From: Dendrobates tinctorius
Lineage: Eukaryota
Assembly: GCF_039654945.1 (NCBI RefSeq)
Contig: NW_027361728.1
Span: forward strand, 58,652,001-58,716,000
Length of the DNA: 64,000 nt
Reading direction: 5' to 3'
This document shows positions 1 through 64,000 of this stretch, one piece after another. Both the position numbers and the translations under genes were made by a program. A model generated the notes under the pieces. It made no database searches and was not told the DNA's origin. It saw nothing but the letters and a program-made list of their open reading frames with translations. The number at the start of each line of letters is the position of its first letter. Position 1 is the stretch's first letter.

Positions 1-229
1 AACCACTCTATACCCACCAACCAGTCCGACACGTTTCATTCTTATGCAGTCTTAATCATGGCCTGACCATAAGTGGGCATACAGCGGTATGCCAGAAGAC
101 AAAATTAAAGTGAAGTTTTAAACATTCTACAATAGAGAATCCCTTTCTTTTTCAAAGTTAAAACTTCGCCTCATCGGACCATAACACATTTTCCCGCACA
201 TTCCATTAGGCCTATTGGCAGCCTCTATA

Positions 230-1030
230 CTCTATGAAGCACTATGTGGGGCCATTATACTGCATAGTGCATTGTCTGGGGCCTTTATACTGTATGGAGC
301 ACTTTTTGTGGCAATTATACTGTGTAGAACTCTTTGTGGCCATTATACTGTGTGGAGCAATATGTGGCCATTATACTGTGTGGAGCGCTTTGTGGCCATT
401 ATACTGTGTGCAGCACTATGCGGAGCCATTATACTGTGTGGAGCACTATGTGGAGCCATTATACTGTATGGAGCACTATGTAGAGCCATTATACTGTATG
501 GGGCACTATATGGGGCAATTATTCTGTATAGAACACTATCTGGGGCCTTTTTTACTGTATGGAGCACTTTTTGTGGCAATTATACTGCGTACAACACTTT
601 GTGGCCATTATACTGTGTGGAGCACTATGGGGCCATTACAGTGTATGGAGCTCTATGTGGGGCCATTATGCTGTATAGAGCACTTTGTGGGGCCATTATA
701 CTGTATTGAGCACTATCTGGGGCCATTATACTGTATGGAGCACTATCTGGGGCCTTTATACTGTATGGAACACTTTTTGTGGCAATTATACTGTATAGAA
801 CACTTTGTGGTCATTATACTGTGTGGAGCACTATGTTGGGCCTTTATATTGTATGGAACACTTTTTGTGGCAATTATACTGTATAGAATACTTTGTGGTC
901 ATTAAACTGTGTGGAGCACTATGTGGGGCCATTATACTGTATGGAAGGCCATGTTGTACTGTATGGAGGATTATTTGGGGCCCATTATACTGTATGGAGC
1001 AATTTTTGTGGCCAATATACTGTATGGAGG
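230..1030. repeat. ~30-bp minisatellite (consensus ~GAGCACTATGTGGGGCCATTATACTGTATG)
   Basis: About 26 imperfect tandem copies visible directly; they generate the repetitive ORFs at 215-1096. Confidence 0.95.
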
Positions 1031-1465
1031 GCTGAGTGGGGATTACAGTTGGAGAATAATACTGTGATGTGGTCACCATTCTTTGTGGGGGATTGAGGGG
1101 AGGGGTACAGTAGGCTCATCATACCGTGCGTGTGGAGGGTTCTGTGGAGGCATCATATTGTGTTGGGGGGCACTTTTGTTTGCGTCATTCTATATTATTC
1201 ACGTTTTTTTATCGTTTGTTTTTACATATTTAAATTGGGTCATTGGGCCATAATCTTTTTACTGCTCTTACATAACATATTATATAATTCCAATATTTTA
1301 TTCTTACATCCATTAATTAAAATGTACTTTGTTCATGGGACAACCCCATTTAAGTTTGTTTCCATAAGAAAAAGTTAATTGTTATATTTAATGATCATGA
1401 TAAACTTCCTCTGTTGTAGACATTTTTTTAATAAATATCAAGGTTGGCCCTATATGTCTCATAAC

Positions 1466-2061
1466 TGCAGTGTAGATCTTGAGAAATTCATTTATAATGT
1501 TATATGCTAATGATTTCTTCCAGGCTCCGGGGCATGCGGTGCCTGGAACAATTCACTGCCTCCCGACTTCATTATAATGGTACCACCCTCCCTTCAGCGT
1601 CATATTGAGCTGTTCGGCGCTGTAATCCCGTGCATGCGCTGTGCACGTGAACGGTTACACGAACCCAGTCCGCCCTCTTCTGCGCAGGCGCCGGTGAGTC
1701 TTTGTTACTGCGCAGTGACTCACTGTGCCTGTGCAGAATATCAATGCAGACACTGCCCATAGGAGGGTGGACAGAGATCGTGTAACCATGGGCGTGCATA
1801 GCGCATTTGCGGGATTACGACTCCGAACAGGTCATTGTGCCGCAGATGGGAGGGTGGTATCATTATTATGAAGTGAGGAGGCCGTGATTTCTTCCAAGCA
1901 CCGCACGCCCTGGAGCCTGGAAGAAATCATTAACATTAAAGATTATAAAACAATGTCTACACCGCAGCTAGGAGGCATACAGGTAAGACTGGTCTAACCA
2001 TTCTATTACCTGGATGCCCATAGTAATAGCTCAAAATCGTCCAGGGGGTCACAGGTTCCCT
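1466..2061. mobile_element. Palindromic non-autonomous DNA transposon (TTAA-target, Kolobok/T2-MITE-like); left end eroded
   Basis: Long inverted arms (ATGATTTCTTCCAGGCTCC...1510 / ...GGAGCCTGGAAGAAATCAT ~1930); right terminus ACAGGTTCCCT followed by TTAA. Confidence 0.6.
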
Positions 2062-2682
2062 TTAATTTTGGCCCTCTGTATTTGAGTTTGACATCCCTGT
2101 TAGCTGATGGCAACTAAGTACTGACTACTACTGGATTTACCATGAGTGTAAATGTGTTTGACTAATGTTGTATACAACCACATCCAAAATTATAACAGGG
2201 TGTTTACACTTATGCAACCACATTATTTTAGTTTTTTATTTTTATTTTCTGCCAAAAATTATTTCAGTATATTTCTCAATCAATCGGTTTGTATAGATTA
2301 TGGGAGACAATTAAGGTGTTTTGAAAAGATTCTTCTTGATATGATTTTTTTTTTTACATCAACTGTATTTTCATCCTGCTTGCAAGAAGACTGGCACCGA
2401 TTCATTAAAAACTGGCTTGCAGGAATAAGATGCACCAAATTCTTTAAGAGGCCCAACTGCTTGATGAATTCAGGGCATCTTATCAGTGGTGTGTGCCTTG
2501 TCACAGATGTCTCGGCACTCTGTCCCAGCCCAGCCCTTCCTCTGGCTCCTACTGATCCTTGTCCATTTTGCCATGCGTTTCACAAGCACTTTGTGATTTT
2601 CCCCAATTATGAAGATGAGACATCTCCGTTAAGGAATGTAATGAATATAATATATGAATGTTGTATCATTTTCTTGTTTTAG

Positions 2683-2761
2683 CAGCATTACACCCAGGGA
2701 AGCTTCAGAACCGAAAGTCAAGAACACGCACTAATGAGCGATAATCAAAGCAACAGTGTTG
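2683..2761 (+). CDS. Internal coding exon of an unidentified gene (QHYTQGSFRTESQEHALMSDNQSNSV)
   Basis: Polypyrimidine-AG acceptor (TTTCTTGTTTTAG) and GTAAGT donor; 79 nt open; phase 1 end matches the phase of the exon at 5289. Confidence 0.7.
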
Positions 2762-4739
2762 GTAAGTAACTACTTTTCTTTGTCCAGCTAGGAAAAAATG
2801 GGGCCATATGTAATGTTACATGTAATGAATATGTAGAGTATTCTATGTACATGGTCTGATTATGCAGGGTTACTTTTCTTACTCTTTTCCATGTGTCTCC
2901 TCTTTTATGTTCACTTTTGTTGTGTTAGTATTAATGTGTTGTTTTTCTTTTTATGTGTTATTAAAGTGATCTCTCTTTATTAGTATTTATTATTATTGTA
3001 GCTGTAGAAAAAAATGTAGTTAAAGTGAACCTGCCGCCACCAAAAATGCTATTTACCCACACATGTATTGTTAATCTGCCCGTAAATAACATTGAAACAA
3101 TGTCTGTCTGTGTTTCTAGAGCAGGAACTACATAGATACAAGGAGGTTAGATTGTCCCTGCACCGGCTCAGGGGGCCGTTACAGTCGCCACTCTTTATAC
3201 GGTGAACGTGCGGTGGTGGTGCATGCCCAGATCTGGGTGTGAAGGTAGCTCATCTCATCCAATTACTAAGACAACCCCCATCTGTTTATATTATAATGGA
3301 GGGGAGAAAAGAAGTAAAAAGTGTTGCTCACCTAGGGGCTTGCATGGTGCCCCAGTTTGGAATTCCACCTACTGCTGCCTTGTAATAGTGGTGGACTGTA
3401 CTATTGTGTTCCTACCCCTAAAGACACCAATCAGGCTGTGCTGTGGATTATAATGTGAATAGTGTCGCTCAGTTTTAGATATATTCTGTAATGTATAAAG
3501 TGAGATACTCCTCATAGGTGTGACCTGGTTAATGCACCGTGGGGAACAAGTCTTGTTAGTATAATAGGCATAGCGTGCAGTAGGAACATAGGAAGTGTAA
3601 AATATTAGATAAGTGGTATAATACATAGGTTAGGTTTTAGGACAGAAGGTAATGACCATAAGATAGGATTTGTTAAGCAGTATAAATGTAATATGTTTAA
3701 TGTATGCAAATGCAATGCATAGTGACTGTAAAAGTATAGCTGTCAGTTACAGACATAGTTAAGGTTTTGGGACTTGCCCATAGTGGAGGTGGGGGGGTAG
3801 GCCCCATGAAAAGGGAATGCTTCCTGACAGCAGATTAGATAGGAAAATACAGTAACCAAGTTCAAGTAGCAGCGGGCAAGCATCTATCGTTCGGGGCAGT
3901 GGGGAAGTCTTACTGGACATTCCTGTAACATTTGGTGCTAAAGGCTTGGTGCAGGTACTACGAAGAGTGCCTTATCCTCTGGCGTTAAGGGTATGATGGA
4001 CATGGTACTGCGTAAAGGGAAGGTAAAGAATCCCAGGTGCACTGCTGGACTGAACGGCAAATCCCTGGGGCTGACAGGAACCGTAACTATAGGGAAAGGC
4101 CAGGAGGAATGGATAGTAATGCTGAAGAAGCACTGGTTTAAGGAAACAAGCAATAACAAGTGGTATGACCATTACTGCATGTTACAGTCTGATGAACTTG
4201 AACTGTCCAGTAAAGTTTTGCTTGTTGAAATGAATTGCGTGTCCCCTGAATTACATGTGGTGGCTCCGGAAGATGGAGGCCTGAAGGAAGTAGGGTCCTG
4301 CGGCCTACAAGTGAGTGTGATACGCCCCACACCTAGTAGCACATTGGGACTGGGACATGATTGTCCCATAAAGTGTCAGGGCATCATGGTTGGGGGGCTC
4401 CCAGATAAAAAATTGTCCGAATAGAGAATAAAAGCACTTTGAAGATAGGCTGCACAGATGGAAAAGAGTTTCTTGCTGCAAGATAGTTCAATGGGGGTCC
4501 TTTTACTCAGACTACACATTTCAACACCATGCTCTAGCAGTCACAGAGAAGGAGCAGGTTTAGCTATTGAAACAGTCAGCTGGCAACTTCATATACAGCT
4601 CTGGACACGGACTAACACATCACACTGTACCAGACACAAACCCGAATAGGACCGGTAGGACCTGTAACTGAAGATCAGGCATGAAGTACTGGTATATCAG
4701 CAAGTTACATGAAGTACATGTGTTCCTTGGTCTTCATGA

Positions 4740-5127
4740 TACTCTCTGTGCTTCAAACAGAACCCTGAGGCTATCACAGAGCAGGTGCATTTATACGGAG
4801 ACTTGATTACACACAGGTGGATTATATTTATCCTCATTAGTCATTTAGGACAACATTGGATCATTCAGAGATCCACAATGAACTTCTGGAGTGCATTTGC
4901 TGCACTGAAAGTAAAGGGGCTGAATAATATTGCACGCCCCACTTTTCAGTTTTTGAATTTCCACAAAAATTTAAAATAACCAATAAATTTCGTTCAACTT
5001 CACAATTGTGTCCCACTTGTTGATTCTTCACCAAAAATTTACATTTGGTATTTTTATGTTCGAAGTATGATATGTGGGAAAAGGTTGAAAAGTTCCAGGG
5101 GGCCGAATACTTTTGCAAGGTACTGTA
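4740..5127. mobile_element. Tc1/mariner terminal fragment
   Basis: Ends GGGGCCGAATACTTTTGCAAGGTACTG followed by TA, a typical Tc1 TIR terminus. Confidence 0.75.
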
Positions 5128-5288
5128 TACTGTATATATGGACTTTGACACTGAATTTTGAGTCTATTTTGATAAAAAAAAAATCTGCACCACATGATTC
5201 ATTGTCTGGTTATAAAGCATCCCATATTATGGATATTAGTAATCAGTAACTGTATCATCTAAGCTATTCTGTAATTTCTTTCTCATAG

Positions 5289-5896
5289 TTCCTGATGAGA
5301 ATGATGACACCAATAAGTTGTATGAGCTGATCGAAGTATTACATGGAGTTCGTCCTGCAATGGATTCAGAAGGTAATTCTGCAGAACCTGTTGCTAATGA
5401 TGAAAAAAATGCTATCTTCCATTCTGCACCAGAAGATGAGAATTGGACATATCCTGAACAGAGTACCAACTATCCGAATATAAATCCTTATGAGGCGCAG
5501 TACCACATGCAGCACATGCATCTTTCCAGTGTGCTGGAAAGAGGCTTAAGCGGAATTCATTCAGAACTCTGCCAGCTCAGTAGATCAGTGCTTCAGTTAG
5601 CTTATGGCATGAAAGAATGTGCCGACACCATGGGATTCTACACGACAAGGATGCTGGCATTCCAGAAGGAAATGATTAACACCACCTCACAGGCAAACAT
5701 TTCCCTCCATGATGGAGTTCACTTGCTGAAAGAGCTGATGGCAAAACATGAACCCCGTCTTGCAGACAACTCTAACAACCGGGATGGCAAATCAGACCGG
5801 TCTGATGAAAGCAATTCCAAGAGACGTTACAGGGATATCCAGCCAAGATCCCCTGATACTAATGGTTCACGTTATTCTAAAAGACACCTAAAGTAA
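5289..5896 (+). CDS. Terminal coding exon of an unidentified gene (acidic region then helical/coiled-coil-like region; resembles C-termini of Myb/SANT-like transposon-derived proteins, unconfirmed)
   Basis: Acceptor TTTCTTTCTCATAG at 5288; uninterrupted ~202-codon non-repetitive ORF ending at TAA 5896; splices in frame with 2683-2761. Confidence 0.7.
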
Positions 5897-6867
5897 ATAT
5901 CTAATATTTAATGATTATTAAAAGTCTTTCCATCCTTATGTGATTTTTTTTTTAGATAGATGATTATAAGTGGGGGGGGGGGTGGTCACGCAGATCCTCA
6001 CTGCTGACACCAATTGTGAAAGATCGCAGCCAGGGGGTCGTAACTGAACCACCCACACTGTTATTTTTGTCACAAATAGCCCTCTGCTGCACCCTACCAT
6101 CTGGATGATTATGCAATTGACCGACGATTGACAGGGAGGAGGCTGTGACTGTTTCCATTAAGGCCGGTTATCGGGAAACTAACAGTGAGCGTATGGTATA
6201 TACACCTCCGATTCCCACGCACTGGATATGTGTATATACCCCCGGTGTGGTCACAGCTAGCTCCACGATAACCCCAGAACTACTTGCTGTCATTACAGGT
6301 CATTTTTTATATACAGGCCAACTGGATTAATAGTTTATCGAACAGAACTATTAAATTTTACATGATAGGCAGTGTTTATAAAAAATATACAAAATATGTT
6401 TTCAAAGAGGACAAAAAAATACAGCATATACTGTTGCATAAAATAAAAATGGATTCACAGAGAAATTACTAAGCTGGACACTGAGATGGCTCAGCTAGCG
6501 GACGGAAGCAATCTGATTGAAAACAACTGGTTAATGGGATCAAGCCCACCCTGATATGTATTTTCCTCAGCAATGAACACATCATATTCACCTTTTACCA
6601 GCATGTAAGTTACACCTCACCCCCTGCCCCTGTGATGACCTCATGTTGGACGGGTTGCAGAATGTTCTCAGCCCTTCAGGATTTTATAAAATTCGCAACA
6701 TTTACAATATCTTCACTCCTGACTATGCAGAAGTTAGAGATCTCCTCCATAATTTTTATTGGGATTTTAACCTGTCGTCGTCACATAATGTGGGACGTTC
6801 AGAGACGTTGTGCCTTTTCCAAATTAAATTGTAAATTTCAAACATGTACACAGAAGAGCCACTCTAA

Positions 6868-9020
6868 AGCTGCTTTCACATATCAGTTTTTTGCCATCAG
6901 GCGCAATCTGTCAAATTTTGAAAAAACGGATCCGGCGACTGATGCCGCCGGATCTGTTTTTTTCTCATAGACTTGTATTAGAGACGAATTCCAACTGATG
7001 GCCGCACGTTTCATCCGTCGTTCACCAAATCCGTCAGAAATTCTATGTCCGTCGGTTGGAGACAATGGACATAGGAACGTTTTTTTGTCTCTGTCGAAAA
7101 GTCGGACAGCGACAGATCCGGCGCCGTCCGTCATTTGCTAGAATGGAAGCCAGTGCTATCTGACAAATGACGGAATCCGTCGCTGGATTCTGTTTGTTTA
7201 ACTGCGCATGCGCCAACACTGTATGGTGTGTGCGGGCTATGGGGCTGTGCGGGGCTGTGCGCGGGGGTATGCGGGTCTGTGCGGAGGTCTGTGCGGGGGG
7301 CTGCGCAGGGGTATGCGGGGCTGTGTGGAGGTCTATGCGGGGGCCTGTGTGTGTGTGCGTAAGCATCGTCCGATGGGACTACAAGTGACAGTGATTGACA
7401 CATTAGCCAATGATGGGACAGTAGTAGTCCCATCATCCGGCTAATGTGTTGAATGTCAAAAAACAAAAACATACACACATATATAGTTCATACACACCAT
7501 CTACACCTAATCCCTGAAGCCATCAATCACCTGTAAAATATTAAAATAATAAACCAACAATATACTCCCTGTGCCCGATGTAATCCAATTAATACAATTA
7601 TCCCACGACGATCCCCCGTGGAGAGTTGTCACATCAGCTGATGCGACCACTCTCCAGGGGCTCCGGTGATACAATGACAGAGATAATCCTCCGCATTGTA
7701 TCACTTGGCCGCCGACAAGTCACCTGAGTTCACCTGTCACTTTGCGGCACTACTGTCATGATCCATACTGGATCAGGACAGATATAGTGCACTAGTAACC
7801 TTTTTTTTCTCAAGCTGTGCTTGGAGATATTTTTGCCCCCGGTGGCCATTTGGATTATTGCACGGTGGGGTTGTTTGTTCTAAGTTTGCCCCATGGTGGT
7901 GGTGAGTGTCATTGCACTCTGCTTCTTTAGTTAAGTGCTCATGTTTATAATACAGGTCTGATTGCTGGCTCTGCTATAAAAGAGTCACAAGTGTTGCAAT
8001 CAGCGTTGGTGATAGTACTCATTTCAACCATCCTTGGTGGAGGAAGGAGCTGGAGAGCGTTCCTTGCAGCACTGTCTTAGCCCTGGTGTGGAAGGAGTCA
8101 TAGGGGATTTCCTTGTAGCTCTGACAGAGCTTGGTGGCAGCGTTTCAGGAGGAGAGCTGCATGCTGGTGGTGGACTCTGTTGCCAGGAGCAAGTGCACAG
8201 AGTAAAGCTAAGTGGTGTTCCCCTGTTTGTGTTTTCCCTTTGTGTGTATTAGTACAGCGGTGGGGCCAGTGCCTGCGCCACCCAGCTCCCTAGTAAGGGA
8301 TAGGTGTAGGGTGTGCTAGGGCGAAAGGTATCCTGAGCGGCGTCCAGTGCGGAACCGGCATAAGGAACGTTAGGAGCATTAGGGACACTGACTCAGGGGA
8401 GTGCAGGAGGTCTCCACGTCCCCTTTCCCTATCGCAGGGCCCTCCGTTGTAACTGTGTTCCCTCCCCCTTGTCTTGTTGTTTACAGTTACCGGCCTGCGG
8501 GCAGTGTCACACAGGACAGTATCACATGCCGCGTCTTGTTGTCTCAGTTACCGGCCTGCTGGTCGCGTCACACAGAACGGGTCCACGTGACAACTACAGC
8601 ATGAGAATTTTCTCATGCTGTAGTGTTGTAAAGTGAGAGGCTTATCTCCGAAGACACATTGATGGAAGGTTATCTCCGGTCAGTGTGTCATCTGAGGCCT
8701 ATAGAGAGGTCATATCTGCTGATATCTCTATGGATATCTATGGATATATCTATAGATATATCTATGTATTCTATCTATCCCATATCTATCTATAGATCTG
8801 TCTGTCTGTGGGCGTTTTTAAAAACGGATCTGTCAAAAAGCGGAAGAAACATAAAAAAACAGATGCGACGGATCAATTTTTTTTTACGGATCCGGCTAGC
8901 GGATCCGTAGAAAAAAACGGATCCATCCCATCAGTTTTTCACAATCTGTGATGGATCCATCGATCCATTGAGCCAACGGATTGTGACTGATGGCAAAAAA
9001 CTTGATATGTCAAAGCAGCC
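6868..9020. mobile_element. Non-autonomous PIF/Harbinger-type element hosting a solo LTR
   Basis: TIRs AGCTGCTTTCACATATCAGTTTTTTGCCATCAG / CTGATGGCAAAAAACTTGATATGTCAAAGCAGCC; TAA target duplication on both sides. Confidence 0.8.
7754..8592. mobile_element. Solo LTR (~839 bp)
   Basis: TGTCA...TGACA termini, flanked by 5-bp TSD ACTAC (7749-7753, 8593-8597). Confidence 0.85.
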
Positions 9021-9268
9021 TAATACATTAAGAATCAAAGCAGATCTTTCCTTTATTAACTCATAACATCATATTATATAGGTTATTAGTATTCATGCAT
9101 TGTAGCAATATAATTGGCTCATCTTATATCTAACTATGTGCTGTCATTAGGATACATACTTCTAATTTTCTAATTGGCTAAGTTAACACTGTTAACACCC
9201 AGCCTGTGGTCTAGGTGTCCTCTAAGCCTCTAAGTTTTGTTTCTCTCACTTTCCTATGTTTTTTCTGA

Positions 9269-9655
9269 GGGTATGTTCACAAAGGGCATTTTTGCTGCGT
9301 TTTATGCTAATTTTCAGCTGGTTTTTACATTACCAGGCAAAGACTAAGAGATTTCAGAAATCTCATGCACACACATTGTTTTTTTTGTGTCATCAGGATT
9401 TTTTGCTTTCCTGCTTTTTTCGGACATATAGCATGTCACTTTTTTCAGCTTTTTTTGCAGCGTTTTTCACCCATTGGCTTGAATGGATCTTGAAACAACG
9501 CAGCAAAAACACAGCAAAAACGCACCAAAAAAGGCACCAAATCTGACCCAAAAAGCGCACCTAAACCTGCGTTTTTGCCGCAGCTTCTTTCCTGCCAAGA
9601 AATCAGGTTTTGCTGCAGAAAGAAAGCAGCAAAAACGCCCAGTGTGAACTTACCC
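9269..9655. mobile_element. Harbinger-type MITE
   Basis: TIRs GGGTATGTTCAC / GTGAACTTACCC; 3-bp TNA flanks (TGA/TTA). Confidence 0.75.
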
Positions 9656-9760
9656 TTAGTCCGCTACACAAAGACATTCCTTAGCCCCCTTATCTGATCA
9701 TGGACTCCATCTTGGAAAGAAAGAAATACATTTAGAAAGAAACTAAAATTAAGTCAGGAT

Positions 9761-10071
9761 TAGTGATGAGCGAGCATACTCATTGCTCGGGTTTTCCCGC
9801 GTATGCTCGGGTGTCCTCCTTGTATTTTGGCGTGCTCGGAGATTTAGTTTTCGTCATCTCAGCTGCATGATTTGCGGCTGCTGGACAGGCTGAATACATG
9901 TGAGGAATGCCTGTTTGTTAGGGAATCTCCACATGTATTCAGCCTGTCCAGCAGCCGCAAATCATGCAGCTGAGATGACGAAAACTAAATCTCCCAGCAC
10001 GCCAAAATACTCGGAGGACACCCGAGCATGCTTGGGAAAACCCGAGCAACGAGTATACTCGCTCATCACTA
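9761..10071. mobile_element. hAT MITE, near-perfect palindrome
   Basis: TIR TAGTGATGAGCGAG; perfect 8-bp TSD GTCAGGAT; TIR resembles that of the large hAT at 28948 (TAGAGTTGAGCGA). Confidence 0.9.
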
Positions 10072-11049
10072 GTCAGGATAGCTAAAATATAAATCCTGCT
10101 CTCACAAACCTTTCCATAAATATTAAACATAACATGGCTGGTGTCAGTTATCTGGCCACTATTGATTTGAGGCTTATAGGCAGGTGACAGTTATGAGAAA
10201 ATATGCATATTCTTACCCGATTAGTCCTGAAGTTGAAAATGTATGTCCCATCACTATCGGATCTATATACACCCCAATATTCATAACTTTTCACTGGTGC
10301 CCCTGTGTCTGGTGTAAATGTATAACTTTTCTCTTGGAGGGAACAAAAGTTTAATTTCAACACAGGATTATAAGCCAGGGCATAAAAGCAGACATCTTCA
10401 CTCCTCTATGTGTAACAAATGTCTCCTTTGTTATGCGACCCTCTGAAAAAGACCTTGCCTGTCAACTTACCTGTCCTCTGTAGGGAGTCTTGGCTTCAAA
10501 TAGAATTTTAGATTTGTCACTTCCCAACTATACGTAATTTCTTCCTTGTCAACTTGGCAATTTTATTTCAAGGCAACTTAGATTGCAAGCTCTTGTCCTA
10601 CTGGAAATCTGTGTAAGAGAAGAGGGAGGGTGGTGAATGCCCCATCTCTAGTGGCTTTAGGTCTTAATACTTTCTATGGCAGTCTTCATGTACCTTTAAA
10701 AGGAATCTGTCACTGGAAATTTGCGGGCTATGTAAATGCCCTGTGTCCGGTCCGATGAGCGGTGTTTCTTCTTCCTTTCTCCACCCCATCCGTGGCCGAC
10801 ATCCGTGATATTTTCAGGAATTAGAGTAGTTCTCCATATTTCGCGAGTGCGCAAAGCAATCTTGCCTCGTGCATGCGCAGTATGCTATGCCCGTAGTTGC
10901 CCTGTACAAGTGACCATATTGGGCAGGTTGGTTATAGGCTGCAATTTGGGCCTGTTGTGGCCAAGGTTGGTTTTGGGGGGTATGTTTTGAGGTGTAGGCG
11001 CACGTGCAGGAGGAACTTCAGATCCTAATTGAGCAGGCACATCTGGGTG

Positions 11050-12229
11050 TGGGGTAAGGCGGAGACCTCTCAAGAAACTCAAACACCTCATATGGGGTAT
11101 TGGGGTGTGTGCATGCTCCAAATAGAATCTGAATGGATCCTCACACACATAGCCTCACCTCACGGGGTACCGGGCCAGGCTTCAGGAATAAGCCTCTTCA
11201 CCGTCATCCAGGGCCGCCTTGGACAGGTAATTGAGGACACCTGTGTCTACATGCCTCCGGGTATCAGAGGCAGTGTTGTCTCTTCTACGTCTCCCACGCC
11301 GGGATATGGCAGCAGGCTGGGGGGAGCCCTCCAGAGGTACAGTAGGGCTGCTGCTGTTGCCTAGTTCCTCAAGGCTGCCGGATGCTGGTGCAGCTGCTGG
11401 GTCAGGTCCTGGTAAAGGAACTGATGCAGGTGCTGGTGCAGGTGGAGCTTCGGGGTTGCAGCTGGAAGGCTCAGAAGATGGGCCAGCCACCTCTTCACCA
11501 CTCCTGACCGGATCTATAATGGCCTCAGAATCCAACCCTGTCTCCCTCTCTGTGAGGTTGGACTGAGTTCTGTTAGGAAATGTAATTAAAAAAAAAAATT
11601 GGAGCTCTGACCCTAAACAGCATATGTGTTTTATGGTGTGTTGTCTGCACTTATGGTCTGAGATCCATAATTGGTGCCAAAAAAGCCAGGCGATCAAAAT
11701 AAATATATTTTCGCTTGGTCGGTGCTGCTGCCCCACTCCTGGCCCTCTGCTGCCTTTCCCGCCGGTAGTGGCTGCAGATGCTGCACCAGCGTCTCATCAC
11801 ATCCTCAACTCCAATGTGAACGAAATATGTAAATTTACCTTTGGGAAATGTGACAAGCAACTTACAAAACATTTCACATAGTCATGTGGCCTAGTAGGAT
11901 GTGCTTTATTTCCAAAATTTACAATTACAAACAATGGTAACTACATACATAGTATAGGATTTTAGGAGCTACTTTGAAAAATGCCTAGTTATGGCCTTTA
12001 TGATGATTGGTTAAAAAGGCGCTAACTTACTCATTTGTTGCTGCTCATCACGTGGCCGTTCACCAAAATCTGTAAACATCTGCTCACAGATGCGCCTCCA
12101 TGCCGCCTCTTTTCTGGCCCGGTGTGAATAATGGGCATCCCGTTGGTCCCAAATTTCTGGCCTTTCCTGGACCAACACAATTAACATCTCCACATTGATG
12201 TGCGGTGGAGACATACTGCTGGACTTCAT
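11050..12229 (-). pseudogene. Spliced MADF (Myb/SANT-like)-BESS gene of a Harbinger transposon, inactivated
   Basis: Exon 1 12229-12031 (LIVLVQERPEIWDQRD...KEAAW), exon 2 11808-11655 (RRW...YIYFDRLAFL), exon 3 from 11569; exon-2 donor reads AT instead of GT; premature TGA at 11182; Harbinger-like TIR end GTGTGATGCCAACC followed by TAA at ~12579. Confidence 0.8.
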
Positions 12230-13689
12230 GGAGGCGTTCTTCCCGGATGTCTGGAGCGCTTTTTGAGCTAATTATAAGCTTCCTGATAATGGATTGGCCC
12301 ATTTCCTGCCACCTGGAGAAGTCTTGCGTATTTCTCGCAAGTCACATGTCTGGTCCGTGTGTAATCCGTATTTTTTGTGCACCCATAGACCTGCATTGGC
12401 GTATTGCGGCCTTAGTACGCTGACAATTGCAGCATGCTGCGATTGGCACGGAGCGTATAATACGGCCGAGAAATATACGGCTGATGGGAGCTGACCCATA
12501 GAGAATCATTGGTCCGTGTGCAATGCATGGTTTTTACTCCTCTCACTTGTCCGTATTTCTCTCTAGTGTGATGCCAACCTAAGGAGACTAATAAATACAG
12601 TTAAAAGCAAAAATAAAAGTTTTTAAAAATATAAAACACAAAATCACCCTCCTTTTAGACCCATAAAAAATAAAAAAATACACATATTTCATATCGCTGC
12701 ATTTGTAAAAGTCTGATCTATCAAGATATAAAATAAATTAATCCGATCAGTAATGAGAAAAAAAAAATTGAAACGCCAGAATGTTTTGGTTCTTTTTTAT
12801 CACGGCAACATTGCAATAAAATCCAATAAGAGGCAATCAAAACATTGTATCTACCCCAAAATGGTATCAGTAACAACGTCAGCTAAGGTGCAAAAAATAA
12901 GCCCTCACCCAGCCTCATATGTCTAAAAATAGAAATATTACGGGTCGTGGAAAATGGCAACACAAGCAAATTATTTTTTTTTTTACAAATTTCCAATTTT
13001 TTTTCACCACTTAAATTAAAAAAAACTATACATGTTTGGTATCTGCGTAATTATACTGACCTGTAGAATCAGATTTACTGCATAGTGAACATGGTAAATA
13101 AAACAAATAAAAAACAATTGTGGATTTGCACTTTTTTTTTGCAATTTCAATGCACTTGGATTTTATTCCCACTTTCCAGGAAAGTACATCACATGATAAA
13201 ATGAATGGCGTAATTCAAAAGTTCAGCTCATCCTGCAAAAAAAAAAAGGATTAATTACCGGTAATGCTCTTTTATAGAGTCCTCGACAGCACCCACTGAG
13301 AGAGGGAATCCGCCCCTAGGAACAGGAAACCTACGGAGAGATAAAAGGGGTGGTCGCCTTCGCTCCCGCAGTTGGGTTACAGAGAATGAGAGGAACCGCC
13401 CACCACAGTTTTAGTAGGCTATCCAAAATATTTCTATCTGTATTTAGTCAAATTAATACAACTTAAGTATATGAACCATTCACCACTACAAGTGAATTAT
13501 GTGTAACCACCATTAGGGAGGGAAGTGACTGGGTGCTGTCATGGACTCTGTAAAAGAGCATTACCGGTAAGTAATCCGTTTTTTTCTCTTCTCCACAACA
13601 GCATCCACTGAGAGATTTTCAGAGACAATCACCTGGGGGGACCACCGTGTCAAGAATTGATCTACCAAAAACTAAGTCGGTAGAGGAAG

Positions 13690-14650
13690 ATAAGTCCAGT
13701 CTGTAATGACTGAAAAAAGTGGAAGGTGAAGACCAAGTTGCGGCCTTACATATGAGTTTGATGGGGACATCCGCTCTTTCAGCCCAGGATGATGCTATAG
13801 CTCAAGCGGAATGTGCTTTCACGCCTAGCGGCGGGTTCTCCCCTTTTGTTGAGTACGCCAGACCAATTGCGTCTCTAATCCACCGGGATAGCATACCTTT
13901 TGTGATTCCAGATCCCTTCTTGTAGCCCTAGGAGACAATAAGAGCCCTGCTCTGCCTCCAGGGACTAGTCCTATCTAAATATGTTAGAATAGAACTTTTC
14001 ACAGCCATTGTGTGAAATCTTTCTTCCTCCTGATTCGTGGGGTTATTATAAAAGGATGGAAGAAAAATCTCTTGAGATCTATGGAATCTAGTAGATACTT
14101 TAGGCATGTAAGAAGGGTCTGTTTTCAGAACTATTCTATCTTGAAATATTGATAGAAAGGGGGGATCTATTGACAAGGCCTGAATGTCGCTTACCCTTCT
14201 TGCCGACACTAGGGCCACTAATAAGGCCGTTTTAAAGGAAACATATTTTATCGGGGCTGAGTGTAGTGGTTCAAATGGGGCTCCTGTCAAAGCATCTAGT
14301 ACTAAGTTGAGATCCCAAGGCAGTATTTGAGGAATATGTACTGGGTCTGCCCTTTGACATGCTGAAACAAAGCGAGCTATCCATTTGTCCCCTGCAACAT
14401 TGTAATTATATAAGGCTCCTAGAGCCGATATTTGAACTTTCAAGGTGTTGACTGAAAGACCCTACTCACGCCCCTTCTGTAAGAACACTAAAATAGCAGG
14501 AATGGGCACTTCTTTGGAAGGGGCCGCTGAATGGAAACTAAGAAATTTTCTCCATATTCGTATGTAAATTTTGGTGGTGGCCTCTTTTCTACTTTGTAAG
14601 AGGGTATCGATTAGATTTTCCGCGAAACCTCTTAGTAATTGCCTCTCAAA
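13690..14650 (-). pseudogene. DIRS tyrosine recombinase (fragmented)
   Basis: PWDLNLVL, KTALLVALVSARRVSDIQAL, AHSA, AATWSSPSTFFSHYRLD motifs; internal stops. Confidence 0.9.
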
Positions 14651-16500
14651 TTCCAGGCTGTCAGCTGCAAGCCCTTCACGTGAGGGTGGTAGAAGGGCCC
14701 CTGAGACAGCAGGTTTTGATCCCAAGGGAGAATCCACGGGTCTGAGATTGACATGGCTCTGAGCCAAGAGAAACATGGTCTCTTGGGCCTAAACAGAGCT
14801 GTTAGAATTACGTTCGCCCTTTCCTCCCTTATCTTCCTGATGACTACATGCAAGATTATAATTGGAGGAAATGCATACGCCTGATGAAAGGTCGATGTGG
14901 ATTGAAGGGAGTCGAGAATGTCTGGGTTGTCCATCGTGTATAACGAAGCAAACCTTTCGACTTGTCTGTTGTTTCTTGACGCAAAAAGGTCTATCTCTGG
15001 TATGTCCCACATTTCTGTTATTCTTAAAATGCGATGATTGAGTACCCATTCTCCTTGGTGCGGGGTATGGCGGCTAAGGAAATCCGCTCTGGAATTGTCT
15101 ACTCCCCTGACGTGCAGAGCCGACAAGGACAAGAGATGTTTTTCGGCCATTGTTAGGGTTCTGTCCGCAATAGACATGAGATCTCCTGATCTTGTTCCTT
15201 CTTGATGATTTATATATGCCACTGATGTCATGTTGTCTGATAGCACCCTTGTACAGGTCCCTCGCAACTGTGGAAGAAATTTACATATCGGATGATAAAT
15301 GGCTTTTAACTCCCTTACATTTGATGATTCGCTGATAGACCACTGCCCCTGAACTACCTCTTCTCCCAGGTGCGCTCCCCAACCCATAGGACTGGCATCT
15401 GTAAAAATGATTTTTGAGGGTTTTATTACCCATGGAACCACCCCTGAAAGATGGTCTGGTTCTAGTCACTAAGTCAGAGATTCAATTACTTCTTCTGATA
15501 GGGACATTAAATCTTCTAAACGACCCTGTAACCTTCCTTCTTCCTGCTGTCTAGTATGGAACTGAGCCCATGGGACTGGCAGGATACATAATGTTAGAGA
15601 GCCCAGAAAAGACATACCCTGTCTAAGGGATATTGTGGGGTTGTTGACCGCTGACCATACTTTATTAATTATTGTTAATTTTTTTGCTTCTGGGAGAAGG
15701 CACCTCTGACTTACGGTGTCCAGAAGAAGGCCCAGGAATGTTTGGCAGGTTATCGGGCACAGCCTGGATTTTTCCCAATTGATTAGCCATCCCAAATCCT
15801 GTAAATATGAGATTACATCAACTAGACGTTGTTGGCACTGTAAAGCAGAATTCCCTACCACCAGTAGGTCATCTAGGTATGGGATTATAAGAGTGTCTTT
15901 TAATCTCAAATACGACATCACCTCTGACATTAATTTGGTGAAGACTCGGGGAGCCACGGACAGCCCGAAAGGCATTGCAGCGCACTGGAGATGACAGACT
16001 TGACCTTCCAACATGACCGCCACCCGGAGGTGTTGTTGATGTCCAAGATATATTGGTAGATGGTAGCTGGTAATACGCATCTTTGAGATCCAGGACCGAC
16101 ATAAAGCACCTGGGAAATAAAAGTTTCATGGTTGATCGGATGGACTCCATCTTGAAGGTTTGGTTTTCTTAAAAGGTATTTAGTTTTCTTAGATTTATTA
16201 TGGTCCTATAAGAACCATCTGGCTTAGGCACAAGAAATAGAGAGGAGTAGAAACCCTTCCCTCTTTGGTCTGCCGTAACTTTTACTAGGACCCATTTGGA
16301 TAACAGACTTCTTATTTCCGACTCCAAAGCCCCTTGTTGAGATTGGGAATCTAGAGAAGTCAATAGGAAGGTGTCCGGAGGGAGCTGGGCAAATCTTAAC
16401 TTTAGGCCTGATGTCACCAGGCTAATGGCCCATGAGTTGGACGTTATCCCCTTCCATTGTTGGCAGAAAAAAGGTAGTCTGCCACCCACCGGCAGGTCAG
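14632..16500 (-). pseudogene. DIRS RT / RNase H / adenine-methyltransferase-like ORF (fragmented)
   Basis: LPVGGRL, GFYSSLFLVPKPDGS, DLKDAY, MPFGLSVAPRVF, PYLDDLL, FTDAS..GWG, DLFAS...AYAFPP; frameshifts. Confidence 0.92.
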
Positions 16501-17611
16501 AATTAACATGGCTTATCTTCAGTTCTGAAGGGACGCCATCTGAACAGGGTACCTCTCTGTTTGATTTCTTTGTGATGCCAGTGGTCCTGGTTTCTATAGT
16601 CCTTCCTCCTGCCGAATGAAGGTTTTCGAAAGGCTTTCCTATAGGATGGAATATAAGTATTAGGGAACCCCTTCTTCCTATCACCCGCTTTGGTGAGAAT
16701 CTCATCAAATTTTGTGTCAAACAGCTACTCACCCTGGCATGGTAGGCCGCAGAGTTTAGATATTGTCTGCGCATCACCTTTCCATCCTTTTAATTATAGG
16801 GCCCGACAAGCTGCATTGGTTAACCCCGCTGACTTGGCCGCTAGGCGTATAGAATCGGCTGAGGCGTCTGCCAAGAAGGCTGCCGTGCCTCTGATCAGAG
16901 GGATGGAAGATATTAACTTATCCATGGATAGGCCGCCTTGTATGCTGCCTTCCAGATCATTTAACCACACTAACATGGACCTCGCCGTACATGTGGCCGA
17001 TATGGCTGGTTTAAGTGCTCCTGTACATGATTCCCAAGATCTTTTTAGAAGTGAATCTGCTTTGCGGTCTAGGGGGTCCTGTAGGGTCCCTAAATCCTTT
17101 ACTGGTAACAAGGACCGTCTTGAGGTGGAGGCCACGGCTGCATCCACTTTAGGCGCTTTTATCCACGTGGACAGATCTTCGACATCAAAGGGATAACGTC
17201 TTTTAGATGTTGAGGACAGGCCTTTTTGCCCTTGCCTCTCTCATTCCTTTTTTTTTTTTTAATTCGTTTATTGAATCTCAGGGCACAAAGAATGTACAAC
17301 ATACATATTGGCATATGATAGCAAGCATTATACATAACACACATGTTTCCGTCCATTGTAAAATACAATGCAAAGAGATTGCACACTGTTATAGACAAAC
17401 AAGACCATATGTACATATCCTTCCAAACATACATAAAGGACAAATGGCTATACATTTTCCAGCATGTATATCAATCCAATTTCACAAGCCTTGTCGTATC
17501 ATTCAGAAATAAAATCTAACTAAAATTCCTAAACTACAACTACTACATCAACTAGTATCTACTATTTCCGCTGCCTGGTCTCCTATATCGTATTATGTTG
17601 CATGTGATGTC

Positions 17612-20600
17612 TCAGCCTTGCAAAGTAAGATGAGAAGAATTCCACCTCTCCCAAATCTTTTCAAATTTACCCGGGCATCCCCTATTTTGGTATAACGTGC
17701 GCTCATATGGAACAATCGAATTTACCAACTCGATCCAAAATCTAAGGGAAGGACATGAACCCCCCATCCACCGTAATGCCAGCACCTTCCGTGCCATATA
17801 CAGCGTCTCGCGCAGTAAGACCCCAGTATATGTGATTGAAGAGCCGATCTCAGCTGCAGGTAATGAAAAAATTGAGATCTCGGAATATCATGTGTGACCT
17901 GTAATTGTTCAAAAGACTTTAAGATCCCTTGGTCATACAAGTCTCCCAATGAAGAGACGCCACACTGAATCCAAAAAATGGTGGATGGGTGATCCAACAA
18001 CCCCGGAAAATAGTTATTATTCCACAGGGGCATTTCAGCTATAAAATCTTTAAACCCAATTACGTTCTTGATTTGTCTCCATATTAATCTTGCCAACCGG
18101 AGCAGGGGTAGCAGACGTGGGACATTAGTTTTCTCCAACTCAAGGAACCCTAATGGGCAATCCGCTTGTGCAGCATGAAGCAAGTGACTTTCAGAATTGG
18201 GAAGGCAATTACCCGGCATCCATTTACTTAAGGCTTTAGCCTGCCCGACCAAGTAATATAGGAAAAAATCTGTCAACGCCGCCCCACCTCCCTTTGGTCT
18301 TTGTAAAGTGGACAATTTAAGTTTGGGCCTAGTTTTCCCCCCATATAAAGGACGTGACCAGGGAATTGAGATTTACAAAAAAGGACCTGGGCACCGCTAC
18401 CGCACTGTGCTGAAGGGAGTAGCTAAATTTAGGGAGCAGTATCATTTTAATCAGGTTAATGCGTCCAGCCACAGATAATGGGAGACTCCAGGATGCAAAT
18501 TTAACTTTAACTAGTTCCAGCAATGGGTGGACATTAAGTTGTAGATCAAGTGTACTATTGTGAGATATGTGAATGCTTAAATATTTAAAACTACATACAG
18601 TAGACAGTGAGGAGAGAGCCTCCAGCTGGCGCATCGGGGCATGGGAAAGGGGTAACAGGGCAGACTTCTCCTAATTTATATGTAAATCTGAATATTTACT
18701 AAATCTATCTACAAGGGATATCACCTGTGGCAAAGTTTCTTCCACATCCTTCAAGAATATCACCATGTCATTGGCATATAGGCCTATAGTATCCACCCGA
18801 CCTGCTTTATCTATACCTTGGATGTTAGGGGAGGACCTTATACGTATTGCTAGTGCCTCACTCGCAAGGGCGAAGAGGGCCGGGGAAAGAGGGCAACCCT
18901 GATGGGTTCCTCTATGTAATGAGAGAGACTCAGATATAGAGTTATTTTCTATAATACGGGCCTTATGTTTCATATATAATATTTTGATCCATATTATAAA
19001 TTTATTGCCAAAGCCATACCTTTGCAAACATGCAGAGAGGAAAGGCCATTCAAGAAAGTCAAAAGCCTTGGCAGCATCTAACGATGCCAGTGCCCATTTG
19101 TTGTCTGGCATTAGGGAGCTATATTGGACTATTGACTGGACTCTTCTGATGTTAATGGAAGTACTTTTACCAGGCATAAAGCCCGTTTGATCAGGATGTA
19201 TAAGGTTCAGTATTATTGAATTCAGTCTGGTAGCTAGGATCTTGGTGAAAATTTTATAGTCCACATTTACTAACGAAATGGGGCGATAGGATCCACATTC
19301 CAAAGGGTCCTTCCCCCCCCTTCCGAAGCACTATGATGTTAGCCTCAGAAAAGGACTCAGGCATAGAATTCCCCTCCCAAATTCCCCGAAATACCTTCAC
19401 CAAAAGTGGCGTCAATATATCCCGGTACTTCCTATATAATTCAATAGGAAACCCATCAGGTCCAGGGGCCTTCCCAGAAGCCATGTCTGTCATAGCATTT
19501 TCTATCTCCTCTGCGGGGAACACAGCGTCCATAAGGGCTCGCTGCTCAGGATCTAATGTGGGGAATGATACATCTGACAAATAGTCTAAACACCCCAAAG
19601 TGTCAAAGTCACTTTTAGATTCATATAGTGACCAGTAGTAATCCTGAAAACAGCCAATATTGTGTTGGAGGTGTTATGTTGGCGCACCAGATAGGCCAAA
19701 AATGTGCCCGTCTGGTTCCCCAATTTGAAATAGGATTGATGGGTACAGAATAGTTTACGCTTAGATTTAGTGTCCACATGCTGAGTATATAACCTCTGGG
19801 CAGCCAACCACTCAATCCTGTTCCCACTGGTTTGGTTGGATATATATGTAGCCTCTGAATCTTTCAGTCGTTGCTCCACCTCATCATCCTTTCCTGAGGT
19901 TACCCACTTAATATAAGAGATCGTGGAGGACAAACAGCCCCTCAGGTATGCCTTAAGGGCATCCCAAAATAAATTAACATCCTGAGGTTCCGAGTGGGAC
20001 GCAATGAAGCAATGCAACTGATCAATCTTTCTGTCAGGAGGTCCCATCAATTTTAACCAGAAAGGATTCAACTTCCAAGCTATCCCATTGTTTACTTGCC
20101 CATATTTGAGTTTAAGGATGACCGGACCATGGTCTTAAATCCCCCTACTTCCATGCTCTATATCAGTCACCCACATTGCTAGATCGCTAGAACCAAATAT
20201 GTAGTCTATGCGTGATAGAGAGCATTCAGTGGACGAGTCGCAGGTATATTCCCTTAACTCATGATGACGCACCCTCCACAAATCCAACCACCCGCCACCC
20301 CCCATAAATAATGACAACGGCGTTGTAGTCGGTGGAGAGGACCCCCCAGTCACTCCATCATCCAACCTCAATTTATCAAGGCAGTTGTTCATGATCATGT
20401 TAAAGTCTCCCATACAAATAACATCAGCGTCTGGGTAATTAAGGGCAAATCCCATTGCCTTCTGCAGAATGGATATACGAGCCGGGGGGGATTATAAATA
20501 CATAAGACCACATATTTCCTGGTGTTTATCAATGCATGGACAAAAATAAAACGACCCTCAGGGTCCCTCCGAGTCTCCCTAGCTTCCCATCTGACATCTT

Positions 20601-20829
20601 TATGTACCAACAGTGAGACCCCTCTCGAGTAGCTAGTGTGGAATGTATGGACAGACCATTGTACCCAAGGCTTCTGTACGCACCGCGCTGTATCCCTAGT
20701 CAGGTGCGTCTCCACCAAGGCCACAATGTGAGGGCGATAATGTCTGACCTGTGAGAAAACCTTGATCTTTTTTCGAGGAGATTTTATACCCCTCACATTC
20801 CATGTCATGCATATCAACTCAGACTCCAT
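17612..20829 (-). pseudogene. L1 ORF2 (APE endonuclease + RT), fragmented
   Basis: TWNVRG, LVETH, GDFN, SRIDY, KAPGPDG, YRPISL, DAAKAFD, QGCPLSP, YANDM; many frameshifts. Confidence 0.92.
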
Positions 20830-21129
20830 GTTTTACTCCGCTGAATATGGTGCGTAATATTCCCAGGCAAAATTTAGAGACATCACCTAGAGACTGAAGC
20901 TGTTGTCGGCTGCGGTTACTTCCTAAAAAATACAAAAAACCACTACGGAAAAAAAAAGTAAATAAACAACAAACAACGCGGGAGCAGAGTCCTGTACTCC
21001 CATCACGAAGCAAACAAGGGGATACCATCACTGAGCCCAGTGTCCGGTATTGTTGGTAACTTGGACGCTTTCGATTCAGCCGATTAATAAAAAAAAAATA
21101 CCAACTAGCCATAGATATGTTAGGATTCC

Positions 21130-22014
21130 TTTGCAGCAGACCCTTTGTGAGACCGTAGCCACTCCACCGCTTCCGCTGGATCTGTAAAAAATAAAGTAGA
21201 ACCCACGTGGACCACCCAGAGCCGGGTAAATCATCGAGTACATAACATTCCTTTCCCGTAGATGTCTTTTGACCTCCGTAAACTGCGCCCGTTGTTTCTG
21301 GAGTTCCATACAGAAGTCTGGGAAAATCGAGATCGTGGCATTGTTGAATTTGATAGGACTCTTTTGCCGCGCCAGACGCAAAGCCACGTCTCTATCCCTG
21401 CAGTTGAGGAGACGCACCAGAAAAGGTCTAGGTGGGGCTACAGGAGGAAGAGGCCTAGTGGGACCCTGTGAGCCCTTTCCACCGCAAAGATTGGGGAGAA
21501 TTCATCTCCCAAAGTGGTTTTAAGCCAATGTTCTATGAATTGCTCCGGGTGTTGTCCTTCCGAGCGCTCCGGTAGACCAATAATTCGCATATTATTCCGA
21601 CGCATTCTATTCTCCAGGTCATCTGCTTTTTGTGTTCATAGAGCTGGCCACTTTCGTTTGTTTGGCTTCCTTGGGTGTGATGGTGTCTTCCACCTGGGAT
21701 ACCCGTGTCTCCACCTCCGTAATGCAGCCCTTCATGGCTTGCATGTCTTGTCGGAGGCGTCCCACCTCAGTGTGCACGTCCTCTAACTTCCCAGACAGAG
21801 ACGTCCTGGTTAAGGAGATAGCCTGCATAAGTTGTTCAGACGCCTGCTTAAGGGTTAATTCCTCTTGCTCACTGTCCTCCCCACCCTCAGAGGGGCGGTT
21901 CTTACACTGAGCCTGTGAGGAATTATTTTTAAGAGATCTTGAGCCTTCAGCATGGTCTATTCTGGCATATTCCTTCAGCTTTTCAGCCGCCCCAGACCCC
22001 TTGGAACGACTCAT
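21130..22014 (-). pseudogene. L1 ORF1, frameshifted
   Basis: MSRSKG start, coiled coil, LENRMRRNNMRIIGLPE, ISIFPDF, YSMIYPA motifs. Confidence 0.85.
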
Positions 22015-23610
22015 TTTAATACCAATAGGGCACAACTGGATATCAGAGACAATGCACCCCGGGGTCCCCCGAATCAAGGTTATAGACGGAGCAAAATTAT
22101 CAGATGGTGGCTGCAGGGTCCCAGGAGCAGCACAGACCCGCAGAGTCACACAGGGAGGTAATGTCCAGCTCCGAGCAGCGCGTTGAAGCGCTCCAGCAGC
22201 GCGAAACGGCCGTTGTCATCCTTTCTTGCACTCCTTATGTCACTCCCCCGACTTGACATGTTCATGATATGTCAATAAATCAGTGAAACTTCCATCTCGA
22301 TGAGTGAGACCTCTTCTCTTTGCATGGATTCCCAGGATTGACTGTTTCCAGGTCTGGCACCCGAGATTCCCAGCTGCTGGGCTTCTGTATGCCGCACATC
22401 ACTTGAAGTCACACGGTAACAGCGGTGCCGTCCGCTTTTTATCTTGAGTTTTGTGATTTACTATCGGTTGGAAAGCATGTATACTGCTCCCCTTCTGAAG
22501 AAAGGGATTCTCGGGAGGTATATGATTCCCTTTCGCCGATATCTGAGGAAGGTTCCGATCCCGGGGAGTCAAATTCCTTATTTGGTCTTAGTTCTCTAAT
22601 ACTACTCGAACTTCCTAGGGCATGCAACTCTTCTCTGATCATTAGCCTAATATCCTCTGCTCTTGCTGAGGACTCTTCCTGAAGGGTATGTCCGATGCAT
22701 AACCGGTAGGGGTTGGGAACACTGGGCGCATTCTTTATGTTTGGATTTTTCGGTTCTTTTTGCCTATGGGTATACAGAAAGAAGGAGGGCTATCAGCGTA
22801 ATAGGTGTGATAAGTAACACTCACCCAGTGAAGCCTTTGTCGATATGGTACCGGTTGCGGAGGTGTAGGCACGGGCTTAGATGTGGAGTGACCAGATTTT
22901 CTGTCTTTCCCACTTTTGATCGTGGAGCCGCTCTGTTTAGAGCGTCCACTGCCGCTCCTGTGGCTGCTGTGTGCAGATACTGCTTTCTCCTCCAGAGAGC
23001 GTAATGGTATCTCTAGGCGATGCCATTGTTGCACACCAGTAGGGCTCTGGCTGGCGTTTTTATGCCCCTCCTAAACTCTGGAACTCTAGCCACCATTTTT
23101 TTTTCTTTCTTCACCCGGAAGTGTTTCACCACTTCCGGGTCCGGCCGCACTGTGTGTGCCTACGCGGCCCTGCCGCTCGGTACAGGCGCAGCCTCTCCTC
23201 CTTGGTACCCCAGAAGCTAAACTGAGGACTTCCGGTTGAGAGTGCTTCTGGGGACCGTGCACACACGCGCGCGTGCCGGCAGTATCGCTTTGGCACTGCA
23301 TTTTTTTCCTCCTTACCTTCGTGTGCAGCCCCGGACAAGTGCCGACCCATCCTGCCATGCCACTCTCCCCATGAGCCAGGGCGGCCACCCTGGATCCTGG
23401 CCTCACGGTGTCCTGTCAGCTAAGGGGGAGCTGGACACAGGAATCCCCTGACGCTGCTTCTGGTGCTGGAGCCCCTGCCGTTCTCTCATCAACCGCACTG
23501 GCGGCATCACAGCTCAGGTATCCTCTTGCAAGTTTCTCTCCACAGGTTTCCCTTAGGAACAGGAAACCAACTGCGGGAGCGAGGGGGACCACCCCTTTTA
23601 TCCCTCGGTA

Positions 23611-23905
23611 CAGGCCCGGACTGGCCCATAGGGTAATAGGGGTATCCCCCGGTGGGCCCCAGTGCAGATCTGGGACCCTAACTCATAGAATCAGTAGTAC
23701 TTGGCATAATTCACTTGATTCATTCTGTAAAAAAAAAAAGCAGCATCATATCATTCATTAGCCAAACTATCATGTTTATTATTATATAGAGATATACTGT
23801 AGGTAAATTTGTGAACAAGGGTTGTGTAATAATTGCATGCAGATGAAAAGTACCCCCCCAAAGTCAATGTTACAGGTGGGCCCTTGGCAACCCAGTCCAA
23901 TACTG
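23611..23905. mobile_element. hAT MITE inserted in the DIRS 5' ITR
   Basis: CAG...CTG termini with GACTGG/CCAGTC inverted core; 8-bp TSD CCTCGGTA / CCTCCGTA. Confidence 0.8.
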
Positions 23906-24114
23906 CCTCCGTAGGTTTCCTGTTCCTAGGGGCGGATCCCCTCTCTCAGTGGGTGATGCCGTCGCGAAGAGAAAAACAAGCTGTCACAAAATTATGTGTG
24001 AAAAAAGAAGGTATCCAGCTCCAGAGATAAAATCCAAAATCTTTATTGAAACAAATTAAAAGGTAATAAGCTGCTTAATAACCAGTATATACTGGAGGAA
24101 GGAATGTCCTAGAT

Positions 24115-24159
24115 AACTGGACGCGTTTCGAACACGTGTAGTGCTCTTAGTCCTCAGTT
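24115..24159 (-). ncRNA. Hammerhead-ribozyme-like motif in the PLE pseudo-LTR (possibly degenerate)
   Basis: Minus strand CTGAGGA-ctaa-GAGCAC tacac GTGTTC-GAAAC GCGTC: core motifs, stem II and the short palindromic stem III typical of PLE hammerheads; stem I not evident. Confidence 0.5.
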
Positions 24160-24339
24160 TCACAATGAGCAGTCTTGCAAAAATTAAAATACTCCCCAAA
24201 CAGGTGGTAAACAAATGAAAATAATTGCTCCACTAAGAAAAGGTTAACACCCAGATAACATGGCAGAGAAGAAAAAAAAACACATTTAAATTACAACGGT
24301 ACATGTCATATATAGATGGTACAGAACATAGTCAATAGT

Positions 24340-27260
24340 GCAACATAAATTCCTTCTTTAAGTTCAAGCCCAAAGGTACTCGGGTGTTTAATAAATAAAT
24401 CCAAAATGCTTCCCTATCCCGCATTTTTTTTACCCTATCTCCACCACGTATATTACCATGCACCTGTTCTATTGCATAAACACTAAATTGTGCAACTTAT
24501 CTATTGTGCAGGTTTACAAAATGGTTGGATGCGTTAGATATATGACGGGTTGTGGGCTGAATGATATCATAAAAATGCTCTCTAAAGCCCCCGTTACACA
24601 CTGCGATATCGCTAGCAATATCGCTGTAAAGTCACCGATTTTGTGACGTAGCAGCGATATTGCTAGCGATATAGCTGCATGTGATACTTACCTCCGACCG
24701 GCTCCCCCGCTGGTTATTGCTGATCGCGCGAGAAGCTCCTGGACCATTTCTCGTCGTCAGCTTCCTGCTGGGTTTCCTGTGGCGCCGACGAGCGACGCGT
24801 GGAGCCGGGCGGGAGGACGTCAGGATCGCCTCGTCTGACAGGTAAGTAGCGATCCCCGTCCCCAGCGATGTCGCTGGTGAGATCTGCCTGTGTGGCAGCT
24901 CACTAGCGACCACCTAGCGATGCACCAGCGATCCTGACCGCGTCATATCGCTGGTCGGGATCGCTGGTGCATCGCTAGGTGTAACTGTACCCTAATCCTG
25001 TCTTTTAATCTTCTGATCGTGGAGCCCACACATAGCAATCTGCATGCTGAACACTCTATTATGTATACAACATAATCTGAGTTGCAATTTAGAAAACTCT
25101 TAATTTTGAACTTCTTTATATTTTTTGAGCAAGAAAAAACAGACGTTTTTTTAGAACGTAGGCATGTTTTACAAGGAGATTGCCCACATCTAAAAAACCC
25201 TGTGGTGGACAACCAAGTGGAAACATTTTTTGTCTGAACAGCACCATAAAAGCTGGGGGATAAAGAATTAGCTAAAGTCGGGGCACGTCTGGAAACAATT
25301 CTAATACCATCCTTCAATATAGTATCCATAATATCGTCATCTCTCAGAATATTTAGATTTCGATGCACTATGTCAGAAATTGACTTAAAATGAGTACTAT
25401 ATGTAAGAACCAGGACCGGCTGTTCTGAACAAAAATTAGTATTATTACTTTTAGATTCAATCTGACATTTGGAATTTGGTTCAACATTCGGTGAAATGAG
25501 TTCCGCTCTGGATTTTTTATCTACTATACTGAAAGCACGATTTACAGTCCAATCAGGATATTTTCTATTTTTGAGACGTTTTTCAATGTTCCTTTTTTCA
25601 CTATCAAAAATTGTGTTGTCACTGCAATTTCTTTTTGCTCTGATAACCTCACCCACTGGAATTGATTGAATCGTATGTGGTGGGTGGAAACTGCATGCGT
25701 GAAGTATGGTGTTGCCTGCGTTTTTTTTGCGATACGTACAACTGCTGATAGTGTTAAAAGGGATACCAGTCAAACACAAATCCAAAAAATTAATACTTTT
25801 TTTAATCAAATGTATGGGTAAATTTGAGATTGAAATGATTATTATTGATGTAAAATTGGAATAACTCTAAAGAAACTGAATCACCTTGCCACACTAGTAT
25901 CAGGTCATCAATGTACCTAGAATACCATTTGATGTTAATAAAAAATGGATTATCTGTGCAAAAGATGTACTGTTCTTCCCACCACGCCATAACTAGATTC
26001 GCTACTGACGGGGAGAATTTAGCTCCCATTGAAACTCCACTTTTCTGGAGAAAATTTTTTTTGTCAAACAAGAAAAAATTGTGAGATAAAAGAAAAGCAA
26101 GCACTGAGATGATATACACCTGCAACTCATCATTGTATGAACTATATTTATACAAATGAAACTGAACGGCGTGCAAAGCAATTCTATGGGGAATGGACGT
26201 ATATAGGGCAACCACATCACAAGTTAACCATGACCATTCAGGGTCCCAACGTTACCCCATTGAACATACTTAATACATCCTTGGAATCCTTCAGGTAACC
26301 AGGAGTTCTCTGAACTAGTGGCTGCAAAATTGTGTCAAGCCATTCTCCTAAATGTTCACTGAAGGATCCTATTCCCGATACAATGGGACGCATGGGGGGT
26401 GGAAAAATATTTTTGTGCGTTTTTGGTAATGCATGCAAGATCGGAATGACTGGATTTAATACATGCAAATACTCTACTTGTTTTTTAGTGAAAAAACCCT
26501 GACTGAATCCCTCATCAATCACACATTTACACATTTTTGAAAATTCTGCTGAGGGGTCTGATTCAAGAAAATAATAAATACCATTATCTAGTAACATGTT
26601 ATAGATAGCATTTGCATAATCAGATTTGTTGAGAACCACTACAGATCCGCCCTTATCCGACATCTTAATAATGATATTGGTATTTGTTTTCAATTTGATT
26701 AAAGCATTTCGTTCATCTTTTGATAAATTATGTTTATAAGAACGAGAAGGAATCTCTGTTGCGAGATTACGCAAATCCCGTACAATATTGTCCTGGAAAC
26801 GATCCATAGAATCAGTTCTGGTGTGTACCGGATAAAAGAAAAGATTTCTTGTCTTAAACATGGAAATCACATTGTCATTTTTAGCAGTCATGTCGGTAGT
26901 ATCCATATCCATAAGGGTTAACAATCCATTTTGTTCCAGAAAACGTTTTCCAGCAAACTCATTAGTGACACTAATCGGAGTTGGGACCTGTGTTTTCTCT
27001 TCTGTGAAAAAATGTTTTTTCACCGTCAGGTCCCTGACAAATTTATTAATGTCTTTTAAAATAGAAAAAATATTTAAATCTGTGTTTGTTGGAGCAAAAT
27101 TCAACCCCAAAGATAACACTCTGGTTTCAGTTTCAGGTAGAACATCAGATGATAAATTAATTACGTCTAACGAGATGTCTTGGACTGACTTCTCAGTCCG
27201 TTCTTGAATATAGATGGGATGTTTGCTGTGTTTCCTACCGCCTCTCCTGGTGCGTTTTTT
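24340..27260 (-). pseudogene. PLE RT + GIY-YIG endonuclease ORF, disrupted
   Basis: NLS..VLSLGLNFAPT, SDKGG, LPKTHK, RPIVSG, LYTSIPH, GVSMG, RYIDD, FLDL, VVYIIEC...VGST; two frameshifts and a MITE insertion. Confidence 0.9.
24586..24992. mobile_element. Harbinger-type MITE (GCGAT/ATCGC-rich) inserted in the PLE endonuclease
   Basis: TIRs AGCCCCCGTTACAC / GTGTAACTGTACCC, TAA TSD; same family as 59046-59451 in the opposite orientation. Confidence 0.88.
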
Positions 27261-28054
27261 GGCACATTGTTAGACCTTTTCTGTTTGTGGTAATAACTCA
27301 TTTGAGATTTATTACCATAATTGACATGATGTGTGTTAACTTCAGGGTTGTTTGAAGACTCCACAGAAACATCCGATTCCAAGTCCGAAGAAGAAAAAGT
27401 CACTTGATTCCGGTGTGCAGAAGAAAAAAAAGTGCGAGTGCGTTTCTTTAATATCGATCTGGGTGGAGTAGGTTGCCTTTCCCATCTGCCCCATTCATAA
27501 ACTTGATTGTTCGTGTAATCAAATATATCCCTGCCAAATTTCTTTTTCTTTATAGAAATAATAGATTCTTCCAGGGAATGTATCTTAGATTTCAGATCTT
27601 TTTGAAAATTTTCATATTCCTCCACAGTAACAGCAGTTTTTAGAGACAACAGATCCTTATTTAAACTGGTTTTAATACTAGACAGTTCTTCATTTTCATA
27701 TTTAACTATTAGCTCCATCAATTTTCTGGAGCACTCAGATAATATAATGTTCCAGTCAGACACAAAGGCATCATTATACACCGTGGTTGGAATTTTCTTT
27801 ATTCTTAATCCTCTTGGTATAATATTCTGTGAGATATAATTTTCAAGCGTGGCTTGGTCCCACCAGATGCGTGTCTCATTAAGAGAAAGTTTCTCTATTG
27901 CAAGCATAGTATTCAATATGTCCGGTGAAGTGTCTACATTTTTGCTCACTGAACTGAATACTTGTGCAGCACTTTCTCTTCTAGAAGGATCAATCAATGT
28001 CTCCATGTGGAAAACAGATGGGGTTGGGAAAGACAATATACTTGGAGCAAACAA
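27167..28054 (-). CDS. PLE upstream ORF (IPRGLRI motif, coiled-coil-like), intact
   Basis: Open 295 codons (likely ATG start at MET...); overlaps the RT frame by ~100 nt. Confidence 0.75.
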   Translation of the reverse strand: MFAPSILSFPTPSVFHMETLIDPSRRESAAQVFSSVSKNVDTSPDILNTMLAIEKLSLNETRIWWDQATLENYISQNIIPRGLRIKKIPTTVYNDAFVSDWNIILSECSRKLMELIVKYENEELSSIKTSLNKDLLSLKTAVTVEEYENFQKDLKSKIHSLEESIISIKKKKFGRDIFDYTNNQVYEWGRWERQPTPPRSILKKRTRTFFSSAHRNQVTFSSSDLESDVSVESSNNPEVNTHHVNYGNKSQMSYYHKQKRSNNVPKNAPGEAVGNTANIPSIFKNGLRSQSKTSR

Positions 28055-30192
28055 AATATTAAATTGAAAATAATGATGTTAAAACCAAATCAATGACATC
28101 ATTCCCAATTCAAAATGAGCACTACACGTGTTCGAAACGCGTCCAGTTATCTAGGACATTCCTTCCTCCAGTATACACTGGTTATCAAGCAGCTTATTAC
28201 CTTTTAATTTGTTTCAATAAAGATTTTGGATTTTATCTCCGGAGCTGGATACCTTCTTTTTTCACAAGTACCTGACGTCAAGCAGAGACGCTTCCTTGCT
28301 CGGATAGAACTACTCATGTGCGGTGTGGACATCACTATAAGGGTGAGCTGAATCAACTTTTTTCTACAAAATTATGTGGACAGAAAAATGAAAAAGGTAT
28401 GGCTTTTGGAAAAAGGGATAGAGAAAATGAAAAAAATGGAAAATAGCCCATCGGGAAGGGGTGAAGTCGTTTGCCCACTATTTCTGCATATGTAGTTGAA
28501 TTCTTAGCAGATACTCTAACCTCAGTGTTACGGGTCCAGGGGACTGGTAGTCAATACAAATAACAAGTATATGAAAAGGCTCAAATGTTTTTACATTAGT
28601 AGGAGACTGCAAGAGGCAGGGGCGCACCAATCATGAGGCAACTTGAGTCAGTTGTCTCAAGCGGCGCACCTGCTGTTAAAAAGGGGGACGGCACCTGCGG
28701 GGGCCGTTCTTTCAGATGCTGTCTTGTGCCTGTATTGGGCCGCTCTTCTCTCCCTGACATCCTGCTATCTCCTGATGTGCCGCTGCCTGCTTCATACTGG
28801 GAAAATATGCACTTAAATGATTACGGGTGTGCGGTGGTTTTTACCCTCCGGGTTCAGCAACTCAGAGAGGGGAGGTGTCCTGCAAGAGCAGAACACTGGC
28901 CAATGAATGCTCTCACATCACTGACAGAAGAGCTGATTGGCCAGTGCTAGAGTTGAGCGACTTTTGGTTTTTTAGAGTCGAGTTTCGTTTCGTGAAACCC
29001 GACTTTTCCAAAAGTCGGGTCGAGCAAGATTGGCCGATTATAGGGAAAAGTCGGGGTCGTCCCGAAACACGAAACCCAATGTAAGTCAATGGGGAATAAA
29101 AGTCGGCAGTGAGAGGAGGACAGGAAACACACCTACAGTGCCCATTTGAATGCCAAAAGCATCAATTCTTCTTACTTAAGCTTGTCAACCTTAATTAACT
29201 TCATAATACAAGTTACGCACTGAAAAATGGGGGTTATTTGGCTAAAGCTGTGGGGGGGTAGGGCTGGCTCCAGGTTTTCATGTGCCCTGGGCGAAAGAGC
29301 GCCCCTTTAACACATACCACAACTCATCATGCTCCGATACGGCAGAGAAATAGCGGTATAGTACAATAAAAAATACTTCACTTTTTACATCTCATGACGA
29401 GGCCCATCTATTTCTCCATACAGAATCATTGGTCCCATATAATGTTTGAAACAGTATATGATGAGCTCCACATAATGCTACAGTATATGTTGGTCCCCAT
29501 GGATGAAGCTCCACTGTCTTATGGGCCCAAATAATGCTCCAAACATAATGGGCCCCATTTCTAATGCTCTAGTGTATAATGGGCCCTGTAAATGCTCCTC
29601 CAGTGTCTGATGTCCACCTTTGGAATGTTCCAGTGTATGGTGGGCCCCATCTATCATTCTCCAGAGTATAGTGCTCCCCAAAAATTGCTGTCCCAACATT
29701 GAAAACAATCAAATAAGTCTCCTCGCTAGGGAATCCCTGTACTAGTCTGGACTCCTCGTCGTCCCCATCATCCATCTCACTGCACAGTATTTCAACCTTG
29801 CAAGTGCTGTGATCCTGAGCAAGCAGGGGGGGCCCACTCGTTGGCGACGGCACTGGCACAGGGCCCCTGATAGTACGGTGGTGTGTCTGATGGCGGGTGG
29901 GCCGAACTTGCACTTTCATCTGCAGCTTCCTCTTTGTCACCGTGTAAGATGGAACTGTATATGGGAAGGGTAACCTGAGTTTCATCAGGGTCAGATTCAG
30001 GCCGTGTAGCGTGCGAGGGGAATGTAGTGGTCTGGGTCAATGTACCAGCAGATTCATTGAGCAGTGGCTGGGCATCAGTGCACTTGTGTCGCCCCCAGGA
30101 GTACGGTCGCCACAGTGGCATTACCTTCCTCCTAGGGAGTGTGATGTCATGCTTGGGAGCAACGAAGGATCTCTCTAGCAGGTTAACTGATT

Positions 30193-30641
30193 GGGCGGCG
30201 TTATTCCCACGAGTCATGACCCTCCAAACAGCGTTCATGAAGGCAAAGTGTTTGTTTTACGTGGGCAGTATGGTTGCAAAGCTGAACCTTAAAGGAATGT
30301 CCAGAAGGGCACCACCAGGAGTGGAGCCTACGGTTAAATTCGACTCCACCTGGGAAACCTCAACCATGCCAGCTACAGAAAAGATGCACACATTGCAAGC
30401 TTAATTCCGTTAACGAACGAGACTCCGTCATGCCCCGCGGTCCGAGTCCGGCTTACTAGAGGGACACGTGAGGCTCTGGTGTGTCATGCCCTTACATGTC
30501 CGTGGCTGCATGTGCGCTACACTGAAAAGGCCAGCGTTTGTCGCTTACAGGTGCAGATAACCCGCTGAACAACGTTAGTGATGGGGATCACTGATTACAA
30601 TTATTACCCGCGAACGATGATTTCCCAGTAAGTGCAGGTCA
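30193..30641 (+). pseudogene. Degenerate, internally deleted 18S rRNA fragment (3' half) inside the hAT
   Basis: Colinear SSU rRNA signature blocks: GGCGGCGTTATTCCC, GTATGGTTGCAAAGCTGAAcCTTAAAGGAAT, AAGGGCACCACCAGGAGTGGAGCCT, TTAATTCCGtTAACGAACGAGACT, TAGAGGGAC, GCGCTACACTGA, GTGATGGGGATC, TTCCCAGTAAGTGC. Confidence 0.9.
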
Positions 30642-30750
30642 ACCGCAGTTCCGGAATTAGGCCTAACCGTCATTCCTGAAAAAATGAATAACTTACGTGT
30701 GCAAACCACAGGTGCTGTAGCTTGCTTAACAGCTCGCCAGCCGTTCTCAC

Positions 30751-31670
30751 GCCCAGTATGGATTAGACGTGATTGCACAAAGGTGAGAAAGGGTACCGTA
30801 TCCCCGGATAACATGTATGGATAGCGTACACATTCAAAATATATGTCTATACATCAGGAGGCAGGCTCAGACGGTGTTAGGCCCAGTATGGCTTGCACGT
30901 GATTGCACAAAGGTGAGAAAGGGTACCGTATCCCCGGATAACATGTATGGATAGCGTACACATTCAAAATATATGTCTATACATCAGGACAGGCTCAGAC
31001 GGTGTTAGGCCCAGTTTGGCTTGCACGTGATTGCACAAAGGTGAGAAAGGGTACCGTATCCCGGATAACATGTATGGATAGCGTACACATTCAAAATATA
31101 TGTCTATACATCAGGAGGCAGGCTCAGACGGTGTTAGGCCCAGTATGGCTTGCACGTGATTGCACAAAGGTGAGAAAGGGTACCGTATCCCCGGATAACA
31201 TGTATGGATAGCGTACACATTCAAAATATATGTCTATACATCAGGAGGCAGGCTCAGACGGTGTTAGGCCCAGTATGGATTGCACGTGATTGCACAAAGG
31301 TGAGAAAGGGTACCGTATCCCCGGATAACATGTATGGATAGCGTACACATTCAAAATATATGTCTATACATCAGGAGGCAGGCTCAGACGGTGTTAGGCC
31401 CAGTATGGATTGCACGTGATTGCACAAAGGTGAGAAAGGGTACCGTATCCCCGGATAACATGTATGGATAGCGTACACATTCATAATATATGTCTATACA
31501 TCAGGAGGCAGGCTCAGACGGTGTTAGGCCCAGTATGACTTGCACGTGATTGCACAAAGGTGAGAAAGGGTACCGTATCCCCGGATAACATGTATGGATA
31601 GCGTACATATTCAAAATATATGTCTATACATCAGGAGGCAGGCTCAGACGGTGTCAGGCACAGTATGGAT
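30751..31670. repeat. Tandem array, ~7 x 130 bp, 3' of the hAT transposase
   Basis: GATTGCACAAAGGTGAG recurs at 30770, 30901 and so on; near-identical units. Confidence 0.95.
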
Positions 31671-32090
31671 TTGACGGCCCAAACTACACAGCGGAGGAGC
31701 AGGGAGAGGTAAAGATTGCAAATGCTGGGGCTCTGCCCAAGCAAGGGGGGCCCACTCGTGGGCGTCGGTACTGGCACTGGGCCCCTCATAGTACGGCGGT
31801 GTGTCTGACGGCGGGTGTGCACCACCACCATCAGAGACACTTGATTGCACTATGAGGGACCCTGTGCCAGTGCCCGCGCCCAAGAGTCGGCCTACCCACC
31901 TGTCCAGGGCAACGGCACTCGCACGGTGTCGTGCGCTAGGTGGTGACCCCGGCCATGGGGGGGGAGGCAGCACAGTTAGGGAGTTTTAGAAAGTGGCATA
32001 TGTTGATGTTGGACATTCAGCTGATGCAAAAGGCGAAATAGGTCAAGTCCCAGGAAGAGGTAGACCAAAGCAAGCCATTTTTCTGTCACC

Positions 32091-35000
32091 CTATGTGTCA
32101 TCAGGGAAAGGTGGGACAAAATCCTTGGAAACCCATGCATGGTTCATTTTAATGAAGGTTAGATCATCCACATTTTGGGTTGACAGACGGGTCCTTTTTT
32201 CTGTCAGGATTGATCCAGCTGCACTGAAGACTCTTTCCGATAGCACACTTGCAGCAGGGCAAGCGAGCTCCTGTAAGGCATATTGTGCCAATTCAGGCCA
32301 GGTGTCCAGTTTAGCGGCCTAATAGTCAAAGGGGAATGACCTGTGTGGGAGAACATCGATATGGGAGGAAAAGTAGTTTGTAACCATAGTTGACAACTGC
32401 TGTCTCCTGTCACTTTCCATCGATGCAGTATTACCAGTTGTGTGAGCGGTACTTGAAAAATCAGTCCACAACATTGTCATGAAACCCCTGTCTCCAACGC
32501 CACTTCTGCTGTGTGCACCATGAACACCTCTGCCAAGCTGCCCCCGGCCCGTACGGCTCGTGTGAGAACCATCCTCGCTGCTGTGTGCTGGGAATGCCTC
32601 AAGCAACCGATTTACCAGAGTTGCTTGTTTATTAGCCAATATTAGGTCAAGGTTCTCCTGTGGCATGATGTTTTGTAATTTGCCTTTATAGCGTGGATCC
32701 AGGATGCTGGCCAACCAGTAGTCGTCATCGTTCATCATTTTGGCAATGCGGGGGTCCCTTTTTAGGCTCTGCAAGGCATAATCTGACATGTGGGCCAATG
32801 TTCCCGGTGTCAATGATGCACTGCGAGTGCTGGTTGGAGGAGCACTTTCTGGCAAATCCACATCCCTCCAGTCACGCACAAACCCTGTACCAGACCTTGC
32901 CACGCCAACATTTTCACTTGCCCCACGAGATGCATCCTCCTCCCCTAAGTAATCATCCCCATCATCATCCTCCTCCTCCTCTTCTTCCTCCACCTCGTCC
33001 AGGAGAGGTCCTTGAGCAGACAATGGCTGAATGTCATCAAGGATTCCCTCCTCCTCTTCCTCCTCATCAACATTGGCTGCAGACGCCTGCTCCATAAGGT
33101 GCGTCAAAGTTTGCATGAGCAGACGCATAAGTGGGATGCTCATGCTTAGGTCTCAAAGTGCCTGGCCGTGTATCCTCCCACAAATGCATTATGGCCTGCC
33201 TCTGCTCGCACAGCCGCTCCACCATGTGCAGGGTGCAGTTCCACCTTGTTGCAATGTCGATAATGAGGCGGTGGTTGGGAAGGTGGAGCAATCGCTGCAG
33301 CTTCTGCATACGAATGGAGTGAACAGGCGACCGGCGGATGTGCGCGCACAGTCTTCGCACCTTCTGGAGCAGGGCTGTTAACTCCGGATAATTTTTGAGG
33401 AAGCACTGCACCACCAGGTTCAAGGTGTGAGCCAAGCAAGGTATGTGGCTGAGTTTTGAAAGGGGTATGGCCGTTATCACTAACTACCTTGCCTGCCTCA
33501 AGATGTACACTGCCCAGCCATGACTCAGTTTGTCGCTTAAAGTACTCGGGCAGCACATCGGCAGTGTGTCTGTCGCCCAAACACATCATCTGCAACACAG
33601 CCTGCTGACGCTTTCCACTAGCTGCTCGATAGGGGGACACCTCGTGTGCAACAGTGGCAGCTGCAGATGGAGTGCTCGTACGACTGCGCTCTGTGGATGA
33701 GCTTTCGCTTCTGGAGGAGGAGGAAGAGGGTCGAACGCCAACTGTTTCCTATACCGTGGGCTAGGCAGCACTGTCCCACTACCGCTGTCCCCTGTGGACC
33801 CTGCATCCACCACATTAACCCAGTGCGCAGTGATGGACACGTAACGGCCCTGGCGATGCCGACTGGACCATGCATCAGTTGTGAGGTGCACCTTTCCACT
33901 CACTGACTGCTTGAGTGCATGGACAATGCGGTCTTTTACATGATGGTGGAGGGCTGGGATGGCTTTGCGAGAGAAGAAGTGGCGACTGGGTAGGTCATAG
34001 CGTGGTACTGCATAGGCCATGAGTTCGCAGAAAGCTGCGCTTTCCACCAACCGATAGGGCATCATCTCAAACGAGATTAGTTTGGCAATGTGGGCGTTCA
34101 AACCCAGTGTACGCGGATGAGAGACTGAGTACTGAGTACTTTCTTGACCTACTCATAGTGTCTGGGAGGGTGAGCTGGACTTGAGAGCTGCATATGGTGG
34201 AAGTAGCGGTGGACAGGGCGGACTGAGAGAGGGTTGATGATGGTGATGGAGTTGGTGTTCTTTCTGATGGCCTAGATTCAGTATTTCGTTGATATAACAG
34301 TGGGATTCCCTGACTGCTGTGGCCTTGCAACGACACCACAACATTTGCTGCTGTGCTAACCGGTGGGCTTACAGTGGGGGAAACAATGTAGCGTTGCTGA
34401 CTACCTTCTTTGTGATCAGTTGCACATGTGGCACTTGAGGTTTGGTGTTGTGTCCACGCTTGCAAGTGCATGCTGGTTAAATGTCTAAGCATGCAACTGG
34501 TATTCAAATTTTTCAGATTTTTCCCTCGGCTAAAGGTCTTTGCGCACTTCTTACAGATAACCTTGGCCTGATCATGAGGATTTTGTTCAAAAAAGTGCCA
34601 CACTGCACTCTTCCTACTTTGGCAGACATTTTGCGGCCTAGCACGCTGTGATCTTTTGACCCTCTGGACAAGCTGTCCAGCAACTCTTTTGATTTTTGGA
34701 ACCTGTCTTTGGAGTGCTCCGGGCCTGCCAGATAACAGCTGTTGCGATGTCGATGTCTGCTGTGGATGCTCCTCATCTGAGCTATTGGAAGCAGCACCCT
34801 CTTCCCCCAATGGATGCCAATCTGGGTCAACAACTGGGTCATCCATCACCTCCTCTTCAATGTCATGTGCACCTTCCTCTGTGTCACCGTGTATGGTGGT
34901 ATAGTGTGCGGGAAGGGGCACCTGAGTCTCATCAGGGTCAGAATCTGGCTCTGTACACTGCGAGGACAATGTAGTGCTCTGAGTGAATGTACCAGCAGAA

Positions 35001-35503
35001 TCATCTATCAGCGGCTGTGCATCAGTGCACTCCATGTCAGATTCATCTTGGTCTGGGTAATTCACCATTTCACTTGATAATCCAGGCATGGTATGTGAAA
35101 ACAGCTCCATGGAGTAATCAGTAGTATGGCCTGCGTCATCCTTCAATCTTGGTTGGGGTGAAGGACACAAGGAAAGGTGTGCTTCATGAACATGAGCCTC
35201 CAATGACGACTCAGTGCTTTTATTTTTTACAACTTCAGAAGAGGAGGCGATAGAGCTGGAGGCTGAGTCAGCAATGTAAGACAAAACTTTTTCCTGAAGC
35301 TCTGGCTTTAAAAGCGGTTTGCCAACTCCTAGAAAACTAAGCCTTCGAGGCCTTGTGGAGCCAGACGATGACGCAGGCTCAACACCTCCTGCATTCGGTC
35401 CTATTTTGCTTTTGCCACTACCATCAGATCCACCACCAACACCATCATTACCAGCTGCCAACCCCCGCCCAATTCCACGGCCTCTTCCACCAGCCTTCCT
35501 CAT
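32091..35503 (-). pseudogene. hAT transposase with BED finger, disrupted
   Basis: SAVWHFF..CKKC..MLRHLTSMH (BED), VHLTTDAWS, VVSDNG, HIPCLAHTLNL, TRWN, LDPRYK, ACPAASVLSERVFSAAG; frameshifts near 34130, 33700, 33480 and 33140, and a TAG at 32319. Confidence 0.93.
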
Positions 35504-35580
35504 TTTTGGTAGAAATGTAGACAAAATCCAACAAACTATATAGTAATGTAAAACAAGGTACAAGGTGTCTATAGGACAGG

Positions 35581-36470
35581 GGAGATTTTGAATTTCTGCA
35601 GACACTTGTGGACACTGGACACTTATGGATTGTGTGAGGCCCACTGAATATCAGAGCGCTATGTCACAGGCTCGATGGCACAGGTGTGAAAAAAGTGACT
35701 ACAGGATAAGGGAGATTTTGAATTTCTGCAGACACTAGTGGACACTGGACACTGGACACTTTTGGATTGTGTGAGGCCCACTGAATATAAGAGCGCTATG
35801 TCACAGGCTCGATGGCACAGGTGTGAAAAAAGTGACTACAGGATAAGGGAGATTTTGAATTTCTGCAGACACTAGTGGACACTGGACACTTTTGGATTGT
35901 GTGAGGCCCACTGAATATCAGAGCGCTATGTCACAGGTGTGAAAAAAGTGACTACAGGATAAGGGAGATTTTGAATTTCTGCACACACTAGTGGACACTG
36001 GACACTTTTGGATTGTGTGAGGCCCACTGAATATCAGAGCGCTATGTCACAGGCTCAATGGCACAGGTGTGAAAAAAGTGACTACAGGATAAGGGAGATT
36101 TTGAATTTCTGCACACACTAGTGGACACTGGACACTTTTGGATTGTGTGAGGCCCACTGAATATCAGAGCGCTATGTCACAGGCTCGATGGCACAGGTGT
36201 GAAAAAAGTGACTACAGGATAAGGGAGATTTTGAATTTCTGCAGACACTAGTGGACACTGGACACTTTTGGATTGTGTGAGGCCCACTGAATATCAGAGC
36301 GCTATGTCACAGGGTCGATGGCACAGGTGTGAAAAAAGTGACTACAGGATAAGGGAGATTTTGAATTTCTGCAGACACTAGTGGACACTGGACACTTTTG
36401 GATTGTGTGAGGCCCACTGAATATCAGAGCGCTATGTCACAGGCTCGATGGCACAGGTGTGAAAAAAGTG
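35581..36470. repeat. Tandem array, ~7 x 130 bp, 5' of the hAT transposase
   Basis: GGAGATTTTG at 35581, 35711, 35848, 35964, 36094, 36224, 36354. Confidence 0.95.
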
Positions 36471-37298
36471 AATTGTAGAATTGGGCAGAATAGGAATCTC
36501 CCTAGAGTGTAGGTCTGTAAGAACGGAACAAGTCCTCCACTTATCCTTCCACAGTGACACACAGATAGCTTCACTGTGGCCGTGATAACAGCCGTTACAC
36601 GGTACTGAGAGGAGCGTACACCGCTGTATGGTGTGAAAAAATGCACGCTCAGTACCTCAGCAGGACAAAAAAAAAAATTGGGATTGCTTTTAAAAAAGCA
36701 GTTTGCAGAGCAGTGGGTAAACAGCAATGCAGCTGTCAGGAAGCCTTAGAAGGCAGCCTAACAACCAACACCGCTGATCCACCACAATATAGCCTCCCCT
36801 TGCACTGCACACACAGTGACTGGTGTGTTGTACAGGCAAAATCGCTAGCAGCCGAAGCAATTTTTTTTTCTTCTTCCCTGCCTAACGCTCTCCCTACAGA
36901 ATCAGCAACCTCTCCCTATGCTAAGATCGGCAGAAGTAAGATGGCGGTCGGCGTGCACGCCCTTTTATAACCCCTGTGACGCCCACCAAAGCAAGCCAAT
37001 CACTTGCATGCCCTTCTGAAAGATGGTGGTGACCCCTGCCTATGTCATCACGTTGCCCACAGTGTCCGTGGATCCTGATTGGCTGAAAAAGAGCGCAAAA
37101 CAAACTTTTGAAACGCGACTTTGGCGCGTAAGTCGCCGACCTCGTGGCCGACCTCATCCTAGGGTCGGGTTTCGTTTCATGAAACCCGACTTTGCCAAAA
37201 GTCGGCGACTTTTGAAATTTTTCGACCCGTTTCGCTCAACTCTAGCCAGTGCTCCTGTCCTCCTGCATGGCACATCTTTGAAGGGAAGAAGTGAGAGC

Positions 37299-37962
37299 TG
37301 TCATGGTTAGGACATGGTTAATGTCCTGTTCTCACAGGGTTAACTTTTGCCGGCCTCTCTTTGGATCTGCTAGGGGTATTTATACTCACTCCAGACTAGG
37401 ATTCCCTGTCAGCTATACTGTTATTCTGGCTGTGTGTCTGACCCCCCTGGTGTGCGTGGATACTGCATTGCTTGTTTGATTCCCGTGTATGACCCGGTCT
37501 GTCCCCTCATTCAGTTCTCTGTCTCACGCTTTGGTATTATTGTTTCTCCGGTTCTGAACTCCTGGCTTGGCTATTGTTACTCCGTTACAGTTTGTCCCTA
37601 TTGTACCGTCCATTGCCCATTCTGGTTTTCTGATCTATTGCTATGTCCTGACTATTCACTCTGTCTAACCCTTTAGTACTCTCCTGCTATCTCGTGCTTT
37701 GACCGGGCTTGATCTGGCTTACGTCCCTGTCTATGCCTCTTGGTAACTTGTCCTGTAGTTACCTTTCTAGGAGTTTCCCTGCAGCTCCTAGCTCTGTGGA
37801 GCTTAGGCCACACCCCCCGCAAGCATTTGCTTCAGGTCCTGATAATCTGAAGCACGCATCGTCACCGCTGCTGCCCGCTCCACAGGTATCCTTGAGCACT
37901 GTTTTTGTACTCAGGACTCGTGCACTGGCTCAGTGAGCAAGTGCAGTGCGGTGTTCCTGACA
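37299..37962. mobile_element. Solo LTR (~664 bp)
   Basis: TGTCA...TGACA termini, 5-bp TSD AGAGC. Confidence 0.85.
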
Positions 37963-38149
37963 AGAGCTAGGAAATAAGATCAGAGGAGCCACCTGTGCTG
38001 GAAGATACCAAGGAGAAGCAGCTCCAAGCCACAAGGTGAAAGATCTCCTGCTGGGCAGTCCCAGCAGAGAGAGTGGGCGTGAGGCTCAGCTGCTATGAGC
38101 AGGGGAAGCTGCATATGTACACCAGCCCCCACCCCTGAAGCACAGAGGT

Positions 38150-39190
38150 GTCTCCATGTGTCTGTGTGGGGGGTTGTGTTTCTGTATGTGGGGGTTGTGT
38201 GTGTGTGTGAGTTGTGGTTGTGTGTGTGGGTTATGTGTGTGGGTTGTCTCTGTGTGAGTTGTGTCTGTTTGTGGGTTATGTCTGTGTGTGTGTCTGCACG
38301 TGTGTGGGTTGTCTCTCTCCGTGCGGTCACGGGCCCTCAGCCGCGAGTCTCCACCCTGGCGCATCCCCGACACAGTCCCACACCACTCCCCACCTGTCTT
38401 CTCGGGAGCGTGGTCGCACTCCTTCCACCGCTGGGCATCCTGGGAGGTCCTGACCTGGTGGCTCCGCCCCATCATGGCGGCGCCCACTGGGTATTTCTGC
38501 TCGGTGTCTATACTGGTAAGACACCTGTTTGTGTGATGCGGTGGCGCTAGCATCTCGTGCTTGGCGTTCACTCTCGTCCTCAGGCCCTGTGTCTCGGCCT
38601 TGTCTGCCATACCTGTTTGCCTTGTGCCTCTGCCTGCTGTACCTGCTTGCCCTGTGTCTCTGCCTTGTCTGCCGTACCTGTTTGCCCTGTGCCTCTGCCT
38701 GCTGTGCCTGCTTGCTTGCCCTGTGTCTCTGCCTTGTCTGCCGTACCTGCCTGTCCTGTGTCTCAGCCATACCTGTCTGCCCTGTGTCCACCGCTTTCCT
38801 TCCGTTCCTATTTTCCTTTAGCCCTGTGTTCTTCTAGCCGTGTTTCATCTCTCTGCTCCACTCTCATTTTTGTTTCTATTTTTACCTCTCTTACAGCAAC
38901 AAGCCCCGTACTCCTCTGTTCCTGGTACCTCCGTGTTCACATCTGTACTCCGTCCTCCCCTCGGTCTTCCCTTTATCTTTCCTGTGTCTGTGTGTGGGTT
39001 GTGTCTCTCTGTTGTGTGGTGTGTGGGTTGTGTCTCTTTGTGTGGTGTGTGGGTTGTCTGTTGTGTGTCGGCGTGGGTTGTGTCTCTATGTTGACAGTGT
39101 GTGTCTACGTGTGAGTAGGTTGTGTTTGTGTGGGTTGTGTCTGTGTGTGGGTTGTGTCTCTGTGTGAGGGGAGGGTTGTGTCTGTGTGTT
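38150..39190. repeat. TG-rich and TGCC-rich low-complexity repeats
   Basis: GTGTGGGTTGT and CCTGTGTCTCTGCCTTGTCTGCC units. Confidence 0.8.
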
Positions 39191-40924
39191 TAGATATCTT
39201 TGAGTTTACTGAAGTGTGTATATACACTTGTCCCACATGCATGTTCTGGGTATATGATGTATACCTGCTGTGCATCTGTTGTATAGCATGTGTGTACTAA
39301 AGACATATATGATGTGTATGTAATGAGCATGTGATGTCCAGTATACAGTATGTGTACTCTATACAAGTATATAATGTAATTTAACCCCTTCACCACCTTT
39401 GGTGTTGCTGCCCCTTGGTACATACAGTCATTCCAGCTGTTTCTCCTGAGCGTCGGTTGGTAGGTTGCGCTCGCATACCTCCCAACTTTTGAAGAAGGGA
39501 AAGAGGGACGAAGTTTGCAGCACACCGTGGCAATTTTAGGCCACACCCTGACTACACCCATTTCACAACTAGTCACACCCATATCCACACTCCAACCACA
39601 CCCAGTTAGCACTGCTGATCACACTGTTTCATAAACAATAATTATAAACAGAAAAAAATAAATTTGCTTACAAGTAATGAATTAAAGTATTAAAGTAGTA
39701 ACACTTGTGTAAAGGGGTTAAGTAAGATGTTCATTATTGTATTTATTATCCATTGCTAAATGGTACTGCTACATGTTTACATGTATTACCACACAAATAG
39801 AATGGTACTGCTACTACTTTCTGGGTATTACCATTGTCTTTATGTTTTATTGTTGCTTTTATTTGCACATAGTTGTGATAATGTTTACAGCATTTCAAGG
39901 TTTGCCATTTACAGGAAAGGGAAAGCGTAGTGCTCCCTTTGGACACTGGAGGGGGCACTCTAGTATATAGAACTCTTAGTAGGATAGGGTTAGTGTAGGA
40001 GGGGCTGCGGGAGTTAAGGTTAGATAAGAAGGAAGTGAGTTCAGATGCCCGAAGTGTCCACATGGGCTATAGGCCCAGGACACAGCAACGCAAAGTTAAG
40101 CAGCGCCAATCCAATTTATCCACATCCATTGGACATCAGTTTAGTGGACCAAAGCAGTAGAGAAGATGTGGCAACTCGTAGCCTGGGTGGATGCTCTTAG
40201 TGCGGTAGTCTGATGGAGTGAGGAACAGAAGGATGCTGTAGCTTCGCAGGGAGCGGTACCGACGGGTCAGATGCTTTACCAGAGGCAACCAAACCGGGTG
40301 GTGGATGATTTCAAGTCTGGGGTGAAACAGGTAGAAGGAAATGTCATCATGGTGAGGTTAAGCCAGGAAGAGGCTGGAAAGCAGTCTAAGACAGTCCGGT
40401 CTGGGCATGTGCTGTATAGAAGTGCCAGCAGGGTAGAGAGAACTGAGGAAGCAAGTAATCTGTTATCTACAATGTTATCAGTAAAGAAACCATTCAAGTT
40501 ACCGTGGACTGTGTCTCAGTTACTGGGAGTCGCCTCCGAGAGGGGCCATCGCTACCTGGGAAGTGCCCGGGGGGACCCGAACCTGGAGACGAAGGTACAC
40601 CGAACAGTGGATTGCAATTTTCTGTGAGGGAAGGCCGGGACACTGATGCTTTAGTGTCTCTGGCCACGACTATAGTCCTGGCCGACCCTTACATTTACAG
40701 AACACATTAGAATTTGGGAAAAAATTAAGTAAACTACACAAGATGAAGAAATAAATGCGACAGTGTCACTCTGCACGGTAACAGGACCACCTCCCCCATT
40801 TAAAACAGTATCCTCGAAAAATAAAATAAATACATCACTGCAGTAATAATATCCCTTAATTAGCCCCTATGGTAATAATATCCCAAATCCTGGCCCCATG
40901 TGTTTCATTCCTGGCTCCAGCCAT

Positions 40925-41290
40925 ATGTTCTCCCATCCTGCCCTCATGAGTATCCATTCTGCCCCCATGTGATGTCCCATGATCCTACCCCATCTGTCCC
41001 ATGATCTTACCCCATCTGCCCCATGATTCTTCCCCATCTGTCTTCATCCTGCCCCATGATCCTGCACCATGCCTTCATCCTACCCCATGATCCTGCCACA
41101 ACTGTCTCCATCCTGCCCCATGATCCTGCACCATCTGTCTCATGATCCTGCATCGTCTCCATCCTGCCCCATGATCCTGCCCCGTCTCCGTTCTGCCCCC
41201 CTCTAGAATCCTTCCCCATGTCTCCATTCTGCCCCGTGTCTCCAATCCTGCCCCCGTGTCTCCAATCTTGCCCCCGTGTCTTCATTCTGC
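40925..41290. repeat. Degenerate CCCCATGATCCTG minisatellite
   Basis: Direct short repeats. Confidence 0.75.
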
Positions 41291-41510
41291 CACGCACAGG
41301 ATAGAGACACATGGTCCATGTGTCTTCATCCTGCCGATGAAACATATTGCGGCTTACTGTTGAAAGCAGCAGCAAGCCGCAATGTTACATCGGCAGGATG
41401 GAGACACATGAACCATGTGTCTCTATCCTGCACACGGCAGGATGGAAAAAAAAGCAAAAAACAAAAAACCTTTCTCCTTACCTGTTTTTTTTCTATCCTA
41501 CGTGCGGCAG

Positions 41511-43413
41511 CAATGGCGGATCTTAATAGGGGCGGATGGGGCGGTCGCCCCGGGCCCAAGGTTTTTTGGGGGCCCAGGGGCAGGGGCGGGCTGGGCCGGG
41601 TGGCAGAGAGGCAAATGCCCCCCGGACCGCTCCCCCAGCACCTGTACAGGGCCGGCCGTGCCCTGTGCTGTGACGCCGCCGGCAGCAGACAGCCGCCCGC
41701 GTCACATTCTATGAGGGGCCGGGAGCTGTGCACGGCCGTCACCTTGACGGCTGCTCAGCTCTGGCTGTACTTCCGGGTCAGATGTCGGGCGTGCGCGATG
41801 ACGTCATCGTGCACGCGCCGACATGTCCCGGAGGATGCTGAAAGCAGAGGCGCTGCTGGGGAGCGAGCCGGCTGTGAGGTAAGTATGGGGAACTTTTTTT
41901 ATTTTTTTTTATTTATAAAATGAATTAAATGGGGGAGGGGGTGAGTGGGGGCTGTACACAATGAAGGGGGGGTGACTGGGGCCTGTATATGATGAAGGGG
42001 GGTGACTGGGGCCTGTATATGATGAAGGAGGGGTGACTGGGGCCTGTATATGATGAAGGGGGGTGACTGGGGGCTGTATATGATGAAGGGGGGGTGACTG
42101 GGGCCTGTATATGATGGAGGGGTGACTGGGGCTTGTATATGATGAAGGGGGGGTGACTGGGGGCTGTATATGATGAAGGGGGGGTGACTGGGGCCTGTAT
42201 ATGATGAAGGGGGGGTGACTGGGGCCTGTATATGAAGGGGGGGTGACTGGGGCCTGTATATGATGAAGGGGGGGTGACTGGGGCCTGTATATGATGAAGG
42301 GGGGGTGACTGGGGCCTGTATATGATGAAGGGGGGGTGACTGGGGGCTGTATATGATGAAGGGGGGGTGACTGGGGCCTGTATATGATGAAGGGGGGGTG
42401 ACTGGGGCCTGTATATGATGAAGGAGGGGTGACTGGGGCCTGTATATGATGAAGGGGGGGGTGACTGGGGGCTGTATATGATGAAGGGGGGGTGACTGGG
42501 GCCTGTATATGATGAAGGGGGGGTGACTGGGGCCTGTATATGATGAAGGGGGGGTGACTGGGGGCTGTATATGATGAAGGGGGGGTGACTGGGGCCTGTA
42601 TATGATGAAGGGGGGGTGACTGGGGCCTGTATATGATGAAGGAGGGGTGACTGGGGCCTGTATATGATGAAGGGGGGGTGACTGGGGGCTGTATATGATG
42701 AAGGGGGGGTGACTGGGGCCTGTATATGATGAAGGGGGGGTGACTGGGAGCTGTATATGATGAAGGGGGGTGACTGGGGTTGTACAGGATGAAGGGGGTG
42801 AGTGGGGGCTTCACAGGATGAAGGGGGGATGAGTGGGGGCTTCACATGATGAAGGGGGGTGAGTGGGGCTGCACATGATGAAGGGGGGGTGAGTGGGGCT
42901 GCACATGATGAAGGGGGGGTGAGTGGGGCTGCACATGATGAATTGGGGGTAAGGGGGACTGCACATGATGTGGGGGTAAAATTAACTGCACATGATGATG
43001 GGGTAGTGGGGCTGCACATGATAAAATGGAAGGGGGGATAAGGGGCTGCAAATGATGAAGCGGCACTGCAGATGAAGTCAGTGGGTGATAGGGGACTGCA
43101 ATGGATGAAGTAAGGGGACTTCAAATTAAAGTGGGGACATTAAAGTGGATCCCCTATGGCCAGGATCACGTTGGGCGATTTTGTGCGTATTGGCCGTAGG
43201 CCTACAGCTTATGTGCAACGTCTTTTTAGGCCATGTCCACACGTGGTGGAATGGTGGCGGGTTTTCCGTATGGACCCGCAGCAAACCAAGTGCTGCGGTC
43301 CGTACGGCTGTCAATTCCCGCACGGGGACCGCAGCGCTCAGGTGGGAAGGGGGGTACAGGGGCCCAGGTTTTATGAACAGCCCCGGGCCCATAGTCCACT
43401 TAATCCGCCACTG
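41511..43413. mobile_element. hAT MITE carrying a minisatellite
   Basis: TIRs CAATGGCGGAT / ATCCGCCACTG; perfect 8-bp TSD TGCGGCAG. Confidence 0.88.
41935..43100. repeat. ~30-bp G-rich minisatellite (GGGGGGGTGACTGGGGCCTGTATATGATGAA)
   Basis: Over 30 tandem copies, decaying at the 3' end; source of the spurious Pro-rich ORFs. Confidence 0.95.
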
Positions 43414-45721
43414 TGCGGCAGGATAGAAAAAACAAACAAATGAAACAAACCTTTCTCCTTATCTGGCCACGCTCCTGCAGCGATGATCCCTCCAGGCGTT
43501 TCAAGCGCGCATTCGCCGGTGAATGACAGTGACGTCATACGCTGGCGACGTGCGCTCTGATGTCAGCTGCCAGCCTCTGATTGGCTGGCGGCTTTAACAC
43601 TGTATGGTGGCCACTCCTGGGTACTGCAGCTCAGCCCCTATTCATGTGCATGGGAGCTGATGGTCAGCAGTAGTCAGAGCTCTTATATAGAGACTTCATA
43701 GGAGCTCCTGGAGGACATGCACCATACAGCCGCAGTGTGTAACCCCATACAGTCCGGACACTGCTCCAGCCAGAGCAACGGCCCCGGCCGCTCCTTACAC
43801 TGCGTATGCTGGGCCGCCAGCATCTTCACCGGGGATAGCTGAACTGAGCTCCCGCTGTCTGCACTGCACTCACATTCGCCATGTGTCTCCTCACCATGGC
43901 TCCAAAGCCCCATGCTGTACTGAGCAGGACACCGGGCCGTCAGAGCGAGCACCGTGCAAGTGTCAGTGTCTAGTGCGGGATAAGTAAGATCCCGGCTGGG
44001 ACAGTGTCTCAAAATCGGGACTGTCTTACTGGATCCGGAATGGTTGGTCGGTGGCGCTCGTCCCCCTTTAAGCTCTCACATCCCTTACTGAACCCAATAG
44101 GAAGTCCCCTACTATTAGCGCCGGACAGGCCCATGTGAGGTCTTGTGATCGGCTAAGCATTTCGGGAGGAGGCATCGTCTGTTGGGAAAGACGCACCATT
44201 TTACCAGCTTAGTGCAGTGGTGGCTTGTTGATGCTCAGACTGCAGGTCGTATGTGGTGTGTGGGCAATGCTGCATGGTGGACATGTCTGACTAGTTAGTG
44301 CCAGGCAACGGCCACATTGGAGCTGCCCAGAGTTTTGTAGAAGTGTGCCAGAGATAATAGGTTGGCAATCAGTGTCTGCCTCCTGAGCTATAAGGATGCA
44401 GGACTGTGTCTGCCTACAGGGCCATCATTGTGTGTCTGTATGCTTGCGTCAGGCCTGCAATTGCCATTACTGGCCCTTGTTCTGGATTCTTCTGTCTTGT
44501 TCTTGTATGTGCGTGTGATGACGCTGACATCCTTGTGTTTGAACATTTTTTTTCTATTTCTCTAAATTAAAATGTCAACTATGTATGAACCAGATTTATT
44601 CCTACCGATTTTAAAAATTTACTATTAGGGGGGTGCCGTTCTGCACTTCGCCTCAAGCTGTACAGAGGATAGGTTCACCCCTGGCAAGAGGGTACTGCCA
44701 ATGTTGTTCTCAGCTTCCAGTCTGACACCATGTGGAAGGTGAGTTTATTAGCTCCTTTAATTTGGTGTGGTTGCTGTGTGGCGGCCATTGTTGAGGTGGT
44801 GGTGTGCTTGTGGGGTGAGTTGACCGGCAGCTATGGTTACTTTACCTTGCCATATGTGCTCTGTAGAGCACTAGATCACTCACACAGTAGCACTTTGGCC
44901 ATGGTTTGCGCACAGAACTGCACCTCTCTCTAGGGTTTAGTGACCCACTAGAGGTTCGCCGTGACATAACTTTCTGATCAGACTGCTTGAGACCCATTGT
45001 TATGTATTTCGTGTTCAGTTTTGTAAGTTTTCACTTACTTGCAAAACAGATCACTGTATAAGTTTTGGATTTCTGGTCCATACCTTTTTCTACAGATATG
45101 TTAATATATGAAAATCAAATGAGGAAAACAAATTATCATCACGTAAAATGATGCAAATAAATAGGGTACACACACCTTTAGTATTAAATTAATGTACAGG
45201 TGCACAAATACGCTATGTGACCAACATACAAACACAAACATACTTATGCGTCAGGTCCCTGCAATTAATATACACATGAACTCCAATATTGCTGTGAATG
45301 CTAAAAATTTAATGTACATTTTTTTGTTTATTGATGTTCAGTCGAGAGCTCCTGGAAGCTTTCATGCATTAAAACTCTCAGCTGTGTACTGTTAGCAACT
45401 CCCTTCTCCTATTAAAACTGGACCCTGGCTACCACTCATTGTCAGAGCTAGATTTTTCTGCATGGCTGGAGATTGTTGTTGGTGGTTACTTGTTAGCTCC
45501 ACACCGGGTTCCCAGCATGTCAGTTCACTCACCCACCCACGCTGCAGTTTGTTCTTCTCTTCCTCATGCTCCCAGCAGCACTTCCAGCCGGATGTCTGGC
45601 CATGCTCTAAGGGCACGTACGTGCGCTCCCGCCCTCTTAAAGGGCCAGAGCATGCACTTGCTATTTCCTCCCCAGCCAATGGTTTTGAGGCATTACCTGT
45701 TGCCTACAATTTCTGTTATAA

Positions 45722-46089
45722 GGGTGTGTGCAGACGCTGCAGAATCCGCTGCGGATTAATCTGCACGGATTTTGCAAAAACCGCAGATAAACCGCAGGTC
45801 AAAAGACCTGCGGATTATCTGCGGTTTTGCCTGCGGTTTGGTCCTGCGGATTCACCATCTCCACAATGGTGAAGATAGGATTCCGCCGAAAGAATTGACA
45901 TGTCAATTCTTTCTGCGGTTTCAAAACCGCAGCAAATCCGCACGGATTTTTCCGCAACGTCTACACAGCGGGTTTTTTTTTACCATTCATTTGAATGGTA
46001 CTGTACACCGCAGCTAAAACTGCTGCAGGTCCGCAGCGGCCAAAACCGCTGCGGAATCACAGCAGAATCCACAGCGTGTGCACATACCC
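45722..46089. mobile_element. Harbinger-type MITE (GCGG/CCGC-rich)
   Basis: TIRs GGGTGTGTGCAGACG / CGTGTGCACATACCC; TAA/TTA flanks. Confidence 0.8.
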
Positions 46090-47401
46090 TTAGTCCTCAT
46101 ATGGTAACCCCTATACACTCCTTTTTCCTGTGTTTGTACAAATGGGTGACCATATGATTCACCAACATAGGAATATCTAGGAGATTTAGGGTCAGCCGCT
46201 GAGGAGCAGGAGCGCCAATCTCATTTTGTGTTTAGGGTGCCAACCTCCGCTGGTAGGTAGGAATTTTAAATAGGAACAATTGTGCAGGGTGATGGTAACC
46301 AGCACGGTTGCTTGTACGGTGTTTGTTGATGTCTTGTGTCTGTTTTAATAGGTTCGTTAAAAGTTAATTTTTATCTGAATTATAATTGTGATATAAGGTT
46401 AATACTTGGTAGCTTTCTAGATGTCTAATCAGCTAAACATATTTTATCCAGTTTCAAGATCTATGAGGATCCCAGCATTGGGTGATCAGACATTTATAAT
46501 TAATCCTGTGAATAGGTAATAAATGTCTTTTGTGGGAAAATCTAACAATATATTTTATGGTCTAGAAAAAAAAAAAATACAATAGTTGAGCATTTTTACA
46601 TAAAATAAAAAAAACCTTTAATGTATGAATAGTGCACAATTCTGTCTGGTATGAATCAATTTTGTAACATCTGTTCAATTTATAGTTCATTTAAAAAAAA
46701 AAAATAAAAAAAAAATCAACAAATCAGCAAAAGTGTACAAGGAGGTTTATTCTGCAATACATTATAAAGCCTGGAAATAGGAATATGATTAACATATTCT
46801 TAGTTCAGATGACTGAGAATTCCGACCAAATTATAATTGCATTACATACAGCCTTGGTAATAATAGGATTGCTTTTTCAATTAATCAGCCAAGTTTAGAA
46901 AAAAGGTGGGGAAACAAAGACGAATGAATGAATAACTTACGTACCTCTTTCATGTTATACAAATGATCACAATGCATGGGCTTAACAGCAGTGGCTTGGT
47001 TTACGCTGATTGTGAATAAGTCCAGCACTAATATACTGTTAAAATATAGGTACAGGGATGACTTTACATCACTAGATCTATATACATGAAGCTAAAAATG
47101 CAAATTAGTGTGATAGGGTATGTTCACATTTGTATACATTGGGAGCATTAACAGACACAAGTCACTGTGTAGCCACACTGATCACAATTGCAAAATTAAA
47201 AATATATTTCATGCAGTATACGGTTTTTCTAGTGGCAGAATGTACAGGAGAGTGCAGCACCCCAATGGAAGAGCCAAGAGGACACGCTTTCAACCTCCAT
47301 CGGGTAAATGAGGACCTATTGTTATCTTTGGCATACGAAGCGGGAACATTTCCAGTATATATGCTGAACATGTTTCTATTACATCATGTGAATATGGTCA
47401 C

Positions 47402-47673
47402 TAGCGACGAGGGAATGTGCTCAGATAAGGTGTTATCTGCGCATGCTCATGTGCTAACCGAGTCTTCGGCGTGCTCAAAAAATATGGTCAAGTCTCCGTG
47501 GCTGCATGTTTTGCGGCTGCTCAACGGCACATATGGATTGCCTGTTTGTTAGGCAATCCCGAGACATACAGCCACGGAGACTCAACCATATTTTTTGAGC
47601 ATGCCAAAAACACTCGTTTAGCACATGCGCATGCTCGGATAAAACCTTATCTGAGTACATTCGCTCATCACTA
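47402..47673. mobile_element. hAT MITE, palindromic
   Basis: Ends TCGCTCATCACTA; TSD ATGGTCAC / GTGGTCAC. Confidence 0.85.
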
Positions 47674-48532
47674 GTGGTCACCTTTCAATTTTTTTGTATT
47701 GTTGACTTTTAATATGTTGGAATAAATGTCATTATTCTTAAAATTTGGATATGTGTCGGATTAGTCTCTCTTATTGGGACCGGCTCTCCAATATCCACTG
47801 ACACTATATCCTGCTTGAGACTACCATCTAGCAAGGGGTTAGCTGAAAAGTTTTTGCCTTTTTTATTTTATACTCAGCCCTTGCATAAGAACATCATGTG
47901 TGTGAATACAGACTTGGAGAGACTAGTTATTTCTTCTTTTGTTATTGCCTTTACAAAGGCAACATATTTTGTAGTGCTGACTATTACATAGACATGCAAG
48001 TTTCTGTGGTTAACTCTTTCCTAGCACCACTGATTTCTAGGTGCAAACTGACGAAGATCAACATGTGCAAGGCATTAGTATGTTTTCCATCAAATTGTGT
48101 ATGTTTCCTTCTACTTCCAAAATCTAGGCTAATTGAGTTTCAAAAAATTTGTTTTTTTATGGAGATAGGGCTTTGGATGAGACGCACTGCGGACAGGGGT
48201 TGATGAGAGTTTATACAACCTACGTACAGAGCTGCGCTATATGTTGTTACCATACAACCAAGGTTAAGACATATTCTTGCCCATGGAGGGTAATATTCTA
48301 GCAAACGAGCATGTGGAAAATATGTACTTTCTCTGCTAATTCAAACGTGATCTATTCTGTATGATGCTTCACAAATGTGATTCCGTACTCTACCTTTATC
48401 ACCTGCAAGAAAAAGACCCCCAAACAATCATATCACAATCCTAAGCAATGTCTTAATTTTTGGAGTCTAAACATTCCTAATTCCTTTATTACCATAAAAT
48501 GTTGTCACCTAACAAAAAACGTTCTTATTTAA

Positions 48533-49071
48533 AGAAGCCCTCTTACTATTCTAGGTATTAAATGTGTGTACATGCATGTCATTTAGATTGTGAGCCCCAC
48601 CGGGGACAGTGATGATAATGTGTGCAAGCTGTAAAGCGCTGCGGAATATGTTAGCGCTATATAAAAATAAAAAAATAAAGATTATGTTATATAATGTGAG
48701 TGTAATAAATATACTCACCTACCGCTGCTTTCTCCGGTGCCCAGCGCCGTTCTGCTCGGCTTCTCCGTGACGTCACCGCTCCGCAGACTCTCCGGGTCGC
48801 GCTGCTCTCTGTATGACCCAAAAGTGGCTTTTACAATGAAATGCTATAGCACATTAGAACACAGCTCCATAGGCTTTCATTGTAAAACAACTTCCGGCTC
48901 ATGGATAGCACATAGAACGAGCTGGCTAGTCAATATTGCGGTGAGGTCACAGAGAAGAACGACGTTGGACACCAGAGAAAGAAGCGGTAGGTGAGTATAT
49001 TATTACGCTCACATTACATAACATGCATGTACACACATTTAATGAATAAAAATGTTAGTGTGAGTGCTTCT
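48533..49071. mobile_element. Palindromic TTAA-target MITE (Kolobok/T2-like) with a LINE (L2-like) 3' tail inserted at ~48582-48683
   Basis: TTAA-AGAAGC...GCTTCT-TTAA; insert TAGATTGTGAGCCC...AAAGCGCTGCGGAATATG...ATAAAAATAA. Confidence 0.75.
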
Positions 49072-49761
49072 TTAAGCTTTTACATTGCCATTTATAGCCA
49101 TAGTGAAAGCAGTAACCAGATCTAAAAAAACGCAAATTAAAAAATGTATTGTTTTGACCTTTTGATGTTTTTTCATATATCACCCATTTTCTGATCATAG
49201 TGAAAAGTCACTAATGGTAAAGTCATCCCTGTACAGGCTTTCATTGCAATATATAAAATTCTTATGTATGAAATATGCGTGTATATGTATAAAATTCATA
49301 TGTATCAGACGGTATATGGAGTTAGTGGCCTCTGTGCTATAAAAGTTTAGACACTTCTGATTCACAGTATAATTACAGTATATGACATTCCTACAGTAGC
49401 ATCTCACTAAAGTAGATGCAATGGTTTAGGACAATCACAAAGTTTAGCTTAAGTTTAGTTTTTTACATCTTTTACTGAACCTGGAAAAGTGCATTTTCAG
49501 CCATAAAATATTACATTGCCAAACATGATAGAGAAGTGCTGAAATAGTCCTACACGAAGCTTTGCACAACACTAAGCTGGCACAGGAGAGCAGGCACCAT
49601 CAGTATTGAATGACCTTAAAAATAAGATACAGAACCAATCAAATGTGCACGTCTGGTTTATTTAAGAGACCTTGTTACATCTTGCACGTCCCTTCAAATG
49701 TTTCTTAGTTGACCTTGAAACATTCTTGTAATTACTGGTGTCACATTATTTGGCGAATCTT

Positions 49762-49792
49762 CTAGATGACCATTTTTGAGATGCACCGTTCC
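49762..49792 (-). CDS. MLF1: Tentative last coding exon of MLF1 (R|ERCISKMVI*)
   Basis: Good acceptor (TATTTCTTATTTTAG); phase 2 join with the exon ending at 58014 gives RE as in the mammalian C-terminus; AATAAA at ~49660; no further homology recognised. Confidence 0.4.
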
Positions 49793-51174
49793 CTAAAATA
49801 AGAAATACAGAAGTAATGTTACAACTAAAAATGACGGAACCTTTTAAGGCTCAGTTTGGCTCAGATTGGCGAACTTCTTAATGTTCGCTGAACTTATCCA
49901 AACCACATTGAATTCAATGGGAGGCAAAACCAAACGTATAGACAACACCTTCAGGGGGGCCCAGAAGCTGCCAAAACAGTTCAAATTAGGGGCAGGCACC
50001 AGGAAAAGTGGCATCAATTGACCCAGTGTACAAATAGTATAATTGTGCAGCTTGGATGCATGGGACAGGGCTTGGACCACCATTTCTAGCTTAAACATTG
50101 ATCAGTAACAGGTGGGTGACCAGTGTAGGCCTGGTGGTCTGAGAGCCCTGACAAATTCAGGCAACACACATGAGGGAGAGCCAACTTGGAGTCCAAACAT
50201 TCCCAAAAATTAGAGGCAGACACCAGGAAAAGTGGCATCAATTGATCCACAGTAGAAATGTTATAATTGCACTGGATGGATGGTGCAGGGACTGGACCAG
50301 CATTTCTAGCTTACAAACTGATCAATAATAGGTACGTGAGTGACAGGTGTAGGCCTGGTGCTCAGAGACCCCTTCCACTACAGGCAACTCACCAGGAGAC
50401 CCAACTTGGAGACTCCACATCTCAAAAATTATTGGCACACACCACATCAAATATACCGTATACACTCGAGGATAAGCCAAGTTTTTCAGCACATTTTTTT
50501 TGTGCTGAAAACGCCCCCCTTACCTTATACTTGAGTGAGGGCACCAGAAGATGGAAGGGGAGAGGCAGCAGTGGAGGAGGGAGTGGAGAGAAGTGAGTAT
50601 TCATTTCACCTATGTAGCGGGCACACGTGACCCCACGGTTGCTGCGAATGACACTATGCGCGCTACTTAATAGCAATGAATACTCACTGCCCTCCACGCG
50701 TATGTTATGATGTGAGGCTGGAAACCTCCGGGAGCTGAACCCTCAGGACCGCGACGACGAACCTCCCCTAGGCGAGCTGACCAGGTGGACCACCCCCTAT
50801 ACAGGGAGTGTAAGGGGCAGGCCCAAGGGAGACTATCGCCGCGGAAGCTGATACCCGGGGACAACCGGAGGATGACGTAAGCCGGGGAGGACTGGAGAAC
50901 CGGTGGGAATGAAGACGACCACAGGGGAGACTGCTGTTGCCGCGAGGAGGGAGGTGACCACCAGGAGGGATGCTGGAACGTGTAGCAGAAGGGAAGCTGG
51001 CACAGGCGGGCGAGGACAGGAACGGAGCAGACCTGGAAAGGAACACGAGAGGGTAACCGACAGGCAGACTAACGGGAAGTCAGGAGGAGTACAAGGCACA
51101 GAGACAGACAGAGCGCTAGGAGACGTGGACCCGATATCAGAGCGCGAAGCACAATTGATAATCAGGCAGGGAGC

Positions 51175-54100
51175 CTAGGGAGAGGCTGCCTGATATAGGG
51201 CACGCAGGAGGACTTCCGGGTTAGGGAGAGGCGGAGTCAGGGATCCGAGGGATAGGACGCCTGGACGGGGGGGCGTGCACCTGCGTACCTGGAGAGAGGC
51301 GGAGGAGGCGGGCCGAGAGGACCGGAAGTGCCTGGAAAGCGTGGAGCCAGGGAGGAGAGCGGAGACCGCCGGCGTCATGGCAACAGGGGACGCAGCAGAG
51401 GCGGGCGGCGCGGCGGCGGCAGGAGCAGGGCCCGAAGCAAGGTCAGGACGCGCTGTGGTAGCAGCGGTCCGAACGGCGGCTGCAGAGGCCGGAGGACGCG
51501 CTGGGGAGGTGAGCGTGACAGTACCCCCCTCCTTAAGCCCCCCCCTCTTAAGGCCAGAAAGGAATCGGGCTAGGATACGAGGAGCCTGAATATTCTCGCG
51601 AGGCTCCCAAGATCTCTCCTCGGGACCGAATCCTTTCCAGTCAATTAAGTAGAGGGTCCTACCTCTGGATCTCTTCATCGCAAGAATGTCTTTAACTTCA
51701 AAGACATCCTGTGCGGACACAGGCAGGGGTGAGCGGCCAGTGGAGGAGTGAAAACGGTTCAGGATAACAGGCTTTAGGAGAGAAGCATGGAACGAATCAG
51801 GAATTCTCAGCGAGGCGGGAAGTTTTAACTTGTAGGCGACATCATTGATACGAGCCAAGACTTCAAATGGACCTATATACCGAGGACCCAGTTTGTACGA
51901 GGGTTGTTTTAGGCGGACAAACTTTGAAGACAGCCATACTTTATCTCCAGGTTGGTACAGTGGAGAATCCAGGCGTTTTTTGTCCGCATGGCTCTTGATC
52001 CTACCTAGAGCCAGATCAAGCGCGGTTTTGGTCTCCTGCCAGACCCTGGAGAACTCCTCGGTCAGAAGATCGGCCGCCGGCACACCCGAGACAGGAGGTA
52101 CCGGCAGAGGTACACCTGGATGTTGTCCATAGACAATGAAGAAGGGTGATTTGGAGGAGGATTCACTGGTATGGTTGTTGTAGGTGAATTCAGCCCAAGG
52201 GAGTAGGTTGGACCAATCATTCTGGTGGGCGTTGGAAAAATGCCGAAGATAAGAAACAAGGATTTGATTCGTGCGTTCAGCCTGGCCGTTGGTCTGGGGA
52301 TGGTAGGAAGAGGAAAAGTCCAACGTTACCTCCATCATGCTGCACAGGGCCCTCCAAAACCGTGAGGTGAACTGAACCCCTCTGTCGGAAACGATATGTT
52401 TGGGGAAGCCGTGAATCCGGAACACATGGGTGACGAAAATCTTCGCCAATTCAGGCGCGGAGGGTAAGCCGGGCAGAGCAATAAAATGGGCCATCTTAGA
52501 AAACCGATCCACCACAACCAAGATGACGGTGTGACCAGAAGACCGGGGCAGATCGGTAATAAAGTCCATTGCAACATGCTGCCAGGGAGCCGAAGGAATC
52601 GGAAGCGGGTGTAAGAGTCCGGAGGGTAGATGTCGTGGGACTTTGTTTCTGGCACACGATGGGCACGAGGCGATGAAGTCTCGGACATCTTGACGAAGCG
52701 ATGGCCACCAATAAAAACGAGAAATGAGAAGGAGCGTTTTCTTGAGGCCTACATGGCCGGCTAGTTTGGAGGCATGGCCCCAACGTAGTACTCGTCTCCT
52801 CTCACTTTCCTGCACGAAGGTCTTACCCGATGGTAATGACGTCAAGTTAACAGGTGCGACCATGATAACTTTGCTGGGATCCACGATGTGCGATGGCTCC
52901 TCTTCATGATCCGAGACCAGAAAGGACCGGGACAACGCATCTGCCTTGAGATTCTTGTCTCCAGGACGGAAATGCAGTTCAAAGTCAAAGCGGGCAAAGA
53001 ATAGTGACCACCTGGCTTGCCGGGGGTTAAGTCTTTGTGCAGACCGGATGTATGCCAGGTTCTTGTGGTCGGTGTAGATTTTGAACGGATGCACAGCTCC
53101 CTCCAGAAGGTACCGCCACTCCTCCAGGGCCAATTTGATGGCAAGCAACTCTCTGTCACCAATGGCGTAGTTCCTCTCTGCGGTGGAGAACTTCTTCGAG
53201 AAAAAACTGCAGGTGAGCAGACGGCCGGAGGGAGATCTCTGGGAAAGAACCGCCCCTGCTCCGATGGCTGATGCGTCTACTTCAAGAACAAAAGGTCTAT
53301 TGATCTCAGGACGATGGAGGATGGGAGCCGTAGCGAAAGCTTGTCTCAAGGCTTGAAAAGCATCCTCAGCTTCCGAGGGCCAGGGGAGAGGATTGGCTCC
53401 TTTACGGGTTAAGGCGGAGATTGGAGCAGTCAAGGTGGAAAAGTGTGAAATAAACTGCCGATAATAATTGGCAAAACCGAGGAAACGTTGAATCGCCTTG
53501 ATTCCCTGGGGACGCGGCCATTTGAGCACGGCGGACACTTTTCCTGGATCCATACGTAGGCCCGAGTCCGAAATGATATAACCCAGGAATGGCAGGGAAG
53601 ATTGCTCGAAGGCACATTTTTCGAGTTTGGCGTAGAGACGATGCTCTCTTAATCGTAGTAAGACTTGACGGACGTCTTTTCGGTGAGCAGCCAGGTCCGG
53701 GGAAAATACGAGAATGTCGTCCAAATACACCACTACACAGGAGTAGAGAAGATCTCGAAACACGTCGTTGACAAACTCCTGAAACACTGCGGGAGCATTG
53801 CACAGGCCAAAAGGCATAACTAAATACTCGTAGTGGCCGTCTCGGGTATTGAAAGCGGTCTTCCACTCGTCTCCGGAGCGAATGCGGACTAGATTATAGG
53901 CCCCTCGGAGATCCAATTTCGTGAAGACTCGTGCTCCCCGTAGACGGTCAAATAGCTCCGGAATGAGAGGCAGCGGGTATTTGTTTTTGATGGTGATGTT
54001 GTTGAGACCCCGATAATCAATGCAGGGGCGAAGAGATCCATCCTTTTTCTTGACGAAAAAGAAGCCTGCTCCTGCAGGTGACGACGACTTGCGAATAAAG

Positions 54101-54789
54101 CCTCTGGCCAAGTTCTCCTGGATATATTCGGTCATGGCCAGAGTCTCGGGAGGGGATAAAGGATAGATCCGACCTCGAGGTGGAGTTGAGCCTGGGACCA
54201 GATCGATTGGGCAATCGTAGGGTCGATGCGGGGGTAGAACCTCTGCCTCCTTCTTATCGAAGACGTCCGAGAAAGCCCAATAGGCCGATGGAAGATCAGT
54301 GGAGGTCAAAGTGAGAGGCGTGAAGTTCTTCGGTAGAACGGCAGACAGACATCGGTCTTGACAAGACTGTCCCCAGCGCAGAATGTCCCCGGAGCGCCAG
54401 TTCAAGGTAGGCTCGTGCGTTCTCAACCAGGGTAGGCCCAAGAGGATAGTATGGGATAGCGCGGGCAGTACATAAAAGACAATCTTCTCCCGGTGTAAGG
54501 CTCCAATCTGAAGTTCCACTTCTTCGGTGACCTGAGTAACGGACATCCGCAAGGGTCGGCCGTCGACCGAAGCAATCTGCTGAGGAGTCTCCAGGGATCG
54601 CACAGGGATCCGAAGTCTCTTAACCGCCTCGAACTGAATAAAGTTACCCGCTGCGCCTGAATCAAGATAAGCCCACTCAGAGAAACGTTTGGAGCCTATG
54701 TGCAGAAGAACGGAGAGAACCAAAGGTAGAGAGGAATCATAATCACCTAGGGAGGCCTCTCTTACCTGTCCTAGGCGGAGGCATTTCCC
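51175..54789 (-). CDS. Pol (protease, RT, RNase H, integrase, chromodomain), entered by -1 frameshift
   Basis: LDSGA, YLDD, EVDAS, HHCC, DFITDLP, SDRG, GQAER, GPF and chromodomain (FEVKDIL...YLIDWKGF..SWEP); slippery G_GGA_AAT at 54789-54783. Confidence 0.96.
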   Translation of the reverse strand, partial: GKCLRLGQVREASLGDYDSSLPLVLSVLLHIGSKRFSEWAYLDSGAAGNFIQFEAVKRLRIPVRSLETPQQIASVDGRPLRMSVTQVTEEVELQIGALHREKIVFYVLPALSHTILLGLPWLRTHEPTLNWRSGDILRWGQSCQDRCLSAVLPKNFTPLTLTSTDLPSAYWAFSDVFDKKEAEVLPPHRPYDCPIDLVPGSTPPRGRIYPLSPPETLAMTEYIQENLARGFIRKSSSPAGAGFFFVKKKDGSLRPCIDYRGLNNITIKNKYPLPLIPELFDRLRGARVFTKLDLRGAYNLVRIRSGDEWKTAFNTRDGHYEYLVMPFGLCNAPAVFQEFVNDVFRDLLYSCVVVYLDDILVFSPDLAAHRKDVRQVLLRLREHRLYAKLEKCAFEQSSLPFLGYIISDSGLRMDPGKVSAVLKWPRPQGIKAIQRFLGFANYYRQFISHFSTLTAPISALTRKGANPLPWPSEAEDAFQALRQAFATAPILHRPEINRPFVLEVDASAIGAGAVLSQRSPSGRLLTCSFFSKKFSTAERNYAIGDRELLAIKLALEEWRYLLEGAVHPFKIYTDHKNLAYIRSAQRLNPRQARWSLFFARFDFELHFRPGDKNLKADALSRSFLVSDHEEEPSHIVDPSKVIMVAPVNLTSLPSGKTFVQESERRRVLRWGHASKLAGHVGLKKTLLLISRFYWWPSLRQDVRDFIASCPSCARNKVPRHLPSGLLHPLPIPSAPWQHVAMDFITDLPRSSGHTVILVVVDRFSKMAHFIALPGLPSAPELAKIFVTHVFRIHGFPKHIVSDRGVQFTSRFWRALCSMMEVTLDFSSSYHPQTNGQAERTNQILVSYLRHFSNAHQNDWSNLLPWAEFTYNNHTSESSSKSPFFIVYGQHPGVPLPVPPVSGVPAADLLTEEFSRVWQETKTALDLALGRIKSHADKKRLDSPLYQPGDKVWLSSKFVRLKQPSYKLGPRYIGPFEVLARINDVAYKLKLPASLRIPDSFHASLLKPVILNRFHSSTGRSPLPVSAQDVFEVKDILAMKRSRGRTLYLIDWKGFGPEERSWEPRENIQAPRILARFLSGLKRGGLKEGGTVTLTSPARPPASAAAVRTAATTARPDLASGPAPAAAAPPASAASPVAMTPAVSALLPGSTLSRHFRSSRPASSASLQVRRCTPPRPGVLSLGSLTPPLPNPEVLLRALYQAASP

Positions 54790-55802
54790 GGGCGGATAGG
54801 ACAGGAACGGAGGAAGTGGGAAGCACTCCCACAATAGAAGCAGAGCCCCTGTTCGATCCTCTCTCTCCGGCGTTCCTCCACCGGTTTTAGCCGATCTACT
54901 TGCATGGGCTCCGGTGCAGGAACCACAGAAGACGACGCCGGACGGGAGCGAAGAGGGCTGCGAGCGACCGGTAGGACGCGAGGTCTTCTCTCTCTGGCGG
55001 CCTCGCGGGATCGCTCCTGGAATCGTAGGTCGATGCGGGTGGCCAAGGAGATCAAGTCCTCCAGAGAGGCTGGAATATCACGGCCTGCTAACTCGTCTTT
55101 AATTCGAGCAGAGAGTCCCCGCCAGAAGGCTCCCACCAAGGCCTCATTGTTCCACCCCAACTCAGAAGATAGGGTACGGAACCGAATGGCGTACTGACCT
55201 ACCGAGAGCGCCCCCTGGTGTAGATTAAACAGCGCTTCGGTAGTAGAGGCTAAGCGACCCGGTTCATCGAACACCTTCCGAAAGGTGTCCAGAAAAATGG
55301 ACAGCTGGGAGATTATGGGATCATCTCGTTCCCAGAGGGGGTTTACCCAAGCCAGAGCCTCCCCTTCCAAGTGGGACACGACAAAAGCAACCTTGGCCCG
55401 GTCAGTGGAATACTGCAGAGGGGACAGCTCAAAGTGTAGCAGACATTGGTTCAGGAACCCTCTGCATAATTTGGGATCGCCGTTAAAGCATGGGGGCTTT
55501 GCTAGACGGGGTGATGAGTGGGGAGCTGCAGCCTGGGGTGGAGTGGAGGCTGCGGACTGGAGAGCCAGAAGACGGTTATCCACTGAGGCCATATAGTTTA
55601 AAATGTGGGCCTGAGCGTCACGCTGCTGTGCGAGCTCCTGCTGAAGACTCGCCACCTGAGGAGCGCTAGTGGGATCAGAGGTCTGTATGGAAGACCTCTG
55701 CATGGTCTGCATGGACTTGAGGAAGGACATTATCCTCGCCTGGTTTTCTCGTAGGAACAGGAGTTCCTTCTGAGTCGGGGTCGGGGTACCAGCGGGGTCC
55801 AT
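54771..55802 (-). CDS. Gag (PEG10/sushi-like capsid, CCHC knuckle)
   Basis: 343-aa ORF; FNGDPKLCRGFL, LHQGALSVGQYAIRF, CFYCGSASHFLRSC. Confidence 0.95.
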   Translation of the reverse strand: MDPAGTPTPTQKELLFLRENQARIMSFLKSMQTMQRSSIQTSDPTSAPQVASLQQELAQQRDAQAHILNYMASVDNRLLALQSAASTPPQAAAPHSSPRLAKPPCFNGDPKLCRGFLNQCLLHFELSPLQYSTDRAKVAFVVSHLEGEALAWVNPLWERDDPIISQLSIFLDTFRKVFDEPGRLASTTEALFNLHQGALSVGQYAIRFRTLSSELGWNNEALVGAFWRGLSARIKDELAGRDIPASLEDLISLATRIDLRFQERSREAARERRPRVLPVARSPLRSRPASSSVVPAPEPMQVDRLKPVEERRRERIEQGLCFYCGSASHFLRSCPIRPGNASA

Positions 55803-57510
55803 GGCCTGATTATACTGTTATGATGTGAGGCTGGAAACCTCCGGGAGCTGAACCCTCAGGACCGCGACGACGAACCTCCCCTAGGCGAGCTGACCAGGTG
55901 GACCACCCCCTATACAGGGAGTGTAAGGGGCAGGCCCAAGGGAGACTATCGCCGCGGAAGCTGATACCCGGGGACAACCGGAGGATGACGTAAGCCGGGG
56001 AGGACTGGAGAACCGGTGCGAATGAAGACGACCACAGGGGAGACTGCTGTTGCCGCGAGGAGGGAGGTGACCACCAGGAGGGATGCTGGAACGTGTAGCA
56101 GAAGGGAAGCTGGCACAGGCGGGCGAGGACAGGAACGGAGCAGACCTGGAAAGGAACACGAGAGGGTAACCGACAGGCAGACTAACGGGAAGTCAGGAGG
56201 AGTACAAGGCACAGAGACAGACAGAGCGCTAGGAGACGTGGACCCGATATCAGAGCGCGAAGCACAATTGATAATCAGGCAGGGAGCCTAGGGAGAGGCT
56301 GCCTGATATAGGGCACGCAGGAGGACTTCCGGGTTAGGGAGAGGCGGAGTCAGGGATCCGAGGGATAGGACGCCTGGACAGGGGGGGCGTGCGCCTGCGT
56401 ACCTGGAGAGAGGTGGAGGAGGCGGGCCGAGAGGACCGGAAGTGCCTGGACAGCGTGGAGCCAGGGAGGAGAGCGGAGACCGCCGGCGTCATGGCAACAG
56501 GGGACGCAGCAGAGGCGGGCGGCGCGGCGGCGGCAGGAGCAGGGCCCGAAGCAAGGTCAGGACGCGCTGTGGTGGCAGCGGTCCGAGCGGCGGCTGCAGA
56601 GGCCGGAGGACGCGCTGGGGAGGTGAGCGTGACAGCGTATAGTCTGGGTGTGGAGAACAGTGAGTATTCCCGTCAGCTGTGCTCTGCTTGTAAGCAGCAC
56701 AAGACGTCCCTGCCATGCACTGCTTACAAGCATAAATCGGCTGCCTGCACCAAACCAAGACGCTGTGAGGGAGCACAGGAAGGTAAGTAGGATGTTTTTT
56801 TTTTTTTTATATTTTTTAATGGGGGCCATGCATAAAAGGATATGGAAAAGGAATCATGCATACAAGCATAGGGAGGAGCCATGCAGACCAGGATGGGGAT
56901 GAAGAGACATGGATACAAGGAGAGGGATGAGGAGCCATGAAGACCGGGATGGGGATGAGGAGCTATGCATACAAGGAAAGGGTTGAGGCCCATGCAGACC
57001 AGGATAAGGATGAGGAGCCATGCAGATCAGGATGGGGATGAGGGAGTCAAGCAGACCATGATAGGGATGAGGAGCCATGCATGAATACTACGCTTATACT
57101 CGTCAATACGTTTTCCCAGTTTTTTGTGGTAAAATTTAGTGCCTCGGCTTATACTCGGGTCGGCTTATACTCAAGTATATATATGTCCCTGCCATAAATG
57201 CAGAAAATGGCTGTGGCAGCAATGGGCTAAGGGTTCAGTAATTTAGATGATATTGAGCTGAGTAGAATATTATTTTAATATGGCCATTCATGTGACAATC
57301 TCTCATAAGAGCATATGATTTTGGAAGTCATATGACAGGAAGTACATTATAAAGGAGAAAAAATATATAGTTAACTAATTGAAGCATGTCTAGTTAGTAG
57401 GAAGAGAACCAGGTATATGAACCACATGAGGATTTTCACCATATTATTGTATTGAGCAACTTTGACAAAAATATTACGAAACATTAAGAAAATAATTTTC
57501 AAGAAATTAA

Positions 57511-57928
57511 AGGGAATTTGTCAGCAGGTTTTTGCTTTGTAATCTGAGAGCAGCGTAATATAGTGGCTGAAATCCTAATTTTAGTGATGTGTCTGTTGCT
57601 GTGCTGTATTCTGTCATTTTGATACAATCCTTGTATTCTCTGCTGCAGACTTAGCAGTGTTGAGAATGCTGAGCACTGTATAACCCAGCCCACAATACTG
57701 ATTGGCAGCTTTCTGTGTATACTGGGCATTGACAGAATGCTGCTAGTTAGTGGTAGGGGTGAGGTTGAATAGAGCAGTTGACTAGTAGGTATGAGACACC
57801 TAGTCCTGTAGTGATAATCTCCTGCTGATAAAACACACAGCCTAGTAAGTGACACTGGAATCAGGCCCTCAGCCCCCATATCATGCTGCTCTCAGATCAC
57901 ATATCACAAACCTGCGGACAGATTCCCT
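57511..57928. mobile_element. TTAA-target MITE (Kolobok/T2-like)
   Basis: TTAA-AGGGAATTTGTCAGCAGG ... CCTGCGGACAGATTCCCT-TTAA. Confidence 0.85.
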
Positions 57929-58013
57929 TTAAGATCTGCAAGTGGACATAACACCACATTATTGACATTGTACATACTACTAACACTTTTATATAATTGC
58001 TTTTCAAGCTCAC

Positions 58014-58155
58014 CTTTTAGGCAATTTGGGAGGTCCTATTTTGGTGGAATACTGAACTTTTTGGTGTTTCGGAGCTTCTATGGAAAACGGTCTATCAAGT
58101 GGCTTATATTTTGAAATCACCCGTTCCCATTCATTGTCAAACGATGGCGCGTCAG
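58014..58155 (-). CDS. MLF1: MLF1 coding exon (SDAPSFDNEWERVISKYKP...PPKLPKR)
   Basis: Matches the MLF1 DAHAFDEEW..KYKP region; CAG acceptor and GTGAGC donor; phases consistent. Confidence 0.88.
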
Positions 58156-58279
58156 CTGCAACAGAAGAAAGCACAGTTACAGTCCAACAGCTACACACTG
58201 CTCAGGTGAAAGGTAAAACATCCTCCATGCTGCTGCTTTTGACTGTGTGTCATGTGACAGCCTCAAAATCTTAATGATT

Positions 58280-58603
58280 TAGAGATGATCTGCAAAGAGG
58301 AGTGGACCAAAATTCCTCCTGACATGTGCATAAACCTCATCATCAACTACAAAAAACGTCTGACTGCTGTGCTTGCCAACAAGGGTTTTACCACCAAGTA
58401 TTAATTCTTGTTTGCAGAGGGATCAAATACTTATTTCTCACTGCAAAATGATAATTTATACAATGATTTTCTGGATTTTATTTTTGATATTCTATCTCTC
58501 AAAGTTGAAATTAACCTATCCTTAAAATTATAGTCTGTTCATGTCTTTGTCAGTGGGCAAACTTAAAATCAGCAAGAGATCAAATACTTATTTCCCCCAC
58601 TGT
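58280..58603 (+). mobile_element. Tc1 3' remnant
   Basis: ICKEEWTKI...[15 protein letters not shown] then TIR ...TATTTCCCCCACTG followed by TA. Confidence 0.85.
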
Positions 58604-58769
58604 ACATGAAGACAGAAGAGCAGGACTCCCTCATGTCTGTGTGCAGTGTATGGGAGACATTATAGCAGCTCCCATAAGCTCAGATAAGCTGAAAATTAGA
58701 AATAGAGGCTGTAAAAAGGAAAACTATTGAAAAGATTGAGGATACAAGTAATGGCGGGAAATATTTTGT

Positions 58770-59470
58770 GATGCAACAGCGATCTCACCTGCGATCTCGC
58801 TACATGTGACACGCAGCAGCGACCGGCCCCCCTGCTGGATATCGCTGATCGTGCAGGAATGTCCTGGGCCTTTTTTTAAACATCGGCGTCCCGCTGGCCA
58901 GCATGCATCGCTGTGTTTGATCGCTGGATCGTTGCTGCGTCGCTGAAGACATCTGCCTGTTTGGCAACTTACTAGCGATCATTTAGCGACGCACCAGCGA
59001 TCCCTACAGGTTGTATCGTTGTCGGGATCGCTGGTGCGTTGCTAAGGGTACCGTTACACTTAGCGATGCACCAGCGATCCCGACCACGATATGACACGGT
59101 CAGGATCGCTGGTGCATCGCTAAGTGGTCGCTAGTGAGCTGCAAAACAGGCAGATCTCACCAGCGACATAGCAGCGGTCGGGGGTCTCTACTTACCTGTC
59201 AAACGAGGCGATCCTGACGTCCTCCCGCCCGCGTCCACGCGTCACTCGTCGCCACAGCAGGAAGCCCAGCAGGAAGTGGGCGACGAGAAATGGCCCAGGA
59301 CGTTCTCGCGCGATCAGCGATAATCAGCAGGGGAGCCGGTTGGAGGTAAGTATCACACATAGCGATATCGCTAGCAATATCGCTGCAGCGTCACAAAACT
59401 AGTGACGTTATAGCGATATTGCTAGCGATATCGCTATGTGTAACGGGCCCTTTAGTGAAACGGGACCCTT
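58770..59470. mobile_element. Harbinger MITE remnant with a related MITE nested at 59046-59451
   Basis: Inner TIRs GGGTACCGTTACAC / GTGTAACGGGCCCT; the outer TIR resumes (GTGAAACGGGACCC) after the insert. Confidence 0.8.
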
Positions 59471-60191
59471 AAGTCATGTAATGTTTTCTTGGGAATTCAA
59501 TATGCAAATAGCCTTTTTTTTTTAGAGAGAAAGTGGACTGCAACTGTAGTGCCAACTACTGGAAGTAAGAGTCCCAAATGTTAATATTAACCTTTTAAAG
59601 GGCTTTGCCACGTGACTTAGCATACGACACTCCATTTGTCCATTTTGTTTTGTGTTTTTTGTCCCTCATCAGTGCACAGCAGGATGTTGGCTGGGTGACT
59701 GGAGTATGACATGATCTAAGGTTTTGTGCATGTGTCTTTCTCAGGTGGGTACTCTCTGTAAAACGCCGGCGGCAAAGACGTCACATACAGGAACAAAAAA
59801 AAAACCCCAAAACACAAAGACTACAGGAATAAAAACGTAGTCAAATCTAAGTCAATATCGAACCCTATGGCAAAATTACAAAACTAAACTAAATCCTCAG
59901 GGGAGCAGTAGGAATAAAATAAGAGCACTAACCGGTCACTTTTCACCTGGTGACAGGTCTTTAGATTATGTTTTCAAATGATGCAAAGTTATATGAAGGT
60001 CCCTGTGAGAATACACTTTTTATTGGCTGCTTTAACAATGTTCATTATGTCTACCTTGTTAATACTTTAACTATATAATATCACCGTGTTGGCCACATAA
60101 AAGGCATGACATCAGGAAGGTGAAGACTAACCCAAATACCAAAAGTGCAAAGTATCTAGAAGGATCTGGAAGAAAAAGATGTAGGACTCAC

Positions 60192-60351
60192 ATTCATCCA
60201 TATTTAAAAATTCCTGATTAAGTTCTTGATCTCCAGTCTTGTTGTTCTTCATTTGCTTGACAATGTGGGCACGGTCTTTGATGTGATGTCCAACAGCCAT
60301 TTGTTCAACTCCACTTTCAGAGTCCTTGACAGATTTCTTTGTTTCTTTTAT
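60192..60351 (-). CDS. MLF1: MLF1 coding exon (IKETKKSVKDSESGVEQMAVGHHIKDRAH...QEFLNMDE)
   Basis: Strong match to the MLF family core; CAG acceptor and GTGAGT donor; 160 nt. Confidence 0.95.
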
Positions 60352-60400
60352 CTGCATGTAAATGGTAGTTTTCATTACAACTCCTATTACAACACTGTTA

Positions 60401-60917
60401 GGGTACCGTCACACTTAGCGACTCACCAGCGATCCCGACAACGATATCAACGTGTCAGGATCGCTGGTGAGTCGCTACATGATCGCTGGTGAGCTGTCAA
60501 ACAGACAGCTTCACCAGCGATCAGCACCAGCAACGCCGAGTGCGCGGCATCGCTGTGTACATTAGTTACCAGTGCGCTGATGCAGGGAGCTGGTAACTAA
60601 GGTACACATCGGGTATCTAAGGGACGTGCGTCACTTAGAAACCTGATGCATACCTTAGATACCCGATGTGTACCTTAGTTACCAGCTGATCGCTGGACTC
60701 CCGCCTGTCACACACAGCGATGCGTGCTGGCCAGCGGGAGACCAGCGATCAAAGAAATGTCCAGGGCTTTCCAATAGCGGTCAGCGATACCGGCAGGGGG
60801 GCCGGTCGCTGATCGCTGTCACACACAGTGATCTCGCTGGTGAGATCGCTGTTGTGTCACAAAACTTGTGACTCAGCAGCGATCTCGCTAGCGAGATCGC
60901 TATGTGTGACAGAGCCC
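60401..60917. mobile_element. Harbinger-type MITE
   Basis: TIRs GGGTACCGTCACAC / GTGTGACAGAGCCC; TTA TSD. Confidence 0.85.
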
Positions 60918-61069
60918 TTAGAGTAGGTGCACCCCTTTAGTTGTGGTGGGATGGCTTTTATGATCAAAATAGCATTAACTAAGTACCCCATGTTATTTAC
61001 ATGAACTAGTACTGTTTACTTATTTATTTGAGGTAAGATATATGCACATTTTGTTTTTTCTCTTGGGTT

Positions 61070-61610
61070 TTCTCTTTAGTGATGAGTCATGCTTTTGTCT
61101 TAGACAAAATAATAGCCGTAGATTGGTGTGGAGAACACGTGGGCAAAGCTATGAAGCGGCCTTCATGAGGGAACATGATCGTTTCCTTGGAGCCGGTTTT
61201 CAACACGACAAAGCCTGGCAGCATGTTGCTCTTCTTATTGTGAGCAGCCTGCATGGTCTAAAAATGTTACCATGGCCTGAAGAGTCTCCAGACTTGTCTC
61301 CCATCGACCAGATCTGGGACATCATTGGTTGGTAATTGAAAAGGGAGCTGCCAACTGCAGAACTTGATGATTTGCATGCCCAAGTGCAATCATCATGGCA
61401 GAACATTCCTCAACCGTTAATAACCTCACTGATAGCATCCATTTACTTGCATGTATTTCTGTATACTCCATACTGAATAAAATTGAAAAGTTTTGAAAAT
61501 GTTATTTCCATTTTTTTCATAATTTGCACATAACATGTCTGTGCCTCCTGTGATTTCCATAATTCCACAACTTTTACTTCTTTGTGTTACAATTTCAATG
61601 TTGAGGGGTG
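61070..61610 (+). mobile_element. Tc1 transposase remnant with internal deletion
   Basis: FSDES, FQHDKAWQH, WPEESPDLSPI..IW motifs. Confidence 0.8.
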
Positions 61611-62544
61611 TAAATAGTAAGATTTTATATATTTATACTAGGAACACATTTAAAACATAGTTTTAAGGGAACAATCTCTGTAATAAACTAGGGAACATAA
61701 GTACACCATGCTCTGTGCAGCTGCCTTACCACACTTTTTGGCACTGCATGAGGATCTGGGCATGCTGGCCCCAACTTCCGAGAAAACCAGTTCCAGTAGC
61801 GCCAGCCTTTAGAAGTGTCAGAGATGTACATGCCACACACCCTTTAGACCAGCCTAGTCCATGCTGTAGGATAAATACAGACTTCCAGAAACTTCTTCAA
61901 ATTCTATAAAGATGTGTGTTTTACGGTGTATTTCATGTCACCTCTTAGGTTTGATTTTTTTTCGGGATGGTGATGCTTTGTGGTTGTTATTTTAAGTCAG
62001 TGATGTGCCACCCTTGGCCTTACCTAAATATAAACTGTATGGCCTTCAGCACTCTCCTTGACATGCTGGCTAATAATCATGCCTTAATATTTTCTTCACG
62101 AAACAACAACTAATTGCTGCACCATGCCGCTGACTGTCAGGAAGCTCCCGTGTCACATTATTTGAGACCTTTGTTGAAGCACATACTACTTTGACAGATT
62201 GCTATTTTCTACTTCCGTCTAGAAGGAGACGTGCGCGGCTTTAGGGTTCAAATTCATATTTCTTAGTGGCATAAGGTACAGCAGCTGCCAAGGAGCAACT
62301 GAAAGGCCAGGGTTAAATTAGTCATCAAAGCAGCAAAGTAAAATTACTCAATGCTATCCATCAAGAAGAGCAGGAAGCACATTATACACCATGCTACATA
62401 TTAAGAGTTCACACTTCTACTCCATGAGTCAACTTAATTTTATAAACCAGAATATTTATTAGAAACCAAAGCTATAAAATAAAGTCATGTGAAGACAATA
62501 ACATACAGAGCTTATTATAGACATAAAACTAACATTACACTTAC

Positions 62545-62673
62545 ACCACCAGGAGCTTTACGGGTTTGACTTGTTGCTTGGAAAATCTTAGGAGGTTCGT
62601 TTCCAGTCTTGGAATATGTCATCACCGAGGAAGACTTGAATGAGTGAACATCAGGTCTGTCTGACAATCCTTC
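62545..62673 (-). CDS. MLF1: MLF1 coding exon (EGLSDRPDVHSFKSSSVMTYSK...TRKAPGG)
   Basis: HSF.SSSVMTYSK..EPPK.FQA..QTR.APGG is the MLF1 signature; CAG acceptor and GTAAGT donor; 129 nt, phase 0. Confidence 0.95.
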
Positions 62674-63443
62674 CTGCAGAGAACAAGATAAAAGGTGTAG
62701 AATAAATGATGGTGGAAACAGAACGAAACACAGATCTGTCCTACCTTGATCTAACAAATGACCATGAGGTTCAGGAGAGGATAGCCCCACTTGATAGGGC
62801 GAAGTCAGATGGCCTTATAACACAGACGACGATCGCATCACAAAGCTTGGACTGGCTGGCGACTCTCCTGGCCTGAGCGTGACAGCATGTATTTCTATGC
62901 AGGTGTCACGCTCGTGTCAGGTTAGCCAGCGGCCAGTCCGTGCTCTGCGATGTGATCGCTGTCAGTGTTATATGGACGTCTGACTGTGCCCTTTCTCTGG
63001 TGTACAAAACCTTGTAAAGTAGAGTTGCATTTGTCCCTATAGCTGGTATTTGTAAACCAAAGCAACAAGACTTTGTCCGTTTTTTAGGAGGGGGTATGTG
63101 TACTAAAAAATGGACCTCTATTATAAGTGTGCCTGATCCAATTTTCATCCAATTCGTTAATACCTTATTACCGTAAGGGTGAAAAACATTTTTTTTGTAT
63201 GCAAAAAAAAGTTCCCCCCCCCCCCCCCCCAAAAAAAAAAAAAAAAAAAAAGAACAATACTAGAAAAAAAGGAAAACGTGGACATGGAATTAGACAACAA
63301 TTGGTAAGTGTTCTTACTAGAAAAAGCACAGCTACAACATATATGTGAAACATAAATATGTGAATGAGACCTAACATCCATATGAAAGAAGTGATTCTGA
63401 TAGGATATTCAATTTGAGGAGACATGCACCGTGTGTCAGGTGT

Positions 63444-64000
63444 ACAGTTGTGCCAAAGAGTTTTGAGCCTGACACAAATGTTGGCTTACAGAAAGTTTGT
63501 TGGTTCAGTGTTTTAGTCAAATGTTTCTAGGATTCCTTAAGTACAATTATAAGTATTTCAAAATTTTTTATACTTTTACTGACAAATACATAACGTTTAT
63601 GCAAGGAATCAATATTTATTTTTCAAGACTTCTACAATTCACCCTGGCATTCTGGATATCAGCCACTGAGCCTAATTCTGAATGACGGGAACCCACTTTG
63701 TGCAATCAGTGCTTGGAGTTTCTCACATTTTAATTTCTGTGTTTTTGTTTGTCCCCTCACTTTTTGAGGATTGACCACAGGTTGTCACGGAGATTGAGGT
63801 CTGCAGTTTCCAGAACCCTAATTGTTCTATTCACCCAACCACTTACGGTAGTTATCACTTCCACTTTGTGACATGGTCTCCATTCATGCTGGGAAAAGCA
63901 ATGTTCATCACCAAATTGCTGCTGGATCGTTGGGAGAAGTTAAATATTCTCAAACAGCAACTTTCCTTGATGATCCCCAGAAAAATTAGGTGATGAACTA
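63444..64000. mobile_element. Tc1-like remnant running off the window
   Basis: TA-CAGTTGTGCCAAAGAGTTTTGAG terminus and decayed transposase-like sequence. Confidence 0.55.

What the first reader, a model, noticed from the sequence alone, without database searches (positions are those of the whole stretch)
30193..30641. hAT DNA transposon carrying a condensed 18S rRNA-derived cassette
Seen: inside the TIR/TSD-bounded hAT (28948-37244), about 450 bp contain at least eight colinear blocks matching conserved 3'-half SSU rRNA motifs on the plus strand, i.e. antisense to the transposase. Against the vertebrate 18S as I recall it, several internal stretches are cleanly missing (about 65 nt between GCAAGC and TTAATTCCG, plus shorter gaps) while the conserved cores remain. 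No poly(A) or own TSD is visible, so it looks like cargo of the element rather than a later retrocopy. Inference: a read-through transposase transcript would carry an anti-18S 3' region able to pair with ribosomes; alternatively a plus-strand rRNA-mimic RNA is made; or it is neutral captured DNA.
Basis: partly seen in the sequence, partly recalled or inferred. Interest (0 to 1): 0.85.

Follow-up and report, generated by a model that had tools for sequence, protein, structure and literature searches.

The report
Decayed 18S piece inside frog transposon
A very abundant cut-and-paste (hAT) transposon of a poison frog carries in its non-coding tail a decayed, shortened piece of the small-subunit ribosomal RNA gene; it looks like passive baggage, and matters mainly because it scatters false "18S" matches through the genome.

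Summary
Rfam's eukaryotic SSU rRNA model matches window 30263-30670 on the + strand (102 bits against a threshold of 50). The match lies inside a hAT element (28948-37244) with 13-bp inverted ends, an 8-bp target duplication and a broken minus-strand transposase. The piece belongs to the family, not to this copy. About 29,600 contigs of one DNA run lie on the 1.8-kb tail, contigs cross the left and right junctions, 16 runs from 5 studies hold most of its words, and a second organism holds it too. The "condensed" look comes from accumulated decay. One 24-nt gap is private to this copy, and other indels differ between subfamilies. 39 of 93 model base pairs are broken, the commonest variant carries an uncompensated helix-breaking change, and neither strand folds better than shuffles. 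This copy differs from the family majority by about 0.4%, while the piece differs at about 16% of strongly conserved rRNA positions, so capture is old and the copy young. Best reading: host rDNA captured once and carried passively. An anti-18S or mimic RNA is neither supported nor excluded; strand and RNA status could not be tested. The scan found the same cassette at least eight times on other DNA of this genome, and two follow-ups reached the same verdict.

The parts
28940..28947 (.). Left 8-bp target-site duplication GCCAGTGC
   Evidence: Read directly; identical to 37245-37252
28948..28960 (+). Terminal inverted repeat TAGAGTTGAGCGA, at the end downstream of the transposase gene
   Evidence: I19, 100% complementary; exact match
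28961..29100 (.). Subterminal region with short GTTTCG / AAGTCGG repeats, resembling 37160-37231 at the other end
   Evidence: D13, I3, I4; loose ends at 29018 read like the other terminus
29798..30084 (-). Partial duplicate of the element's own N-terminal coding region (about 80-85% alike to 34858-35031 and 31716-31820)
   Evidence: (D4, D6)
30193..30670 (+). 18S (SSU) rRNA-derived cassette. 30263-30670 is confirmed by Rfam; 30193-30262 rests on recall only
30475..30476 (+). Site of a 24-nt deletion private to this copy, bounded by a CTGG microhomology. The dominant family contigs carry the 24 nt here
   Evidence: table 4 (X5 39.3/39.3, X11 372.7/398.1) and table 8 records 15 and 32
30590..30592 (+). 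ACT, the major variant in organism A. TGG, the minor variant in A and in all organism B contigs here, is nearer the SSU consensus and keeps the model helix. The change is uncompensated
   Evidence: table 3; NC line over model ~1577-1600
30673..31709 (.). 130-bp tandem array (about 7-8 units) directly right of the cassette
   Evidence: (D2)
31749..31892 (.). Palindrome made of an inverted duplication of coding-like sequence
   Evidence: I2; only sub-threshold miRNA-like hits
32094..35503 (-). hAT transposase gene, broken by an in-frame stop at 32319-32321 and at least 3 frameshifts. zf-BED lies in the N-terminal piece and Dimer_Tnp_hAT at the C-terminus. The start at 35503 is inferred
35540..36572 (.). 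Second 130-bp tandem array, unrelated to the first, upstream of the transposase gene
   Evidence: (D1)
37232..37244 (-). Terminal inverted repeat
37245..37252 (.). Right 8-bp target-site duplication GCCAGTGC

Best explanation
The cassette is a dead fragment of a vertebrate-type 18S rRNA gene, from the 3' half (Rfam model 1118-1666). It was copied once into the non-coding tail of an ancestor of this hAT family. The most likely route (inferred) is filler DNA laid in by template switching during repair of the double-strand gap left by excision. That process would also explain the duplicated scraps of the element's own coding region beside it. Since then the piece has travelled passively with the element, losing bases and base pairs at random in the master lineage. 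A recent burst of transposition spread the decayed version to very many loci. It does not work as rRNA or as a structured RNA. Shown: its identity, the family-wide shared junctions, the structural decay, an old cassette in a young copy. Inferred: the capture mechanism and neutrality.
For: Identity: RF01960, 102 bits, E 2e-26. Family-wide: 16 runs of organism A from 5 studies hold at least 0.7 of the sampled words, and 4 runs of organism B hold 0.14-0.20. 29,619 contigs of DNA run X1 lie on 28900-30720 and all 30 bins are covered. Cassette bins carry 0.5-0.9 million summed depth, against 0.8-1.8 million for the rest of the tail. Contigs bridge the left junction (X5 record 32 at 30105-30607, X11 record 14, X1 record 3, organism B record 23) and the right junction (X1 record 8). 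Decay: 78 'v' marks mean 39 of 93 model pairs are non-canonical, and 12 of 76 capital consensus positions differ in model 1118-1206 (my counts). Two conserved CpG have become TpG in GCACGCG>GCATGTG. Fold z-scores are +0.54 and -0.28. Indels are graded: a 24-nt private deletion, a 3+4-nt indel at 30213/30217 absent from most organism B depth, one contig skipping 30312-30433, and a minor variant with a more 18S-like insert at 30478. The dominant ACT at 30590-92 breaks a helix that the minor, organism-B variant TGG keeps. Age contrast: about 8 sites in 1821 where nearly all contigs differ from this copy, against about 16% change at conserved rRNA positions. Neighbouring rearrangements fit sloppy gap repair.
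Against: Constraint could not be measured, because no copy sequences could be fetched and one search shows only 40 of 191 variable sites. The cassette has persisted through about 16% divergence without being lost. Its CpG observed/expected ratio (0.88) is above the element's (0.54) and the window median (0.52). Contigs from runs guessed to be RNA contain it. Each of these is compatible with some use, though also with a CpG-rich origin and read-through transcription of a high-copy repeat.
Confidence: 0.8

Rival explanations
1. Antisense 18S function. Transposase transcripts read through the tail and carry about 480 nt complementary to 18S. These would pair with pre-rRNA or feed or deflect small-RNA silencing, so the element is selected to keep the piece.
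For: The orientation is antisense to the transposase. No AATAAA lies on the minus strand anywhere in the tail, so read-through is plausible. One 26-nt run (30303-30328) is identical to the SSU consensus. The piece has been retained for a long time. Contigs in runs guessed to be RNA cover it.
Against: No strand or RNA evidence exists, since the contigs are unstranded and the RNA label is a guess. Complementarity is eroding and is being deleted differently in different copies and subfamilies. The cassette lies 1.4 kb past the stop codon, behind a 1-kb tandem array. The matching rRNA regions are buried in helices and proteins of the ribosome (general knowledge).
Confidence: 0.04
2. A benefit in cis unrelated to rRNA pairing. 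The piece might be kept as a CpG-rich or less methylated spacer, a transcript-stabilising 3' region, or stuffer that keeps the ends at a workable distance.
For: CpG observed/expected is 0.88 against 0.54 for the element, the highest of the element's interior. The piece is present at depths of the same order as the rest of the tail.
Against: 0.88 is only the 92nd percentile of 478-nt windows in this window, and is expected from a CpG-rich rDNA origin with partial decay. Internal deletions of 24 and 120 nt are tolerated in copies.
Confidence: 0.1
3. A plus-strand rRNA-mimic RNA is made from the cassette.
For: The + strand is the sense strand of 18S.
Against: 39 of 93 model pairs are broken, large parts of the domain are missing, and the fold z-score is +0.54. 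No promoter evidence was found.
Confidence: 0.02
4. A later, independent insertion (processed rRNA retrocopy) into this copy only, or an assembly chimera.
For: A short A6 run lies 8 nt after the last aligned base.
Against: The same junctions occur in thousands of contigs from several studies and two organisms. There is no own target duplication.
Confidence: 0.01

Closest known systems
Transduplication / Pack-type capture of host gene fragments by DNA transposons (Pack-MULEs; hAT and CACTA carriers in plants; Turmoil-1 in C. elegans, PMC2572040)
   Same: A host-derived fragment sits between the inverted ends and is amplified with the element. It is usually non-functional. Capture is thought to occur during gap repair.
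   Different: Here the carrier family encodes its own transposase, whereas Pack elements are non-autonomous. The cargo is rRNA, not protein-coding sequence. The host is a vertebrate.
rDNA-derived modules in transposable elements (review PMC10946416, Table 2: 5S-derived SINEs, Cassandra/Ajax, SINE28 from 28S, Pokey with IGS-derived repeats)
   Same: A piece of ribosomal DNA is built into a mobile element and dispersed genome-wide, producing false rDNA signals.
   Different: None of the listed cases is an 18S piece or a hAT element. In the 5S cases the module supplies a pol III promoter. Here no use is evident.
Dispersed rRNA pseudogenes / orphons
   Same: A truncated, mutated rRNA copy outside the rDNA array.
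   Different: It is not a solitary locus. It is copied by transposition with fixed junctions to element sequence.

Membership tests
hAT superfamily DNA transposon | 8-bp target-site duplication | tested here: met
   GCCAGTGC on both sides
hAT superfamily DNA transposon | Short terminal inverted repeats of the YARNG type | tested here: met
   13-bp TAGAGTTGAGCGA, perfect inverted pair. The YARNG motif is from general knowledge.
hAT superfamily DNA transposon | Transposase with a BED zinc finger and the C-terminal hAT dimerisation domain | tested here: met
   zf-BED E 6.9e-12. Dimer_Tnp_hAT E 1.7e-10 on window:32097-32318:-. 92% identity to a Dendrobates tinctorius hAT-domain protein.
hAT superfamily DNA transposon | Intact transposase reading frame (autonomous copy) | tested here: not met
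   In-frame stop at 32319-32321 and at least 3 frameshifts. This copy is dead.
Functional eukaryotic SSU rRNA gene | Match to RF01960 above the gathering score | tested here: met
   102.2 bits against 50, but for a fragment only
Functional eukaryotic SSU rRNA gene | Full-length coverage of the model | tested here: not met
   Model 1118-1666 of 1831 only, with internal gaps
Functional eukaryotic SSU rRNA gene | Helices preserved | tested here: not met
   39 of 93 model pairs are non-canonical (count). No fold signal.
Functional eukaryotic SSU rRNA gene | Sits in an rDNA unit | tested here: not met
   No other rRNA hit in the 64 kb. The flanks are element sequence.
Transduplicated cargo of a DNA transposon | Host-derived sequence between the inverted ends, with the same junctions in many copies | tested here: met
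   Contigs bridge both junctions in several runs and in two organisms
Transduplicated cargo of a DNA transposon | Pack-type carrier, i.e. non-autonomous and lacking a transposase | tested here: not met
   The element carries a (broken) transposase gene
Processed rRNA retrocopy / rRNA-derived SINE | Poly(A) tail and own target-site duplication | tested here: not met
   Only an A6 run, and no flanking direct repeat beyond a 6/7 chance-level match
Regulatory antisense RNA | Minus-strand transcription through the cassette | not testable with these tools
   All runs are kept as unstranded contigs and their RNA status is a guess
Regulatory antisense RNA | Sequence conserved above the neutral level among copies | tested here: inconclusive
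   7 of the 40 listed variable sites fall in the cassette, against about 11 expected by length. Only 40 of 191 sites are shown, ranked by support.

The most novel reading that the evidence does not exclude
The element keeps an antisense 18S segment in its transcripts because this interferes with host small-RNA silencing or with ribosome biogenesis, for example if the host cannot afford small RNAs that would also touch 18S. The cassette would then be a counter-defence module rather than baggage.
Probability: 0.04. Interest if true: 0.8.

Novelty: new member of a known kind. Interest (0 to 1): 0.3.

Why it matters
Capture of host sequence by DNA transposons and rDNA-derived modules in mobile elements are both known. 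An 18S piece in a transposase-encoding vertebrate hAT family is not in the 2024 catalogue of such cases (PMC10946416), nor in the two poison-frog genome papers checked. The practical effects are clearer. The cassette scatters thousands of false SSU rRNA matches, which can mislead rDNA annotation, 18S FISH, rRNA depletion or filtering of RNA-seq, and repeat classification. Its nested indels also offer ready subfamily markers for dating the family's bursts.

Tried and rejected
(1) Fetching other copies through proteins failed. The C-terminal transposase piece found Dendrobates tinctorius and Ranitomeya imitator proteins, but no DNA is served for those assemblies.

(2) An ORF spanning the left junction (30027-30404) found only one Logan protein. 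Its contig L001 shares 94 nt at 81% with the conserved rRNA core and has no Rfam hit, so it is unrelated to the family.

(3) Rfam on 30040-30275 alone gave no SSU hit, so the first 70 nt stay unconfirmed.

(4) Folding either strand gave no signal.

(5) A scan for poly(A) signals found no AATAAA on the minus strand in the tail, so the transcript end stays undefined.

(6) No other copy of the family lies in the window.

(7) Seven literature searches found no earlier description.

(8) Copy number was not estimated, because contig depths are not copy numbers.

(9) The host's own 18S was not available from any tool.

The window holds no N. Read laying was given 1,821 letters.

Full report
**What is there**

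Rfam's eukaryotic small-subunit rRNA model (RF01960) matches window 30263-30670 on the + strand. The score is 102.2 bits against a gathering score of 50, E 2e-26, covering model positions 1118-1666 of 1831. It is the only Rfam match above threshold in the 64 kb (repeated).

The match is colinear but shortened. 196 model positions are replaced by 76 nt. A sub-search places TTAATTCCGTTAACGAACGAGAC at model ~1320-1345, so roughly model 1256-1305 is gone, as is much of 1346-1440.

They resemble vertebrate 18S as I recall it, which is a lead and not a test. The Rfam-supported end is 30670, not 30641.

**The carrier**

- The inverted ends TAGAGTTGAGCGA lie at 28948-28960 and 37232-37244.
- They are flanked by the 8-bp duplication GCCAGTGC.
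- The minus strand carries a transposase with a BED zinc finger and the hAT C-terminal dimerisation domain.
- It is 92% identical over 286 residues to a Dendrobates tinctorius protein.
- This copy is dead, with an in-frame stop at 32319-32321 and at least three frameshifts.
- The natural stop is near 32094, so the element has a 3.1-kb non-coding tail.

Read on the + strand, the tail holds the following:
- subterminal repeats;
- a partial duplicate of the element's own N-terminal coding region (29798-30084);
- a 100-nt linker;
- the 18S piece;
- a 130-bp tandem array (30673-31709);
- a palindrome of coding-like sequence (31749-31892).

**Family-wide or private**

Sixteen runs of one organism, from five studies, hold at least 0.7 of the sampled words of 29700-30700. 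Four runs of a second organism hold 0.14-0.20.

I laid four runs on 28900-30720 at 80% or higher likeness.
- One DNA run gave 29,619 contigs covering all 30 bins.
- Cassette bins carry 0.5-0.9 million summed depth, the same order as the rest of the tail (0.8-1.8 million). Contig depth is not a copy number.
- Contigs cross the left junction in all four runs: X5 record 32 (30105-30607, 1 mismatch), X11 record 14 (0 mismatches), X1 record 3, and organism B record 23.
- One contig crosses the right junction (X1 record 8).
- No joint that neatly removes the cassette was reported.

So the piece is cargo of the family with fixed junctions, which points to a single capture. It is not a retrocopy into this copy and not an assembly chimera.

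**Is it condensed by design?**

No. The dominant contigs of two runs carry 24 nt more behind 30475 (39.3/39.3 and 372.7/398.1 of depth). Those 24 nt restore a conserved rRNA core. This copy lost them between two CTGG, a typical slippage or end-joining scar. That explains why other windows of this genome were noted with 471-477 letters and this one with 449.

Other indels are graded.
- A 3+4-nt difference at 30213/30217 is rare in organism A but carries most of the depth in organism B.
- One contig skips 30312-30433.
- A minor variant has a longer, more rRNA-like insert at 30478.
- One organism B loose end continues with rRNA-like letters where this copy has a gap at 30432/33. This last item could be genuine 18S, so I give it little weight.

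**Is structure or sequence maintained?**

- On the alignment I count 78 'v' marks, so 39 of 93 model base pairs are non-canonical.
- In model 1118-1206, 12 of 76 strongly conserved (capital) positions differ.
- Two conserved CpG read TpG.
- Neither strand folds better than shuffles (z +0.54 and -0.28).
- At 30590-92 the dominant variant reads ACT. A minor variant, about 13% of the DNA run's depth and all organism B contigs there, reads TGG. TGG is nearer the consensus and keeps the model helix. The successful subfamily therefore carries an uncompensated helix-breaking change.
- Variable sites listed in the cassette number 7 of 40, against about 11 expected by length. The difference is not significant, and the list is truncated and ranked by support.

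**Age**

Nearly all contigs differ from this copy at about 8 of 1821 sites (0.4%), plus the 24-nt deletion. The cassette differs at about 16% of near-invariant rRNA positions. Almost all the decay therefore predates the recent burst and is shared by the family. Either the piece rode in the master lineage for a long time, or it was already a decayed pseudogene when captured.

**Mechanism**

Shown: a host-type rRNA fragment, antisense to the transposase, fixed in the tail, decaying, and amplified by transposition.

Inferred: capture as filler DNA during repair of excision gaps. This is the accepted route for internal rearrangements and transduplication in cut-and-paste elements, and it fits the neighbouring scraps of the element's own coding sequence.

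Not resolved: retro-insertion of an rRNA fragment into the ancestor. There is only an A6 run and no target duplication.

**Functional readings**

An antisense 18S tail on read-through transposase RNA is physically possible. No AATAAA lies on the minus strand in the tail, and one 26-nt run is identical to the consensus. Contigs from runs guessed to be RNA contain the cassette. These contigs are unstranded, the RNA label is a guess, and a repeat this abundant is expected in any transcriptome.

The cassette's CpG observed/expected ratio (0.88 against 0.54 for the element and a window median of 0.52; 92nd percentile) is mildly odd. It is expected from a CpG-rich origin. I put passive baggage at 0.8, a cis benefit at 0.1 and antisense function at 0.04.

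**Comparison with what is known**

It works like transduplicated cargo of DNA transposons and belongs with rDNA-derived modules in mobile elements. The 2024 review table of such modules lists 5S-derived SINEs, Cassandra/Ajax, SINE28 and Pokey's IGS repeats, but no 18S piece and no hAT. The two poison-frog genome papers checked do not mention it, and further searches found nothing. It is therefore a new member of a known kind.

**Earlier notes of this scan**

The scan noted the same cassette on at least eight other pieces of this genome, and two follow-ups called it decayed baggage. My tests agree. They add the private 24-nt deletion, the graded indels and the uncompensated helix-breaking variant.

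**Limits**

- No sequences of other copies could be fetched.
- Strand and level of any RNA are unknown.

Noticed in passing
window 9761-10071: A 311-bp palindromic miniature element with ends TAGTGATGAGCGA (2 mismatches to the hAT ends studied here) and a perfect 8-bp target duplication GTCAGGAT. It is probably a hAT-type MITE of a related family.
   Followed up: partly
window 47661-47673: A third match to the same variant end TAGTGATGAGCGA on the minus strand. No partner end was looked for.
   Followed up: no
window 27167-28054 (-): A 295-aa ORF just left of the hAT insertion site.
   Followed up: no
window 31749-31892: A palindrome in the element's tail with 44-nt arms, 84% complementary. 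It gives sub-threshold plant and insect miRNA-model hits on both strands (39.9 bits against a gathering score of 150). It is probably just a hairpin made by inverted duplication.
   Followed up: partly
window 30673-31709 and 35540-36572: Two different 130-bp tandem arrays flank the transposase gene. They have the same period but no detectable similarity to each other.
   Followed up: partly
window 30193-30670: CpG observed/expected is 0.88 in the cassette, against 0.54 for the whole element and 0.21-0.45 in the second tandem array. This is higher than expected if the cassette had aged as methylated DNA, unless it started very CpG-rich.
   Followed up: partly
window ~6650-6900, 24350-24600, 53400-53600, 58700-59200: These are the stretches with the highest CpG observed/expected ratios in the window (1.1-1.3), against a median of 0.52. 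Their nature was not examined.
   Followed up: no
L001:281-374: A 2.3-kb Logan contig (SRR29282228) shares 94 nt at 81% with the conserved rRNA core of the cassette but has no Rfam hit. It may be another decayed rRNA scrap in an unidentified organism.
   Followed up: partly
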